From a virus: DNA of 38,606 nucleotides. Shown here piece by piece: positions 1 to 38,606 of the stretch (within the stretch, counting starts at the first letter, position 1; every line of letters begins with the position of its first letter). The notes beneath the pieces were generated by a model, which had not been told where the DNA came from, did no database searches, and saw only the letters and a program-made list of their open reading frames with translations. The stretch is taken from UHGV virus genome UHGV-0211288. The stretch is one strand, 5' to 3'. A program made the position numbers and the translations under genes.

Positions 1-84
1 ATACTTCAACTGGAAAATCATTTTCTGCAACAAGTTTATTTATTTCTGCTTCTACTCGATCTATCTCATTCACTTAACCACTCC

Positions 85-555
85 TTAGTAGCCGGTTGCA
101 TCTTTCCAGTGATAATCAAAGTCCCTCGCTATAAATGGACGTTTCTCATTCAAAGGTTTTGTCACGCCCTGTGTGATTACTTTGAAATCATTCTTTCGAA
201 TCACAACAGCCTCAACCGGATGTCCATACTTGATAGCAAAAAGTCTAAATCTCAGCTTGTTAGATTGATCGATGCCATACATGCCAAAACTGTTTTTAAC
301 ATCGATCACATGCCGCCAACTACCATCCATATTTTTAATAATGAAATCTGGAGAGTAAGCAATTTGGGAAATCTTCCCTCCGCCTCCTGGTAATTTGGTC
401 AGCTCAGTTAGTTTAAAGCGAGGGTGCACCTCAAAAGGCAGTCCGCTACTTATAACAAAACGCTGATAAAACAATGCTTCTTTTTCTGAGTCGAAAACAA
501 AGTCATCCAAATGAACTTTGTTGCCTCGTTTATTTAATGCAGTTGGTGAGGACAA
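85..555 (-). CDS. DUF1064-family phage protein (putative nuclease of the replication module)
   Basis: 156-aa ORF at the end of the replication operon. The N-terminus NKRGNKVHLDDFVFDSEKEALFYQRF...FEVHPRFKL recalls the conserved start of DUF1064 proteins (KYGNKK..DGIKFDSKKEA..Y..L). Position after the DnaD-like gene is typical. Confidence 0.5.
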   Translation of the reverse strand: MSSPTALNKRGNKVHLDDFVFDSEKEALFYQRFVISSGLPFEVHPRFKLTELTKLPGGGGKISQIAYSPDFIIKNMDGSWRHVIDVKNSFGMYGIDQSNKLRFRLFAIKYGHPVEAVVIRKNDFKVITQGVTKPLNEKRPFIARDFDYHWKDATGY

Positions 556-559
556 ATGA

Positions 560-1450
560 TCACTCCTTTTTATTTTTCTTTTGATTTAAGTAATTCTGTA
601 ATTTCGCATCGATTTCGGCCTGGCGCTCAGGAGATAAAACAGGTTCCGATTGTTCTTCGTTCATCCAATTCGGTATAGGTTCTGATCGAACGATTTTTCT
701 TGATGAATAATTGGCATTTTGAATAGGCTTGTTAGTTCTGTTTTTGAATTGATTGTTTGCTTCAATCGCCTTCTCCAGATTATCAATCTTGTTAATTCTC
801 CAATTATCAAGAATTCGATTTATATAAGGTTTGAGTGAACTCAATTCCTTTCCGTAATCGAAAGAAGTTTGTATCGCAAAACAAATCATTTCTCTTGGCC
901 ATTCCTGTACCCATCGTGAAAGTTCTCCTTGAAGAATTCCTGTTGGGAACTTTCCGTATAGTTTTTGAACAAGCTCGGCAGGATGTTCGCTATTATTGTT
1001 ATTATTATTCTTTTCATTCTTATCATTCTTATCATTCTTGTTTGTGTTCACTTGTTGTTCACTTGTTGTGCGGTTGATGTTCACTTGTTGTTCACTACCT
1101 TGATATTCATCCCAGTTATTTATTGATATGACGCTGTATTTCGTAGTTGATTTGATGTTCAACATTTGCTCACTTTCGAATTTCTTAAGCCATCTCCATA
1201 CAGAAGCGCTGTTCACTTGATGTTCACGTTTGGCTCCCTTGTTCATTTCAAACGTTATCGCGTCGCGCCCTGTGACGAATTCACCGCTGTTCAGCCATAT
1301 TTCTTTTCCATTGAAAAGAAACTTTCTCCGTTCATGAGAGGCCTTCATTAAACAAAGAGACCATAGCTTATACATATTGGGGTTAGTCCATACGAATGAA
1401 TCCATCACTTTTCTATAAAGTTTTACATAGCCATGGTTCATTCTTGTCAC
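560..1450 (-). CDS. phage replisome organizer / DnaD-domain replication initiation protein
   Basis: 296 aa. The N-terminal region looks replisome-organizer-like, followed by a low-complexity linker (NDKNDKNEKNNNNNN, EQQVN repeats) and a C-terminal DnaD-like region (WVQEWPREMICFAIQTSFDYGKELSSLKPYINRILDNW). Iterons are embedded in the gene. Confidence 0.6.
   Translation of the reverse strand: MTRMNHGYVKLYRKVMDSFVWTNPNMYKLWSLCLMKASHERRKFLFNGKEIWLNSGEFVTGRDAITFEMNKGAKREHQVNSASVWRWLKKFESEQMLNIKSTTKYSVISINNWDEYQGSEQQVNINRTTSEQQVNTNKNDKNDKNEKNNNNNNSEHPAELVQKLYGKFPTGILQGELSRWVQEWPREMICFAIQTSFDYGKELSSLKPYINRILDNWRINKIDNLEKAIEANNQFKNRTNKPIQNANYSSRKIVRSEPIPNWMNEEQSEPVLSPERQAEIDAKLQNYLNQKKNKKE
1005..1227. 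repeat. putative origin of replication: AT-rich 9-bp repeats (CATTCTTAT x3, 1005-1040) followed by six copies of the iteron TGTTCAC(TTGT)
   Basis: TGTTCAC is seen directly at 1045, 1056, 1078, 1089, 1210 and 1221; the first four have 11-bp (one helical turn) spacing. An origin inside the replisome-organizer gene is the usual arrangement in Firmicutes siphophages. Confidence 0.45.
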
Positions 1451-1452
1451 CC

Positions 1453-2181
1453 CTATGCTACGTAAACAGGAACGCCAACAATCTTCTGCGTTTCCTCTTT
1501 AAATTGTTTTTCATGACTATTTGCATCTGATAAATGCAACAGCCAGACTTCTTGTAGCTGATCGCTTTTGTTTTTCTTGATAAACTCAAGCGTTCGTTCA
1601 AAATCAAAATGGCTTTCAAAAAGTCGTTCTTTTCGCTTGATATCAAATCCTCGATTCATTTTCTGATCAATAATATCTTTTGAGTAATTCGCTTCGACCA
1701 TCATGTGAGTGATGTTGGGAAAAAGATACTTTACGTAATATGAATCTGTGATAAAGACAAGTCTGTCGCCTGCAGCATTATCGATCAGGAACCCAGCTGG
1801 CTCTCTTACGTCGTGTTGAATCTCGAATGCCGTGACGTACCATGTGCCGATTTTCTTTGTTTGTTTATAATGCAGTTTGTTAAACCGGTACACATGATGT
1901 CTGTTTAATCTCAGTGTTTGATCATCGAACATAGCTGCGATGGTGCCATCTGTCGCATAAACATCAACTGCAGTTTTATCGATCAGACTACTGATATATT
2001 TACAGTGATCTCGATGCTCGTGAGTGATAAGAGTACCGACCACTCTAGAAAAGTCGTGTCCCATTTGTTGTTGAACATCTTTGAATGGGACACCACACTC
2101 GATAATCAATTGAGAATGGCCATCGTCAATTAAATAGCCATTTCCTTTGCTTCCCGAACCGAAAACTTTGATAGAGATCAA
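1453..2181 (-). CDS. MBL-fold metallo-hydrolase (putative nuclease partner of the recombinase)
   Basis: 242 aa with the HxHxDH metallo-beta-lactamase motif (THEHRDH) and downstream His/Asp residues. Lies between the RecT-like and DnaD-like genes, as in many Gram-positive phages. Confidence 0.6.
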   Translation of the reverse strand: MISIKVFGSGSKGNGYLIDDGHSQLIIECGVPFKDVQQQMGHDFSRVVGTLITHEHRDHCKYISSLIDKTAVDVYATDGTIAAMFDDQTLRLNRHHVYRFNKLHYKQTKKIGTWYVTAFEIQHDVREPAGFLIDNAAGDRLVFITDSYYVKYLFPNITHMMVEANYSKDIIDQKMNRGFDIKRKERLFESHFDFERTLEFIKKNKSDQLQEVWLLHLSDANSHEKQFKEETQKIVGVPVYVA

Positions 2182-3242
2182 TATGGATCATCCTCTCCAA
2201 GATCAAGGTTGCTTTGCTGCGGTTCATCTGTGAATTGTCCCTCTTGAATCTCTCCATCTTCAGTTACATTTTTGGGACGATCATCTTTTTCAGCAGGTCT
2301 AGGATCTAAGATTTCAGTATTCGCATTTTGATCGATTTCTTCGATAATTTCTGCTTCTTTGCGTTGTAGTTGGCGCGTTTGGAAATCATCTTCGACAGAT
2401 TCAACAATTGATTGAATATAGGCGTTGGAGAAATCTTTCGGAATTTTTTTGACAATTCTATTTCTCATTTTTCGAATAATCATTGACTCTCTACTTTGTG
2501 GTTCTTTCCAAGCAGGACTTATCTTACCGAGTTCTTGCATCTCGGTACTATCTAAAATTTCATCGAGAGAATGCACCTCGGAAAATTCTTTGATTTTTTC
2601 TTTTTTCTCGGTTTTTTTGTTATCCCACATCAAGTTGTTATACATATGAGCTAATAAATTAGCTTTTACATCCTCGCGTTCGGCAATAAAAAATTCTACT
2701 TGACCATCGTTGTACTCGATTGGATAGACAACCCGGATTACCTTGCCTTCTCCTTTAGGCGTCCAAGTTGGCGGAGTCACTTCCAAACCTGCATATCCTG
2801 GATAAGTAAATCCATCATGTTCTCGGACTTCCCAATGACGATGTACTTTTTTAACGCTTCGACCAAATCGAGACAAAATGGCATCATTTCCGTCTCCCTC
2901 AATTCCCATCTCAACGATTTGGATTTCAGTGCCATTTTTATTTTTTTGCTTACGTTTGATGAAATACACCTCACGAGGTGTAGCTGTTGCGTTCAACTGT
3001 AAGGCCGCCACATGCATCAAAGTTTGGGTCAAGTTACTTTGATCAATATCCCCAACACTGATACCTTCCTTTACGAGCATTTCGTTAATTGCCGAGATTG
3101 AATTGATTACACAAGTACGCTGATACTCGGTCATATGGATACCATTACCATGCAATTGGCTTTCAATCTGCGGCATGTACGTGTCGTTAATTTTTGCTAG
3201 CTGTGATTTGTATACTTTTGCTGGTGTATTCTGATTTGTCAT
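2178..3242 (-). CDS. putative RecT-like single-strand annealing protein with acidic C-terminal tail
   Basis: 354 aa. The call rests on position (ATPase - this gene - MBL hydrolase) and size; no motif was verified by eye. The C-terminus is strongly acidic and ends ...DLGEDDPY. Confidence 0.35.
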   Translation of the reverse strand: MTNQNTPAKVYKSQLAKINDTYMPQIESQLHGNGIHMTEYQRTCVINSISAINEMLVKEGISVGDIDQSNLTQTLMHVAALQLNATATPREVYFIKRKQKNKNGTEIQIVEMGIEGDGNDAILSRFGRSVKKVHRHWEVREHDGFTYPGYAGLEVTPPTWTPKGEGKVIRVVYPIEYNDGQVEFFIAEREDVKANLLAHMYNNLMWDNKKTEKKEKIKEFSEVHSLDEILDSTEMQELGKISPAWKEPQSRESMIIRKMRNRIVKKIPKDFSNAYIQSIVESVEDDFQTRQLQRKEAEIIEEIDQNANTEILDPRPAEKDDRPKNVTEDGEIQEGQFTDEPQQSNLDLGEDDPY

Positions 3243-3430
3243 TTTTCACCCTCCATAAATAATTTGTATTCTTCTCCATTCAAAGAAAAATAAGTTTTGC
3301 TAGTTAAATCCGGTCTGTTCGTTACCCCAAGAGTTTCAATCACTTCTGATTGCAAGTCTTCTAAATTATTGAAAATGCCAATAAACTGACGTTCATTTCT
3401 GGTTTTCGCATAAACTAAAATACCATTCAT
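3239..3430 (-). CDS. hypothetical protein (63 aa)
   Basis: ORF translationally coupled to its neighbours by overlapping start/stop codons. Confidence 0.4.
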   Translation of the reverse strand: MNGILVYAKTRNERQFIGIFNNLEDLQSEVIETLGVTNRPDLTSKTYFSLNGEEYKLFMEGEK

Positions 3431-3741
3431 TCAATCCTCAACTCCTTTTCTGCAGTAGAGAAGAACTGTTCAATATCTTGTTTTCGATTTACAATCTCAG
3501 CTAGAAGTAATGTTTGGATCACACTATCCAGACCATCAATGCCGAAATCTTCGTTCAATCGACCGCCCAGGTCCTCGCGGTAGGTATATCCATCGAAAAT
3601 CAGTGTGTGTAAAGTAAACTTCGTCTTTCCTTTCCTAAGTTTTGTTTCAATTTCATCCAGAGCTTTATACTGATTCTGTAGCTTATTAGCCTTATCTAGC
3701 CTCGTTTTGAGCTCTTTATTGACCTTTTCTATAGAATCCAC
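3427..3741 (-). CDS. hypothetical coiled-coil protein (104 aa)
   Basis: ORF with ATGA overlap to the upstream ATPase gene; charged helical sequence. Confidence 0.45.
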   Translation of the reverse strand: MDSIEKVNKELKTRLDKANKLQNQYKALDEIETKLRKGKTKFTLHTLIFDGYTYREDLGGRLNEDFGIDGLDSVIQTLLLAEIVNRKQDIEQFFSTAEKELRIE

Positions 3742-5687
3742 TACACTACCTCTACTTTCAGATTTTTATTTTTTGTTACACGCAACTCAATCATTTGTGA
3801 ATTGATCGGATGCAGATCGTTTACTGATTCGGTATTATCTACGAATACTGGGACGCTCAAGCCAAACTCTTTGCTTAAGGTGTTGATGATGTCCAAGTCA
3901 CAATTGATCCGGGCGCCAGTATTCAAACTAGTTCCGTACTCTATGCCGTTGTATGTCGCTTCACAGACTTCCTCGAGGCCGCCATTTTTCAGGATGTTAA
4001 ACAGTTTGAATTTCACAAGTTCGAACTTGCTGTTGATGGACTCTTCAAGATAGCTAACTTTTTTGCGTGTAAACTCGTCGAGAAGAAATAGTTCGCGTTC
4101 TACCTCTTGATTTTGTGTTTTCAAATTAGCATCTTCTTTTTTCAGTTCCTCGATCCGATTTTCGTAATCGGAAAGAATTACTAAACGCTGAAACTTCACT
4201 TGAGCCTCTGCGATAAGTTGACGTTTTTGTCTGATCTTTTCTTTTAACTCCTGTTCCTCGACTGCTGTGTCGGACGTAGCATTAAGGATCTTTTGCTGAA
4301 CAAGTTTAATTTCTTCCTGAATTTTTTTATACGTGGAAGTTTCTTCAAACTTTTGTGTTGAAGTTTCTAGAAATACTAATTCTGAATTGATCTTGTTCAA
4401 TGTTTCTTCTGTAGCGGCCAAGCTTTTTTCCAAACGTGCACTTTCATTTTCATGAGCAGCAATAGTTTCCTTATAAGCAAGTAATTTTTCTTTCGCTGCT
4501 TTCCCCTCAGCAATATTTTTTTCTATGTCAACTGCTTTCTGCTGATTAAATTTTGAAACCATCTGTTCGATTTGATCTGCCGGTAACTCTTGTGCACATG
4601 TAGGACAAACTTTTTGATGTTCATCAAAAGTCCTTTCTTTTAAATGGCGTAATTTATTCCGATGTTCAGTTAAGAAATACTCCAAATCATAAAATTGCTT
4701 GATTATCTTATCTTTCTTACTTTCCTCTTCATCCCTAAGCTTTCTGATTTCATTAACAATTCGCTGTTGCTTGTTCAGATCGTCTTGCAGAGATCGCGTC
4801 TCCATATTGGTACTGGATAGATAAGCGGATTGTGCTTCTGCCAGTTTTATTTTCAGATTTGATAGCTCTTCTTGATGATCAAGCGCCGCATTACCTGCAG
4901 CGACAGCATTCAATTTGCTTTGCAGTTCCGATACATCCGCCTCGTATTCCAGCACTTGTTCTTGGATTTCATCTGCAGATTGATCACCAATATCGGCTTT
5001 TGCTTTTACAAACATTTCAGTGACTTCTTGAATTCGTGCTGGCAAACCATCGATTTGCCGTTTGATCTCTTTTTTTCGTGAAGCGAGCACTTTGCGGTAA
5101 TCATCAATTGAATGTTCTTTGATGATCGTTTCCATGTCTTTTAACTTTGGATCTTTAGCAATGATCTCTTCGTCGGTCAAGCCAGTCATATTGACCAAAA
5201 TTTCACGACGATTCTTCCAATTCATTTTCATAAAGAATGTAGAATCAAATAGCATCTGCAGAATGTTTTCAGCGCCCAGGGTTTCGAGGTATGCCTTCCA
5301 TTCCTTTTCCATCTTAGGCACGCCATCAATCGTGTACTTCGTTGTATCGTTGCCTCGGACTTTTTCTAACTGTCCTCGAGGTGTATTCCATTTTTCTTCT
5401 TGGACGCGTTTTAGCGTAACCATGGTGTCATTGATGATCAATTCCGCTACAACGGTTGGCTCAAGTCCTAACAATTCGTCGTTGTTCTTATCTAAGGGTT
5501 TAGGATTTAATTTGGCGCCTCTAGTATCTTTACCAAAAAGTAGCCATAGCAAGGCATCGGCCAATGTCGTCTTTCCTGATCCATTTTGGCCACTTACTGT
5601 AGCATTTTGGCCCATCGGTTCAAAAGTAAACGATTCTAGTCCTTTGAAATTTTTTAATGATAACCGGTTTAGGATAATTTTTTTCAT
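3741..5687 (-). CDS. SbcC/Rad50/RecF-like AAA ATPase with coiled coil and CxxC zinc hook
   Basis: 648 aa. Walker A GQNGSGKTT at the N-terminus, a long central coiled coil containing CPTC (zinc-hook-like), and a C-terminal Walker B/D-loop-like segment LSVPVFVDNTES. Confidence 0.7.
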   Translation of the reverse strand: MKKIILNRLSLKNFKGLESFTFEPMGQNATVSGQNGSGKTTLADALLWLLFGKDTRGAKLNPKPLDKNNDELLGLEPTVVAELIINDTMVTLKRVQEEKWNTPRGQLEKVRGNDTTKYTIDGVPKMEKEWKAYLETLGAENILQMLFDSTFFMKMNWKNRREILVNMTGLTDEEIIAKDPKLKDMETIIKEHSIDDYRKVLASRKKEIKRQIDGLPARIQEVTEMFVKAKADIGDQSADEIQEQVLEYEADVSELQSKLNAVAAGNAALDHQEELSNLKIKLAEAQSAYLSSTNMETRSLQDDLNKQQRIVNEIRKLRDEEESKKDKIIKQFYDLEYFLTEHRNKLRHLKERTFDEHQKVCPTCAQELPADQIEQMVSKFNQQKAVDIEKNIAEGKAAKEKLLAYKETIAAHENESARLEKSLAATEETLNKINSELVFLETSTQKFEETSTYKKIQEEIKLVQQKILNATSDTAVEEQELKEKIRQKRQLIAEAQVKFQRLVILSDYENRIEELKKEDANLKTQNQEVERELFLLDEFTRKKVSYLEESINSKFELVKFKLFNILKNGGLEEVCEATYNGIEYGTSLNTGARINCDLDIINTLSKEFGLSVPVFVDNTESVNDLHPINSQMIELRVTKNKNLKVEVV

Positions 5688-5992
5688 TTAAAATCACCTC
5701 GGAGAAAAGCAGAAAGCCTTTTGTCTAGTGAAGTATTTGTTTCTTCATCCACAGAAATCCCGAAAAGTTCTTTTAGTTTTTTATGCTTCGGACAGTCACA
5801 ATCAACTTTTTCAACAGCTTTCAAGGTTTCTTTATACTGTTCTAAAATAACTAAGGCAATGAGATCCTCGTTGCCTCCTTGAGCAGTAATAATCGATCCC
5901 TCTTCGGAAAACGCCCCTAATTGGAAACTAATATTGTTTTTCGCACATTCAAAGGTTAAATCCTTTATCATATTTTGAATTTTTTCGTTCAT
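5684..5992 (-). CDS. hypothetical protein (102 aa)
   Basis: ORF whose stop overlaps the ATPase start (ATGA). Confidence 0.45.
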   Translation of the reverse strand: MNEKIQNMIKDLTFECAKNNISFQLGAFSEEGSIITAQGGNEDLIALVILEQYKETLKAVEKVDCDCPKHKKLKELFGISVDEETNTSLDKRLSAFLRGDFK

Positions 5993-6173
5993 GTGTTACA
6001 CTCTCCTTGAATAATTTGTTTTACTTGCTTACACTAGCTGGAACTGGTGTAGGCTGTTTTTTTATATCTCTCATCTCTTGATCTCCTTCAAACGTCTGCC
6101 GCATTTCGTGCAATATGGACCATTCCACGGCTCGCATTTTTTCAATTCCGTAGCATTGATAAGTGTTTTTCTA

Positions 6174-6398
6174 TTACAGCTCTTGCATCGGAACTGATGA
6201 AGCTTTTCTTCTATCAGCATTTTCTATTCCCCTCCTTAACCGTCTCCTATAAGCTACCTCGTCATACTTGATCAGCCACCACATGATTGATACAGGTAAT
6301 GCAATGAGTGCCCAATCTGGCAACTGTTGGCGATTACCGAACCAAACTCCTAGAAAGAATATGGTGATCAAAAATGCTGATCTTCGTAAACTTTTCAT
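6174..6398 (-). CDS. small membrane protein (74 aa, two predicted TM helices)
   Basis: Hydrophobic stretches FLITIFFLGVWFG and WALIALPVSIMWWLI. RBS AGGAG upstream at 6408-6412. Confidence 0.4.
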   Translation of the reverse strand: MKSLRRSAFLITIFFLGVWFGNRQQLPDWALIALPVSIMWWLIKYDEVAYRRRLRRGIENADRRKASSVPMQEL

Positions 6399-6474
6399 AA
6401 AATCACTCCTACCTGTTGTATAATCTCCTTATCAGTCAGTGGTCGGCTGAAATAATTGATAAGGAGGTATTAAT

Positions 6475-6726
6475 ATGAAAGAATATAAATTTGAATATCA
6501 TTCTGAATTGCCAATTGAATTCGTTGATATGTTCAAGGTTGATATTCCTGCTGAAACACGCACTTACTTCAATATCGACTCAAACATGATTGTTCAAGAA
6601 TTTGAAGATGATACAGTGTTATGCATTACAAGAGACGATTATCAACTTTCAATTCATTCGAATAAGAAGTTTAATCAGACAATTCCAGTAAGAAGTAAGA
6701 AGGTTATTATTTCTTTTGAGGAATAA
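6475..6726 (+). CDS. hypothetical protein (83 aa) on the lysogeny strand inside the early operon
   Basis: Strong RBS AAGGAGG 8 nt upstream of the ATG (6462-6468). A TTGTATAAT (-10-like) element lies at 6418-6426. The gene is oriented opposite to all surrounding early genes. Confidence 0.55.
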   Translation: MKEYKFEYHSELPIEFVDMFKVDIPAETRTYFNIDSNMIVQEFEDDTVLCITRDDYQLSIHSNKKFNQTIPVRSKKVIISFEE

Positions 6727-6838
6727 CCGTTCCATAACCAGTAGTGGGATTGTATAATATTTGTTGCTCCTCGCTACTCCTAATAGCTTGGAGCAATTCT
6801 TTTACTTCGTTTGGTGTTGCCTCGATTGTGATTTTCAT
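6707..6838 (-). CDS. small ORF (43 aa, MKITIEATPNEVKELLQAIRSSEEQQILYNPTTGYGTVIPQKK)
   Basis: RBS GAGGTGAGAGG directly upstream of the ATG, which follows the stop of the 64-aa gene (translational coupling). Its 3' end overlaps the + strand gene 6475-6726 convergently. Confidence 0.3.
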   Translation of the reverse strand: MKITIEATPNEVKELLQAIRSSEEQQILYNPTTGYGTVIPQKK

Positions 6839-6843
6839 CCCTC

Positions 6844-7038
6844 TCACCTCACTTCTATTTGCCGATTCAATCGGTTTTGATAAAGTAACTCCTGATACCT
6901 TTTGAGATCTCTACTTAGCAAATCTCTTTGAGAATCGCTAAGTAAGCTTTTACGATCGTGTAGCTGCTCATGCAAACTTCGAACTTTTTCTTTGGCTAAG
7001 GTGTCGATCAGCAGCTCTTGTTGTAAAGTGTAGGTCAT
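6844..7038 (-). CDS. hypothetical protein (64 aa)
   Basis: ORF coupled by ATGA overlap to the upstream 58-aa ORF. Confidence 0.45.
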   Translation of the reverse strand: MTYTLQQELLIDTLAKEKVRSLHEQLHDRKSLLSDSQRDLLSRDLKRYQELLYQNRLNRQIEVR

Positions 7039-7211
7039 GCACTATCCCTACTTTCACTACTAGAAATTTTTGACTGATATTCAAGTCTTTCATCGTCCGT
7101 CATTTTCCGAATTGAAATTGAAACACGTTCGCCAGATTGTTCTTCATGAATCCTTTCCAAAGCCTTAGCTAATCTATCGAGATTCAAACTGCCGTTTATT
7201 TTAACCGTCAT
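7035..7211 (-). CDS. small ORF (58 aa, MTVKINGSLNLDRLAKALERIHEEQSGERVSISIRKMTDDERLEYQSKISSSESRDSA), first gene after cro
   Basis: Not in the supplied ORF track (<60 aa). Translated by hand. Strong RBS AAAGGAGGG 7 nt upstream of the ATG at 7211. Confidence 0.4.
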   Translation of the reverse strand: MTVKINGSLNLDRLAKALERIHEEQSGERVSISIRKMTDDERLEYQSKISSSESRDSA

Positions 7212-7226
7212 TGAACTCCCTCCTTT

Positions 7227-7245
7227 TTGTATCGTTTACGATACT
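7227..7245. promoter_or_regulatory. operator-like site O1 (TTGTATCGTTTACGATACT; inverted arms GTATCG/CGATAC)
   Basis: A 19-bp element repeated with a single mismatch at 7482-7500. Contains a 6-bp inverted repeat around a 4-bp spacer. Sits immediately after the cro stop. Confidence 0.45.
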
Positions 7246-7246
7246 T

Positions 7247-7462
7247 TTAGTTAAAAAAAATAGCTAATACTTCATCATTGTTCAAACCAAGAGCTTTTGA
7301 GATAACCTGAATTTCGTTACGAGTAAAATCACTGTTCCCATTTTTTTTGTTATAAAAAGCTGATTTACTCATATCAATACCGTAGCTTTTCAACTTAACT
7401 AAGAATTCTTCGATAGTCATCTTATTAGCTACTATTTTTGCACGTAGCAGTTCTTCTCGCAT
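7247..7462 (-). CDS. Cro-like HTH transcriptional regulator (XRE family)
   Basis: 71 aa, divergent from the repressor gene. RBS GGAGGA 6 nt upstream. HTH-like segment MTIEEFLVKLKSYGIDMSKSAFYN. Confidence 0.65.
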   Translation of the reverse strand: MREELLRAKIVANKMTIEEFLVKLKSYGIDMSKSAFYNKKNGNSDFTRNEIQVISKALGLNNDEVLAIFFN

Positions 7463-7481
7463 ACCATGTCCTCCTCTCTTG

Positions 7482-7500
7482 TTGTGTCGTTTACGATACT
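7482..7500. promoter_or_regulatory. operator-like site O2 (TTGTGTCGTTTACGATACT) overlapping the cro promoter start region
   Basis: Near-identical copy of the 7227-7245 element. Lies between the -10 of the leftward promoter and the cro RBS. Confidence 0.5.
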
Positions 7501-7502
7501 CA

Positions 7503-7530
7503 TATTAGCACCTGTGCATTCGAGAGTCAA
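7503..7530 (-). promoter_or_regulatory. sigma-A-type promoter for cro / early operon (TTGACT-N17-TAATAT on minus strand)
   Basis: Reverse complement of 7503-7530 gives TTGACTctcgaatgcacaggtgcTAATAT: consensus-like -35 and -10 with 17-nt spacing. The predicted start falls inside O2. Confidence 0.55.
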
Positions 7531-7580
7531 CACAAAAATTTCTTAAAATACACAAAAAATGTTTTTTATAACACTATCAG

Positions 7581-7609
7581 TTTACAATACGATACAAAAG
7601 TAGTAAAAT
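7581..7609 (+). promoter_or_regulatory. sigma-A-type promoter for the repressor gene (TTTACA-N17-TAAAAT)
   Basis: Seen directly. A partial operator half-site (ACGATAC) lies in the spacer, consistent with autoregulation. Confidence 0.5.
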
Positions 7610-7648
7610 TATTTCTATAAAAGTCTAAGAAAGATAGGAGTGAAATTG

Positions 7649-8245
7649 ATGGCTACATTTAATTTAAAAAAACGTAGAGAAGAACTGAATTTATCGCAAG
7701 AATCTGTCGCTGAATCTATTGGCGTTACAAAAGCAACTGTAAGCAAGTGGGAAAAAGGCGATATAGCTAACATGAAAAGAGACAAGATCGCTTTATTAGC
7801 AAAAGTTCTCAAAGTTAGCCCTTTAAGCATCTTGGGATTAGAGGATGTTAGTGACAGTGATCGAGTGATGATTCCTATACTAGGAACAATAATGTGTGGT
7901 GAACCAATTTTAGCAGAAGAAAATATCGAGGGTTATAGAGAAGAGATTGCTGATTTCTTACCATCTGGCGAATTGTTCTTTCTCAAAACAAAAGGTGACA
8001 GCATGGTACCTACAGTGCCTGAAAAAAGCTATGTTTTGCTGAGAAAACAAGAAGATGTCGAAGATGGCGAAATAGCTGCAGTCATAGTTAACGGGGATAA
8101 TGAAGCAACCCTAAAACGAGTAAAAAGACAAAATGGAATAGTTATGCTTATTGCAGATAACAAAGATTATAGTCCAATATTAATTACCCCTGAAAATCCA
8201 GCTCGCATTATTGGTAAAGCTGTTAAAGTTAGCTTCGATCTATAA
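7649..8245 (+). CDS. CI-like phage repressor, N-terminal XRE HTH plus C-terminal S24 (LexA-like) autopeptidase domain
   Basis: HTH ELNLSQESVAESIGVTKATVSKWEKG. C-terminal S24 features include GDSMVP (Ser nucleophile) and a downstream Lys in TLKRVKRQNGIVMLIADN. The ATG at 7649 is preferred over the track start at 7640 (GTG) because an AGGAG RBS lies 8 nt upstream. Confidence 0.8.
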   Translation: MATFNLKKRREELNLSQESVAESIGVTKATVSKWEKGDIANMKRDKIALLAKVLKVSPLSILGLEDVSDSDRVMIPILGTIMCGEPILAEENIEGYREEIADFLPSGELFFLKTKGDSMVPTVPEKSYVLLRKQEDVEDGEIAAVIVNGDNEATLKRVKRQNGIVMLIADNKDYSPILITPENPARIIGKAVKVSFDL

Positions 8246-8327
8246 AAAATCCCCTACCAAAGTTGCGCCTTCGATAAGGGATCAGAATATTATGCATATT
8301 AATTATATCAAAAAAGAGGTGGAAGTA

Positions 8328-8528
8328 ATGGCAAAAATTAAATGTCCTAAATGTAGAAGTACTGATGTTGAGTTTATGAGCAATAATAGAAAAGGTTTTT
8401 CAGCTGGGAAAGCAGCTGCTGGTGCTGTATTGACTGGTGGTATTGGTCTATTGGCTGGTTTTGCCGGAAAAAAAGGCAAAAATGAATTCTTCTGCAGGAA
8501 ATGTAACAATACTTTTTTGCATAAATAA
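8328..8528 (+). CDS. small zinc-ribbon protein with Gly/Ala-rich hydrophobic segment (66 aa)
   Basis: MAKIKCPKCRSTDVEF...FFCRKCNNTF gives a CxxC...CxxC pattern. RBS GAGGTGGA upstream. Located between cI and int on the same strand. Confidence 0.45.
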   Translation: MAKIKCPKCRSTDVEFMSNNRKGFSAGKAAAGAVLTGGIGLLAGFAGKKGKNEFFCRKCNNTFLHK

Positions 8529-8530
8529 AA

Positions 8531-8562
8531 AAACACGCTCCTCCGACCAAGAAAGCGCGTGT
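8531..8562 (+). terminator. hairpin after the zinc-ribbon gene (AAACACGC...GCGTGTTT)
   Basis: 8-bp perfect stem seen directly. The loop is long and the T-run weak, so termination efficiency is uncertain. Confidence 0.35.
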
Positions 8563-8626
8563 TTAAAATAAGGCAATAGCTTATTTAGCTATGCCTATTA
8601 TACTAAATAATAGGATGTGATTCAAC

Positions 8627-9982
8627 TTGCAACGAGTAGCAATTTATATGCGTGTATCGACTGATCAGCAGGCAAAACATGGTGACAGTTTAAGAGAACA
8701 ACAAGAAACATTGGATGAATACATTAAGCGAAACAAAAATCTTAAAGTTGTAGATAAGTATATTGATGGCGGGATATCAGGTCAAAAATTAAATAGAGAC
8801 GAATTCCAGCGACTACTAGATGACGTGAAAAACGATCAAATAGACCTAATACTTTTTACGAAGTTAGATCGCTGGTTTCGTAATTTAAGGCACTATTTGA
8901 ACACTCAAGAAATTTTGGAAAAACACAATGTTTCATGGAATGCCGTGTCTCAACAATACTACGATACAACTACAGCTTATGGCAGAACTTTTATCGCACA
9001 AGTAATGAGCTTTGCTGAATTGGAGGCACAAATGACTTCTGAAAGAATCAAATCTGTTTTTTCAAACAAAATCCAGCAAGGTGAAGTTGTTAGTGGGAAA
9101 GTACCTTTAGGCTATAAGATTGAAAACAAAAGGTTAGTTCCCACTTCTGATAAAGATATTGTGATAGATTTATTTGATTATTATGTTCGAGTTGGATCTT
9201 TGAGAAAAACAACGACTTATCTAGAAGAAAAACATGGAATAGTTCGAGATTATCAAAGTGTTCGAAAACTTTTAACCAATGAAAAATACATCGGCAAACT
9301 TCGAAATAATACAAACTATTGCGAACCTATTATCGACAAAGATATTTTTGAAACAGTTCAACTAAGGCTATCTCAAAATGTAAAAACTAGCGGTTCACAC
9401 GATTATATTTTTAGGGGACTTGTTCGATGTGCGGATTGTGATGGCAGCATGTCTTGTTCAACTTTAAAATCAAAGTATATAAAAAAGACAGACGGAGAAG
9501 TATCATATTACATTCGGTCTTGTTACAGATGTACCAGACGAAGGAACAACCCTACAAGATGCAAAAATAAAAAGACTTACTATGAGCGAGCATTAGAACG
9601 TTACTTGCTAGATAACATACAAACGAATATTGCTATGCATGTACGAACATTGAAAAAAGAAGTAACAAAGAAAGATTCAGTAAAAAGAAAAAAAGATGCT
9701 CTTTTCGTAAAAATCGAAAGATTAAAAAAAGCCTATCTTAACGAAATCATTGAGTTAGATGAATATAAACGAGATAGAGAATTGTTGGAAAACGAAATAG
9801 CTAGTTTAAAAGAGCCTAAAATCAATAAAAACATAGCTCCTTTAAAAAAAGTTTTGAGCGATGACTTCTTTGAAAAATACGAAAAAGCTTCAATTAATCA
9901 AAAAAATGAGTTATGGCGTTCAATAATAGAATCAATAGAGGTTAGTGTTGATGGAAATATCACTATTAATTTCTTGCCCTAA
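8627..9982 (+). CDS. int: large serine recombinase (phage integrase)
   Basis: 451 aa. N-terminal resolvase-type catalytic motif AIYMRVSTDQQ and conserved LDRWFRN, a recombinase domain, and a Cys-rich zinc-ribbon region (CADCDG...C..C). The annotated start is TTG. Confidence 0.85.
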   Translation: MQRVAIYMRVSTDQQAKHGDSLREQQETLDEYIKRNKNLKVVDKYIDGGISGQKLNRDEFQRLLDDVKNDQIDLILFTKLDRWFRNLRHYLNTQEILEKHNVSWNAVSQQYYDTTTAYGRTFIAQVMSFAELEAQMTSERIKSVFSNKIQQGEVVSGKVPLGYKIENKRLVPTSDKDIVIDLFDYYVRVGSLRKTTTYLEEKHGIVRDYQSVRKLLTNEKYIGKLRNNTNYCEPIIDKDIFETVQLRLSQNVKTSGSHDYIFRGLVRCADCDGSMSCSTLKSKYIKKTDGEVSYYIRSCYRCTRRRNNPTRCKNKKTYYERALERYLLDNIQTNIAMHVRTLKKEVTKKDSVKRKKDALFVKIERLKKAYLNEIIELDEYKRDRELLENEIASLKEPKINKNIAPLKKVLSDDFFEKYEKASINQKNELWRSIIESIEVSVDGNITINFLP

Positions 9983-9997
9983 TTTATGTGCCTAACT

Positions 9998-10033
9998 GAT
10001 ACTTTCCGCTGGGATGATATTGGTTAGTACGTC
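9998..10033. other. candidate attP core: imperfect inverted repeat CTAACTGATA-N16-TATTGGTTAG
   Basis: 10-bp arms with 8/10 complementarity, immediately downstream of the serine integrase gene. Position and dyad symmetry only; no bacterial attB is available for comparison. Confidence 0.2.
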
Positions 10034-10100
10034 TAAAAAAACTTTCACATTTTACTTAGTAATTTGTTACAATAACATTAGAAGGAGGCAGCGAAATATA

Positions 10101-10370
10101 ATGAAAAGCAAAATATCTGTTGTTACTGGTGCACATCCAACGACAAAAAAAGAACGTATATATGAAACTGTTCTCTATACTTTTGTTTTGATTGTTTCCA
10201 TTGCCATCGTCTCGTGGTTATTCCATTTAACTGACGGATGGTTAGTTCTTCTGTTATCGGGTTTCGTCTCTCTTATTTATTTCGCAATAATGTATGATAC
10301 TTGGACCCGTCAAAGTACATTAGATCGTAAAATTATTGATAATCCTGTTTGTGAAAAGGATAAGGAGTGA
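10101..10370 (+). CDS. membrane protein (89 aa, 2 TM) between int and lysis genes
   Basis: RBS AGGAGG upstream. The ATG at 10101 is preferred over the track start at 10014. Hydrophobic helices LYTFVLIVSIAIVSWLF and LVLLLSGFVSLIYFAIM. A candidate promoter TTCACA-N18-TACAAT lies at about 10040-10070. Confidence 0.45.
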   Translation: MKSKISVVTGAHPTTKKERIYETVLYTFVLIVSIAIVSWLFHLTDGWLVLLLSGFVSLIYFAIMYDTWTRQSTLDRKIIDNPVCEKDKE

Positions 10371-10374
10371 TTTT

Positions 10375-10521
10375 ATGGGAGTTAAAAATGTTAGAAAGAA
10401 GATCCATGAAGATGTTTCTCTTTTTAGGGGTAGGGTCCCTTTATGGAAAAGGGTAACATTGTGGATTGTAATAGGCGTGATATTAATAGACATGATTTTA
10501 ACCCACATAATCTTTAACTAG
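10375..10521 (+). CDS. small membrane protein (48 aa)
   Basis: RBS AAGGAGTG 5 nt upstream of the ATG at 10375. TM segment VTLWIVIGVILIDMILTHIIF. Confidence 0.4.
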   Translation: MGVKNVRKKIHEDVSLFRGRVPLWKRVTLWIVIGVILIDMILTHIIFN

Positions 10522-10530
10522 AACTATTAA

Positions 10531-10556
10531 GCCCACTCAAACGAGTGGGCCTTTTG
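10531..10556 (+). terminator. rho-independent terminator (GCCCACTC aaac GAGTGGGC + CTTTTGC)
   Basis: Perfect 8-bp stem and a T-run, positioned between the converging + strand membrane genes and the - strand lysin. Confidence 0.55.
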
Positions 10557-10560
10557 CATA

Positions 10561-11451
10561 TTATAGAATATTTCCCCAATCTGACAACTTACCTATAGCA
10601 ATATACCCCTTCTTGTAAGAATCATTTCGCGGTTGTACACCCCAAATATAGCCTGAACCAGTTACAATATCATTAAACTCAACTTTACTGCCCTTTTTTA
10701 AGGTTGCAATAATCTTGCTATTAGTATTTGCGCTAACACGTAAATTAACATTGTCTTTTAAAGTTACAGTTTTCATTTTTATTTTTCCTCCTATCGTCGA
10801 GTTATTAGATGACCCATTGTTGTTTGAACTAGCAGAATGCTTACCAAAAAGATATTCAAATCCTTTGCGAACAATCCGATTCAAGTCGAGCGGTCCGGAA
10901 TAGCCACTTAGTTTTCCATTTGATGTGTACTGATGGAGATCATAGTTAGAAGTAGCTGTGGGATTCGAACCATTATACTGGCTATTGTTTGAACCGTATG
11001 TGGGAATCCAGATACCATCAAATTTTGAAGTATCTAAATTAAAGCCGGCATACAAGTGGTTTGCAATATATGCCCCCACTTTTTTAGCACCTAGAGATTT
11101 CAATTTTGTTCGGTACTTTTCAATCCCAGTTCTCATATCGCTCATTGATTTTTCTTCTACGTCAAGCCACCAGAATGTTGGATTATATGCTTTAGCACGA
11201 TTGTAGAAATCTATCGCCTCTTTCTCCATATCCGAATTAGAAACTCCTCGAACCCAAGCGTACACCGCTACTGGAACACCACGTTTTTGAAATTCTGCAA
11301 TATGAGTTTTGTAGTGCTTGTCGATATACCTTGATCCATACTGTATACGAACAATTACACCGTCAATAGCACTGGCCAACTTATCATAATTGATAGTGTT
11401 TGGCGTTTGCCATTCACTAATATCCAAAATAACTGGTGTTGGAATACTCAT
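10561..11451 (-). CDS. endolysin: GH25 muramidase domain with C-terminal SH3b-type cell-wall-binding domain
   Basis: N-terminal GH25-like PVILDISEWQ and DVE motifs. C-terminal SH3-like region (KTVTLKDNVNLRVSANTNSKIIATLKKGSKVEF...GYIWGV). The start is placed at the ATG at 11451, which has an AAAGGA RBS and lies 1 nt after the holin stop; the track ORF extends to 11523. Confidence 0.8.
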   Translation of the reverse strand: MSIPTPVILDISEWQTPNTINYDKLASAIDGVIVRIQYGSRYIDKHYKTHIAEFQKRGVPVAVYAWVRGVSNSDMEKEAIDFYNRAKAYNPTFWWLDVEEKSMSDMRTGIEKYRTKLKSLGAKKVGAYIANHLYAGFNLDTSKFDGIWIPTYGSNNSQYNGSNPTATSNYDLHQYTSNGKLSGYSGPLDLNRIVRKGFEYLFGKHSASSNNNGSSNNSTIGGKIKMKTVTLKDNVNLRVSANTNSKIIATLKKGSKVEFNDIVTGSGYIWGVQPRNDSYKKGYIAIGKLSDWGNIL

Positions 11452-11452
11452 T

Positions 11453-11764
11453 TTAATCATCCTTTCGCTCAGTGAATTCTTGGCCATCTCCATAATCGAC
11501 TGTATCTTTCTTTGGCTGTTCATAGGTTAAGGCTTGCTTGCTATCAGTAATACCTGTAGTTGTTGGATCATTGACGATGCCAATAATCACCAGAACTGCA
11601 AAAACTGTATTGACTACTACGATCAGTTTGTTAACCAGGTCGCCAAAATCATACTCAAATCCAAATACTGCAGCAATTGCTTGCACAGCTAATGCCAATG
11701 CTGGAATCACTGCCAACCAAAATGCCTTGCTTTTCAAACGTAATTTCCAATTAATGTTGTTCAT
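11453..11764 (-). CDS. holin, phage phi LC3 family
   Basis: 103 aa. N-terminus MNNINWKLRLKSKAFWLAVIPALA matches the characteristic start of LC3-family holins. Two TM helices and a charged C-terminus. Immediately upstream of the lysin. Confidence 0.75.
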   Translation of the reverse strand: MNNINWKLRLKSKAFWLAVIPALALAVQAIAAVFGFEYDFGDLVNKLIVVVNTVFAVLVIIGIVNDPTTTGITDSKQALTYEQPKKDTVDYGDGQEFTERKDD

Positions 11765-11766
11765 GT

Positions 11767-12129
11767 TTATCTACCTCCAAAAAATTTGATTAATTCTAAA
11801 ACAAATGCAAATACAGCTCCTGCTGATGCACCAATACCAAGGATCATTTTCCACATGTTAGTTTTATCAACCATCTTTAGTTCATAATCCCGTTCTTCTG
11901 ATTTTTCATTTCTATTCAAAACAGCACGCAGGATTTCAGCATTTTGTTCGCTCTGTCGTGTGTTTTGCTCACGTAAGAAGCGATTTGATTCATCAACTCG
12001 TGCAAGTCCTTCGTTCATTGACTTTTGCATTTCTAATGTAATGTCATTAAGACGCCCCAACTCTTTGTCATGCTGTTTTAACCGCTCCTCATGCGCTTGG
12101 ACCTGCTTTTCTATTTCCACATATGCCAC
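11767..12129 (-). CDS. XhlA-like protein (coiled coil plus C-terminal TM anchor) of the lysis cassette
   Basis: 120 aa with an N-terminal coiled coil and a C-terminal hydrophobic helix MWKMILGIGASAGAVFAFVLELIKFF. Position directly upstream of the holin. Confidence 0.5.
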   Translation of the reverse strand: MAYVEIEKQVQAHEERLKQHDKELGRLNDITLEMQKSMNEGLARVDESNRFLREQNTRQSEQNAEILRAVLNRNEKSEERDYELKMVDKTNMWKMILGIGASAGAVFAFVLELIKFFGGR

Positions 12130-12158
12130 CTGCTTTCATAAACTAAAAAGAGCAAGCT

Positions 12159-12407
12159 TTACGCCTGCTCCTCCACTTCATTTAATAAATCATCCTCAAT
12201 TGCCCAAACCTTTGCTTGAAAATCATCAATATCTTTACGACATTCGACGCGATTTTGACGGTACAGATTTTGGTCAGTAATCGATTGGTTAATATTTGTA
12301 TTTCCAGCACTATCCGTTGTGACATTAGCATTTAGGTAAATAACTTGCTGCCCATTAATTTTCGATTCTCCTGTAATGCTGATTGATTTTTTAGTATTTA
12401 ATGCCAT
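12159..12407 (-). CDS. hypothetical protein (82 aa)
   Basis: ORF between the tail fibre and lysis genes. Confidence 0.4.
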   Translation of the reverse strand: MALNTKKSISITGESKINGQQVIYLNANVTTDSAGNTNINQSITDQNLYRQNRVECRKDIDDFQAKVWAIEDDLLNEVEEQA

Positions 12408-12440
12408 GATAAATTCCTCCTGTTTATTTAATAATACTGA

Positions 12441-12854
12441 CTATTCAGCAATTTCTTTTTCAAATTCATCTAACAACCGATCATAGATCTCGGCATCTTT
12501 ACCAGATAACATGCCATCGTACTCATTCAAAATCCGTGGAACTTCATCAAAGTTTCGGGCATACATACCGCCCTCAATCACAATTTCTTCATCCATCAAA
12601 ATTCCTTGTTCTTTATTGAAAGCAGCCACATCTTTTGCATCTTGATCTTTGCCCTCTTTGAGTTGGCCACTCTCATCAAGCAGATTGAATTTTTCCATCA
12701 GAGACTTTTCCTCATCAGAAAGCTCTGTATAGGCTTCTCGAATACGCTTTACCAGTTTTGTACGGTGTCGACTGTCCTTATTCGCTTTAAGCGTCATACC
12801 TTCTAAAAAATTGATTGCTGGTGCTAACTCGTTGTTCTTCAATGTGATTTTCAT
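12441..12854 (-). CDS. hypothetical acidic protein (137 aa)
   Basis: ORF with RBS GGAGG upstream (12866-12870), located between the tail fibre and lysis cassette. Confidence 0.45.
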   Translation of the reverse strand: MKITLKNNELAPAINFLEGMTLKANKDSRHRTKLVKRIREAYTELSDEEKSLMEKFNLLDESGQLKEGKDQDAKDVAAFNKEQGILMDEEIVIEGGMYARNFDEVPRILNEYDGMLSGKDAEIYDRLLDEFEKEIAE

Positions 12855-12886
12855 ATAATTTCCTCCATTAAAACAGGAGTTAGAAA

Positions 12887-15800
12887 CTAAGCAGCTTCCA
12901 ACTCCTGTATTCTTATTTTTAATTGTTCCACTTCTTGCTTCAGCAATTGAACTTCACGTTCGTGATCAGAGAGTATTACGTTGTGGTACATCGTCAATCG
13001 ATCATAGGCCAATCCTTCAACTTGACCTTTCTCATCGTAGAATACAACTTCTGTCATCCCTTTTTCGTGAAATTCATCAGCAATAAACCCATAGTATCGG
13101 CCTTTTACGTTCCCCGAACTCAATTCAAATTTATCAATCCATGATACTGGATTGATTTCCAAAATTTTCTTGGCATCAGCTACTATCTTATTAGCTACTT
13201 GAATATTCATTTTATACTTACGAGCAGAGGTAATCCGACCAAGGGTCCCGTAACTTGTGACGCATACTTGCGGCCCACTTGAATAGGTTTTATTATAGAT
13301 CGATTTAGACCATACACGGGCACCATTAGAGTCTGCACCAAAACTTATACCACCATATAACGAGGAATCACCGCCACCATTTATATCTGTACGTTGTGCA
13401 TTTAGAGTTATTTCTCCGGAATCACCAGCCCATAAGTCAATATATTTCGACTGCATAGCTATTTTGTATCCAGCAGTTATCGTTGCTGTTGAAGCCATTT
13501 GCTTAATGCTTTCAGTAGCACCACTATTTACTCTTGTGGTACCGAGCCTAATAGTAGGTGCTAAATATCTGCGTCCACTAATCGTAGAATCATAAGCATA
13601 ACCGCTAGCTAAGTAAACACCATGTCTCGCTATAACCCAAGCTTCCGAAAACAAACCGCCAGACTCATCTTTGTTGACGTCTGATCCAGATTGTTTTACG
13701 CCAATACCAGCACCACGGATATTCTGTTTAGTATCAGCACCGCTTTTATCCCCATAACCTAACCATGTAGCATCAGTAAAAAAACTACTCGAGAATGGTT
13801 CTTGGTATTCTGTTGATGATAAAAGAACGGCTCTGTGTACAGATTGCCATACGCTTGTATTTGGATTAGCCATTTTCAAAGCAATTGCTGGTCTATTTCC
13901 TGACCACATGCCAGCTTGCCAGATACCATTTTCTTTATACTGACCAGAATGTGTTTCGGTTGTCAAACCACCATAAGATACAGTCGCTTCACCAAATGTT
14001 CCAGTATAAAACTCAATTTTACCGTTCATCAGATTATAACCTGCTGCTAAAGTGTTACCTGTATCATTTGGCGATAAATATTCACCTCTAGATGCAGTTA
14101 CTCCAGTAGTAATGTTCATTTGAAAAGTATCATCTAAGTTTTTGATGATTCCCTTGTTGAAAATGACTTCACCAGTAGCAAGGTTTATAGATAAGTTAGT
14201 CCCACTGATCGTTCCCGTAGTAATACTATTTGCATTTAGGTTAATAATATTTACATTTGCAGCATTTAGTGTTCCTGTAGTAATTTTAGTCGCTGATAGA
14301 CTGCCGATTTTGGCATCAGTGATTGCAGCATTCGCAATTTTAGCAGTTGATACAGAAAGGTCTGCAATTTGTGCATTTTTGATCACTCCGTTATCAATTG
14401 TTGTCTGACCTGTAATATGGACCTTTCTACCATCAATTAATATTGATTCCGTAGATACATTGATTTGGTTAACAACATCGCCTTTAGACACTTTCAAGTT
14501 GATTGTGTCGGACAGTTGCGTGATTTGAGAAGATACTCCAGTAACTCCTGCTAAATTTCCACGCTCTTTTCCATAAATAGTAGCTTGAACACCCGCGGGT
14601 AAATCATCGAGAAACGGTTGTGAAGCAAAATAAGATATTTTATCTGGAGATACTTCATTAAATGGTGCAAAGTTTAGAACTGAGTAGCCGATATTATTTC
14701 TAATATAATATTCTACAACTGTTTCAGTAGTTGTTAATGAAGTAATCACTGCGGCTAGATCCTCAGCTTTAATCTCTGAAGTCTCCGTCAAAGCTATCTC
14801 CACTAATGTAGGTTGCCCCATTGCATTCTGTTGCTTGTGGCGAATATAAATGGTTGAAGGCTTAGGCAAAGCTCCACCATCACCATTATATATGATATCT
14901 AGTCCAGCAGCCGCATCTTGATATTGTCTAGTCAATATAGTACGTGCAAACTTTGTCCATTTCTTAGCATTATTCGAAGCAGTGTTAGAAGTTATAAAGT
15001 CTTTATTAGTCTTTTTCTTTTCTAACTCTGTTTGAACTTCTGTAACTGTCTGTCTAATTCCACTAGCTGTTGCTTCAACTTGTGTAGCTTTAGTCAAAGC
15101 AGAGTTGGCGGTTGTCTCAACGCTTGAAATAGTTGTTCTCAAACCGTTCGCAGTTGCTTCGACTTGAGTCGCTTTAGCAAGGGCTGAATCAGCTGTAGTC
15201 TTGACTGAAGATACAGTAGTTTTGACACCGTCTACTGTAGCTTCAACCTGATTAACCTTAGAAAGAGTTGCCATATCTGAGTAGGCTGGTTGCCATGCTC
15301 GTATGGAAGATTCTCCTTTAAACATCATTAGATTCTTTATACGGAATCCAGTAGATGCTGAGGTAGCAGCTAAGTTAACTGCTAAAAGAACTCTGACTTT
15401 TCCGCTTCTTACAGGCTTAAATGTAATAGAACGTGTGTAGAAACTAGCTGATCCAGAAAAGACAGGAATATCTGGGAGCTTTTGATTTCCTTGTCCGTCA
15501 TCATAAATTAAGAAGCAGTAGTCTAATACAGAAGTATTGTAAAAGCTCCCCACTTCCAGTTGTAAAGTGTACGTTGCATCTTTCTCAACATCAGCTATCA
15601 GATAATCTGTTTGGATTCCGTAACTAGTTGTAGCAGTTCCTTTTATTACAGCTATCTGTGTACCGTCTGTTGAAAAATTACCTCCACCCCATACTACATA
15701 ACCTTTGGTTGAATCCCCTTTAGAATTAGGAATAATATTAGAGTAGTCACTATTCAAAATATCTTCTTGCACAGATGTTATAGTTGTTTTCACACCATCA

Positions 15801-17413
15801 ACTGTTGTCTCCAAAACATTTGCCTTGCTCAATGCGCTATTAGCTGTCGTTTGCACAGTAGCAAGAGTTTGCTTCTGCCCATCAACTGTGACTTCTAATT
15901 CATTTACCTTTTTGGTAGTAGCGTCCGACACAGTTTCTATGTCTGTCAAACGTCCAGTAAAACCACTCACTGTGTTTTCGAGTGATACTGTCTTACCCTC
16001 GACTTCTTGGGCTTTACTATACGCTTCATTTGCTTTCGAACTAATTGTAGTCACATTACCATTAATAGTAGCAACATCAGAGACAAGACTATTCACATCA
16101 ATTTGAATCGCATCAGCCTTGACTTTTGCTGCTTGAGCATCGCTAGATGCTTGTTCAGCAGCAGCTTGCGCTTGTTCACCAGCTTGCTTGGCCTGATCGA
16201 CTGATTCCTTAACAGCATCTGGATTGATAAATGGCACCCAATCGAAGCCATCCCAGTAATTCATGATGGTTTGTTCACCGTCTACCTGATACCAGATATC
16301 GCCTTTATTTGTAGCTGTAGGTCTATCCGGACCTTGAAAAACCTTGTTTTTGCCATCAGCAGAAATCCAAGCCTGATTTGCAGTACTTATTGCGTTTTCT
16401 AATCCAGCTTGAACTTCCTTACGGTATTCATTTTCTTGATTGATCTTCTTTTGAATAATATTGTCAGATCCACATGATACATCATGATCAATAATATTCC
16501 CTTCAGTATCATAACTTGTGGTATATGACATGATTCGAATTTTTTGTTCAAATCCAAGATCCTTATTAATTGCCATGATATAATCGCCCTCATGGGGTTG
16601 ATCATAATCATAACCAGCTTTCGTTAAATCTTCCATATCGATATCAACTGATATCCCATAAGAACTTTCCACATCATTTTTTAAACGATCAATAAAATTA
16701 CTTTCAACTTTATACCGTTCATCAACGATAGGATCGCCCTCAAGTTTTCCGTATAGCTCAGCAAGCGGACTCAAATACTCAACTATTAATCTCCCCTTAG
16801 ATTCATCATCGGGATCAAAAAAAGCACCATATCCTCTCAAATAGGTAATGAAAGAACCCGGATCCCTTTCTATCCTAAGCTCATTCAAATTGAATCCTTT
16901 TTTTACTATTGTTGAAAGATTTGTTCCAACCCTTTCAAGAATACGGACAATTTTCCCATTTACCGAAAACTCAACACCTGTAGAAGAAATAAAATCTTTG
17001 AATAAATCAAGGCGATTTTTCATTCCAAAACTTTCTTTTTCAAAAGATGGTATGGTTACTTCTAAGCGATATTCATAACCGCTACCATTGAAAATGAATT
17101 GCAGATAGGCATTAGCAGTATTTGAACCATTCATTTCGGAATAAATTACAGATTTTCTCAAATCAAAAAAGAATTCATGAACTGCATCAAACTCAACAAC
17201 AATACGATTACCTTCGTCAATAGGATTTACATAGGTTAAACAATAATTTTCCTCTTCAAACTGTAATCGCCATCCACGACCAATACCTTCTAAAATTTCA
17301 TCGTTTGTATAGATAGTACCGGATAAAGATTTTTCGCCATTCACGCCCTTTGTTTTCTGACACTCAACAATTGCAGCGTGTTGTTTACCGTATTCATCAA
17401 TAAAATTAATCAC
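12887..17413 (-). CDS. tail-associated lysin-like / receptor-binding tail fibre protein (Tal-type N-terminus, repeat-rich shaft, C-terminal intramolecular chaperone domain)
   Basis: 1508 aa immediately after Dit. The N-terminus looks like a siphovirus tail-tip endopeptidase. Tandem 28-aa repeats (QVEAT.DGVKTT..SV.TTA.SAL.KAT) form the shaft. The C-terminus YGFIADEFHEKGMTEVVFYDEKGQVEGLAYDRL...coiled coil resembles the S74-type autoproteolytic chaperone of fibres and tailspikes. Confidence 0.75.
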   Translation of the reverse strand: MINFIDEYGKQHAAIVECQKTKGVNGEKSLSGTIYTNDEILEGIGRGWRLQFEEENYCLTYVNPIDEGNRIVVEFDAVHEFFFDLRKSVIYSEMNGSNTANAYLQFIFNGSGYEYRLEVTIPSFEKESFGMKNRLDLFKDFISSTGVEFSVNGKIVRILERVGTNLSTIVKKGFNLNELRIERDPGSFITYLRGYGAFFDPDDESKGRLIVEYLSPLAELYGKLEGDPIVDERYKVESNFIDRLKNDVESSYGISVDIDMEDLTKAGYDYDQPHEGDYIMAINKDLGFEQKIRIMSYTTSYDTEGNIIDHDVSCGSDNIIQKKINQENEYRKEVQAGLENAISTANQAWISADGKNKVFQGPDRPTATNKGDIWYQVDGEQTIMNYWDGFDWVPFINPDAVKESVDQAKQAGEQAQAAAEQASSDAQAAKVKADAIQIDVNSLVSDVATINGNVTTISSKANEAYSKAQEVEGKTVSLENTVSGFTGRLTDIETVSDATTKKVNELEVTVDGQKQTLATVQTTANSALSKANVLETTVDGVKTTITSVQEDILNSDYSNIIPNSKGDSTKGYVVWGGGNFSTDGTQIAVIKGTATTSYGIQTDYLIADVEKDATYTLQLEVGSFYNTSVLDYCFLIYDDGQGNQKLPDIPVFSGSASFYTRSITFKPVRSGKVRVLLAVNLAATSASTGFRIKNLMMFKGESSIRAWQPAYSDMATLSKVNQVEATVDGVKTTVSSVKTTADSALAKATQVEATANGLRTTISSVETTANSALTKATQVEATASGIRQTVTEVQTELEKKKTNKDFITSNTASNNAKKWTKFARTILTRQYQDAAAGLDIIYNGDGGALPKPSTIYIRHKQQNAMGQPTLVEIALTETSEIKAEDLAAVITSLTTTETVVEYYIRNNIGYSVLNFAPFNEVSPDKISYFASQPFLDDLPAGVQATIYGKERGNLAGVTGVSSQITQLSDTINLKVSKGDVVNQINVSTESILIDGRKVHITGQTTIDNGVIKNAQIADLSVSTAKIANAAITDAKIGSLSATKITTGTLNAANVNIINLNANSITTGTISGTNLSINLATGEVIFNKGIIKNLDDTFQMNITTGVTASRGEYLSPNDTGNTLAAGYNLMNGKIEFYTGTFGEATVSYGGLTTETHSGQYKENGIWQAGMWSGNRPAIALKMANPNTSVWQSVHRAVLLSSTEYQEPFSSSFFTDATWLGYGDKSGADTKQNIRGAGIGVKQSGSDVNKDESGGLFSEAWVIARHGVYLASGYAYDSTISGRRYLAPTIRLGTTRVNSGATESIKQMASTATITAGYKIAMQSKYIDLWAGDSGEITLNAQRTDINGGGDSSLYGGISFGADSNGARVWSKSIYNKTYSSGPQVCVTSYGTLGRITSARKYKMNIQVANKIVADAKKILEINPVSWIDKFELSSGNVKGRYYGFIADEFHEKGMTEVVFYDEKGQVEGLAYDRLTMYHNVILSDHEREVQLLKQEVEQLKIRIQELEAA
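15013..15900 (-). repeat. in-frame tandem coding repeats within the tail fibre gene
   Basis: Repeated peptide units VEATVDGVKTT / VEATANGLRTT / VEATASGIRQT / VTVDGQKQTL / ETTVDGVKTT, visible as recurring DNA blocks. Approximate coordinates derived from protein positions. Confidence 0.4.
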
Positions 17414-17425
17414 TCAATCACCTCC

Positions 17426-18265
17426 CTACTTATAGAGTTCAACGAAATTGAGTAGTTGAATTGACCCTTTAAAATTTGTTGTCAAAGCGATTTTCCCACT
17501 TGCAGATGGTGTTAAAATAAAGTGCTCGTAATTCGTTTTATCACTGACATTCAACGAATTTAGTGTTGTTTCTATCCCTTTAATCATCAATACATCACCA
17601 CTTGCCATAGGTGTTACAGCATGATAGATAAATGTTCTATCCCCAACTTTTACAGTCACATCACCGTTTTGGATAGCATTCGACGTGAGCTTCATTATCC
17701 ATGGCCATTCTAATTGGCTACATTTTGCAGTTCCTGCGTAATCAATAGTTGATGAAACAGTAACTGATCTTGGAATAGTCTCCCCAAATGGAAGCTCTGC
17801 CGTTCTTCCTTCAAAGGAAAATTTCATTCTTAAACCTGCAGCCGATAATCCGACAAATGTATATGAAATTTCGTTTTCTACGATTATTTTGTATCGATAC
17901 TTATACGCTTGATGTGGAATAGCAAGTAAATTTAAATCGCTTGTTTTTTGACCAGGTAATTCAAAATCATACAGTCCAGCAGTAGGGAATAATTTGGTAA
18001 TATAAAAAGGCTCATCATTGCTGATAAGCCCATTTATCTGATCCTTCTTTTCTTCTAATTCATATGCGCTTTGAACAACGAAAGTTCCTGAAATAACGAT
18101 CCGTTTTTCTTTGTGTACTGCCCCGGAGAATATATATCCACTTCGGTTTGTTACTTCTCTTTTATTCGTGGTTATAGAAGGCGAGCTGTCCTGAAAATCT
18201 GTAACAAGTAAACCGATAGAGGAAAGTTTCGTTTCAACTCCATCTTTTGTGATCAAAGCATCCAT
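17426..18265 (-). CDS. distal tail protein (Dit)
   Basis: 279 aa ORF between TMP and Tal, the canonical Dit position in siphoviruses. Confidence 0.6.
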   Translation of the reverse strand: MDALITKDGVETKLSSIGLLVTDFQDSSPSITTNKREVTNRSGYIFSGAVHKEKRIVISGTFVVQSAYELEEKKDQINGLISNDEPFYITKLFPTAGLYDFELPGQKTSDLNLLAIPHQAYKYRYKIIVENEISYTFVGLSAAGLRMKFSFEGRTAELPFGETIPRSVTVSSTIDYAGTAKCSQLEWPWIMKLTSNAIQNGDVTVKVGDRTFIYHAVTPMASGDVLMIKGIETTLNSLNVSDKTNYEHFILTPSASGKIALTTNFKGSIQLLNFVELYK

Positions 18266-18277
18266 TGTCTTTCCCCC

Positions 18278-21200
18278 CTAGTTAAAATACTCATTTTTAT
18301 TTTGATCTCTCGCTTCTTTTCGTTTAACTGTCGTGTAAATCTTATCTCCAACAATTTCATTGTGAACATAGATTTCATCCTTTTTGAGTTCCGATTCTGC
18401 GATATCTCGATCCATTTCATCAGTCAAGGTACTGATATTTTTATTAGTGAAAGTAGTATCTCCAACCATCACTGCTTCTACTTGGTACTGCTGCGCTTTG
18501 ATTATAGAACCGAATTCATTAGCCTGCTTAGTTACGAATCCAAACATCGCTTGCATACCTAACCCAAGCCCTTTTCCTAACATTTCACCCATCCATGTAG
18601 TAATTCTTGAAGGAGAATGAATATCAAGTGCTCGTTGGAGCGTCCTTCGTACATTGTAAGCAATGCTATTTGCAACGCTATAAATATACCCCGATGAACT
18701 CGAAAGGCCACTAGCAAGACCAGCGCCTGCATAATACCCAATACTATTCATCTGATAGCGAAGACTTGAAAAAGCAGAAACAATTCTTGATGATGAGTTT
18801 CTCGCTGTAGACACCATTCGATTCATTCCAGTGTTGAATGTTGAAACCATTTGCGAAGTGCTACTACTAATCGACCGAGTTGCTTGACTCATAGACTGTG
18901 TACTTGCCTTGCTGACACTAGAAAAACCTTTATTTACTGTATTAGATACTCTTTGCATCGCACTTGAAGCAGTTCGTTCCATATTTTGCATAGATTGACC
19001 CACATTACGAGCCATTGAAGTGATCTCTTTTGTCGAATTCTGATTAATTCCAGAAGTGCTACTGTTTACATTATTTTGCATCGTATTCGCAGCACTTGTA
19101 GCGTTCTGTGTTGCTGTATTCATGTTGCTAGTAACGCTAGATTGTAGACTACCTAAAGAGCTTGTTACATCACTGGCCATCGCAGAATAGTCACTAGTCG
19201 TATTAGATTTTGCATTCTTAGCGGCTTTTGTTGCATCCACCGAAGCAATGCTGCTTAAATCTGATACTGAGTTTTGCATGCTAGACATTGATTTACTAAC
19301 GCTAGAGTTTGCTGTACTAAAACTGCTTGCGACTGATTGAGTAGCTGACTGTGTATCAGAATCCATTTCATCGCCTTTGGATTTTGATTTGCCGGTGATT
19401 GTATCCCACAAACTACCAAATCCATTCTTGATTCCATCCCATGCGCCTTTTAAAACTCCAGGGATAGCTTCTAGAACACCGCTCGCAAGAGATTTAACAA
19501 TATCCCAACCAGCAGCTAAAATACTAGGCAACATTTGAATGATAGTTGCTACCAATGACATGATAATTTGAATACCACTTGAAATGATATTAGGTAGATT
19601 TTGTACTATACCGCTAACTAAAGCTTGGATAATCTGAACCGCTGCTTGTAAGATCATTGGTAAATTTTGCACAATGAAATTACATAAGGCTTGAACGATT
19701 TGAACTGCACCGTTCAACAATTGAGGAATGTTAGCCATCAATCCATTGATTAAAGTCAAGATCGCATTCAAAGCTACTGGGAGTAACTGAGGTAACAATT
19801 GTGTTAATCCATTAATTAAACTTAATAGAATTTGAATACCGGTCTGAATAATCTGTGGTAGATTTGAAACAATATTTCCAACAAAAGCTTCTAGAATTTG
19901 TTGCACTGAACTAACGATTTGCGGAATATTTTCTACAATACCGTTGATTAAGCTTAGCAATAAATCCATACCCATCACTATCAATTGTGGCAATGCGCTT
20001 GCTAATGATGTCAGTATAGTTGTAATAATTGTCAAAGCTGAACTAATTAAAGAAGGTAGATTTTGAGCCACACCGCCAACTAACGATCCAATAACGTCTA
20101 CACCAGCTTGAACAATCAATGGCAACATTGTGGCAATCGTATTTGCTAATTTACTGATCAGCTGTGTACCGCTACTTATAAGTTGAGGTAATTGTGACGT
20201 AATCCCTTGAACAAATTTAGAAATTACTTCAGGACCTTTTGTCGTGACCATTTTTAACAAATCATCAATTTGAGATCCAAACTGATTATTTACTAATCCA
20301 AGTCCGGCGACAACAAGCCCTAAAATTGCTGCAGGTCCAACGGCTGCTAAGGCAACTTGCATGATCGTAGCCATTGCAGAAGTCATGCCGCCTAGCGCAC
20401 CCATTCCTACAGTAGCCGCAGAAGAAAGTCCACCACCGATTTTAGGAAACAGACCAACTAATCCGCTCACGTTTCCGGATACTAAACCGAAAGCTGAACT
20501 TAACGGACCAGATAAAATACCAGAAAAATTAATAAATCCTGTTGACAAAGTTTTTAGAACTGGCAAAGCGCTGTTTAGAGTTAATGCACCACCCAATAAT
20601 CCAGCTATTGGAAGAATCCCAGAGATTACACTCTGCATATTTTTCAAAGACTCGCTAGACATCTCAGTGCCATTGACAAAATGATCTAAGATTGGAATAA
20701 CACTATCAATTGCATTGTTAATCTTGTCCATATTGAAATCACCAATTTTATCGGTGATCTTACTAATGGCATCAATCCCAACTTGGGAAAGTTTATCAAA
20801 TGACGGTTGCAATTTATTTGTTAGAGTCTCTCGCAGACCATCCATTGCTTGCCCAACAGTTTTATACTCAGTCGCCATTTTGCTAAATGTGTCATTGGTT
20901 CCTACCTTCGTTATAGCATCAAAGAAATCTTGGGTCTTGATTGTACCGTCTTGAACAGCAGTGACCATTTCAGACGTTGACATTCCCATTTGTTTCGCAA
21001 CAGCAGCGATCCCGGCAGGTGTTTGTTCTAACATTAACTTAAAGTCTTGCCATTGAACCATTGGCTTCGCAGCCATTTGAGTAGCTTGTTGACTTAAAGT
21101 CGTCATAGCTTGCGTTGGATTTTCAGCGGCTGCTGCCAAACCACCAAATCCCATTACCAATTTATCCGTGTTTTTAATACCAACTGCAGCCAACTGACTA

Positions 21201-21961
21201 TATGTCGTAGCCATTTCGGAAGCTGAATAGATTGTTTGAGTTGCGAAGTCTTGTAATTCTTTTTTTACACTAGCAATTTCCTTTTTCCCCATGCCAATGT
21301 TTTCCATATTGGCATTGAACGTTTTCCACGTTGCAGACCCTTCATTGAGATCTCCAACTAATCCTGTAATAGCACCCGAGATCATTGATATTCCCTTTTG
21401 TGCTATTGCATAGGCTGCACCAATTCTAGCAACTTTTTTGATTAATCCGCTAGTGGCATCTGTTACATCATTTGTTTTAGATCCCATTTTGCTTAGTGCA
21501 GATGCTGCTTTCGTTCCAGCTTTGTTGAAAGCATTAGTTAACCCACTACCAACCTTGGTACCAATTGAGGTTGTAGTTTTCACTATCCCATTCAAGCCTT
21601 TTGCAACTAGGCTCGAAGTTTCGCTTGCAGCTTTTGAGACAACTCCAAAGCCTTTTTTTATGGGCTGAGGAATTTTTTCACCGATAGATGCGATTACTCG
21701 TTGAATTTGACCCCCTGCAGCACTAAAAGGAGCAACCATGCTTGTTTTTAATCCGTTTAATTTTGAAGGAATAGTAGAGCTTAATTGTCCCATAATACTT
21801 CCAACCCTTGAAACAATGCTATTTGTACTATTAGTCATGCTAGACTGCACTTTACTCATTGCCGAAGTAGTGCTACTAACGACCTCTGACATTGCCTTTT
21901 TATAGTCTCCAGTATCTGCTCCAATCAAAGCCTTAATGGATCCGGTAATGCTTCCTGACAT
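18278..21961 (-). CDS. tail tape measure protein
   Basis: 1227 aa, Ala/Gly/Ser/Thr-rich with long helical repeats and hydrophobic segments. Directly follows the G/G-T chaperone pair. RBS AGGAGGTGA upstream. Confidence 0.85.
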   Translation of the reverse strand: MSGSITGSIKALIGADTGDYKKAMSEVVSSTTSAMSKVQSSMTNSTNSIVSRVGSIMGQLSSTIPSKLNGLKTSMVAPFSAAGGQIQRVIASIGEKIPQPIKKGFGVVSKAASETSSLVAKGLNGIVKTTTSIGTKVGSGLTNAFNKAGTKAASALSKMGSKTNDVTDATSGLIKKVARIGAAYAIAQKGISMISGAITGLVGDLNEGSATWKTFNANMENIGMGKKEIASVKKELQDFATQTIYSASEMATTYSQLAAVGIKNTDKLVMGFGGLAAAAENPTQAMTTLSQQATQMAAKPMVQWQDFKLMLEQTPAGIAAVAKQMGMSTSEMVTAVQDGTIKTQDFFDAITKVGTNDTFSKMATEYKTVGQAMDGLRETLTNKLQPSFDKLSQVGIDAISKITDKIGDFNMDKINNAIDSVIPILDHFVNGTEMSSESLKNMQSVISGILPIAGLLGGALTLNSALPVLKTLSTGFINFSGILSGPLSSAFGLVSGNVSGLVGLFPKIGGGLSSAATVGMGALGGMTSAMATIMQVALAAVGPAAILGLVVAGLGLVNNQFGSQIDDLLKMVTTKGPEVISKFVQGITSQLPQLISSGTQLISKLANTIATMLPLIVQAGVDVIGSLVGGVAQNLPSLISSALTIITTILTSLASALPQLIVMGMDLLLSLINGIVENIPQIVSSVQQILEAFVGNIVSNLPQIIQTGIQILLSLINGLTQLLPQLLPVALNAILTLINGLMANIPQLLNGAVQIVQALCNFIVQNLPMILQAAVQIIQALVSGIVQNLPNIISSGIQIIMSLVATIIQMLPSILAAGWDIVKSLASGVLEAIPGVLKGAWDGIKNGFGSLWDTITGKSKSKGDEMDSDTQSATQSVASSFSTANSSVSKSMSSMQNSVSDLSSIASVDATKAAKNAKSNTTSDYSAMASDVTSSLGSLQSSVTSNMNTATQNATSAANTMQNNVNSSTSGINQNSTKEITSMARNVGQSMQNMERTASSAMQRVSNTVNKGFSSVSKASTQSMSQATRSISSSTSQMVSTFNTGMNRMVSTARNSSSRIVSAFSSLRYQMNSIGYYAGAGLASGLSSSSGYIYSVANSIAYNVRRTLQRALDIHSPSRITTWMGEMLGKGLGLGMQAMFGFVTKQANEFGSIIKAQQYQVEAVMVGDTTFTNKNISTLTDEMDRDIAESELKKDEIYVHNEIVGDKIYTTVKRKEARDQNKNEYFN

Positions 21962-21966
21962 CTATC

Positions 21967-22449
21967 TCACCTCCTATTTCTAAAGTGTTCCAAAGCTTTC
22001 AAAGCTTTATCCAAGCGCTTGTTACCTTTTTTCGTTTGTTTAGCATTTCGATCAAATGCTTTCTTAATTCGATTTTCTGCTGATTTTTTATTAATAATTT
22101 TTTTCATTTGTGGCTTTTTAGCATTTAAGATATAGCGCAAATTAAATCCAAAAATAGCATTTTGTTCCTGTTTGTCTAATTCACGCAAACTCAAGCCTTC
22201 AAGAATTGCTTCAAGTTCCCATAAGTAACAATTCATAATCAAATCAATATCAGTTAAACCATACCTTGCACAGTTGACTATGAGATCTCTTTCGTGATTC
22301 TTTCCGCTAATTTCTTCAACTCGTCCGCTTGAAGCTTCGACTCTTCCGTTTCTCGAGCCGCTATAACTTTGTGAGCTTTCTCCAGATTCTCCTTGTATTT
22401 GCGGATCTTGCTCACGAAAAAACCTGATGCTAACATTTCTTCTTTCAGA
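21967..22449 (-). CDS. T-frame of the tail assembly chaperone, expressed as a G-T fusion by -1 frameshift
   Basis: The -1 frame relative to G is open from 22449 to the stop at 21967, overlapping the last ~57 codons of G (hand translation). The track shows only the 91-aa part after an internal TTG. Confidence 0.5.
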   Translation of the reverse strand, partial: SERRNVSIRFFREQDPQIQGESGESSQSYSGSRNGRVEASSGRVEEISGKNHERDLIVNCARYGLTDIDLIMNCYLWELEAILEGLSLRELDKQEQNAIFGFNLRYILNAKKPQMKKIINKKSAENRIKKAFDRNAKQTKKGNKRLDKALKALEHFRNRR

Positions 22450-22751
22450 TCAGCAAAAATTTGATTATAGGCTTCCTCTTCACCCATTCCGCTATTAACA
22501 AGATTGTCTGTATAATTTTGTACAGCTTCTAAAACATCATTTTCGGTAAAATTCTTATCGACAAGTTGTAACAAGTTGACTAAAGCATCATCTTCTTTCT
22601 CTAGAACTTGAACAAAAAGAATCCCGGCACCATCGTTTTGAGAATTTCCATCCGCATCTTTTGATGCTAATTTTTTGTTAGCCTTAAAATTTAAAGCGTA
22701 GTTGAATTTGATATTGCAATCTTTGTTTTTTACTTTGATATCAAAAGACAT
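22278..22751 (-). CDS. tail assembly chaperone G (157 aa)
   Basis: Acidic protein between the major tail protein region and TMP. Contains the slippery heptamer T_TTT_TTC in frame. Confidence 0.65.
   Translation of the reverse strand: MSFDIKVKNKDCNIKFNYALNFKANKKLASKDADGNSQNDGAGILFVQVLEKEDDALVNLLQLVDKNFTENDVLEAVQNYTDNLVNSGMGEEEAYNQIFADLKEEMLASGFFVSKIRKYKENLEKAHKVIAARETEESKLQADELKKLAERITKEIS
22416..22422 (-). other. programmed -1 ribosomal frameshift slippery site U UUU UUC (codons GGU UUU UUC of G)
   Basis: Seen directly: plus-strand GAAAAAA at 22416-22422. The heptamer is in X_XXY_YYZ register in the G frame, and the -1 frame is open downstream to 21967. Confidence 0.5.
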
Positions 22752-22784
22752 TTAACCATTCCTCCTAAATAAGAAAGAGCCAGT

Positions 22785-23660
22785 CTAACGACTAACTCTT
22801 TTAATTGCTTCCACATATTTTGCTGACGCTTTTCTTTTATTAACAAAAGATAGATCATCTTCAAATGGTGATGTATCAACGTACTTGCCTTTAAAGAATA
22901 GATCGCGATCTTTTTCGGTTACTCCTGCATTATGAAGAATTTTTACTTGTTTACATTTCTCAATTGAATCCGTAGAAAAGCAAAAAGATAATTCTTCGTG
23001 GATTTTAGGTCCAACATTGAAATACATCATATTCCAAAGTTGCGCCCACATTTCAGCAGTCCATTTTTGAATGTTGCTATTCACTTTTTTAAAGTATTGA
23101 TAAAGACGATTTGAATCGAAATAAACTTTTTTCCAATACTCCGCTCTAGGATTCTTTATAACCCACTGTGCACCACCAGAATTAAAATTAATAGTTTCCA
23201 ACGATTCCACTGAAACATTTACGATCTCAGCCATACCTTTCAAAATAGATTCTCCATTTTCACAACTGCGAATATAATCAAGATTTAGGTAGTGGTTGCA
23301 ATCACTGCAATACCAAACATCTTCTTTTGAAGTCATTTTACGCAAATCAATCTTTTGATTGAAAATGACATCCGAATCAATATAAACATACCGCTCTTTT
23401 TCACGTTTAGGATCTTCTTTCAGGTATTGCCACCACAGATAAGGCTTGATAGAAGGAACATATCCTTTATCCTCTCTATCATCTCTATATACGTGAACCT
23501 CAACATTGTATTTATCAGCTAAATAAGCAGGAATTGTTGAATCATGTTCGCTAAAAAGCAATACAATATCATTGATTCCTAATGATCTCAAGTTGGTCAA
23601 ACAAACTTCTAGCTCCCACTTAAAACGCTTGATAGCAGGCTGACAAAGAATATATTTCAT
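22785..23660 (-). CDS. putative nucleotide-sugar glycosyltransferase (DxD motif) embedded in the tail module
   Basis: 291 aa from the ATG at 23660 (RBS AGGTGAG). Contains YIDSDVIF (hydrophobic-DxD). Starts 10 nt after the major tail protein stop. No structural-protein features. The track start at 23669 is GTG. Confidence 0.4.
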   Translation of the reverse strand: MKYILCQPAIKRFKWELEVCLTNLRSLGINDIVLLFSEHDSTIPAYLADKYNVEVHVYRDDREDKGYVPSIKPYLWWQYLKEDPKREKERYVYIDSDVIFNQKIDLRKMTSKEDVWYCSDCNHYLNLDYIRSCENGESILKGMAEIVNVSVESLETINFNSGGAQWVIKNPRAEYWKKVYFDSNRLYQYFKKVNSNIQKWTAEMWAQLWNMMYFNVGPKIHEELSFCFSTDSIEKCKQVKILHNAGVTEKDRDLFFKGKYVDTSPFEDDLSFVNKRKASAKYVEAIKRVSR

Positions 23661-23669
23661 TTTTCTCAC

Positions 23670-24293
23670 CTACTCCTGCGTCGTCGTTGTGGTGGTAGTT
23701 GCTTGTGTTGTTGTCGTAGTCGTTTGAATGTTACCGTAATCCCCAGTTGTTTCACCAGGATTTTGGTAATCATATAAAGCTTCAATAGCAGCAATATCTT
23801 CATCAGACAACGGAAACTTCCCTTCCTGCAGCTTTCCAATGATATTTAAGGTATAGGAAGCTTCAACAAGATCATCGCCATCCTGAATTTCTACATCATC
23901 TGGCATACCATACCCAAATTCTGCCGGATACAATTTATAATCTTTACCAGACACTTCTTCAGCCGCATCTTCATCTATTTCAACGCGCCATACCTTTACT
24001 GAAGTACCATTCTTCTTGGCATCCTTTACAACTTTAATTGCTTCGTCTTTTGACATATAATACTGCGTTAAATCGATTGAATGTTCATCAGTAGATTTGA
24101 TAATGATACGTCCCATTTTGGTTTGTTCATCAATATTTTCACCACCGTAAGTTACTCCACCTTCAGTTTGCCAAGCTGGCAATAGTCCTGGAGAACCAAT
24201 TTCTGCTTTAACAGACTGGATAAAATACCAAACTTTCTTTGCAGTCAATGGTTTACCAGAAAATTTTTTAACGCCATTGTTCACATCTGCCAT
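23670..24293 (-). CDS. major tail protein with Thr-rich C-terminal extension
   Basis: 207 aa in the canonical position. The C-terminus ends ...NIQTTTTTTQATTTTTTTQE. Confidence 0.75.
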   Translation of the reverse strand: MADVNNGVKKFSGKPLTAKKVWYFIQSVKAEIGSPGLLPAWQTEGGVTYGGENIDEQTKMGRIIIKSTDEHSIDLTQYYMSKDEAIKVVKDAKKNGTSVKVWRVEIDEDAAEEVSGKDYKLYPAEFGYGMPDDVEIQDGDDLVEASYTLNIIGKLQEGKFPLSDEDIAAIEALYDYQNPGETTGDYGNIQTTTTTTQATTTTTTTQE

Positions 24294-24305
24294 TGTTTAT
24301 TCCTC

Positions 24306-24656
24306 CTAAATAATTAATTCATTTGTTCTAAATACAACATGATAGACTTCTCTACCAATTGAATTATCAATCATCACTTGATGAGTAATTCGTTTATTTA
24401 ACGCAACTTTTGTTTTAAATATTGCTTCTTCTAAGCTAGTCCGGCTATCAATTGGATAGTACAAGTCAATTTGTAGACTTGTATCAACAATGGCTGGTCC
24501 GAACTTAGCACTTTGTGAATCATCCCCAGAGTGTGTACCTATCACATAAAAAGGCTCCTTGACACTTTCATCAGGAAGTTTGAATTCTACCGATATTCCA
24601 GTAGTCGATAACTTATCAGAAAGCTTTTTGAGATATTCTGTCATTGGAGAGTACAC
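24306..24656 (-). CDS. tail terminator / tail completion protein (putative)
   Basis: 116-aa ORF directly upstream of the major tail protein gene; call is positional. Confidence 0.45.
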   Translation of the reverse strand: MYSPMTEYLKKLSDKLSTTGISVEFKLPDESVKEPFYVIGTHSGDDSQSAKFGPAIVDTSLQIDLYYPIDSRTSLEEAIFKTKVALNKRITHQVMIDNSIGREVYHVVFRTNELII

Positions 24657-24660
24657 ATAA

Positions 24661-25005
24661 TCATCCCCTTACTAATTTGGTAAGCCGCTTTTGAAGTATC
24701 GGCCAATCTGCTTTTAGTGCAGGAAATAAGAAAGGCTGTGCAAACATGAATCGTGTACCCATCTCTACAAAAATAGAATACTCGGCTGGAGAAATAACTT
24801 CCGCTTGCATCAATCCAACGACGCTAGCATAGATATTATTCGACATCCATCCGGTATCCCAAGGAGCCATTTTCTTACTCCCCTTTTCTACACGCAAACT
24901 AGACAGCTTAATTTCTTGGTCAATTGCTTTCTCTAATTGTGGTGCTTTTCGTTGTACGTTTCGGACGAATTGCTTCATACCTTTTATTCTGACGCTCTTA
25001 CTCAT
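24661..25005 (-). CDS. neck/tail component (HK97 gp10-like, putative)
   Basis: 114-aa ORF; call is positional within the head-tail joining cluster. Confidence 0.4.
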   Translation of the reverse strand: MSKSVRIKGMKQFVRNVQRKAPQLEKAIDQEIKLSSLRVEKGSKKMAPWDTGWMSNNIYASVVGLMQAEVISPAEYSIFVEMGTRFMFAQPFLFPALKADWPILQKRLTKLVRG

Positions 25006-25283
25006 GTGAGAATCACCACCGTTGAATTACGATGCCACTTAGTTGAATAAACAGATCGCTCCAGACCGTCATATTCAATTTTAGAAAATCCTTTGTGGAT
25101 TCCTTGAATATGCAATTTGAACGCCTTCTGATTGTACTTTCCGAAAATCCCGATTTGCTCATTACTTGATAACCCAGTTTTGCCACAAGGTTCAATCGTT
25201 TCCTTTTCCTCGATGGTATCTTCGCCAAGGTAGCCAGGGACTTTTTTCTCAAAGGTTATCTTGACACGATCATTGTAATTCAA
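25002..25283 (-). CDS. head closure / head-tail adaptor protein (putative)
   Basis: 93-aa ORF; call is positional. Overlapping start/stop codons with neighbours. Confidence 0.45.
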   Translation of the reverse strand: MNYNDRVKITFEKKVPGYLGEDTIEEKETIEPCGKTGLSSNEQIGIFGKYNQKAFKLHIQGIHKGFSKIEYDGLERSVYSTKWHRNSTVVILT

Positions 25284-25633
25284 TAGATAAACCTCGTAAT
25301 GCCTTTACCAGCACGAATTGCAGGCTTAGTATATTCGTCAAAGATATCCATGTATTCATTTAAATAAGAAGGCTCCCATGAATAAGATCGTCCTTCCTCA
25401 CTATCTGCAGTGGTCCCTTCACTGTTGCGTTTATTAAAACGCTTGATAGCGACATCTCTATGAATATAGACCAGATCATCCGGAATAGCTTTGTGTTTTT
25501 CGGTATCATTTTTGGCAGCGAATTGGTTCAGTACGGATAAGATCCGTTGCTCGCTGTCCTTGATAATCAGGTTAAGCAAGGGATCTTGTACCGTATCTTT
25601 TATGCCGAGAAATAACTTGATATCTTCTAGCAT
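25280..25633 (-). CDS. head-tail connector protein (gp6-like, putative)
   Basis: 117-aa ORF immediately after the MCP gene. Confidence 0.5.
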   Translation of the reverse strand: MLEDIKLFLGIKDTVQDPLLNLIIKDSEQRILSVLNQFAAKNDTEKHKAIPDDLVYIHRDVAIKRFNKRNSEGTTADSEEGRSYSWEPSYLNEYMDIFDEYTKPAIRAGKGITRFIY

Positions 25634-25647
25634 TTCTATCCCCTACC

Positions 25648-26625
25648 TTATGCTTGTGTTGTTGTAGTGGTCGTAGTCGGTTGTGTTGTAGTAGTCGTAG
25701 TTGCCGATTCAATCGTTGCTTCAACAACGCCTGCAGGAATTTCCGGGAACAAGACTAATGCATTCATGAATAGTGATTCGTAAGTTGCATTGCGCAATGT
25801 ACGTCCGCGAGTAGCAGAAATGAACCCTGTTTCATCTGTGAAATCTACAAAGATATCACCTAGATCGCTAGCTTTCATATCCAAATAAGCTAATACGAGA
25901 TTGTCAACCGCAGTTGAATAAACTTTACCTTCTGGAATTGCGTTTAATACAACAACGTTAGTAGCTCCCAAGAAGTTTTTCAGCAACGTCATTCCAAAAA
26001 CATTCGATGCATCAGCTAAGACTTTTGTGTCACCAAGATATGTCGCTGCATCCATTGGATTAATAAATGAAACGAATTGTGCACCGTCAAACTCTTCAAA
26101 TGTGCTTAATTTTCCCCAAGATTGAGCCAATGCTTTTTGCAATCCATCTGCGGTAATTTTTGTTGGCGCTGTGCCTAAAAAGTCAACAAATTTTGTTTTA
26201 ATTCCACCTTGGATTTGACGTAATAATTTATTATCAGCTTGATCAATTGCTAATGAGGCTCCATGACGAGCAATCGATTCAGCAGTCACAGCACGACGCC
26301 ATTTGTTAAACGTTACTTGATAAGACTTATCTTTTGCACGAGTAACTTTAGATAGAGGAATGTCTTCACCTTCTGCGACATTTCCAGATTTTAAATCAGT
26401 CGTCCATTTGTACATTTGGATTTTCATATCACTCGATAATGGTTCTAAACGTGTAACGCCCAACAGTTCAAGTAATTCTTTGATACCGGCTTCAAATCGG
26501 TTAACAAAATCGATCGACTTGATTTCCCCAAGATCGTCCATGGTTGTTAATCCATCTTCTGCAGCAAAAAATTGTAGTTGCATTTTCATGAATCGTTTTT
26601 TATTTGTTTTTGACATGTTTTTCAT
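25648..26625 (-). CDS. major capsid protein with N-terminal LQFFA motif and Thr-rich C-terminal extension
   Basis: 325 aa following the scaffold gene. N-terminus MKNMSKTNKKRFMKMQLQFFAAEDG. C-terminus ATTTTTTQPTTTTTTTQA. Confidence 0.8.
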   Translation of the reverse strand: MKNMSKTNKKRFMKMQLQFFAAEDGLTTMDDLGEIKSIDFVNRFEAGIKELLELLGVTRLEPLSSDMKIQMYKWTTDLKSGNVAEGEDIPLSKVTRAKDKSYQVTFNKWRRAVTAESIARHGASLAIDQADNKLLRQIQGGIKTKFVDFLGTAPTKITADGLQKALAQSWGKLSTFEEFDGAQFVSFINPMDAATYLGDTKVLADASNVFGMTLLKNFLGATNVVVLNAIPEGKVYSTAVDNLVLAYLDMKASDLGDIFVDFTDETGFISATRGRTLRNATYESLFMNALVLFPEIPAGVVEATIESATTTTTTQPTTTTTTTQA

Positions 26626-26637
26626 TTGTTGTTCCTC

Positions 26638-27261
26638 CTAAAATAGTTCTCTATTTGCAGCAATCATTCGTTGACGTTCAGTAGTATCTTTAATCGCCAT
26701 AATTTCTGCTTTAGTCATTTGTCCACCTGCAGTACCAACTTTCGTTTTGTTTTTCGAAGCCAATCGTTCATTGACCTTTGCTTCTACTGCCTTATCCCAT
26801 TCTGCACGGAAAGCCTTAACATCCTCTAGGATTTCTTCAGCAGTATCGCCAGCAATCCGATGCGCAAAATCAGCTGGTATTCCTTGAGCCGTTAGTTGTT
26901 TGCCTTTTTCAACATACAATTGCTCTTTCCGGAATTCTTCTTTTTCTTTCTCGAACTCCTCTTTTTCCTTTTGAATCAAGGCTTTTTGACGATCTTCTTC
27001 AGAAAGCTTCGCCAATCTAGCAGCTTCATTTTTTTGTTCTTCTAATTCTTTTTGCCATCTTGATTTCTTGTTTTTAATGATAGAATCAACATCTTTGTCA
27101 TCTTTAAAACCAAATTTTTCCTTAATGGCTGCCAATTGTTCTTCATTCAATTCATCGACATTGAATTCTGGTGTTGTATGATCTCCCGGGTTATCATCTC
27201 CACCGTCTTCAGCGAAGAATTGTAGATTCAATGGCATAAAAAATTTCTTGTTCGTTTTCAT
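26638..27261 (-). CDS. capsid scaffolding protein
   Basis: 207 aa, highly charged and helical (KEKEEFEKEKEEFRKEQ). N-terminus MKTNKKFFMPLNLQFFAEDGG. Lies between the minor head and MCP genes. Confidence 0.7.
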   Translation of the reverse strand: MKTNKKFFMPLNLQFFAEDGGDDNPGDHTTPEFNVDELNEEQLAAIKEKFGFKDDKDVDSIIKNKKSRWQKELEEQKNEAARLAKLSEEDRQKALIQKEKEEFEKEKEEFRKEQLYVEKGKQLTAQGIPADFAHRIAGDTAEEILEDVKAFRAEWDKAVEAKVNERLASKNKTKVGTAGGQMTKAEIMAIKDTTERQRMIAANRELF

Positions 27262-27363
27262 GATTTGTTACTCCTTCCATACCTTTTTACGTGGATAAAT
27301 GCTTGCACTTCCATAGCTTTTAAAGTCTTCAATGCTTGGACAAAATAAAAAGCCCAGCGGCTG

Positions 27364-27585
27364 CTAGACTTCCATTTCTTGAATTAGTTGTTGTTTCGCT
27401 ACTTCCATCATGCCGATAGCGTTGAGGGACGTACTTTGTGTGTAAAAGGACGAGATAATTCCATTCTGATCTACACCAACCACAACAATACTTTCCGCAT
27501 CTTTAAAGAATTCTTTTGATTGATCCATGAACTCTTCATTGCTCACACCACGTTCTTTCTTACGCTTCAATTCTTTGAAATCCAT
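27364..27585 (-). CDS. hypothetical protein (73 aa)
   Basis: ORF within the head module. Followed by a weak hairpin plus T-run on the minus strand near 27330-27350. Confidence 0.4.
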   Translation of the reverse strand: MDFKELKRKKERGVSNEEFMDQSKEFFKDAESIVVVGVDQNGIISSFYTQSTSLNAIGMMEVAKQQLIQEMEV

Positions 27586-27640
27586 GGGTACCTCCTATAA
27601 TCGCTATTTAACGCATAACTGCGAGATACGTGGATCACCA

Positions 27641-27802
27641 TCACTTTCCGCCATGCCGGCTTTTGTATTCCGTTGTATCAAAATCAGGTGGTTCTTTTTT
27701 ATTAATTATGTTCCATCCAGTTTTTAAAATTGTAATTGTAATAACCAACGATAATGCTATTAAAGGCACTCCAACAAGCATTAGGACAAATTTCATCATC
27801 AT
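27641..27802 (-). CDS. small membrane protein (53 aa, MMMKFVLMLVGVPLIALSLVITITILKTGW...)
   Basis: Not in the track. The AGGAG RBS overlaps the stop of the minor head gene, with 8-nt spacing to the ATG at 27802. Single TM helix. Confidence 0.3.
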   Translation of the reverse strand: MMMKFVLMLVGVPLIALSLVITITILKTGWNIINKKEPPDFDTTEYKSRHGGK

Positions 27803-27813
27803 AGATATCACTC

Positions 27814-28737
27814 CTATTCTTCATAACCTATTTCTGAATCGTCCGGAACAATTCCAGTTCGGCATCCCACGTGATAAGGTGGCGCTGTGATACCGGGTTG
27901 ATATTCAACTAACAAAAATGTTTTATCTTCTCGATTCACTCGTAAGCATATTTCAGTGGTCCGATCGTCAACATGAACATTGTTTTTGTACTTGGTCAAT
28001 CCAAAATCTTCAAAGCGTTTAGCAGCTGATAGATTCACAACATTTGTTCCATCTGTACGCACGATTGCTTCCGCCCTGCTCTTGGCCACGTTGTATTTTT
28101 TACGCAATTCACGAGCCATATCTGCTGGACCAGATCCACGAATAAATCCTTGAGTAAGAACTTTTTTTAGGTCTTTGGCAAGATCATCTGTATTCCCCCA
28201 AATGCTGGAAGAATAATTTTTCCCATTAAATGGAGTTTTTACAATCTGTTCCAAAGCAGCTTTGTTCAATGTGCTTTTAGAGTTTCCGCCGATTATTTTA
28301 CGATAGGCATATTGAGCTACTTCTTTTAGATATCGATCGAACGACTTATGCAATGCTCCGCTCATTTTTCCTAGGCGCCATTCCATATCTAGATGCAACG
28401 CTTCAAGCCGTGTCACTTTTCCGGCTTTGTACTGCTCATTCAGCCGCTTCAATAGTTCGGGATCTTTTTCAGCTTGTTTGAAATACTTCTCAGCATTTGC
28501 TCGATAATCAGACAGATCTTCTCGCATGAGCCGTTTCTTTGCTTCCTGCATAGAGATATTGTTTTCTTTGGAGTATTTAGCGTAGAAGTTGTAAATCTCC
28601 TTCTGGATGTTCTTACGGCCTTCTGTGTAAATAGTCTGCAACTCATCGAAGAAATCGATATCCGTTCGATCAACATAAGCCATGATTTCATCCATACGAC
28701 TTGACCAATATTTCGGTGATTTATTGAGTTTAGCCAT
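27814..28737 (-). CDS. minor head protein, SPP1 gp7 / Mu F-like head morphogenesis family
   Basis: ORF following the portal. The start is placed at the ATG at 28737 (MAKLNKSPKYW...); the track extends to a TTG at 28806 with no RBS. Confidence 0.7.
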   Translation of the reverse strand: MAKLNKSPKYWSSRMDEIMAYVDRTDIDFFDELQTIYTEGRKNIQKEIYNFYAKYSKENNISMQEAKKRLMREDLSDYRANAEKYFKQAEKDPELLKRLNEQYKAGKVTRLEALHLDMEWRLGKMSGALHKSFDRYLKEVAQYAYRKIIGGNSKSTLNKAALEQIVKTPFNGKNYSSSIWGNTDDLAKDLKKVLTQGFIRGSGPADMARELRKKYNVAKSRAEAIVRTDGTNVVNLSAAKRFEDFGLTKYKNNVHVDDRTTEICLRVNREDKTFLLVEYQPGITAPPYHVGCRTGIVPDDSEIGYEE

Positions 28738-28873
28738 TATTTTGACCTGATAAAATAATTTGCATCGCTTGTTCTTCGGTAAATCCTTGTTCTTGCAGGA
28801 GAACAAAGTAGTTCCAATTAATTTTTGCAGTTAGTTCCATCGTCTGAATGGAGAAAGCTTCGATGTCTGCCAT
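28730..28873 (-). CDS. possible small ORF (47 aa) between portal and minor head genes
   Basis: The ATG at 28873 follows the portal stop with a weak GGAAG RBS. Overlaps the minor head start. The track ORF 28730-29020 overlaps the portal 3' end, so only the distal part is plausible. Confidence 0.25.
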   Translation of the reverse strand: MADIEAFSIQTMELTAKINWNYFVLLQEQGFTEEQAMQIILSGQNNG

Positions 28874-28892
28874 TTGTTTGTCTTCCGATGTA

Positions 28893-30449
28893 TCACTGTT
28901 CATCTCCGTCAGCATTTCTAACATTTTTTTCATTAGCTCTTTCATTTCCTTCATCCTCCATTTGTGGACGTCTGGGCGGCGTTGTTCCACCAGCGTCTTC
29001 TTTGATTCGTTCCAACTCAACTTCTGGATCTACACCAGTGACTGTTTTCAGAATTTCAAAAAGTGTCTCATCAGATACTTGCCCCACAAGCTGACTTGCC
29101 AGCGCAACAATTTCACTGTCTGACTTAGGAACATTGGCCGTAAATATGATATTCGTATCATTGATTTGATCATAAGCAACAGAATCATTTCCTTTGATTC
29201 GCCAAATATTAACAGCTAGCCTCAAACGTCGCATCAAACCTTTTTCAAATAAACGCTGCTGCATCACACGACGATTATCGGCTGCCATCAATTTATATTT
29301 CATGCTTTCTCCAGACTGGACACCTGAAAAATTATCATCTGTTACATCCGGAGTAAAAGTGAAGCGCAAAATATCATTCACTAAGCGCTTTTTGTAAGCT
29401 TCCGCTCCTTCAGTGTCGTATTCTTTAACAAGATAAAAGGCATTCGGCTGTGCGCCATTTGGATTCGGATTATCATCTAAGAACATAATCTTTGTTCGTT
29501 TATAAGCGATCCCGACAGCTAAACGAGAATTGGGTACAATATTCCCATCCTCATCTAAATCATTTGGAGCTGTTCCTGTATAAGGATTACCTGCTATCAC
29601 AAGAATCGCATCCATTGTGTCTTGCTGATAATTGGCTAGCTCTGACTGAGATAGATCATAAGCATCGATTGAATCAAGAATAGGCTCATACGCTCCCGTA
29701 CGGTCCTCATTGTTTGCATACTCATTGATTGGAACTCCATCAAACGCATAATCATCAGAATCATTTAGATGCAGCCCTCGTTCTTCTTGATTGCTGTTTA
29801 GGTACATATAAACCATGTCGGATGTATAAACGTTGACAAAGTCTTTGCGTACACCGTCGCCATAATCAAGTGTATAGTAATAAACGCCAAATAGAGATTT
29901 GTTGTCGGTTGTATCATCATAAACAACGAAGGTCTGTTCTGCATCGAGTTTGACCAATTTCACCCAAGCCTTACCGGATTCGTCTAATTCCGTTGTAAGA
30001 AGTTCATAGGCCCTGCCATAAATAGATAAGTCCGTTTTGATCAAAACGTTGTGATAGTCCTCGTTGTTTCGTTTTGAGAAATCAGCTATCTTATCTTGGA
30101 GTTCGTCATTCTCGTTTTTGTATTGCACAGGCTGACCAAGCATATAACCTTGTTCAAAAATGGTAATATATCGTGCAAAATCACTAGCAATGCGATTATC
30201 AGCTGCAAACTCATCCGTTTTAGCTGGGCGATGTTTAATGTTGTTATCAGATAAATAATACCGCTTGAGTTCTTTAAGTCGTGGTACTTGTTCATTTCGA
30301 TGCCTATTGATAAATTTTTCCAATCGTGTGATCCATGTCTCACTTTCAAAATCTGCATCATCAAAATCTTCTTGCGCCATTCGAAAAACAGAATTTGCGT
30401 TCTTGTGATAGCGATGGTTTCTCAAAAATGTAATATTCTTGCTTTCCAT
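28893..30449 (-). CDS. portal protein (SPP1 gp6-like)
   Basis: 518 aa directly after terL. Size, position and acidic C-terminus are typical of siphovirus portals. Confidence 0.85.
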   Translation of the reverse strand: MESKNITFLRNHRYHKNANSVFRMAQEDFDDADFESETWITRLEKFINRHRNEQVPRLKELKRYYLSDNNIKHRPAKTDEFAADNRIASDFARYITIFEQGYMLGQPVQYKNENDELQDKIADFSKRNNEDYHNVLIKTDLSIYGRAYELLTTELDESGKAWVKLVKLDAEQTFVVYDDTTDNKSLFGVYYYTLDYGDGVRKDFVNVYTSDMVYMYLNSNQEERGLHLNDSDDYAFDGVPINEYANNEDRTGAYEPILDSIDAYDLSQSELANYQQDTMDAILVIAGNPYTGTAPNDLDEDGNIVPNSRLAVGIAYKRTKIMFLDDNPNPNGAQPNAFYLVKEYDTEGAEAYKKRLVNDILRFTFTPDVTDDNFSGVQSGESMKYKLMAADNRRVMQQRLFEKGLMRRLRLAVNIWRIKGNDSVAYDQINDTNIIFTANVPKSDSEIVALASQLVGQVSDETLFEILKTVTGVDPEVELERIKEDAGGTTPPRRPQMEDEGNERANEKNVRNADGDEQ

Positions 30450-30464
30450 TTTCTCTTTTCCTTT

Positions 30465-31928
30465 CTAGCCAAAAAAGAATTTGGCTGCTTCCATTCGTTC
30501 CTCTAAGCTTTGAGGATTTTGTATTTGAAGTGTTTCGGCGATACCAGTGATCGAATCCGGTGCATCATCATGCGCATTTTTCCCCTCACGTTGGTAGGTT
30601 GTCATAGCTTCATAGAACTCAGGCCAACGAAGCGCCCAATCTTCTGGATAATAAACATTATTTTCAACCCAAGCGCTGTTGGATAGTATCCTTGATTGTT
30701 TGTTACCTGCCTGATGGAAGTCTTCCCAGTAAGCAGAATAATATCCCAATTCTTTTGCTTTACGTTCAGAGTTACGTCTAAACCCACGCCCACCGTTATT
30801 TCCTTCAACTCGTATGTGGTTTACTTTGTTTCTGATAATCATATTTGCATGAGCATTTTCGGTGATTTCCATTGGTTCTTTGGTATATAGAACATCTAAC
30901 AGGTATGCCTTATGATCAGATGTTTCAGCCCATACAGGAGATGATAAATAGTCTGCACCTTTATCGGCAGTATCTGTATAGTTCCAAATCTTAATGACGT
31001 TGTCTGGCAATTTATCATATGTCTGAAACTTTTGATAAAGCCGCCCTTTTTGGTCAATCGGTTCTTGCTGATAATTCGCATTTGCGATTGCCGTTCCCAT
31101 TGCCGCACCTTTCTTTTTGAAATCTTCATAAGATAAAATGTCTGGGCAAAGCATTTCATGCGTTTCTTCGTTAAGAAGGGCTTTTTTTATAACAACGCGT
31201 AACTTATAACCCATCGCAGGCATTTCATCAATGATACGTCCTGCCAGATCTTTCGAATGCCATCTAGTCATAATGACTATGATTTTTCCGCCTTTTTCAA
31301 CACGAGAAAGCATTTGTTTTGTGAACCAGTCCCAATGCTTTTGTAGTTCATTTTCGTTAGTTGCTTCTACAATCCCTTTGATTACGTCATCAACTATGAG
31401 TAAATCAAAGCCTTTACCAGTTGCGGATCCTCCTGGTGATGTCGCCAGATAGGAAAGCTTGCTTCCTTGTAGCGCCCAACGTTTAGCTGCTGCTGATCCT
31501 TGTTTCAATTTTGCTTTCGGAAAGATATCCGTATAAACAATTTGATCATCTATTACTCTTTCTTCAGCGATGTTTTCCCTCACGTCTTTTGAAAAATCGG
31601 TCGCCATATCTTCGTTATATGAACCAGTAGCAACTCTTAATTTGGGATTTTTTCCAAGTTCCCACTCAACAAAACGGCCAGCAGTCGTTGATTTTGCATG
31701 ACGTGGCGGCAGATTGAGCAGCATGATGTCGTCATCAGACTTCATGAATTCCTCAAACTCCTGGCAAAGATCTTTCAAATATTTCCTGTCACTCTTATAG
31801 AGGTCCGGTATTCGTAATTGACAATAAGAAAAGAAGTCATCACGCGCTTGGCGTAACAACTTCTCTCGTTTTAATTGCTTCAATTCTTTTAAGTAACGGT
31901 ATTTTTGTATTTTATCCATCGTCATCAC
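30465..31928 (-). CDS. terL: terminase large subunit
   Basis: 487 aa. N-terminal ATPase with a terminase-type Walker A variant LPPRHAKST and Walker B LLIVDD, plus a C-terminal nuclease region. Overlaps the terS end. Confidence 0.85.
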   Translation of the reverse strand: MMTMDKIQKYRYLKELKQLKREKLLRQARDDFFSYCQLRIPDLYKSDRKYLKDLCQEFEEFMKSDDDIMLLNLPPRHAKSTTAGRFVEWELGKNPKLRVATGSYNEDMATDFSKDVRENIAEERVIDDQIVYTDIFPKAKLKQGSAAAKRWALQGSKLSYLATSPGGSATGKGFDLLIVDDVIKGIVEATNENELQKHWDWFTKQMLSRVEKGGKIIVIMTRWHSKDLAGRIIDEMPAMGYKLRVVIKKALLNEETHEMLCPDILSYEDFKKKGAAMGTAIANANYQQEPIDQKGRLYQKFQTYDKLPDNVIKIWNYTDTADKGADYLSSPVWAETSDHKAYLLDVLYTKEPMEITENAHANMIIRNKVNHIRVEGNNGGRGFRRNSERKAKELGYYSAYWEDFHQAGNKQSRILSNSAWVENNVYYPEDWALRWPEFYEAMTTYQREGKNAHDDAPDSITGIAETLQIQNPQSLEERMEAAKFFFG

Positions 31929-32370
31929 TAGCCGATGCTAATTCCTTTTCAAGCTCGGCAATGCGTTCTTCCAGTTCAGAATCGGTCAATCCGTCTGCGT
32001 TGATGTTAACAGTAGATTGGATCTCATGGACATCAACTGCTTTGTAGCCAGCACGATCAAGCAAATCTTTCGCTGCATTAATCCGATCTGCATCTTTGCT
32101 TTCCGGATTATTGACAATATCAGATAATACTTTTCGAGCATCTATAGCATCAAAGAAAAACTCACGTTTCAATTCCTTTTCCAACTGCTTTTCTCGTTTT
32201 TCAAGATATTCTAAAACTATAGGATTTTGAAGGAGTTGATAAGCTTGTGAGCTCGCAGATGCAGGACTATAGCCAGCTTCAATGGCAGCCTGCGTCTGGT
32301 TCTTTTTTCGATTTTTAAGGTAATTATCTACGAAAAGTTTCTGTTGCCTTGTAGGGCCTCTCACAGCCAT
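31912..32370 (-). CDS. terS: terminase small subunit
   Basis: 152 aa. N-terminal HTH-like QQKLFVDNYLKNRKKNQTQAAIEAGYS typical of small terminases, with an acidic C-terminus. Precedes terL with overlap. Confidence 0.75.
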   Translation of the reverse strand: MAVRGPTRQQKLFVDNYLKNRKKNQTQAAIEAGYSPASASSQAYQLLQNPIVLEYLEKREKQLEKELKREFFFDAIDARKVLSDIVNNPESKDADRINAAKDLLDRAGYKAVDVHEIQSTVNINADGLTDSELEERIAELEKELASASDDDG

Positions 32371-32415
32371 TTAAAATCACACTCCTTTGCACAACGTCTC
32401 TAAGGTAGATAAAAA

Positions 32416-33282
32416 TTATTCATTTGGATTATTAATAATAAAAAATCGAATAAAATCTCTGCCAAATTTAGATATTTTCAATCTATCTTTCGCTTTTAGT
32501 CTAACTTTACTTTTATTTGACAAGGTTTTAATTTTAGCATTTCTCGCACCAGATAAAGCTTTTATGATACTCTCCGTAGACCCTCTGATTTCATCAATTG
32601 CAACTTGAAGATTATTTATATCTTTAACAAGCTTATCATCATACTCATTTTCCATCAGACCTAATCTATTTAAATTCTCCCTTATTGCAACATATTGATC
32701 GTAGTTAATATCAAAAGCTTTAAGTAACTCTTCATAATTGCTATACCCGTCAATATCCTCAAGTGTATTAGCTCTATAAGATAATTTAAGAACCGAAATA
32801 TCTAAAATAGTCAATTTATCTAGGGTATCAAAGTATAAATAAGCCACATCAAAAGATGGATTATCCAAATTTAAGAATTCTGAATAACCATTGATCATAA
32901 ACTCAATTTTTTCCGATTGACTGGTAGATTCAATTTTTCTCATAACCATTTCAAAAATTTCATCTAAAATTTGTTTATTCTTCAAAGTTTGTTTTTCGAA
33001 TTTTTCTTTTAGCTCTTCATCTCTTTTGCTAATAGCTTGAACCATTACCTCTAAATTTTTAATTTTTTTATTTGTTCTAAATTCGGTTATAGCTCCACCT
33101 ATACCTGGTATCAAACTAGCTCCATAATCAATCAAAATATCACCACCTTGTCTTGCAAGTTCGTTTGTTATAAGAGGTACGACATTTTCTTTTAAAATAT
33201 CTTTTCCTTGTTCAGAAACAACAGATAGAACATTTTCAAATAAAAATCCTTTGATTGCATCAATTTTTTCTCCCATAATCAT
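32416..33282 (-). CDS. hypothetical protein (288 aa) in AT-rich moron between late activator and terS
   Basis: Strong RBS AAAGGAG 6 nt upstream. Composition is visibly more AT-rich than the flanking genes. No recognisable motif. Confidence 0.5.
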   Translation of the reverse strand: MIMGEKIDAIKGFLFENVLSVVSEQGKDILKENVVPLITNELARQGGDILIDYGASLIPGIGGAITEFRTNKKIKNLEVMVQAISKRDEELKEKFEKQTLKNKQILDEIFEMVMRKIESTSQSEKIEFMINGYSEFLNLDNPSFDVAYLYFDTLDKLTILDISVLKLSYRANTLEDIDGYSNYEELLKAFDINYDQYVAIRENLNRLGLMENEYDDKLVKDINNLQVAIDEIRGSTESIIKALSGARNAKIKTLSNKSKVRLKAKDRLKISKFGRDFIRFFIINNPNE

Positions 33283-33335
33283 TAATCTCCTTTATAAATT
33301 TATACTTAAAGGATAACCGATTATGGAAATAATAA

Positions 33336-33398
33336 AAAGACAGCACTAGCGAATTTTGAAAAGAGGAATCACCTCCATCAAATTAATGTGCTGTCTTT
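33336..33398 (-). terminator. long inverted repeat (11-bp perfect stem AAAGACAGCAC / GTGCTGTCTTT, 41-nt loop with nested GAGG..CCTC hairpin) followed on the minus strand by a U-rich tract
   Basis: Seen directly. Lies downstream of the late-activator gene and upstream of the first late genes, so it is a candidate early/late boundary terminator or a structured RNA. Confidence 0.4.
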
Positions 33399-33564
33399 CT
33401 ATTCAAGTTAAGAAGAATGAGCGATGAGGGGATTTGCCCCCTTTCGGTTTTTAGAATTTTGTGAGTAGTCCAATAACCGGCTCTCCGGTTCTTCTACGCT
33501 ATTACTATAACCCGTTTAAATCAAGAAATATACACAGGCTTTGAGGTCGCATTTTGTGGCAATG

Positions 33565-34044
33565 TCAAAACAAGCTCAACTGATCCTGGTCTGCTGAATA
33601 GTAGTCCATTTCTTCTTGCTTCTTTAAGCGTTCCTCTCGTCTTGCCTCGTACTCATCCACGAATGATAATGTCTTGCGAATCTCTGTATGCCGTTTTCTG
33701 ATATAAGATACGCTGTAACCAGTAGCATCTGCTATATCATAAACATCCATGTCATCAATATACTTTAATTTTACAATTTGATTGTCTGCTCCGCTGAAAG
33801 AATCGATTAATTCCAACAGCTCAATTTTTTCTTTCTCAAGCATCTCTAGTTCATTCTCAATGATTCTTATATTTTCTTCCAACGATGATGATCTTGAATT
33901 CTTTTCAAGGCGTACGTTTGCTAAATCACCGTTGATCCATCGATCCAATTCCAATTTACTCTTGTTAAGATTCCATTTCATAAAGAGTATTTGTTCTTCT
34001 AAATCTTGATAGTTTTTAAGCCATTGAAATCTCACAAACGCCAC
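33565..34044 (-). CDS. ArpU-family phage late transcriptional regulator
   Basis: 159 aa. The C-terminal HTH / sigma-region-4-like segment DVYDIADATGYSVSYIRKRHTEIRK is characteristic of ArpU/RinA-type late activators. Located just upstream of the packaging genes. Confidence 0.7.
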   Translation of the reverse strand: MAFVRFQWLKNYQDLEEQILFMKWNLNKSKLELDRWINGDLANVRLEKNSRSSSLEENIRIIENELEMLEKEKIELLELIDSFSGADNQIVKLKYIDDMDVYDIADATGYSVSYIRKRHTEIRKTLSFVDEYEARREERLKKQEEMDYYSADQDQLSLF

Positions 34045-34188
34045 CCCTTATGGTAAAATAGTCTTGTCACAGGTCACTTACCCAAAAGGTAGTGGCTTTT
34101 TTATTTATCAAAATACGAACCATGTTGTCCTTCATCGATAATCAAGCTGTTCAAACTTTTACCAAGGACCCTTTTATTTACGGTTCCG

Positions 34189-34350
34189 TTCGCCTTAGCT
34201 TTTTCTAACAGCCTTCTCTTTTTCTTTTTCACTTTCGACTTTTTCTTTGGCAATGGCTTGCTTCTCCTTTTCATCTAATTCTTTACCGAAAATCACACTT
34301 GCGAATACTGCCGCTATTACGGCAACAAATATTAAAACCGCTTCTGTCAT
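34189..34350 (-). CDS. small membrane protein (53 aa, MTEAVLIFVAVIAAVFASVIFGKELDEKEK...)
   Basis: Not in the track. The ATG overlaps the upstream stop (ATGA). RBS GAAGGT upstream. N-terminal TM helix followed by a Lys/Glu-rich tail. Confidence 0.35.
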
Positions 34351-34547
34351 TTTAGTACCTTCTCAATTTCCTGCTCTAGCCATTCATCTTTCGTTGCTAG
34401 CAAGGTGCCTTCTTTGGAATAATATTCATCGATCAACCTTGCTGGATTTTCTGTGGTTCCCTCACCTTCGAACGAAACCACATGAATAACTTCCATCATT
34501 TTAACTTCACGAACATGTTTTGATTTCTTAGGTAGTACCATTTTCAT
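34347..34547 (-). CDS. hypothetical protein (66 aa)
   Basis: ORF with ATGA overlap to the upstream gene. Confidence 0.4.
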   Translation of the reverse strand: MKMVLPKKSKHVREVKMMEVIHVVSFEGEGTTENPARLIDEYYSKEGTLLATKDEWLEQEIEKVLK

Positions 34548-34732
34548 CCCCCACTTTCTATAGCTTTACGGACAATCGGATCTCGATATAACATTTTGTA
34601 CTTGAGTTTTTCATGCTGCAGTTGTTCTTGTAACTGCTCAATTTGTTCCTGTTGGTCCACTATTGTATAGGACATGATAATAACTATAGTCCCCAATAAA
34701 AGTACGGCAATACCAATAATCCTTCTTCTCAT
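34544..34732 (-). CDS. small membrane-anchored protein (62 aa)
   Basis: N-terminal TM helix IIGIAVLLLGTIVIIM followed by a Gln/Glu-rich coiled coil. Confidence 0.4.
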   Translation of the reverse strand: MRRRIIGIAVLLLGTIVIIMSYTIVDQQEQIEQLQEQLQHEKLKYKMLYRDPIVRKAIESGG

Positions 34733-34875
34733 TCAAACACCTCTCGTTATTTAATATATTTTCCAAACATTCCCTGACACTCTTATATAAGCTACTTTCG
34801 CCTATTTTTGAACCACTATGATCCTCTATGATATTCTAACGGCTTCTAATCCTTTGTCATCTTTAAATCAAGTTC

Positions 34876-34904
34876 TTGCCAAAAATGGGGATTGCTGTTA
34901 TATT
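34876..34904 (+). promoter_or_regulatory. sigma-A-type promoter (TTGCCA-N17-TATATT) driving the + strand island
   Basis: Seen directly. Good -35 and -10 with 17-nt spacing, in the intergenic region divergent from the small-membrane-protein operon. Confidence 0.45.
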
Positions 34905-34907
34905 ATT

Positions 34908-35081
34908 GGTGAGGATATAGATCTTACTCCTCGCCAAGCCTGAATCTGGATCATTCGTGATCGAAGTGGGAATTGAGTGCACCCACGTTCCCCCGCGGGC
35001 GGGTTAGCCTAGCGTTTGTCTGCATGGGACGGTATCCATGCTTTGCACTCTTATTTTTTTTGTACATTTTTGGAGGTTAGA
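34908..35081 (+). promoter_or_regulatory. GC-rich multi-hairpin 5' leader (candidate riboregulator, attenuator or small RNA) upstream of ORF 35082-35633
   Basis: Four consecutive hairpins: GGTGAGGA..TCCTCGCC; GATCA-TTCG-TGATC (UUCG tetraloop); GTGGG..CCCAC; GCATGG-gacggtat-CCATGC, the last followed 12 nt later by TTTTTTTT. Local GC is far above the surrounding AT-rich DNA. No protein-coding potential. Confidence 0.35.
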
Positions 35082-35633
35082 ATGAATACAGATTTCTCTC
35101 TCACTTATAATCAGTATCTTTCTAACTTTGATGGAAAGATGGCTATCCTAACAACAAAGTTTGAACCTTTAGATAGGTTTTATATTAAGTTCGATATAAA
35201 GCAATTACCTCACTTATTGGGTCTTCAATACATCTACACCGATCCGCCCCAAACATTATGCGAAATGCTCTGCAACAAGGACATAACTTACGAAAAACTG
35301 CAGCGTCATCAAAATTTCGTGAAAATTAAAGATCGTATCACATTGTTTCCGTATATACTAAATATTTTTTTAGAAGACTATAATGCCTCGGTGATATATG
35401 TCTCTGAGCAAGATCGTCATGGATCTTCAATGAAGTTAGATATCGTGTTTGCCCATCCACATAAAAACAAATATCTGAACTTAGGACTGAGAGAAACGAG
35501 AGAATCAATTTATTCACCCGTAACTTTCTATGTCTTTAAGAAAGGGCGGCATCCAGTTATGCCTTCTTCAAAAAGGGCAAAGGTTGAAACAATAGAATTT
35601 ATCAACCCAACTAGACAAATACAACTCTTTTAA
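35082..35633 (+). CDS. hypothetical protein (183 aa) on the lysogeny strand; candidate accessory, toxin or defence gene
   Basis: RBS GGAGG 5 nt upstream of the ATG at 35082; the track start at 35016 has no RBS. Strong terminator downstream. No motif recognised with confidence. Confidence 0.55.
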   Translation: MNTDFSLTYNQYLSNFDGKMAILTTKFEPLDRFYIKFDIKQLPHLLGLQYIYTDPPQTLCEMLCNKDITYEKLQRHQNFVKIKDRITLFPYILNIFLEDYNASVIYVSEQDRHGSSMKLDIVFAHPHKNKYLNLGLRETRESIYSPVTFYVFKKGRHPVMPSSKRAKVETIEFINPTRQIQLF

Positions 35634-35644
35634 GTTTTAGTAGA

Positions 35645-35670
35645 CCATCGTAAGCGATGGTTTTTTTGAT
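35645..35670 (+). terminator. rho-independent terminator (ACCATCG taag CGATGGT + TTTTTTT)
   Basis: Perfect 7-bp stem with a tetraloop followed by a 7-T run, seen directly. Confidence 0.7.
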
Positions 35671-35725
35671 GTCTGAATTCCGTTATCGCTGACGATTGTT
35701 GAATTAATTATATTTTTCTTTTATC

Positions 35726-35935
35726 ATGATATTTATAAAAGGGGTGAGTACTTTGAAAAAAAGAACCTTACTAAATTTCTATCTATTTATCGCCCTCGTC
35801 AACTTTGTTAGTGCATTACTTTTGGTCTTCATAAACAATGGAAGTACCGGATTAAAGATTGCTAGCTTCTTATTTTTTGTAAACTTTGTCTTGAATATGT
35901 TACTTGCTACTAAACGTTCTAAAGGCAAACTTTAA
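35726..35935 (+). CDS. small membrane protein (2 TM; 69 aa from ATG 35726, or 60 aa from TTG 35753 which has an AAGGGGTGA RBS)
   Basis: Hydrophobic helices LLNFYLFIALVNFVSALLLVFI and IASFLFFVNFVLNMLLA with a basic C-terminus. Confidence 0.4.
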   Translation: MIFIKGVSTLKKRTLLNFYLFIALVNFVSALLLVFINNGSTGLKIASFLFFVNFVLNMLLATKRSKGKL

Positions 35936-35987
35936 GGCTAATTTCTATTAGTCTTTTTTGTTTGCTATTTCGTCGGATAGCTGACTA

Positions 35988-36707
35988 TTATTCAGATAAT
36001 TCGAGCGGAGTGAGAATCTTATTTTCAATCGCTCGTATTGCATTTTCGGTCAAAATTCTTTGCCATCGTTTATTTTTTGGCGACCAACGCATTGCAGCTG
36101 ATTTTAACAAGCCTCTTATATCCTCGGACGGCTTTCCGTTAGTTACGATATAAATTCGGTTATCTTCTAAATCGATGCCATAACCAGCAATTTCTTCGTG
36201 TTCAAGTTCGCTATAAAATGCTTGCCAGCCTTCTTCTTTTGCTTTAGCTTTTCGTTTAGCTTCTACATTTTCTCTTTGTTCGATCAAAACTGGATCAAAC
36301 ATTTTTCTTGTATTATCTAAAAATCTTTCATGCTTCCCATCGTTGGCGTATAGTTCCCTTTCCAACTCATGAATGCGATCAAGTTCACGCTTTTTCTTTC
36401 TAGTGGGATAGTTAGCACCGCCGGAAATCATTACAGATGGAATTGTCGTAGCTTTCAAAATGTTGGTTCGCAACTCAACTACCAATTTGTTGTATTTAAC
36501 AAGCCTTTCATTCAAAGCTTTTTCATTTTCTGGTGTGACGAATGATCTAAAGTCATTTACAAAAGATTCGATATAACTTTCAATCTCCTTATTAAAGTCT
36601 CTTCCTCGGTAAAAAGAAGTCAATTCTTCGTAACGTTGTCCTACTTCTTTCGGAATCTTGTAAACAAGTTCAAAATTTCCTTGTTGCACTTTTTCAAAAG
36701 TTAACAT
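35988..36707 (-). CDS. hypothetical protein (239 aa)
   Basis: Long ORF in the early region; charged, no motif recognised. Confidence 0.5.
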   Translation of the reverse strand: MLTFEKVQQGNFELVYKIPKEVGQRYEELTSFYRGRDFNKEIESYIESFVNDFRSFVTPENEKALNERLVKYNKLVVELRTNILKATTIPSVMISGGANYPTRKKKRELDRIHELERELYANDGKHERFLDNTRKMFDPVLIEQRENVEAKRKAKAKEEGWQAFYSELEHEEIAGYGIDLEDNRIYIVTNGKPSEDIRGLLKSAAMRWSPKNKRWQRILTENAIRAIENKILTPLELSE

Positions 36708-36729
36708 TTGCTAAAACTCCTTCAGTTGG

Positions 36730-36975
36730 TTATTTTGGTGGATTGCTGACCATGTAATTAAGAGCCTGGTCTACGTAGTGCATGACTTGAATGCTATCAA
36801 CGTTCACGCCTTTATCTCTCAATGCATTTAACATATTGGTTAAATATTCTGCTCGTGTGGTTAGTGCATACCAATAGTCTTCGGCAGTTAGATCAGCCCA
36901 TTCTTCGATTATTTCTCTTTCAACAGTGCATAAAACCGAATCAACTAATAGTTTTTGACGTTTTATTTCTGTCAT
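36730..36975 (-). CDS. hypothetical protein (81 aa from MTEIKRQ)
   Basis: The ATG at 36975 overlaps the TAA of the upstream gene (TAATG coupling); the track start at 36990 has no RBS. Confidence 0.4.
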   Translation of the reverse strand: MTEIKRQKLLVDSVLCTVEREIIEEWADLTAEDYWYALTTRAEYLTNMLNALRDKGVNVDSIQVMHYVDQALNYMVSNPPK

Positions 36976-37211
36976 TAAAATTCCTCGCATTCCGTAATAT
37001 CTTCCAATTGCTGACTTGCCATTTCATCATCCAACTGCTCAAACAAAATAGAATAATCATCAATATCCAATTTCTTTGCGATTTCTCCAACCGTCCTAAG
37101 TGTGACGCTAGTCCTTTTGCTTTTAGCAATCATTTGCGTTTTGCTTAAAACAAGATTTTTATTTTTCAAATGCCAATCAACGTTTGCCCAGAAAACTTCT
37201 GTGATGCCCAT
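36975..37211 (-). CDS. small HTH-containing protein (78 aa from MGITEVF...)
   Basis: RBS AAAGGAGTG 5 nt upstream of the ATG at 37211. HTH-like segment RTSVTLRTVGEIAKKLDID followed by an acidic tail. Confidence 0.4.
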   Translation of the reverse strand: MGITEVFWANVDWHLKNKNLVLSKTQMIAKSKRTSVTLRTVGEIAKKLDIDDYSILFEQLDDEMASQQLEDITECEEF

Positions 37212-37344
37212 GTTCCCACTCCTTTGTTTCTTTCCGAACCGCGATTCCATTTCTATTGCAATCCGGACAGTTGATTGCTACTGCCCGGCCATATTTATCT
37301 TTTCCCCAAATGATACGTTCATCTTTACATCTGCTGCAGGTCAT
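37177..37344 (-). CDS. small zinc-ribbon protein (55 aa, MTCSRCKDERIIWGKDKYGRAVAINCPDCN...)
   Basis: Not in the track. CxxC-X19-CxxC. RBS GAAGGTGA upstream. Its 3' end overlaps the start of the HTH gene in another frame. Confidence 0.35.
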   Translation of the reverse strand: MTCSRCKDERIIWGKDKYGRAVAINCPDCNRNGIAVRKETKEWEHGHHRSFLGKR

Positions 37345-37541
37345 ACGATCACCTTCTCAATTGTTTTGTTTCCAGCAAATGAAGATATACTAACCCGATA
37401 TCAATCACTTTTTCGTTCATGATTTCCGCAACCTGTGATGGCTTAAATCCCTTTCAAATAGATTTTTTGCTTGGTTAATTACAGCAACACTCCAATAAAA
37501 CTTTGCATCTTGAAGGATAATTGTTTTTCCGTCTTCAAATG

Positions 37542-38300
37542 TCAATAAGGATCATCTTCTTCATCATCTACTGATGGCTCGTTTTCACTGATATCCGAAT
37601 GCTCATCTTCCTGAATAAGTTCACCCTCAGTATCAGAATTGGTCATACCGGTATCAGTTTCATCGGTTTTGGTACTCAAATCATCACTTTCGGTACTGTT
37701 TTCTTCTGATTTGTTATCCTCATCCTCAGCTTCTTCTTTGGTCTCTTGGAAAACAACCTCATTGCGTTTTTTGTCCCAAGCTGCTGCGTAAGGAGCATAA
37801 TACTCTCGTGCTTTTTCAAGTTCATTTAAAACAGTGAGAGCAGACATTTCGTAATCTTTTGCAATTTCTTCTATCGGTTCTCCATCTTCAATTCTGATCA
37901 ACACACTTCGCGGATTAATGTTTCCAGGAAACTCAAGAGATTTTGCTGCACGGATAAACTCGTCTACGATTTCTTTGGTCACTTCAAATGGACGATTTTC
38001 GATATCAATATTTCCTTGTTCGTCAACTTCTAACTGTGTTTGTTCTTTCTCAACAAAATCAATCGTTCCGTCATTATTGACAACATACTCTTGAGTTGGT
38101 GCATTGGTGCTTTTATCGAAAGGCACTGTATAACGATAATATTGAGGAATAATTTGGATTGTGACTGCTTTATTAGTTAGCTGAGTCAGTTCTTCTACTT
38201 TTCCTTTTAACTCGCTGATTGGCACCTCAAGCAAGATTTTCTTTTTATCATCGTTTCCTAAACCTTTGTCACGTACTGTTGCGTTGAATTCTAATGTCAT
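37542..38300 (-). CDS. hypothetical protein with highly acidic C-terminal half ending ...DDEEDDPY (possible ssDNA-binding or DNA-mimic protein)
   Basis: 252-aa ORF. The last ~75 residues are about 50% Asp/Glu/Ser/Thr. The terminal motif resembles that of the RecT-like protein at 2178-3242. Confidence 0.5.
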   Translation of the reverse strand: MTLEFNATVRDKGLGNDDKKKILLEVPISELKGKVEELTQLTNKAVTIQIIPQYYRYTVPFDKSTNAPTQEYVVNNDGTIDFVEKEQTQLEVDEQGNIDIENRPFEVTKEIVDEFIRAAKSLEFPGNINPRSVLIRIEDGEPIEEIAKDYEMSALTVLNELEKAREYYAPYAAAWDKKRNEVVFQETKEEAEDEDNKSEENSTESDDLSTKTDETDTGMTNSDTEGELIQEDEHSDISENEPSVDDEEDDPY

Positions 38301-38489
38301 TTATTTATCCTCCTTATTTTTTGAATCAAATATGATACATGAAATAACCCCTAAGGATTGCGAAGATGTTGATACATGAAGTGTTTTTCCTTCTTCATAC
38401 TGGATTGCGGCAATGGTAACTTCCTTATATTCATCTCCGTGAAGTTTTGCTAGGCTTGTTATAATTGTTCCGAGCTCGCTAATCTCCAT
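38301..38489 (-). CDS. hypothetical protein (62 aa)
   Basis: Strong RBS AAGGAGGG 6 nt upstream of the ATG at 38489. Stop abuts the next gene. Confidence 0.45.
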   Translation of the reverse strand: MEISELGTIITSLAKLHGDEYKEVTIAAIQYEEGKTLHVSTSSQSLGVISCIIFDSKNKEDK

Positions 38490-38606
38490 CCGAAAGCCCT
38501 CCTTTTTTATCTAAAATTTGATTTTTAAAATTTTGCAAATAGCGTAACTGCTGCTTTGCGTATTGATAATCTGAACAACAGTTAAGACGATGAAAAACAT
38601 CGTTTA

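What the first reader, a model, noticed from the sequence alone, without database searches (positions are those of the whole stretch)
22785..26625. Candidate virion O-glycosylation module: Thr-rich C-terminal tails on both major capsid and major tail proteins plus a DxD glycosyltransferase-like gene inside the tail operon
The two most abundant surface-exposed virion proteins both end in near-identical Thr-rich tails: MCP ...ATTTTTTQPTTTTTTTQA and MTP ...TTTTTTQATTTTTTTQE (seen directly). These are classic O-glycosylation acceptor sequences. Immediately after the MTP gene, 10 nt from its stop, lies a 291-aa protein with a hydrophobic-DxD motif (YIDSDVIF) and none of the hallmarks of a structural protein. 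It sits between MTP and the G/G-T chaperones, where siphoviruses almost never carry extra genes. Capsid and tail-tube glycosylation by phage-encoded transferases is known in a few mycobacteriophages; it would be unusual and poorly described in low-GC Firmicutes phages. Glycan shielding of the virion is a possible role.
Basis: partly seen in the sequence, partly recalled or inferred. Interest (0 to 1): 0.8.

Follow-up and report, generated by a model that had tools for sequence, protein, structure and literature searches.

The report
Phage sugar-coating module: poly-threonine tags plus transferase
A temperate Enterococcus-type phage puts near-identical poly-threonine tags on its two main surface proteins. 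Right beside them it encodes a glycosyltransferase-fold enzyme that, across many Firmicutes phages, occurs only together with such tags, so these virions are probably sugar-coated by a system not yet described for this host group.

Summary
The major capsid protein (MCP, 25648-26625, minus strand) ends ATTTTTTQPTTTTTTTQA. The major tail protein (MTP, 23670-24293, minus strand) ends TTTTTTQATTTTTTTQE. These are the only Thr runs of 5 or more in all six frames of the window.

The comparative evidence is decisive:
- 86 of 87 loci with the gene have a T6+ run within 4 kb.
- Among 21 loci whose capsid protein is 84-98% identical, 12 have the gene and Thr tails on both proteins. The 9 without the gene have no tails.
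- The tags sit on three unrelated capsid families and two tail-tube families.

Best reading (0.75): a cytoplasmic, phage-encoded O-glycosyltransferase decorates poly-Thr tags on virion proteins. It works like the mycobacteriophage Che8/Corndog systems, but the enzyme family is unrelated and the acceptor tag differs. No chemistry has been shown. No description for Firmicutes phages turned up in the searchable literature.

The parts
25648..26625 (-). Major capsid protein gene (325 aa)
   Evidence: phrog_544 major head protein, E 1e-70. It is 64% identical to the Streptococcus phage Javan46/163 MCPs, which lack the tail.
25651..25704 (-). Poly-Thr C-terminal tag of the MCP: A-T6-Q-P-T7-Q-A-stop
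   Evidence: Homology to MCPs of relatives without the transferase gene stops at ...VVEATIE, just before the tag.
23670..24293 (-). Major tail (tube) protein gene (207 aa)
   Evidence: phrog_238, E 7e-50. TIGR02126, E 2e-24. About 36% identical to the SPP1 major tail protein.
23673..23723 (-). Poly-Thr C-terminal tag of the MTP: T6-Q-A-T7-Q-E-stop
   Evidence: Relatives without the transferase gene end right after ...GETTGDYxxI.
22785..23660 (-). Predicted GT-A (GT8-like, retaining-type) glycosyltransferase, 291 aa from the ATG (ORF extends to the GTG at 23669). Proposed protein O-glycosyltransferase for the poly-Thr tags.
23370..23384 (-). Codons for Y96-I-D98-S-D100 (DxD motif, 294-aa numbering)
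   Evidence: D98 and D100 are invariant in 43 homologues at 52-74% identity. The motif follows strand E93-96 of the model. hhalign places it on the glycogenin FMDAD motif, but not significantly.
22932..22934 (-). Codon for invariant H246 (in ILHNAG), candidate third metal ligand as in GT8 enzymes
   Evidence: Invariant column. The metal-ligand role is inferred; no coordinates were superposed.
22774..22801 (-). Terminator-like hairpin overlapping the transferase stop codon, upstream of the chaperone gene
   Evidence: Consensus scan only. It would place the transferase gene in the same transcription unit as the MCP and MTP genes.
21967..22751 (-). Tail assembly chaperone pair (22278-22751 and 21967-22242). 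This is the downstream border of the module.
   Evidence: Phage_TAC_12; phrog_183 and phrog_2567. In locus L112 these genes are 100% identical to the window, yet the transferase gene and both tags are absent.

Best explanation
The window is a temperate siphovirus of an Enterococcus-type host. During late gene expression it makes a soluble, cytoplasmic GT-A glycosyltransferase with a DxD motif and a retaining, GT8-like fold. The enzyme takes a host nucleotide sugar and O-glycosylates the threonines of the short tags (T6-x-x-T7-x-x-stop) at the C-termini of the major capsid and major tail-tube proteins.

The tags are add-on modules at termini that point away from the particle. The assembled virion would therefore carry thousands of glycosylated threonines as a mucin-like coat. 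The likely benefit is shielding of the particle surface from antibodies, proteases or host surface binding, or altered adhesion to mucus or cell-wall glycans.

Shown here: the tags; the fold and conserved catalytic motif; and the strict genomic coupling of enzyme and tags.

Inferred: that threonine is the acceptor; the donor sugar (an alpha-linked hexose or HexNAc is expected from the retaining GT8-like fold); mono- versus oligosaccharide; outward exposure of the tags; and the biological benefit.

For: 2. Catalytic motif. D98, D100 and H246 are invariant.

3. Coupling.
- 86 of 87 loci with the gene have at least one T6+ run within 4 kb on the same strand. The density is 0.36 per kb near the gene and 0.008 per kb farther away.
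- 13 related loci without the gene (185 kb) have no T6+ run.
- Of 21 loci with MCP 84-98% identical to the window, 12 have the gene and tags on both MCP and MTP. The other 9 have neither.
- L112 has chaperone and tape-measure genes 99-100% identical to the window, yet it lacks both the gene and the tags.
- A second contrast: L075 has the gene and tags. Lactobacillus phages Silenus and phiJL-1 have MCP and MTP 69-76% identical to those of L075, but no gene and no tags.

4. Portability. Tags occur on MCP families phrog_544, phrog_10 and phrog_840, on MTP families phrog_238 and phrog_117, and on small Thr-repeat proteins. The gene always sits next to one of them.

5. Converse test. The pattern T7-Q-[A/E/D]-stop occurs in only 93 stretches of IMG/VR. 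Of the 80 loci examined, 67 carry the gene within the stored stretch.

6. Lifestyle. The gene is also present in large (85-139 kb) phages that are probably virulent (VPE25, Sextaecvirus, the herellevirus Semele). That argues against a lysogenic-conversion role.

7. Peptide or glycan context. Distant family members are fused to PqqD/RRE, radical-SAM/SPASM, a second GT domain or a methyltransferase.

8. Precedent. Mycobacteriophages glycosylate capsid and tail-tube subunits with their own transferases (PMC12363180). Corndog carries those genes inside its structural operon (PMC4351075).
Against: - There is no biochemical evidence of any glycan.
- The protein has no sequence-level match to any curated GT family. 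The assignment rests on a predicted structure.
- The donor and acceptor are unknown.
- The window holds only one transferase and no sugar-nucleotide genes.
- The co-occurrence data are partly non-independent, because many loci are close relatives. Only two clean within-clade contrasts were examined.
- In Clostridium phage FA88 the tags are weaker (T4-T5 blocks).
- In Semele the gene is not in a recognised structural module.
- The Che8 capsid and tail proteins have no poly-Thr tails, so the precedent does not cover this type of acceptor.
- Outward exposure of the C-termini is inferred by analogy to SPP1 gp17.1* and to T7 capsid display. It was not modelled here.
Confidence: 0.75

Rival explanations
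1. Enzyme and tags are functionally linked, but the phage enzyme is not the initiating protein O-glycosyltransferase. A host enzyme would put the first sugar on threonine and the phage GT8-like enzyme would extend it. Alternatively the enzyme would build a short glycan processively, as glycogenin does.
Against: The module moves between genera (Enterococcus, Lactobacillus, Lactococcus, Staphylococcus/Mammaliicoccus, Clostridium). It travels with only this one enzyme, which is easier to explain if the enzyme is self-sufficient. Retaining GT-A enzymes that glycosylate Ser/Thr directly are well known, for example the large clostridial toxins, Legionella Lgt1 and the polypeptide GalNAc-transferases (established knowledge).
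Confidence: 0.1
2. The poly-Thr tags are unglycosylated hydrophilic spacers or brushes. The transferase acts on something else, such as another phage or host protein or a small molecule, and shares a mobile cassette with the tags for unrelated reasons.
For: No glycan has been shown. Low-complexity Thr and Ser tracts also occur as linkers in polysaccharide-binding proteins (PMC6821194).
Against: The coupling is near-perfect in both directions and holds across unrelated capsid and tail families. The gene stays adjacent to whichever protein carries the tag: MCP, MTP or a Thr-repeat protein. Related genomes lose or gain the tags on both proteins together with the gene.
Confidence: 0.08
3. The enzyme modifies host envelope glycopolymers (teichoic acid or cell-wall polysaccharide) for superinfection exclusion. 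This would resemble prophage-encoded TarP or the gtr-type conversion genes.
For: The window is a temperate phage with a serine integrase and a CI-like repressor. Prophage-encoded GT-A enzymes that alter phage receptors are known (established knowledge).
Against: - The gene lies inside the late structural operon, 9 nt after the MTP stop and upstream of the only terminator-like hairpin. It is not in a lysogeny or moron position.
- No hydrophobic segment is evident in the sequence, and the model is a single well-folded globular domain.
- The gene is present in large phages that are probably virulent.
- This reading does not explain the coupling to the tags.
Confidence: 0.04
4. The enzyme glycosylates phage DNA, as the T4 glucosyltransferases do, to evade restriction.
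For: Phage-encoded glycosyltransferases that act on DNA exist (established knowledge).
Against: The T4 alpha- and beta-glucosyltransferases have a GT-B fold, whereas this protein is GT-A. No hydroxymethylase or other base-hypermodification gene was found in the window. The coupling to the Thr tags would be left unexplained.
Confidence: 0.02

Closest known systems
Virion glycosylation of mycobacteriophages Che8, Corndog and Myrna (Freeman et al. 2023, Cell Host Microbe 31:1216, as summarised in PMC12363180; gene layout of Corndog in PMC4351075)
   Same: Phage-encoded glycosyltransferases modify the two most abundant surface proteins, capsid and tail tube. In Corndog the genes sit inside the structural operon. 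The proposed role is shielding from antibodies.
   Different: The enzyme families are unrelated at the sequence level: Che8 gp108-110 score E>0.5 against the family profile. Che8 uses three transferases, and Corndog adds an O-methyltransferase; this window has one enzyme. The Che8 capsid and tail proteins end ...NKTGS and ...YSDGS and have no poly-Thr tag. The hosts are Actinobacteria, not Firmicutes.
GT8-type retaining GT-A glycosyltransferases (glycogenin, LgtC, GlyE) and structural neighbours (UGGT GT24, WbbM, GT6, Skp1 alpha-GalT)
   Different: Sequence identity is 8-15%. There is no Pfam PF01501 hit, and profile-versus-PDB and hhalign comparisons are not significant. This is therefore a separate sequence family, currently PHROG 4417 'unknown function'.
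Serine-rich-repeat adhesin glycosylation in Gram-positive cocci (GtfA/B plus Gly/Nss/GlyE enzymes; PMC5207161) and O-glycosylation of Ser/Thr-rich disordered regions in streptococci (PMC12041528)
   Same: Low-complexity Ser/Thr tracts serve as O-glycan acceptors in the same host group. GT8-fold enzymes take part in the serine-rich-repeat pathway, which is cytoplasmic.
   Different: Those are cellular pathways that act on secreted or membrane proteins with long repeats and several enzymes. Here the acceptor is a 17-18-residue C-terminal tag on cytoplasmically assembled virion proteins, and the single enzyme is phage-encoded.
Chlorovirus PBCV-1 capsid glycosylation by virus-encoded transferases (A064R; PDB 2p6w)
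   Different: That is a eukaryotic giant virus with N-linked atypical glycans built by many enzymes. The enzyme is only a distant fold relative.
C-terminal decoration of siphovirus tail tubes (SPP1 gp17.1* FN3 domain, lambda gpV Ig-like domain)
   Same: An extra module is appended to the C-terminus of a tail-tube protein of the same family. The MTP is about 36% identical to the SPP1 MTP. That the module is displayed on the outside of the tube comes from established knowledge.
   Different: Here the module is a disordered poly-Thr tag, presumably glycosylated, and not a folded Ig/FN3 domain.

Membership tests
GT-A fold nucleotide-sugar glycosyltransferases | Single Rossmann-like alpha/beta/alpha GT-A domain | tested here: met
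GT-A fold nucleotide-sugar glycosyltransferases | DxD metal/nucleotide-binding motif at the end of the fourth strand | tested here: met
   Y-I-D98-S-D100 follows strand 93-96. D98 and D100 are invariant in 43 homologues.
GT-A fold nucleotide-sugar glycosyltransferases | Sugar transfer from a nucleotide sugar | not testable with these tools
   Needs an enzyme assay.
CAZy GT8 / Pfam Glyco_transf_8 (PF01501) | Significant sequence match to the family profile | tested here: not met
   No Pfam hit at E<=0.01. No NCBIfam hit. The family profile finds no GT in PDB sequences. hhalign to glycogenin gives E 0.19.
CAZy GT8 / Pfam Glyco_transf_8 (PF01501) | Third metal ligand His in an HxxGxxKPW-like motif | tested here: inconclusive
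   H246 is invariant in I-L-H-N-A-G, and K260-G261 is invariant downstream. No coordinates were available to check the geometry.
PHROG 4417 (phage proteins of unknown function) | Full-length profile match | tested here: met
   E 1.2e-148, residues 4-293 on profile positions 1-292 of 293.
Mycobacteriophage-type virion glycosylation system (Che8/Corndog) | Phage-encoded glycosyltransferase(s) homologous to Che8 gp108-110 | tested here: not met
   BLASTP finds no match between the window enzyme and Che8 gp108-110 at E<=10. hmmsearch with all filters off gives E 0.5-0.8 with negative bit scores.
Mycobacteriophage-type virion glycosylation system (Che8/Corndog) | Glycans attached to both capsid and tail-tube subunits | not testable with these tools
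   Only the acceptor-like tags on both proteins can be shown.
Mycobacteriophage-type virion glycosylation system (Che8/Corndog) | Accompanying O-methyltransferase or additional transferases | tested here: not met
   No such gene is in the window. Some distant family members are fused to a methyltransferase or a second GT domain.
Mucin-/SRRP-like O-glycosylation acceptor | Low-complexity Ser/Thr-rich tract, outside the folded core, whose presence depends on the transferase | tested here: met
   The tags begin where homology to tag-less relatives ends. Presence and absence track the gene. Actual glycan attachment was not tested.

The most novel reading that the evidence does not exclude
Firmicutes phages share a portable two-part 'glyco-tag' system. 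One part is a previously unrecognised GT8-like protein O-glycosyltransferase family (PHROG 4417; about 870 clusters at 50% identity). The other part is a short poly-Thr tag that can be grafted onto any exposed virion protein: capsid, tail tube, portal, or a dedicated Thr-repeat decoration protein. Together they would give a mucin-like glycan coat on virions of gut, dairy and skin phages, including Enterococcus phages under study for therapy. The same enzyme family is also recruited to RiPP-like peptide-modification clusters through PqqD and radical-SAM fusions.
Probability: 0.6. Interest if true: 0.85.

Novelty: new variant of a known kind. Interest (0 to 1): 0.8.

Why it matters
Natural virion glycosylation in phages is documented so far only for a few mycobacteriophages. 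Reviews up to July 2026 cite only that work.

If this module does what the genomics implies, protein glycosylation of virions is widespread in phages of Enterococcus, Lactobacillus, Lactococcus, Staphylococcus/Mammaliicoccus and Clostridium. These organisms matter for the gut, for dairy fermentation and for phage therapy.

It would also:
- give a function to a sizeable 'unknown' PHROG;
- explain odd masses or poor peptide coverage of capsid and tail proteins in proteomics;
- bear on antibody neutralisation, clearance and mucus adherence of therapeutic phages;
- offer a minimal, genetically portable tag-plus-enzyme pair for glyco-engineering phage particles or other proteins in the bacterial cytoplasm.

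Tried and rejected
- Sequence-only annotation of the 291-aa protein failed. Pfam, NCBIfam, phmmer against PDB and a profile against PDB gave nothing useful. The only PDB profile hit was a spurious kinetochore protein at E 0.12.
It is used only as a hint.
- Megablast of the 5-kb region against GenBank phages found nothing, so protein-level searches were needed.
- The AFDB fold library was unavailable.
- The Freeman 2023 paper itself is not held, so its content is cited through papers that summarise it.
- Seven of the nine literature searches looked for Firmicutes phage virion glycosylation, poly-threonine phage proteins or 'prophage pi2 protein 34'. None found a relevant description. Subscription-only papers could have been missed.
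- The T7-Q-x-stop DNA pattern also hit two high-GC actinophage loci (L131, L166). There the match does not lie at the end of any ORF of 70 aa or more in the listing, so both were set aside as chance matches.
- DNA glycosylation and lysogenic conversion were considered and rejected as main explanations (see the rival explanations).


Full report
**What is in the window.**

All genes of the region lie on the minus strand.
- ORF 25648-26625 is the major capsid protein (MCP; phrog_544, E 1e-70).
- ORF 23670-24293 is the major tail protein (MTP; phrog_238, E 7e-50; TIGR02126).
- Between them lie the head-tail adaptor, a small minor head protein (phrog_348), the tail-completion and the tail-terminator genes.
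- Downstream of the unknown gene lie the tail assembly chaperone pair (22278-22751 and 21967-22242) and the tape measure gene.

The rest of the window shows a complete temperate siphovirus. It has a serine integrase, a CI-like repressor, a RecT/SbcC-type recombination module, terminase, portal, an SPP1-like head module, Dit, Tal, holin and endolysin. No other sugar-related gene was found. A protein 99% identical to the unknown gene product is annotated in Enterococcus gallinarum.

**Check of the observation.**

The MCP ends ATTTTTTQPTTTTTTTQA and the MTP ends TTTTTTQATTTTTTTQE. In a six-frame translation of the whole window, Thr runs of five or more occur at exactly four places. These are the T6 and T7 blocks of the two tails. 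Composition predicts about 0.001 T6 runs.

The two tails share the layout T6-Q-x-T7-Q-x-stop. Their DNA is only 41/63 identical, and the differences are synonymous, so the similarity is maintained at the protein level.

The third gene most likely starts at the ATG at 23660. That gives 291 aa with a 9-nt gap after the MTP stop and an AGGAG upstream. It contains YIDSDVIF.

A terminator-like hairpin overlaps the stop codon of this gene. This is a weak consensus match. It would put the gene in the same transcription unit as the MCP and MTP genes.

**What the 291-aa protein is.**

Sequence methods give only PHROG 4417, 'unknown function' (E 1e-148). Pfam, NCBIfam and PDB sequence searches are empty.

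With an alignment of 43 homologues, AlphaFold2 gives a model with pLDDT 96 and pTM 0.92.
- Foldseek against PDB returns 231 hits at E<=1e-3. The listed ones are GT-A glycosyltransferases, led by WbbM, UGGT, glycogenin, LgtC and the GT6 enzymes.
- Against viral models, the best hits after family members are GT8 proteins of giant viruses and cyanophages.

D98 and D100 (the DxD) and H246 are invariant in the family. The DxD follows strand 93-96, as expected for GT-A.

The protein therefore has the fold and motif of a retaining GT8-like transferase. It is not a sequence member of GT8.

**The link between enzyme and tags.**

This is the main new evidence.

- *Loci that carry the gene.* The gene has homologues in 77 GenBank phage records, in 565 confirmed IMG/VR stretches and in 870 clusters of the 50%-identity protein library. 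I examined 87 loci carrying it: 80 from IMG/VR at 65-99% identity, plus seven GenBank phages at 47-66% identity. The seven are iLp84, CHPC836, VPE25, Staphylococcus phage vB-SscS-F1, Semele, Clostridium phage FA88 and Arcanobacterium phage TPWB06. Of these 87 loci, 86 have at least one T6+ run within 4 kb on the same strand. The density is 0.36 per kb near the gene and 0.008 per kb farther away. The exception, FA88, has T4-T5 tags on three proteins.
- *Loci that lack the gene.* Thirteen related loci without the gene (185 kb) have no T6+ run.
- *Sharpest test.* It uses 21 IMG/VR loci whose MCP core is 84-98% identical to the window's. Twelve carry the gene, and all twelve have Thr tags on both MCP and MTP. 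Nine lack the gene and none has a tag. Their proteins end shortly after the same conserved residues (...VVEATI.....GDYxxI..).
- *Mosaic junction.* Locus L112 has chaperone and tape-measure genes 99-100% identical to the window. Its MTP and MCP are only 85-87% identical, and it has neither the gene nor the tags. The gene and both tags therefore travel as one mosaic unit.
- *Further contrasts.* Streptococcus phages Javan46 and Javan163 (MCP 64% and MTP 52-59% identical to the window's) have no gene and no tags. In a second clade, L075 has the gene and the tags. Lactobacillus phages Silenus and phiJL-1, with MCP and MTP 69-76% identical to those of L075, have neither.
- *Converse test.* The DNA pattern for T7-Q-[A/E/D]-stop occurs in only 93 stretches of IMG/VR. 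Of the 80 loci examined, 67 contain the gene in the stored stretch. Most of the others are fragments of contigs known to carry it.

**Modularity.**

Tagged capsid proteins belong to three PHROG families (544, 10, 840). Tagged tail-tube proteins belong to two (238, 117).

The transferase gene follows whichever gene carries the tag:
- the MTP gene in the window-like phages;
- the MCP gene in the large group of E. faecalis prophages and in CHPC836;
- a small protein in iLp84, Semele, the Sextaecvirus phages and L062, L063 and L070. This protein consists of a short N-terminal domain plus nearly pure T7-x-x repeats.

In FA88 the portal is also tagged.

**Mechanism proposed.**

A soluble cytoplasmic enzyme, made with the late proteins, transfers sugar from a host nucleotide sugar to the threonines of the tags. 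The particle is thereby coated with O-glycans.

The retaining GT8-like fold suggests an alpha-linked hexose or HexNAc. Whether one sugar or a short chain is added cannot be told.

Exposure of the tags is inferred. The MTP is about 36% identical to the SPP1 MTP, whose C-terminal extension is displayed on the tube surface. C-termini of HK97-fold capsid proteins are used for surface display in T7. Both points come from established knowledge.

Fusions of distant family members to PqqD/RRE, radical-SAM/SPASM, a second GT domain and a methyltransferase fit an enzyme family that works on peptide or protein substrates and on glycan elaboration.

**Comparison with what is known.**

Mycobacteriophages Che8, Corndog and Myrna glycosylate capsid and tail-tube subunits with their own transferases, which shields them from antibodies (PMC12363180). 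Corndog has the genes inside the structural operon (PMC4351075).

The present module works alike, but it is not a member of that system.
- Che8 gp108-110 show no similarity to the window enzyme.
- The Che8 capsid and tail proteins have no poly-Thr tails.
- There is no methyltransferase here.

Reviews up to July 2026 cite only the mycobacteriophage work for natural capsid glycosylation. My searches found nothing on Firmicutes phages, on PHROG 4417 or on poly-Thr tails of phage proteins. Subscription literature is not covered.

**Verdict.**

What remains is chemistry: no glycan has been seen. I rate the virion O-glycosylation reading at 0.75. The finding is a new variant of a known kind: same principle, different enzyme family, different acceptor tag and different host phylum. 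Interest is 0.8.

Noticed in passing
P0168, P0176, P0164, P0241 (distant homologues): Members of the same transferase family (E about 1e-59 to 1e-66 to the profile) are fused to a PqqD/RRE peptide-recognition domain, a radical-SAM+SPASM domain, a Glyco_transf_7C domain or a methyltransferase. This suggests use in RiPP-like peptide modification outside phages.
   Followed up: partly
L081 6504-6881 (iLp84_8); L085 11649-11996 (Semele); L084 9563-9925; L087 9720-9926; L062 7281-7718; L063 8871-9230; L070 1783-2205: Small proteins (about 90-145 aa, phrog_14018) sit directly upstream of the transferase gene. Each has a short N-terminal domain followed by nearly pure T7-x-x repeats. They may be dedicated glycan-carrier decoration proteins, used in addition to or instead of tags on the capsid protein.
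   Followed up: partly
L086 1440-3026 (Clostridium phage FA88 portal); L084 3047-4162 and L087 4918-6039 (prohead protease): Thr-rich tracts also occur at the C-terminus of a portal protein. They occur too as an internal block of four T6-T7 repeats near the C-terminus of Sextaecvirus-type prohead proteases. The latter are not obviously surface-exposed in the mature virion.
   Followed up: no
L112 3069-5444 versus window 18278-24293: There is a mosaic junction at the transferase/chaperone boundary. Chaperone and tape-measure genes are 99-100% identical to the window. MTP and MCP are 85-87% identical, and the transferase gene is absent.
   Followed up: partly
window 22774-22801 (minus strand): A terminator-like hairpin (12-pair stem) overlaps the transferase stop codon, before the chaperone gene. 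It was found by a consensus scan only.
   Followed up: no
L084 7773-9475 (Staphylococcus phage vB-SscS-F1): The major tail protein is annotated in two pieces, with an 888-nt ORF between them. This may be an intron or a homing element inside the MTP gene.
   Followed up: no
L087 (Arcanobacterium phage TPWB06) versus L084 (Mammaliicoccus phage): TPWB06 is recorded with an actinobacterial host. Its gene order and T-rich protein tails nearly match those of Sextaecvirus phages of Mammaliicoccus. The host assignment looks doubtful.
   Followed up: no
organism list; PMC8768576: A Chryseobacterium phage carries a homologue. A paper on Elizabethkingia anophelis also lists 'prophage pi2 protein 34'. The family may therefore reach Bacteroidota.
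   Followed up: no
window 1-38606: The window looks like a whole, circularly permuted temperate phage genome. Integrase (8627-9982, plus strand) and repressor (7640-8245, plus strand) lie between the lysis module and the replication module, and the replication genes appear to continue across the window ends. The ORFs beyond 32,400 were not annotated.
   Followed up: partly

What the first reader, a model, noticed from the sequence alone, without database searches (positions are those of the whole stretch)
34876..35935. Lysogeny-strand island: promoter, GC-rich four-hairpin leader, 183-aa unknown protein, strong terminator, small membrane protein
An island transcribed opposite to all its neighbours, embedded between early operons, carries its own consensus-like promoter (TTGCCA-N17-TATATT). 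The promoter drives an untranslated leader of about 170 nt whose GC content and stacked hairpins stand out sharply from the AT-rich genome: a UUCG tetraloop hairpin, GTGGG/CCCAC, GCATGG/CCATGC followed by a U-tract. After the leader come a 183-aa protein with a strong RBS, a textbook terminator, and a 60-69-aa two-TM protein. The architecture (structured RNA plus protein, plus-strand orientation, likely expressed in the lysogen) fits a prophage accessory module such as abortive infection, a toxin with RNA control, superinfection exclusion, or a riboswitch-controlled effector. I could not assign the protein to a known family.
Basis: partly seen in the sequence, partly recalled or inferred. Interest (0 to 1): 0.8.

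Follow-up and report, generated by a model that had tools for sequence, protein, structure and literature searches.

The report
Pseudoknotted RNA partnered with phage RNase
An Enterococcus prophage cassette pairs a highly conserved, pseudoknotted small RNA (a distant relative of the uncharacterised Listeria RNA rli62) with a predicted RNA-cutting enzyme; it most likely works like an RNA-antitoxin/toxin defence module, and the same pairing recurs in phages of Listeria, Staphylococcus and Streptococcus.

Summary
The described features are all present. The 183-aa protein does belong to a family: it is a stand-alone PBECR4 domain (Pfam PF18813, a predicted BECR-fold endoRNase) with the family's His (H44) and Thr (T148) invariant.

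The leader is a real structured RNA. An ~85-nt core (34966-35050) lies upstream of every close or mid-distance PBECR4 homologue examined. It is 73-94% identical where the CDS is 58-75%. Covariation supports three helices plus two pseudoknots: 95% of cells paired, 16 of 28 pairs compensatory, 0 of 500 shuffles as good.

A covariance model built from these leaders finds the Listeria phage A500 RNA that Rfam calls rli62, just upstream of the A500 PBECR4 gene. More distant PBECR4 genes sit behind Rfam Bacilli-1 or drum RNAs. None of these RNAs has a known function.

The conserved design is promoter, RNA, terminator, RNase. I think it most likely works like a type III toxin-antitoxin or abortive-infection module (confidence about 0.45). 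It fails type III membership tests: no repeats, and the toxin is not ToxN.

The small membrane ORF is an unrelated neighbouring cassette.

The parts
34876..34904 (+). Promoter: -35 TTGCCA, 17-nt spacer ending in TGT (extended -10), -10 TATATT
   Evidence: Consensus scan, 10 of 12 matches with TG. The same TTGC-N17-TGnTATATT layout is kept in Enterococcus and Tetragenococcus relatives whose flanks differ.
34908..34935 (+). H1: hairpin at the 5' end of the transcript (GGUGAGGA.../...UCCUCGCC). Purine-rich 5' arm, CCUC-containing 3' arm. Sequence varies between loci.
   Evidence: MFE and centroid folds. A hairpin at the equivalent place in all 10 leaders folded.
34949..34962 (+). H2: GAUCA-UUCG-UGAUC hairpin directly 5' of the core. 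Sequence varies, position is conserved.
   Evidence: Every relative has a different hairpin sequence at the same place.
34966..35050 (+). Conserved RNA core (CM match 34964-35052). S1 34966-70/34982-86. P1 34975-81/35044-50, which forms a pseudoknot with S1. PK2 34990-92/35001-03. P2 34995-35000/35007-13 with bulged A35011. J2 GUUUGUCU 35014-21. P3 35022-27/35036-41 with loop GACGGUAU.
   Evidence: CM R1 scores 109 bits here and 44-113 bits in 26 related loci. Covariation: 95.1% paired, 16 of 28 pairs compensatory, 0 of 500 shuffles as good, slid controls 33-55%. RNAalifold. Coordinates.
35051..35061 (+). U-tract (UUAUUUUUUUU) directly after the 3' strand of P1. Inferred intrinsic termination point of a ~145-150-nt RNA. 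Read-through would be needed to express the ORF.
   Evidence: Sequence. A U-run follows P1 in most Enterococcus, Carnobacterium and Streptococcus leaders. Separate canonical terminators occupy this place in Listeria A500 and L090. Termination itself is inferred, not shown.
35072..35076 (+). Ribosome-binding site GGAGG, 5 nt before the ATG
   Evidence: Sequence.
35082..35633 (+). 183-aa stand-alone PBECR4-domain protein (predicted metal-independent endoRNase). H44, R85, D120 and T148 are invariant in the family alignment.
   Evidence: Pfam PF18813, E = 7.3e-11, 43.2 bits against a cut-off of 27. phrog_3446, E = 3e-53. Alignment A3. AF2 model pLDDT 87.5. Active-site rule from PMC5512222.
35642..35670 (+). 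Intrinsic terminator closing the cassette (9-bp stem plus T-run)
   Evidence: Terminator scan. Similarity to phage EG-TP1 begins just after it, at 35678.

Best explanation
The island is a two-component prophage cassette. One promoter drives a ~145-150-nt RNA with two variable 5' hairpins and a conserved double-pseudoknot core. That RNA is a divergent member of the rli62 RNA family. Its closing helix P1 abuts a U-tract, so most transcripts should stop there. The read-through fraction encodes a PBECR4 endoRNase.

I propose it works like a type III toxin-antitoxin / abortive-infection module. The abundant RNA binds and neutralises the RNase, and probably also attenuates its synthesis, because protein binding would stabilise P1 and hence the terminator. 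When RNA supply falls (transcription shut-off by a superinfecting phage, or loss of the prophage), the RNase is freed and cuts cellular and/or phage RNA.

Shown: the RNA fold, its tight conservation, its exclusive linkage to PBECR4 genes, the RNA-terminator-gene layout across clades, and the catalytic-type residues of the protein.

Inferred: toxicity, RNA-protein binding, termination and the trigger.
For: - RNA fold by covariation, including both pseudoknots.
- The RNA core is 73-94% identical where the CDS is 58-75% and the protein 39-81%.
- The core lies upstream, on the same strand, of every PBECR4 homologue down to about 35-40% identity.
- A DNA-pattern scan of 2.9 M viral contigs found the core only next to PBECR4 genes; the other hits were chance matches in coding DNA.
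- The only copy without an ORF is itself decayed.
- More distant PBECR4 genes also sit behind structured RNAs: rli62 in Listeria A500 (142 bits), rli62-like RNAs in Staphylococcus and in L086/L090, Bacilli-1 in Streptococcus, and drum in L078.
- My model R2 hits the A500 rli62 locus at E = 5.7e-5.
- There is a terminator between the RNA and the gene.
- PBECR4 match and invariant His/Thr.
- No conserved protein partner: the downstream ORF is not conserved, and the neighbours differ in every locus.
- One homologue lies next to AbiH.
- Precedents of single, non-repeat RNAs that neutralise non-ToxN toxins from the same leader position: AbiF/RCd22 (PMC12373285) and AvcID (PMC10511110).
- rli62 accumulates as an sRNA in Listeria lysogens (PMC3105390).
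Against: - There is no experimental evidence of toxicity or RNA-protein binding for any member.
- There are no tandem repeats in the RNA, unlike classical type III antitoxins.
- There is no PADLOC hit.
- Lacticaseibacillus-type leaders and L087 lack a U-tract after P1.
- Strict cis linkage is equally expected for a purely cis-regulatory leader.
- Iyer et al. proposed an offensive role for PBECR domains (cutting host or CRISPR RNAs) rather than a toxin-antitoxin role.
Confidence: 0.45

Rival explanations
1. The RNA is a cis-acting riboswitch or attenuator. The pseudoknotted core is an aptamer for a small molecule, or for a tRNA or other cellular RNA. The folded, ligand-bound state forms P1 and terminates transcription. 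Loss of the ligand, for example during phage infection or stress, lets the RNase be made.
For: The core is compact with two pseudoknots, conserved junction nucleotides (J2 GUUGGUC-like in all clades) and a 5'-UTR position. P1 is directly coupled to a U-tract. Weinberg et al. note riboswitch-like complexity for the related drum class.
Against: The RNA is tied to one protein family on mobile elements, not to metabolic or transport genes. Loop sequences diverge between clades along with the protein. Some members lack the terminator. Weinberg et al. judged the terminator-bearing classes improbable riboswitches. rli62 accumulates as a stable sRNA.
Confidence: 0.2
2. The RNA is only an autoregulatory operator, and PBECR4 is not a host-killing toxin. 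PBECR4 would be a phage RNA-processing or host-takeover RNase, as T4 RegB is, that binds or cuts its own leader to limit its own synthesis.
For: BECR-fold RegB cuts GGAG in phage mRNAs, and Iyer et al. suggest mRNA or CRISPR RNA targets for PBECR domains. H1 carries GAGG/CCUC arms. The window copy sits between early and late genes rather than in the lysin-att moron slot.
Against: The cassette has its own promoter and terminator and points against the lytic operons. In Listeria, Staphylococcus and Streptococcus phages it sits in the lysogenic-conversion slot beside integrase, paratox and streptodornase. Some chromosomal copies lie outside prophages, one beside AbiH. An 85-nt double pseudoknot is elaborate for a simple operator.
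Confidence: 0.17
3. The RNA is an independent trans-acting small RNA. It could be a base-pairing regulator, a sponge or a mimic of the 16S 3' end. PBECR4 would then be merely co-transcribed with it, or would process it.
For: It is terminated and has a 5'-hairpin cap, as stable sRNAs do. rli62 is catalogued as an sRNA and is found in secreted RNA. A 12-16-nt copy of the 16S rRNA 3' end occurs in Streptococcus and Lacticaseibacillus-type leaders (0 of 2000 shuffles).
Against: The RNA is never found without a PBECR4 gene except as a decayed remnant. The 16S look-alike is not significant in the window or in many relatives. Conservation is concentrated in paired and tertiary elements, not in a single-stranded seed.
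Confidence: 0.1

Closest known systems
rli62 (Rfam RF01486), a Listeria monocytogenes A118/A500-type prophage sRNA or 5' UTR of unknown function
   Same: Same position: directly upstream of a PBECR4 gene (A500 gp26, Lmo2277-like) in a temperate siphophage. My model, built without any Listeria sequence, hits the same locus (E = 5.7e-5). Same helices S1/P1/PK2/P2 with a bulged base, J2 GUUGGUC and P3.
   Different: The window RNA gets no RF01486 hit even at E <= 10, and helix sequences differ. The Rfam model stops inside P3, so it lacks the 3' strand of P1 and both pseudoknots. A500 has an extra canonical terminator.
Type III toxin-antitoxin systems (ToxIN, CptIN, TenpIN)
   Same: One promoter, a pseudoknotted RNA gene, a terminator, then an endoRNase gene. 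Carried on phages and other mobile elements. Known abortive-infection role (PMC5086642, PMC3401426, listed).
   Different: The RNA here is a single ~150-nt unit, not tandem 34-45-nt repeats. The protein is PBECR4/BECR, not the ToxN/AbiQ fold. Neutralisation and processing are untested.
AbiF-RCd22 (C. difficile prophage) and AvcID: non-classical RNA-antitoxin modules
   Same: In AbiF-RCd22, a prophage-encoded, non-repetitive structured RNA in the toxin's own leader lowers transcription in cis and binds the toxin in trans (PMC12373285). In AvcID, the sRNA AvcI neutralises a non-RNase toxin (PMC10511110).
   Different: Unrelated RNA (no abiF-motif hit) and unrelated proteins (HEPN Abi_2; deaminase).
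Bacilli-1 (RF02931) and drum (RF02958) RNA motifs (Weinberg et al. 2017)
   Same: Both are found directly upstream of more distant PBECR4 genes: Bacilli-1 at 69-82 bits in three Streptococcus phages, drum at 44.9 bits in L078. The Streptococcus leaders keep the pairing between the S1 loop and the 3' end, a GUUAGCC junction, P3 and the U-tract. Drum is described as a complex motif with a 3' terminator and a compelling link to a neighbouring protein.
   Different: The window has no significant match to either model. The Streptococcus RNA is ~60 nt longer. Homology of drum to the window RNA is not established (R2 found nothing in L078).
BECR-fold RNases (RelE/HigB, colicin D/E5, T4 RegB; PBECR domains of polyvalent phage proteins)
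   Different: It is a stand-alone 183-aa protein with an extra helical region. No solved structure matches significantly. Known BECR toxins are neutralised by proteins, not RNAs.

Membership tests
Pfam PF18813 PBECR4 | Profile match above the curated gathering score | tested here: met
   43.2 bits against a cut-off of 27, E = 7.3e-11, residues 18-154. All homologues carry PF18813.
Pfam PF18813 PBECR4 | [quoted passage not shown] 2017) | tested here: met
   H44 (helix 39-45, QLPHLLGL) and T148 (strand, PVTF) are invariant in 25 sequences down to 23% identity.
Pfam PF18813 PBECR4 | BECR fold confirmed by structure comparison | tested here: inconclusive
Rfam RF01486 rli62 | Match to the Rfam covariance model at or above 83 bits | tested here: not met
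   No rli62 hit in window 34700-36100 at E <= 10, and none in the whole window at gathering score.
Rfam RF01486 rli62 | Homology shown by reciprocal model search and shared architecture | tested here: met
   R2, built from the window-type leaders, hits A500 at 1306-1399, inside the 142-bit rli62 match, with 26.8 bits and E = 5.7e-5. Intermediate Staphylococcus and L086-type leaders are hit weakly by both models. All helices thread onto the same architecture.
Rfam RF01486 rli62 | Position immediately 5' of an Lmo2277/gp26-like gene in a temperate phage | tested here: met
   (A500 gp26 is 30-32% identical to the window protein).
Type III toxin-antitoxin | RNA gene directly upstream of the toxin gene, under one promoter, with a terminator between them | tested here: met
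   Canonical terminators in relatives. In the window the terminator is P1 plus U8, which is inferred and was not picked up by the simple scan.
Type III toxin-antitoxin | Antitoxin composed of tandem direct repeats processed by the toxin | tested here: not met
   TRF found no array in the leader at score >= 30.
Type III toxin-antitoxin | Toxin of the ToxN/AbiQ (or CptN/TenpN) family | tested here: not met
   Pfam and PADLOC give no ToxN or AbiQ hit, only PBECR4.
Type III toxin-antitoxin | Toxin is growth-inhibitory and is neutralised by direct RNA binding | not testable with these tools
   Needs expression, rescue and co-purification experiments.
Riboswitch | Conserved aptamer in a 5' UTR coupled to an expression platform | tested here: met
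   Covarying core with P1 abutting a U-tract.
Riboswitch | Association with genes of a ligand-related pathway, usually several gene families | tested here: not met
   The RNA is found only upstream of PBECR4 genes.
Riboswitch | Specific ligand binding | not testable with these tools
   Needs in-line probing or ITC.

The most novel reading that the evidence does not exclude
PBECR4 genes and their leader RNAs form a previously unrecognised, widespread class of RNA-protein toxin-antitoxin / anti-phage modules in Firmicutes prophages. In this class a BECR-fold RNase is held in check by a single, non-repetitive double-pseudoknot RNA. Three orphan Rfam families (rli62, Bacilli-1 and possibly drum) would be the partner RNAs of this one system, and some of them carry a copy of the 16S rRNA 3' end that hints at the toxin's target.
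Probability: 0.35. Interest if true: 0.8.

Novelty: new variant of a known kind. Interest (0 to 1): 0.62.

Why it matters
If the RNA neutralises the RNase, this would add a new toxin fold (BECR/PBECR4) and a new, non-repetitive RNA architecture to RNA-antitoxin systems.

It would also give a function to rli62, an sRNA catalogued in Listeria since 2009, and to the orphan motif Bacilli-1 and perhaps drum.

It would identify a lysogenic-conversion or defence gene pair present in temperate phages of Enterococcus, L. monocytogenes, S. aureus, S. agalactiae and S. suis.

The RNA is small, strongly covarying and tied to one protein, so the hypothesis can be tested directly.

Tried and rejected
- **Direct Rfam assignment of the window leader.** No family matched, even at E <= 10.
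- **tRNA or tmRNA-like element.** None found.
- **Tandem repeats as in ToxI.** None found.
- **Known defence system.** No PADLOC hit. NCBIfam gave nothing meaningful.
- **Thermodynamic test of the leader.** z = -0.38, uninformative.
- **Models R1/R2 on the most distant PBECR4 loci (L009, L078, L089).** No significant hit. I therefore do not claim those leaders are homologous. L078 is a drum RNA. L009 and L089 remain unassigned.
- **Small membrane ORF as a third component.** Rejected.
- **16S 3'-end mimicry as a general feature.** Significant only in some clades, not in the window.
- **Leader peptide.** There is no start codon behind the SD-like GAGG of H1 (by inspection). The 35-aa TTG ORF at 34973-35080 overlaps helices that vary by compensatory changes.
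- **Two 2026 bioRxiv preprints (BECR classification; 'Minerva' ncRNA mining).** These could not be read, so I cannot exclude that they mention this pairing.
- **Supplementary text of Weinberg et al. 2017, which names the protein associated with drum.** Not held.

Full report
**Observation.**
- A promoter: TTGCCA-N17-TATATT at 34876-34904, with TG before the -10.
- A leader of about 171 nt.
- A 183-aa ORF (35082-35633) behind GGAGG.
- A 9-bp terminator at 35642-35663.
- A 69-aa hydrophobic ORF (35726-35935).

All neighbours lie on the minus strand. They are early/replication genes on one side, and an ArpU/sigma-like regulator plus terminase on the other. This is a temperate siphophage.

Leader GC is 43-45% against ~35% around it. 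The leader's folding energy is no better than that of shuffles (z = -0.38), so stability alone proves nothing.

**The protein.** It matches Pfam PF18813 PBECR4 (43.2 bits, cut-off 27) and phrog_3446. It matches nothing in PADLOC.

Homologues are stand-alone proteins of ~170-190 aa in Enterococcus, Tetragenococcus, Lacticaseibacillus, Carnobacterium, Jeotgalibaca and metagenomes. By tblastn they also occur in Listeria, Staphylococcus and Streptococcus phages. An exhaustive HMM search finds 755 clusters at 50% identity.

H44, R85, D120 and T148 are invariant. [quoted passage not shown] H44 and T148 fit that rule on the AF2 model (pLDDT 87.5).

**The RNA is real.** The ~85-nt core (34966-35050) lies upstream of every homologue down to about 35-40% protein identity. 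It is 73-94% identical to the window where the CDS is 58-75% and the 5' hairpin region 52-69%.

A covariance model scores 44-113 bits in 27 loci, 16 of them distinct. On that alignment I counted five elements:
- S1, GUGGG/CCCAC.
- P1, GAGUGCA/UGCACUC. Its 5' strand lies in the S1 loop, so S1 and P1 form an H-type pseudoknot.
- P2, with a bulged A.
- PK2, in which the CCC before P2 pairs with GGG in the P2 loop.
- P3.

95.1% of cells pair. 16 of 28 pairs show compensatory changes. No shuffle out of 500 reaches the observed values. Slid controls pair at only 33-55%. RNAalifold independently finds P1, P2 and P3.

Two hairpins of variable sequence precede the core in all ten leaders folded. There is no tRNA or tmRNA and no tandem repeat.

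**Linkage.** A pattern scan of IMG/VR for the core found it only beside PBECR4 genes. The remaining hits were chance matches in coding DNA.

E. faecalis conjugative plasmids carry a mutated copy with no ORF behind it, lying among transposase fragments.

No protein neighbour is conserved. The 69-aa ORF is absent from L001, whose PBECR4 gene is 99% identical. It is present at 99% nucleotide identity in phage EG-TP1, which lacks the RNA and the RNase. The small ORF is therefore a separate cassette.

**Relation to known RNAs.** The window itself matches no Rfam family. The wider family does connect to Rfam:
- The leader of Listeria phage A500 gp26, a PBECR4 homologue, is Rfam rli62 at 142 bits. 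My model R2 hits the same place at E = 5.7e-5.
- Staphylococcus and L086/L090 leaders are weak hits to both models.
- Streptococcus phage leaders are Rfam Bacilli-1 (69-82 bits).
- One distant homologue sits behind a drum RNA (44.9 bits).

Ten representatives from these clades thread onto one architecture, with every helix fully paired but made of different sequence. The junction GUU(G/A/U)G(U/C)C is kept throughout. I chose these helices by eye, so this is supporting evidence only.

The Rfam rli62 model ends inside P3 and misses the 3' strand of P1.

A terminator separates the RNA from the gene. It is a P1+U-tract in the window type, and a separate canonical terminator in A500 and L090.

**Literature.** rli62 is an expressed sRNA of A118-type prophage regions. 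It is patchily distributed, found in secreted RNA and light-induced, and has no assigned function (PMC3105390, PMC5689173, PMC6786865, PMC6874125).

[quoted passage not shown] Its function is also unknown (PMC5737381).

I found no paper linking PBECR4 to an RNA. Two recent preprints could not be read.

**Mechanism.** The layout is that of type III toxin-antitoxin loci, and of AbiF/RCd22, where a single leader RNA attenuates transcription and binds the toxin (PMC12373285). The shared features are a single promoter, a structured RNA, a terminator, a predicted RNase, no conserved protein partner and carriage on mobile elements. I therefore rank an RNA-antitoxin/abortive-infection mechanism first (0.45).

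[quoted passage not shown] It has no repeats, and its toxin is not ToxN.

The rivals are:
- a ligand-sensing riboswitch (0.20), disfavoured because the RNA is linked to a single protein family;
- a purely autoregulatory leader of a non-toxic phage RNase (0.17);
- an independent trans-acting sRNA (0.10).

**Verdict.** The finding is a real feature and only partly known. Its RNA is an unannotated, divergent member of an uncharacterised Rfam family, and its protein belongs to a named but unstudied family. The new elements here are the pairing itself, the double-pseudoknot fold and the link between three orphan RNA families.

Noticed in passing
L095 ~1322-1337; L094 and L096 ~1306-1320; L008 ~2859-2872; L074 and L075 equivalent positions. 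Window 34929-34935 for comparison.: The 3' arm and linker of the 5' hairpin H1 carries a 12-16-nt exact copy of the 16S rRNA 3' end (ATCACCUCCUUUCUAA) in Streptococcus and Lacticaseibacillus-type PBECR4 leaders (0 of 2000 shuffles). CACCUC is present in some Enterococcus leaders. The match is not significant in the window (CUCCU only). It could be an anti-SD element or a mimic of the toxin's target.
   Followed up: partly
L073 2505-2594 (E. faecalis plasmid LR962543.1, 202174-202263, and three sister plasmids): A decayed copy of the RNA core (71.6 bits, several helix-breaking changes) with no PBECR4 ORF behind it, lying between transposase fragments on ~240-kb conjugative plasmids.
   Followed up: partly
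window 35678-35987: The small two-TM ORF (35726-35935) and its flanks are 99% identical to Enterococcus phage EG-TP1 (PQ571292.1, 2909-3218), where no gene is annotated. The same opposite-strand slot between early genes and the late activator holds different cargo in different phages.
   Followed up: partly
L078 1334-1443: A drum RNA (RF02958, 44.9 bits, above gathering score) lies directly upstream of a PBECR4 gene 29% identical to the window protein. A separate terminator follows it. This may identify the protein partner of drum RNAs.
   Followed up: partly
L094 1342-1407, L095 1351-1414, L096 1342-1407: Rfam Bacilli-1 appears to be only the 5' part of a ~190-nt leader RNA of Streptococcus phage 'Lmo2277-like' PBECR4 genes. 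The loop of its second hairpin (AAGCAC / AAGCGCU) is complementary to the sequence just before the U-tract ~130 nt downstream, and the two covary.
   Followed up: partly
L070 281-364 (minus strand); L013 1-45: IMG/VR contig 3300029751_000004 has a second, partial RNA copy fused to unrelated sequence near its end, and L013 begins with a Nextera adapter. Both are probably assembly artefacts.
   Followed up: no
L091 2325-2408 (minus strand): In Listeria phage A500, another catalogued sRNA, rli34 (RF01466, 75.7 bits), lies antisense in the gap between gp26 (PBECR4) and gp27.
   Followed up: no
L009 2700-2990; L089 ~150-390: The most distant PBECR4 homologues (28-30% identity) also have a promoter-like site, ~200 nt of non-coding leader and a terminator hairpin upstream. 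These leaders match neither my models nor any Rfam family.
   Followed up: partly
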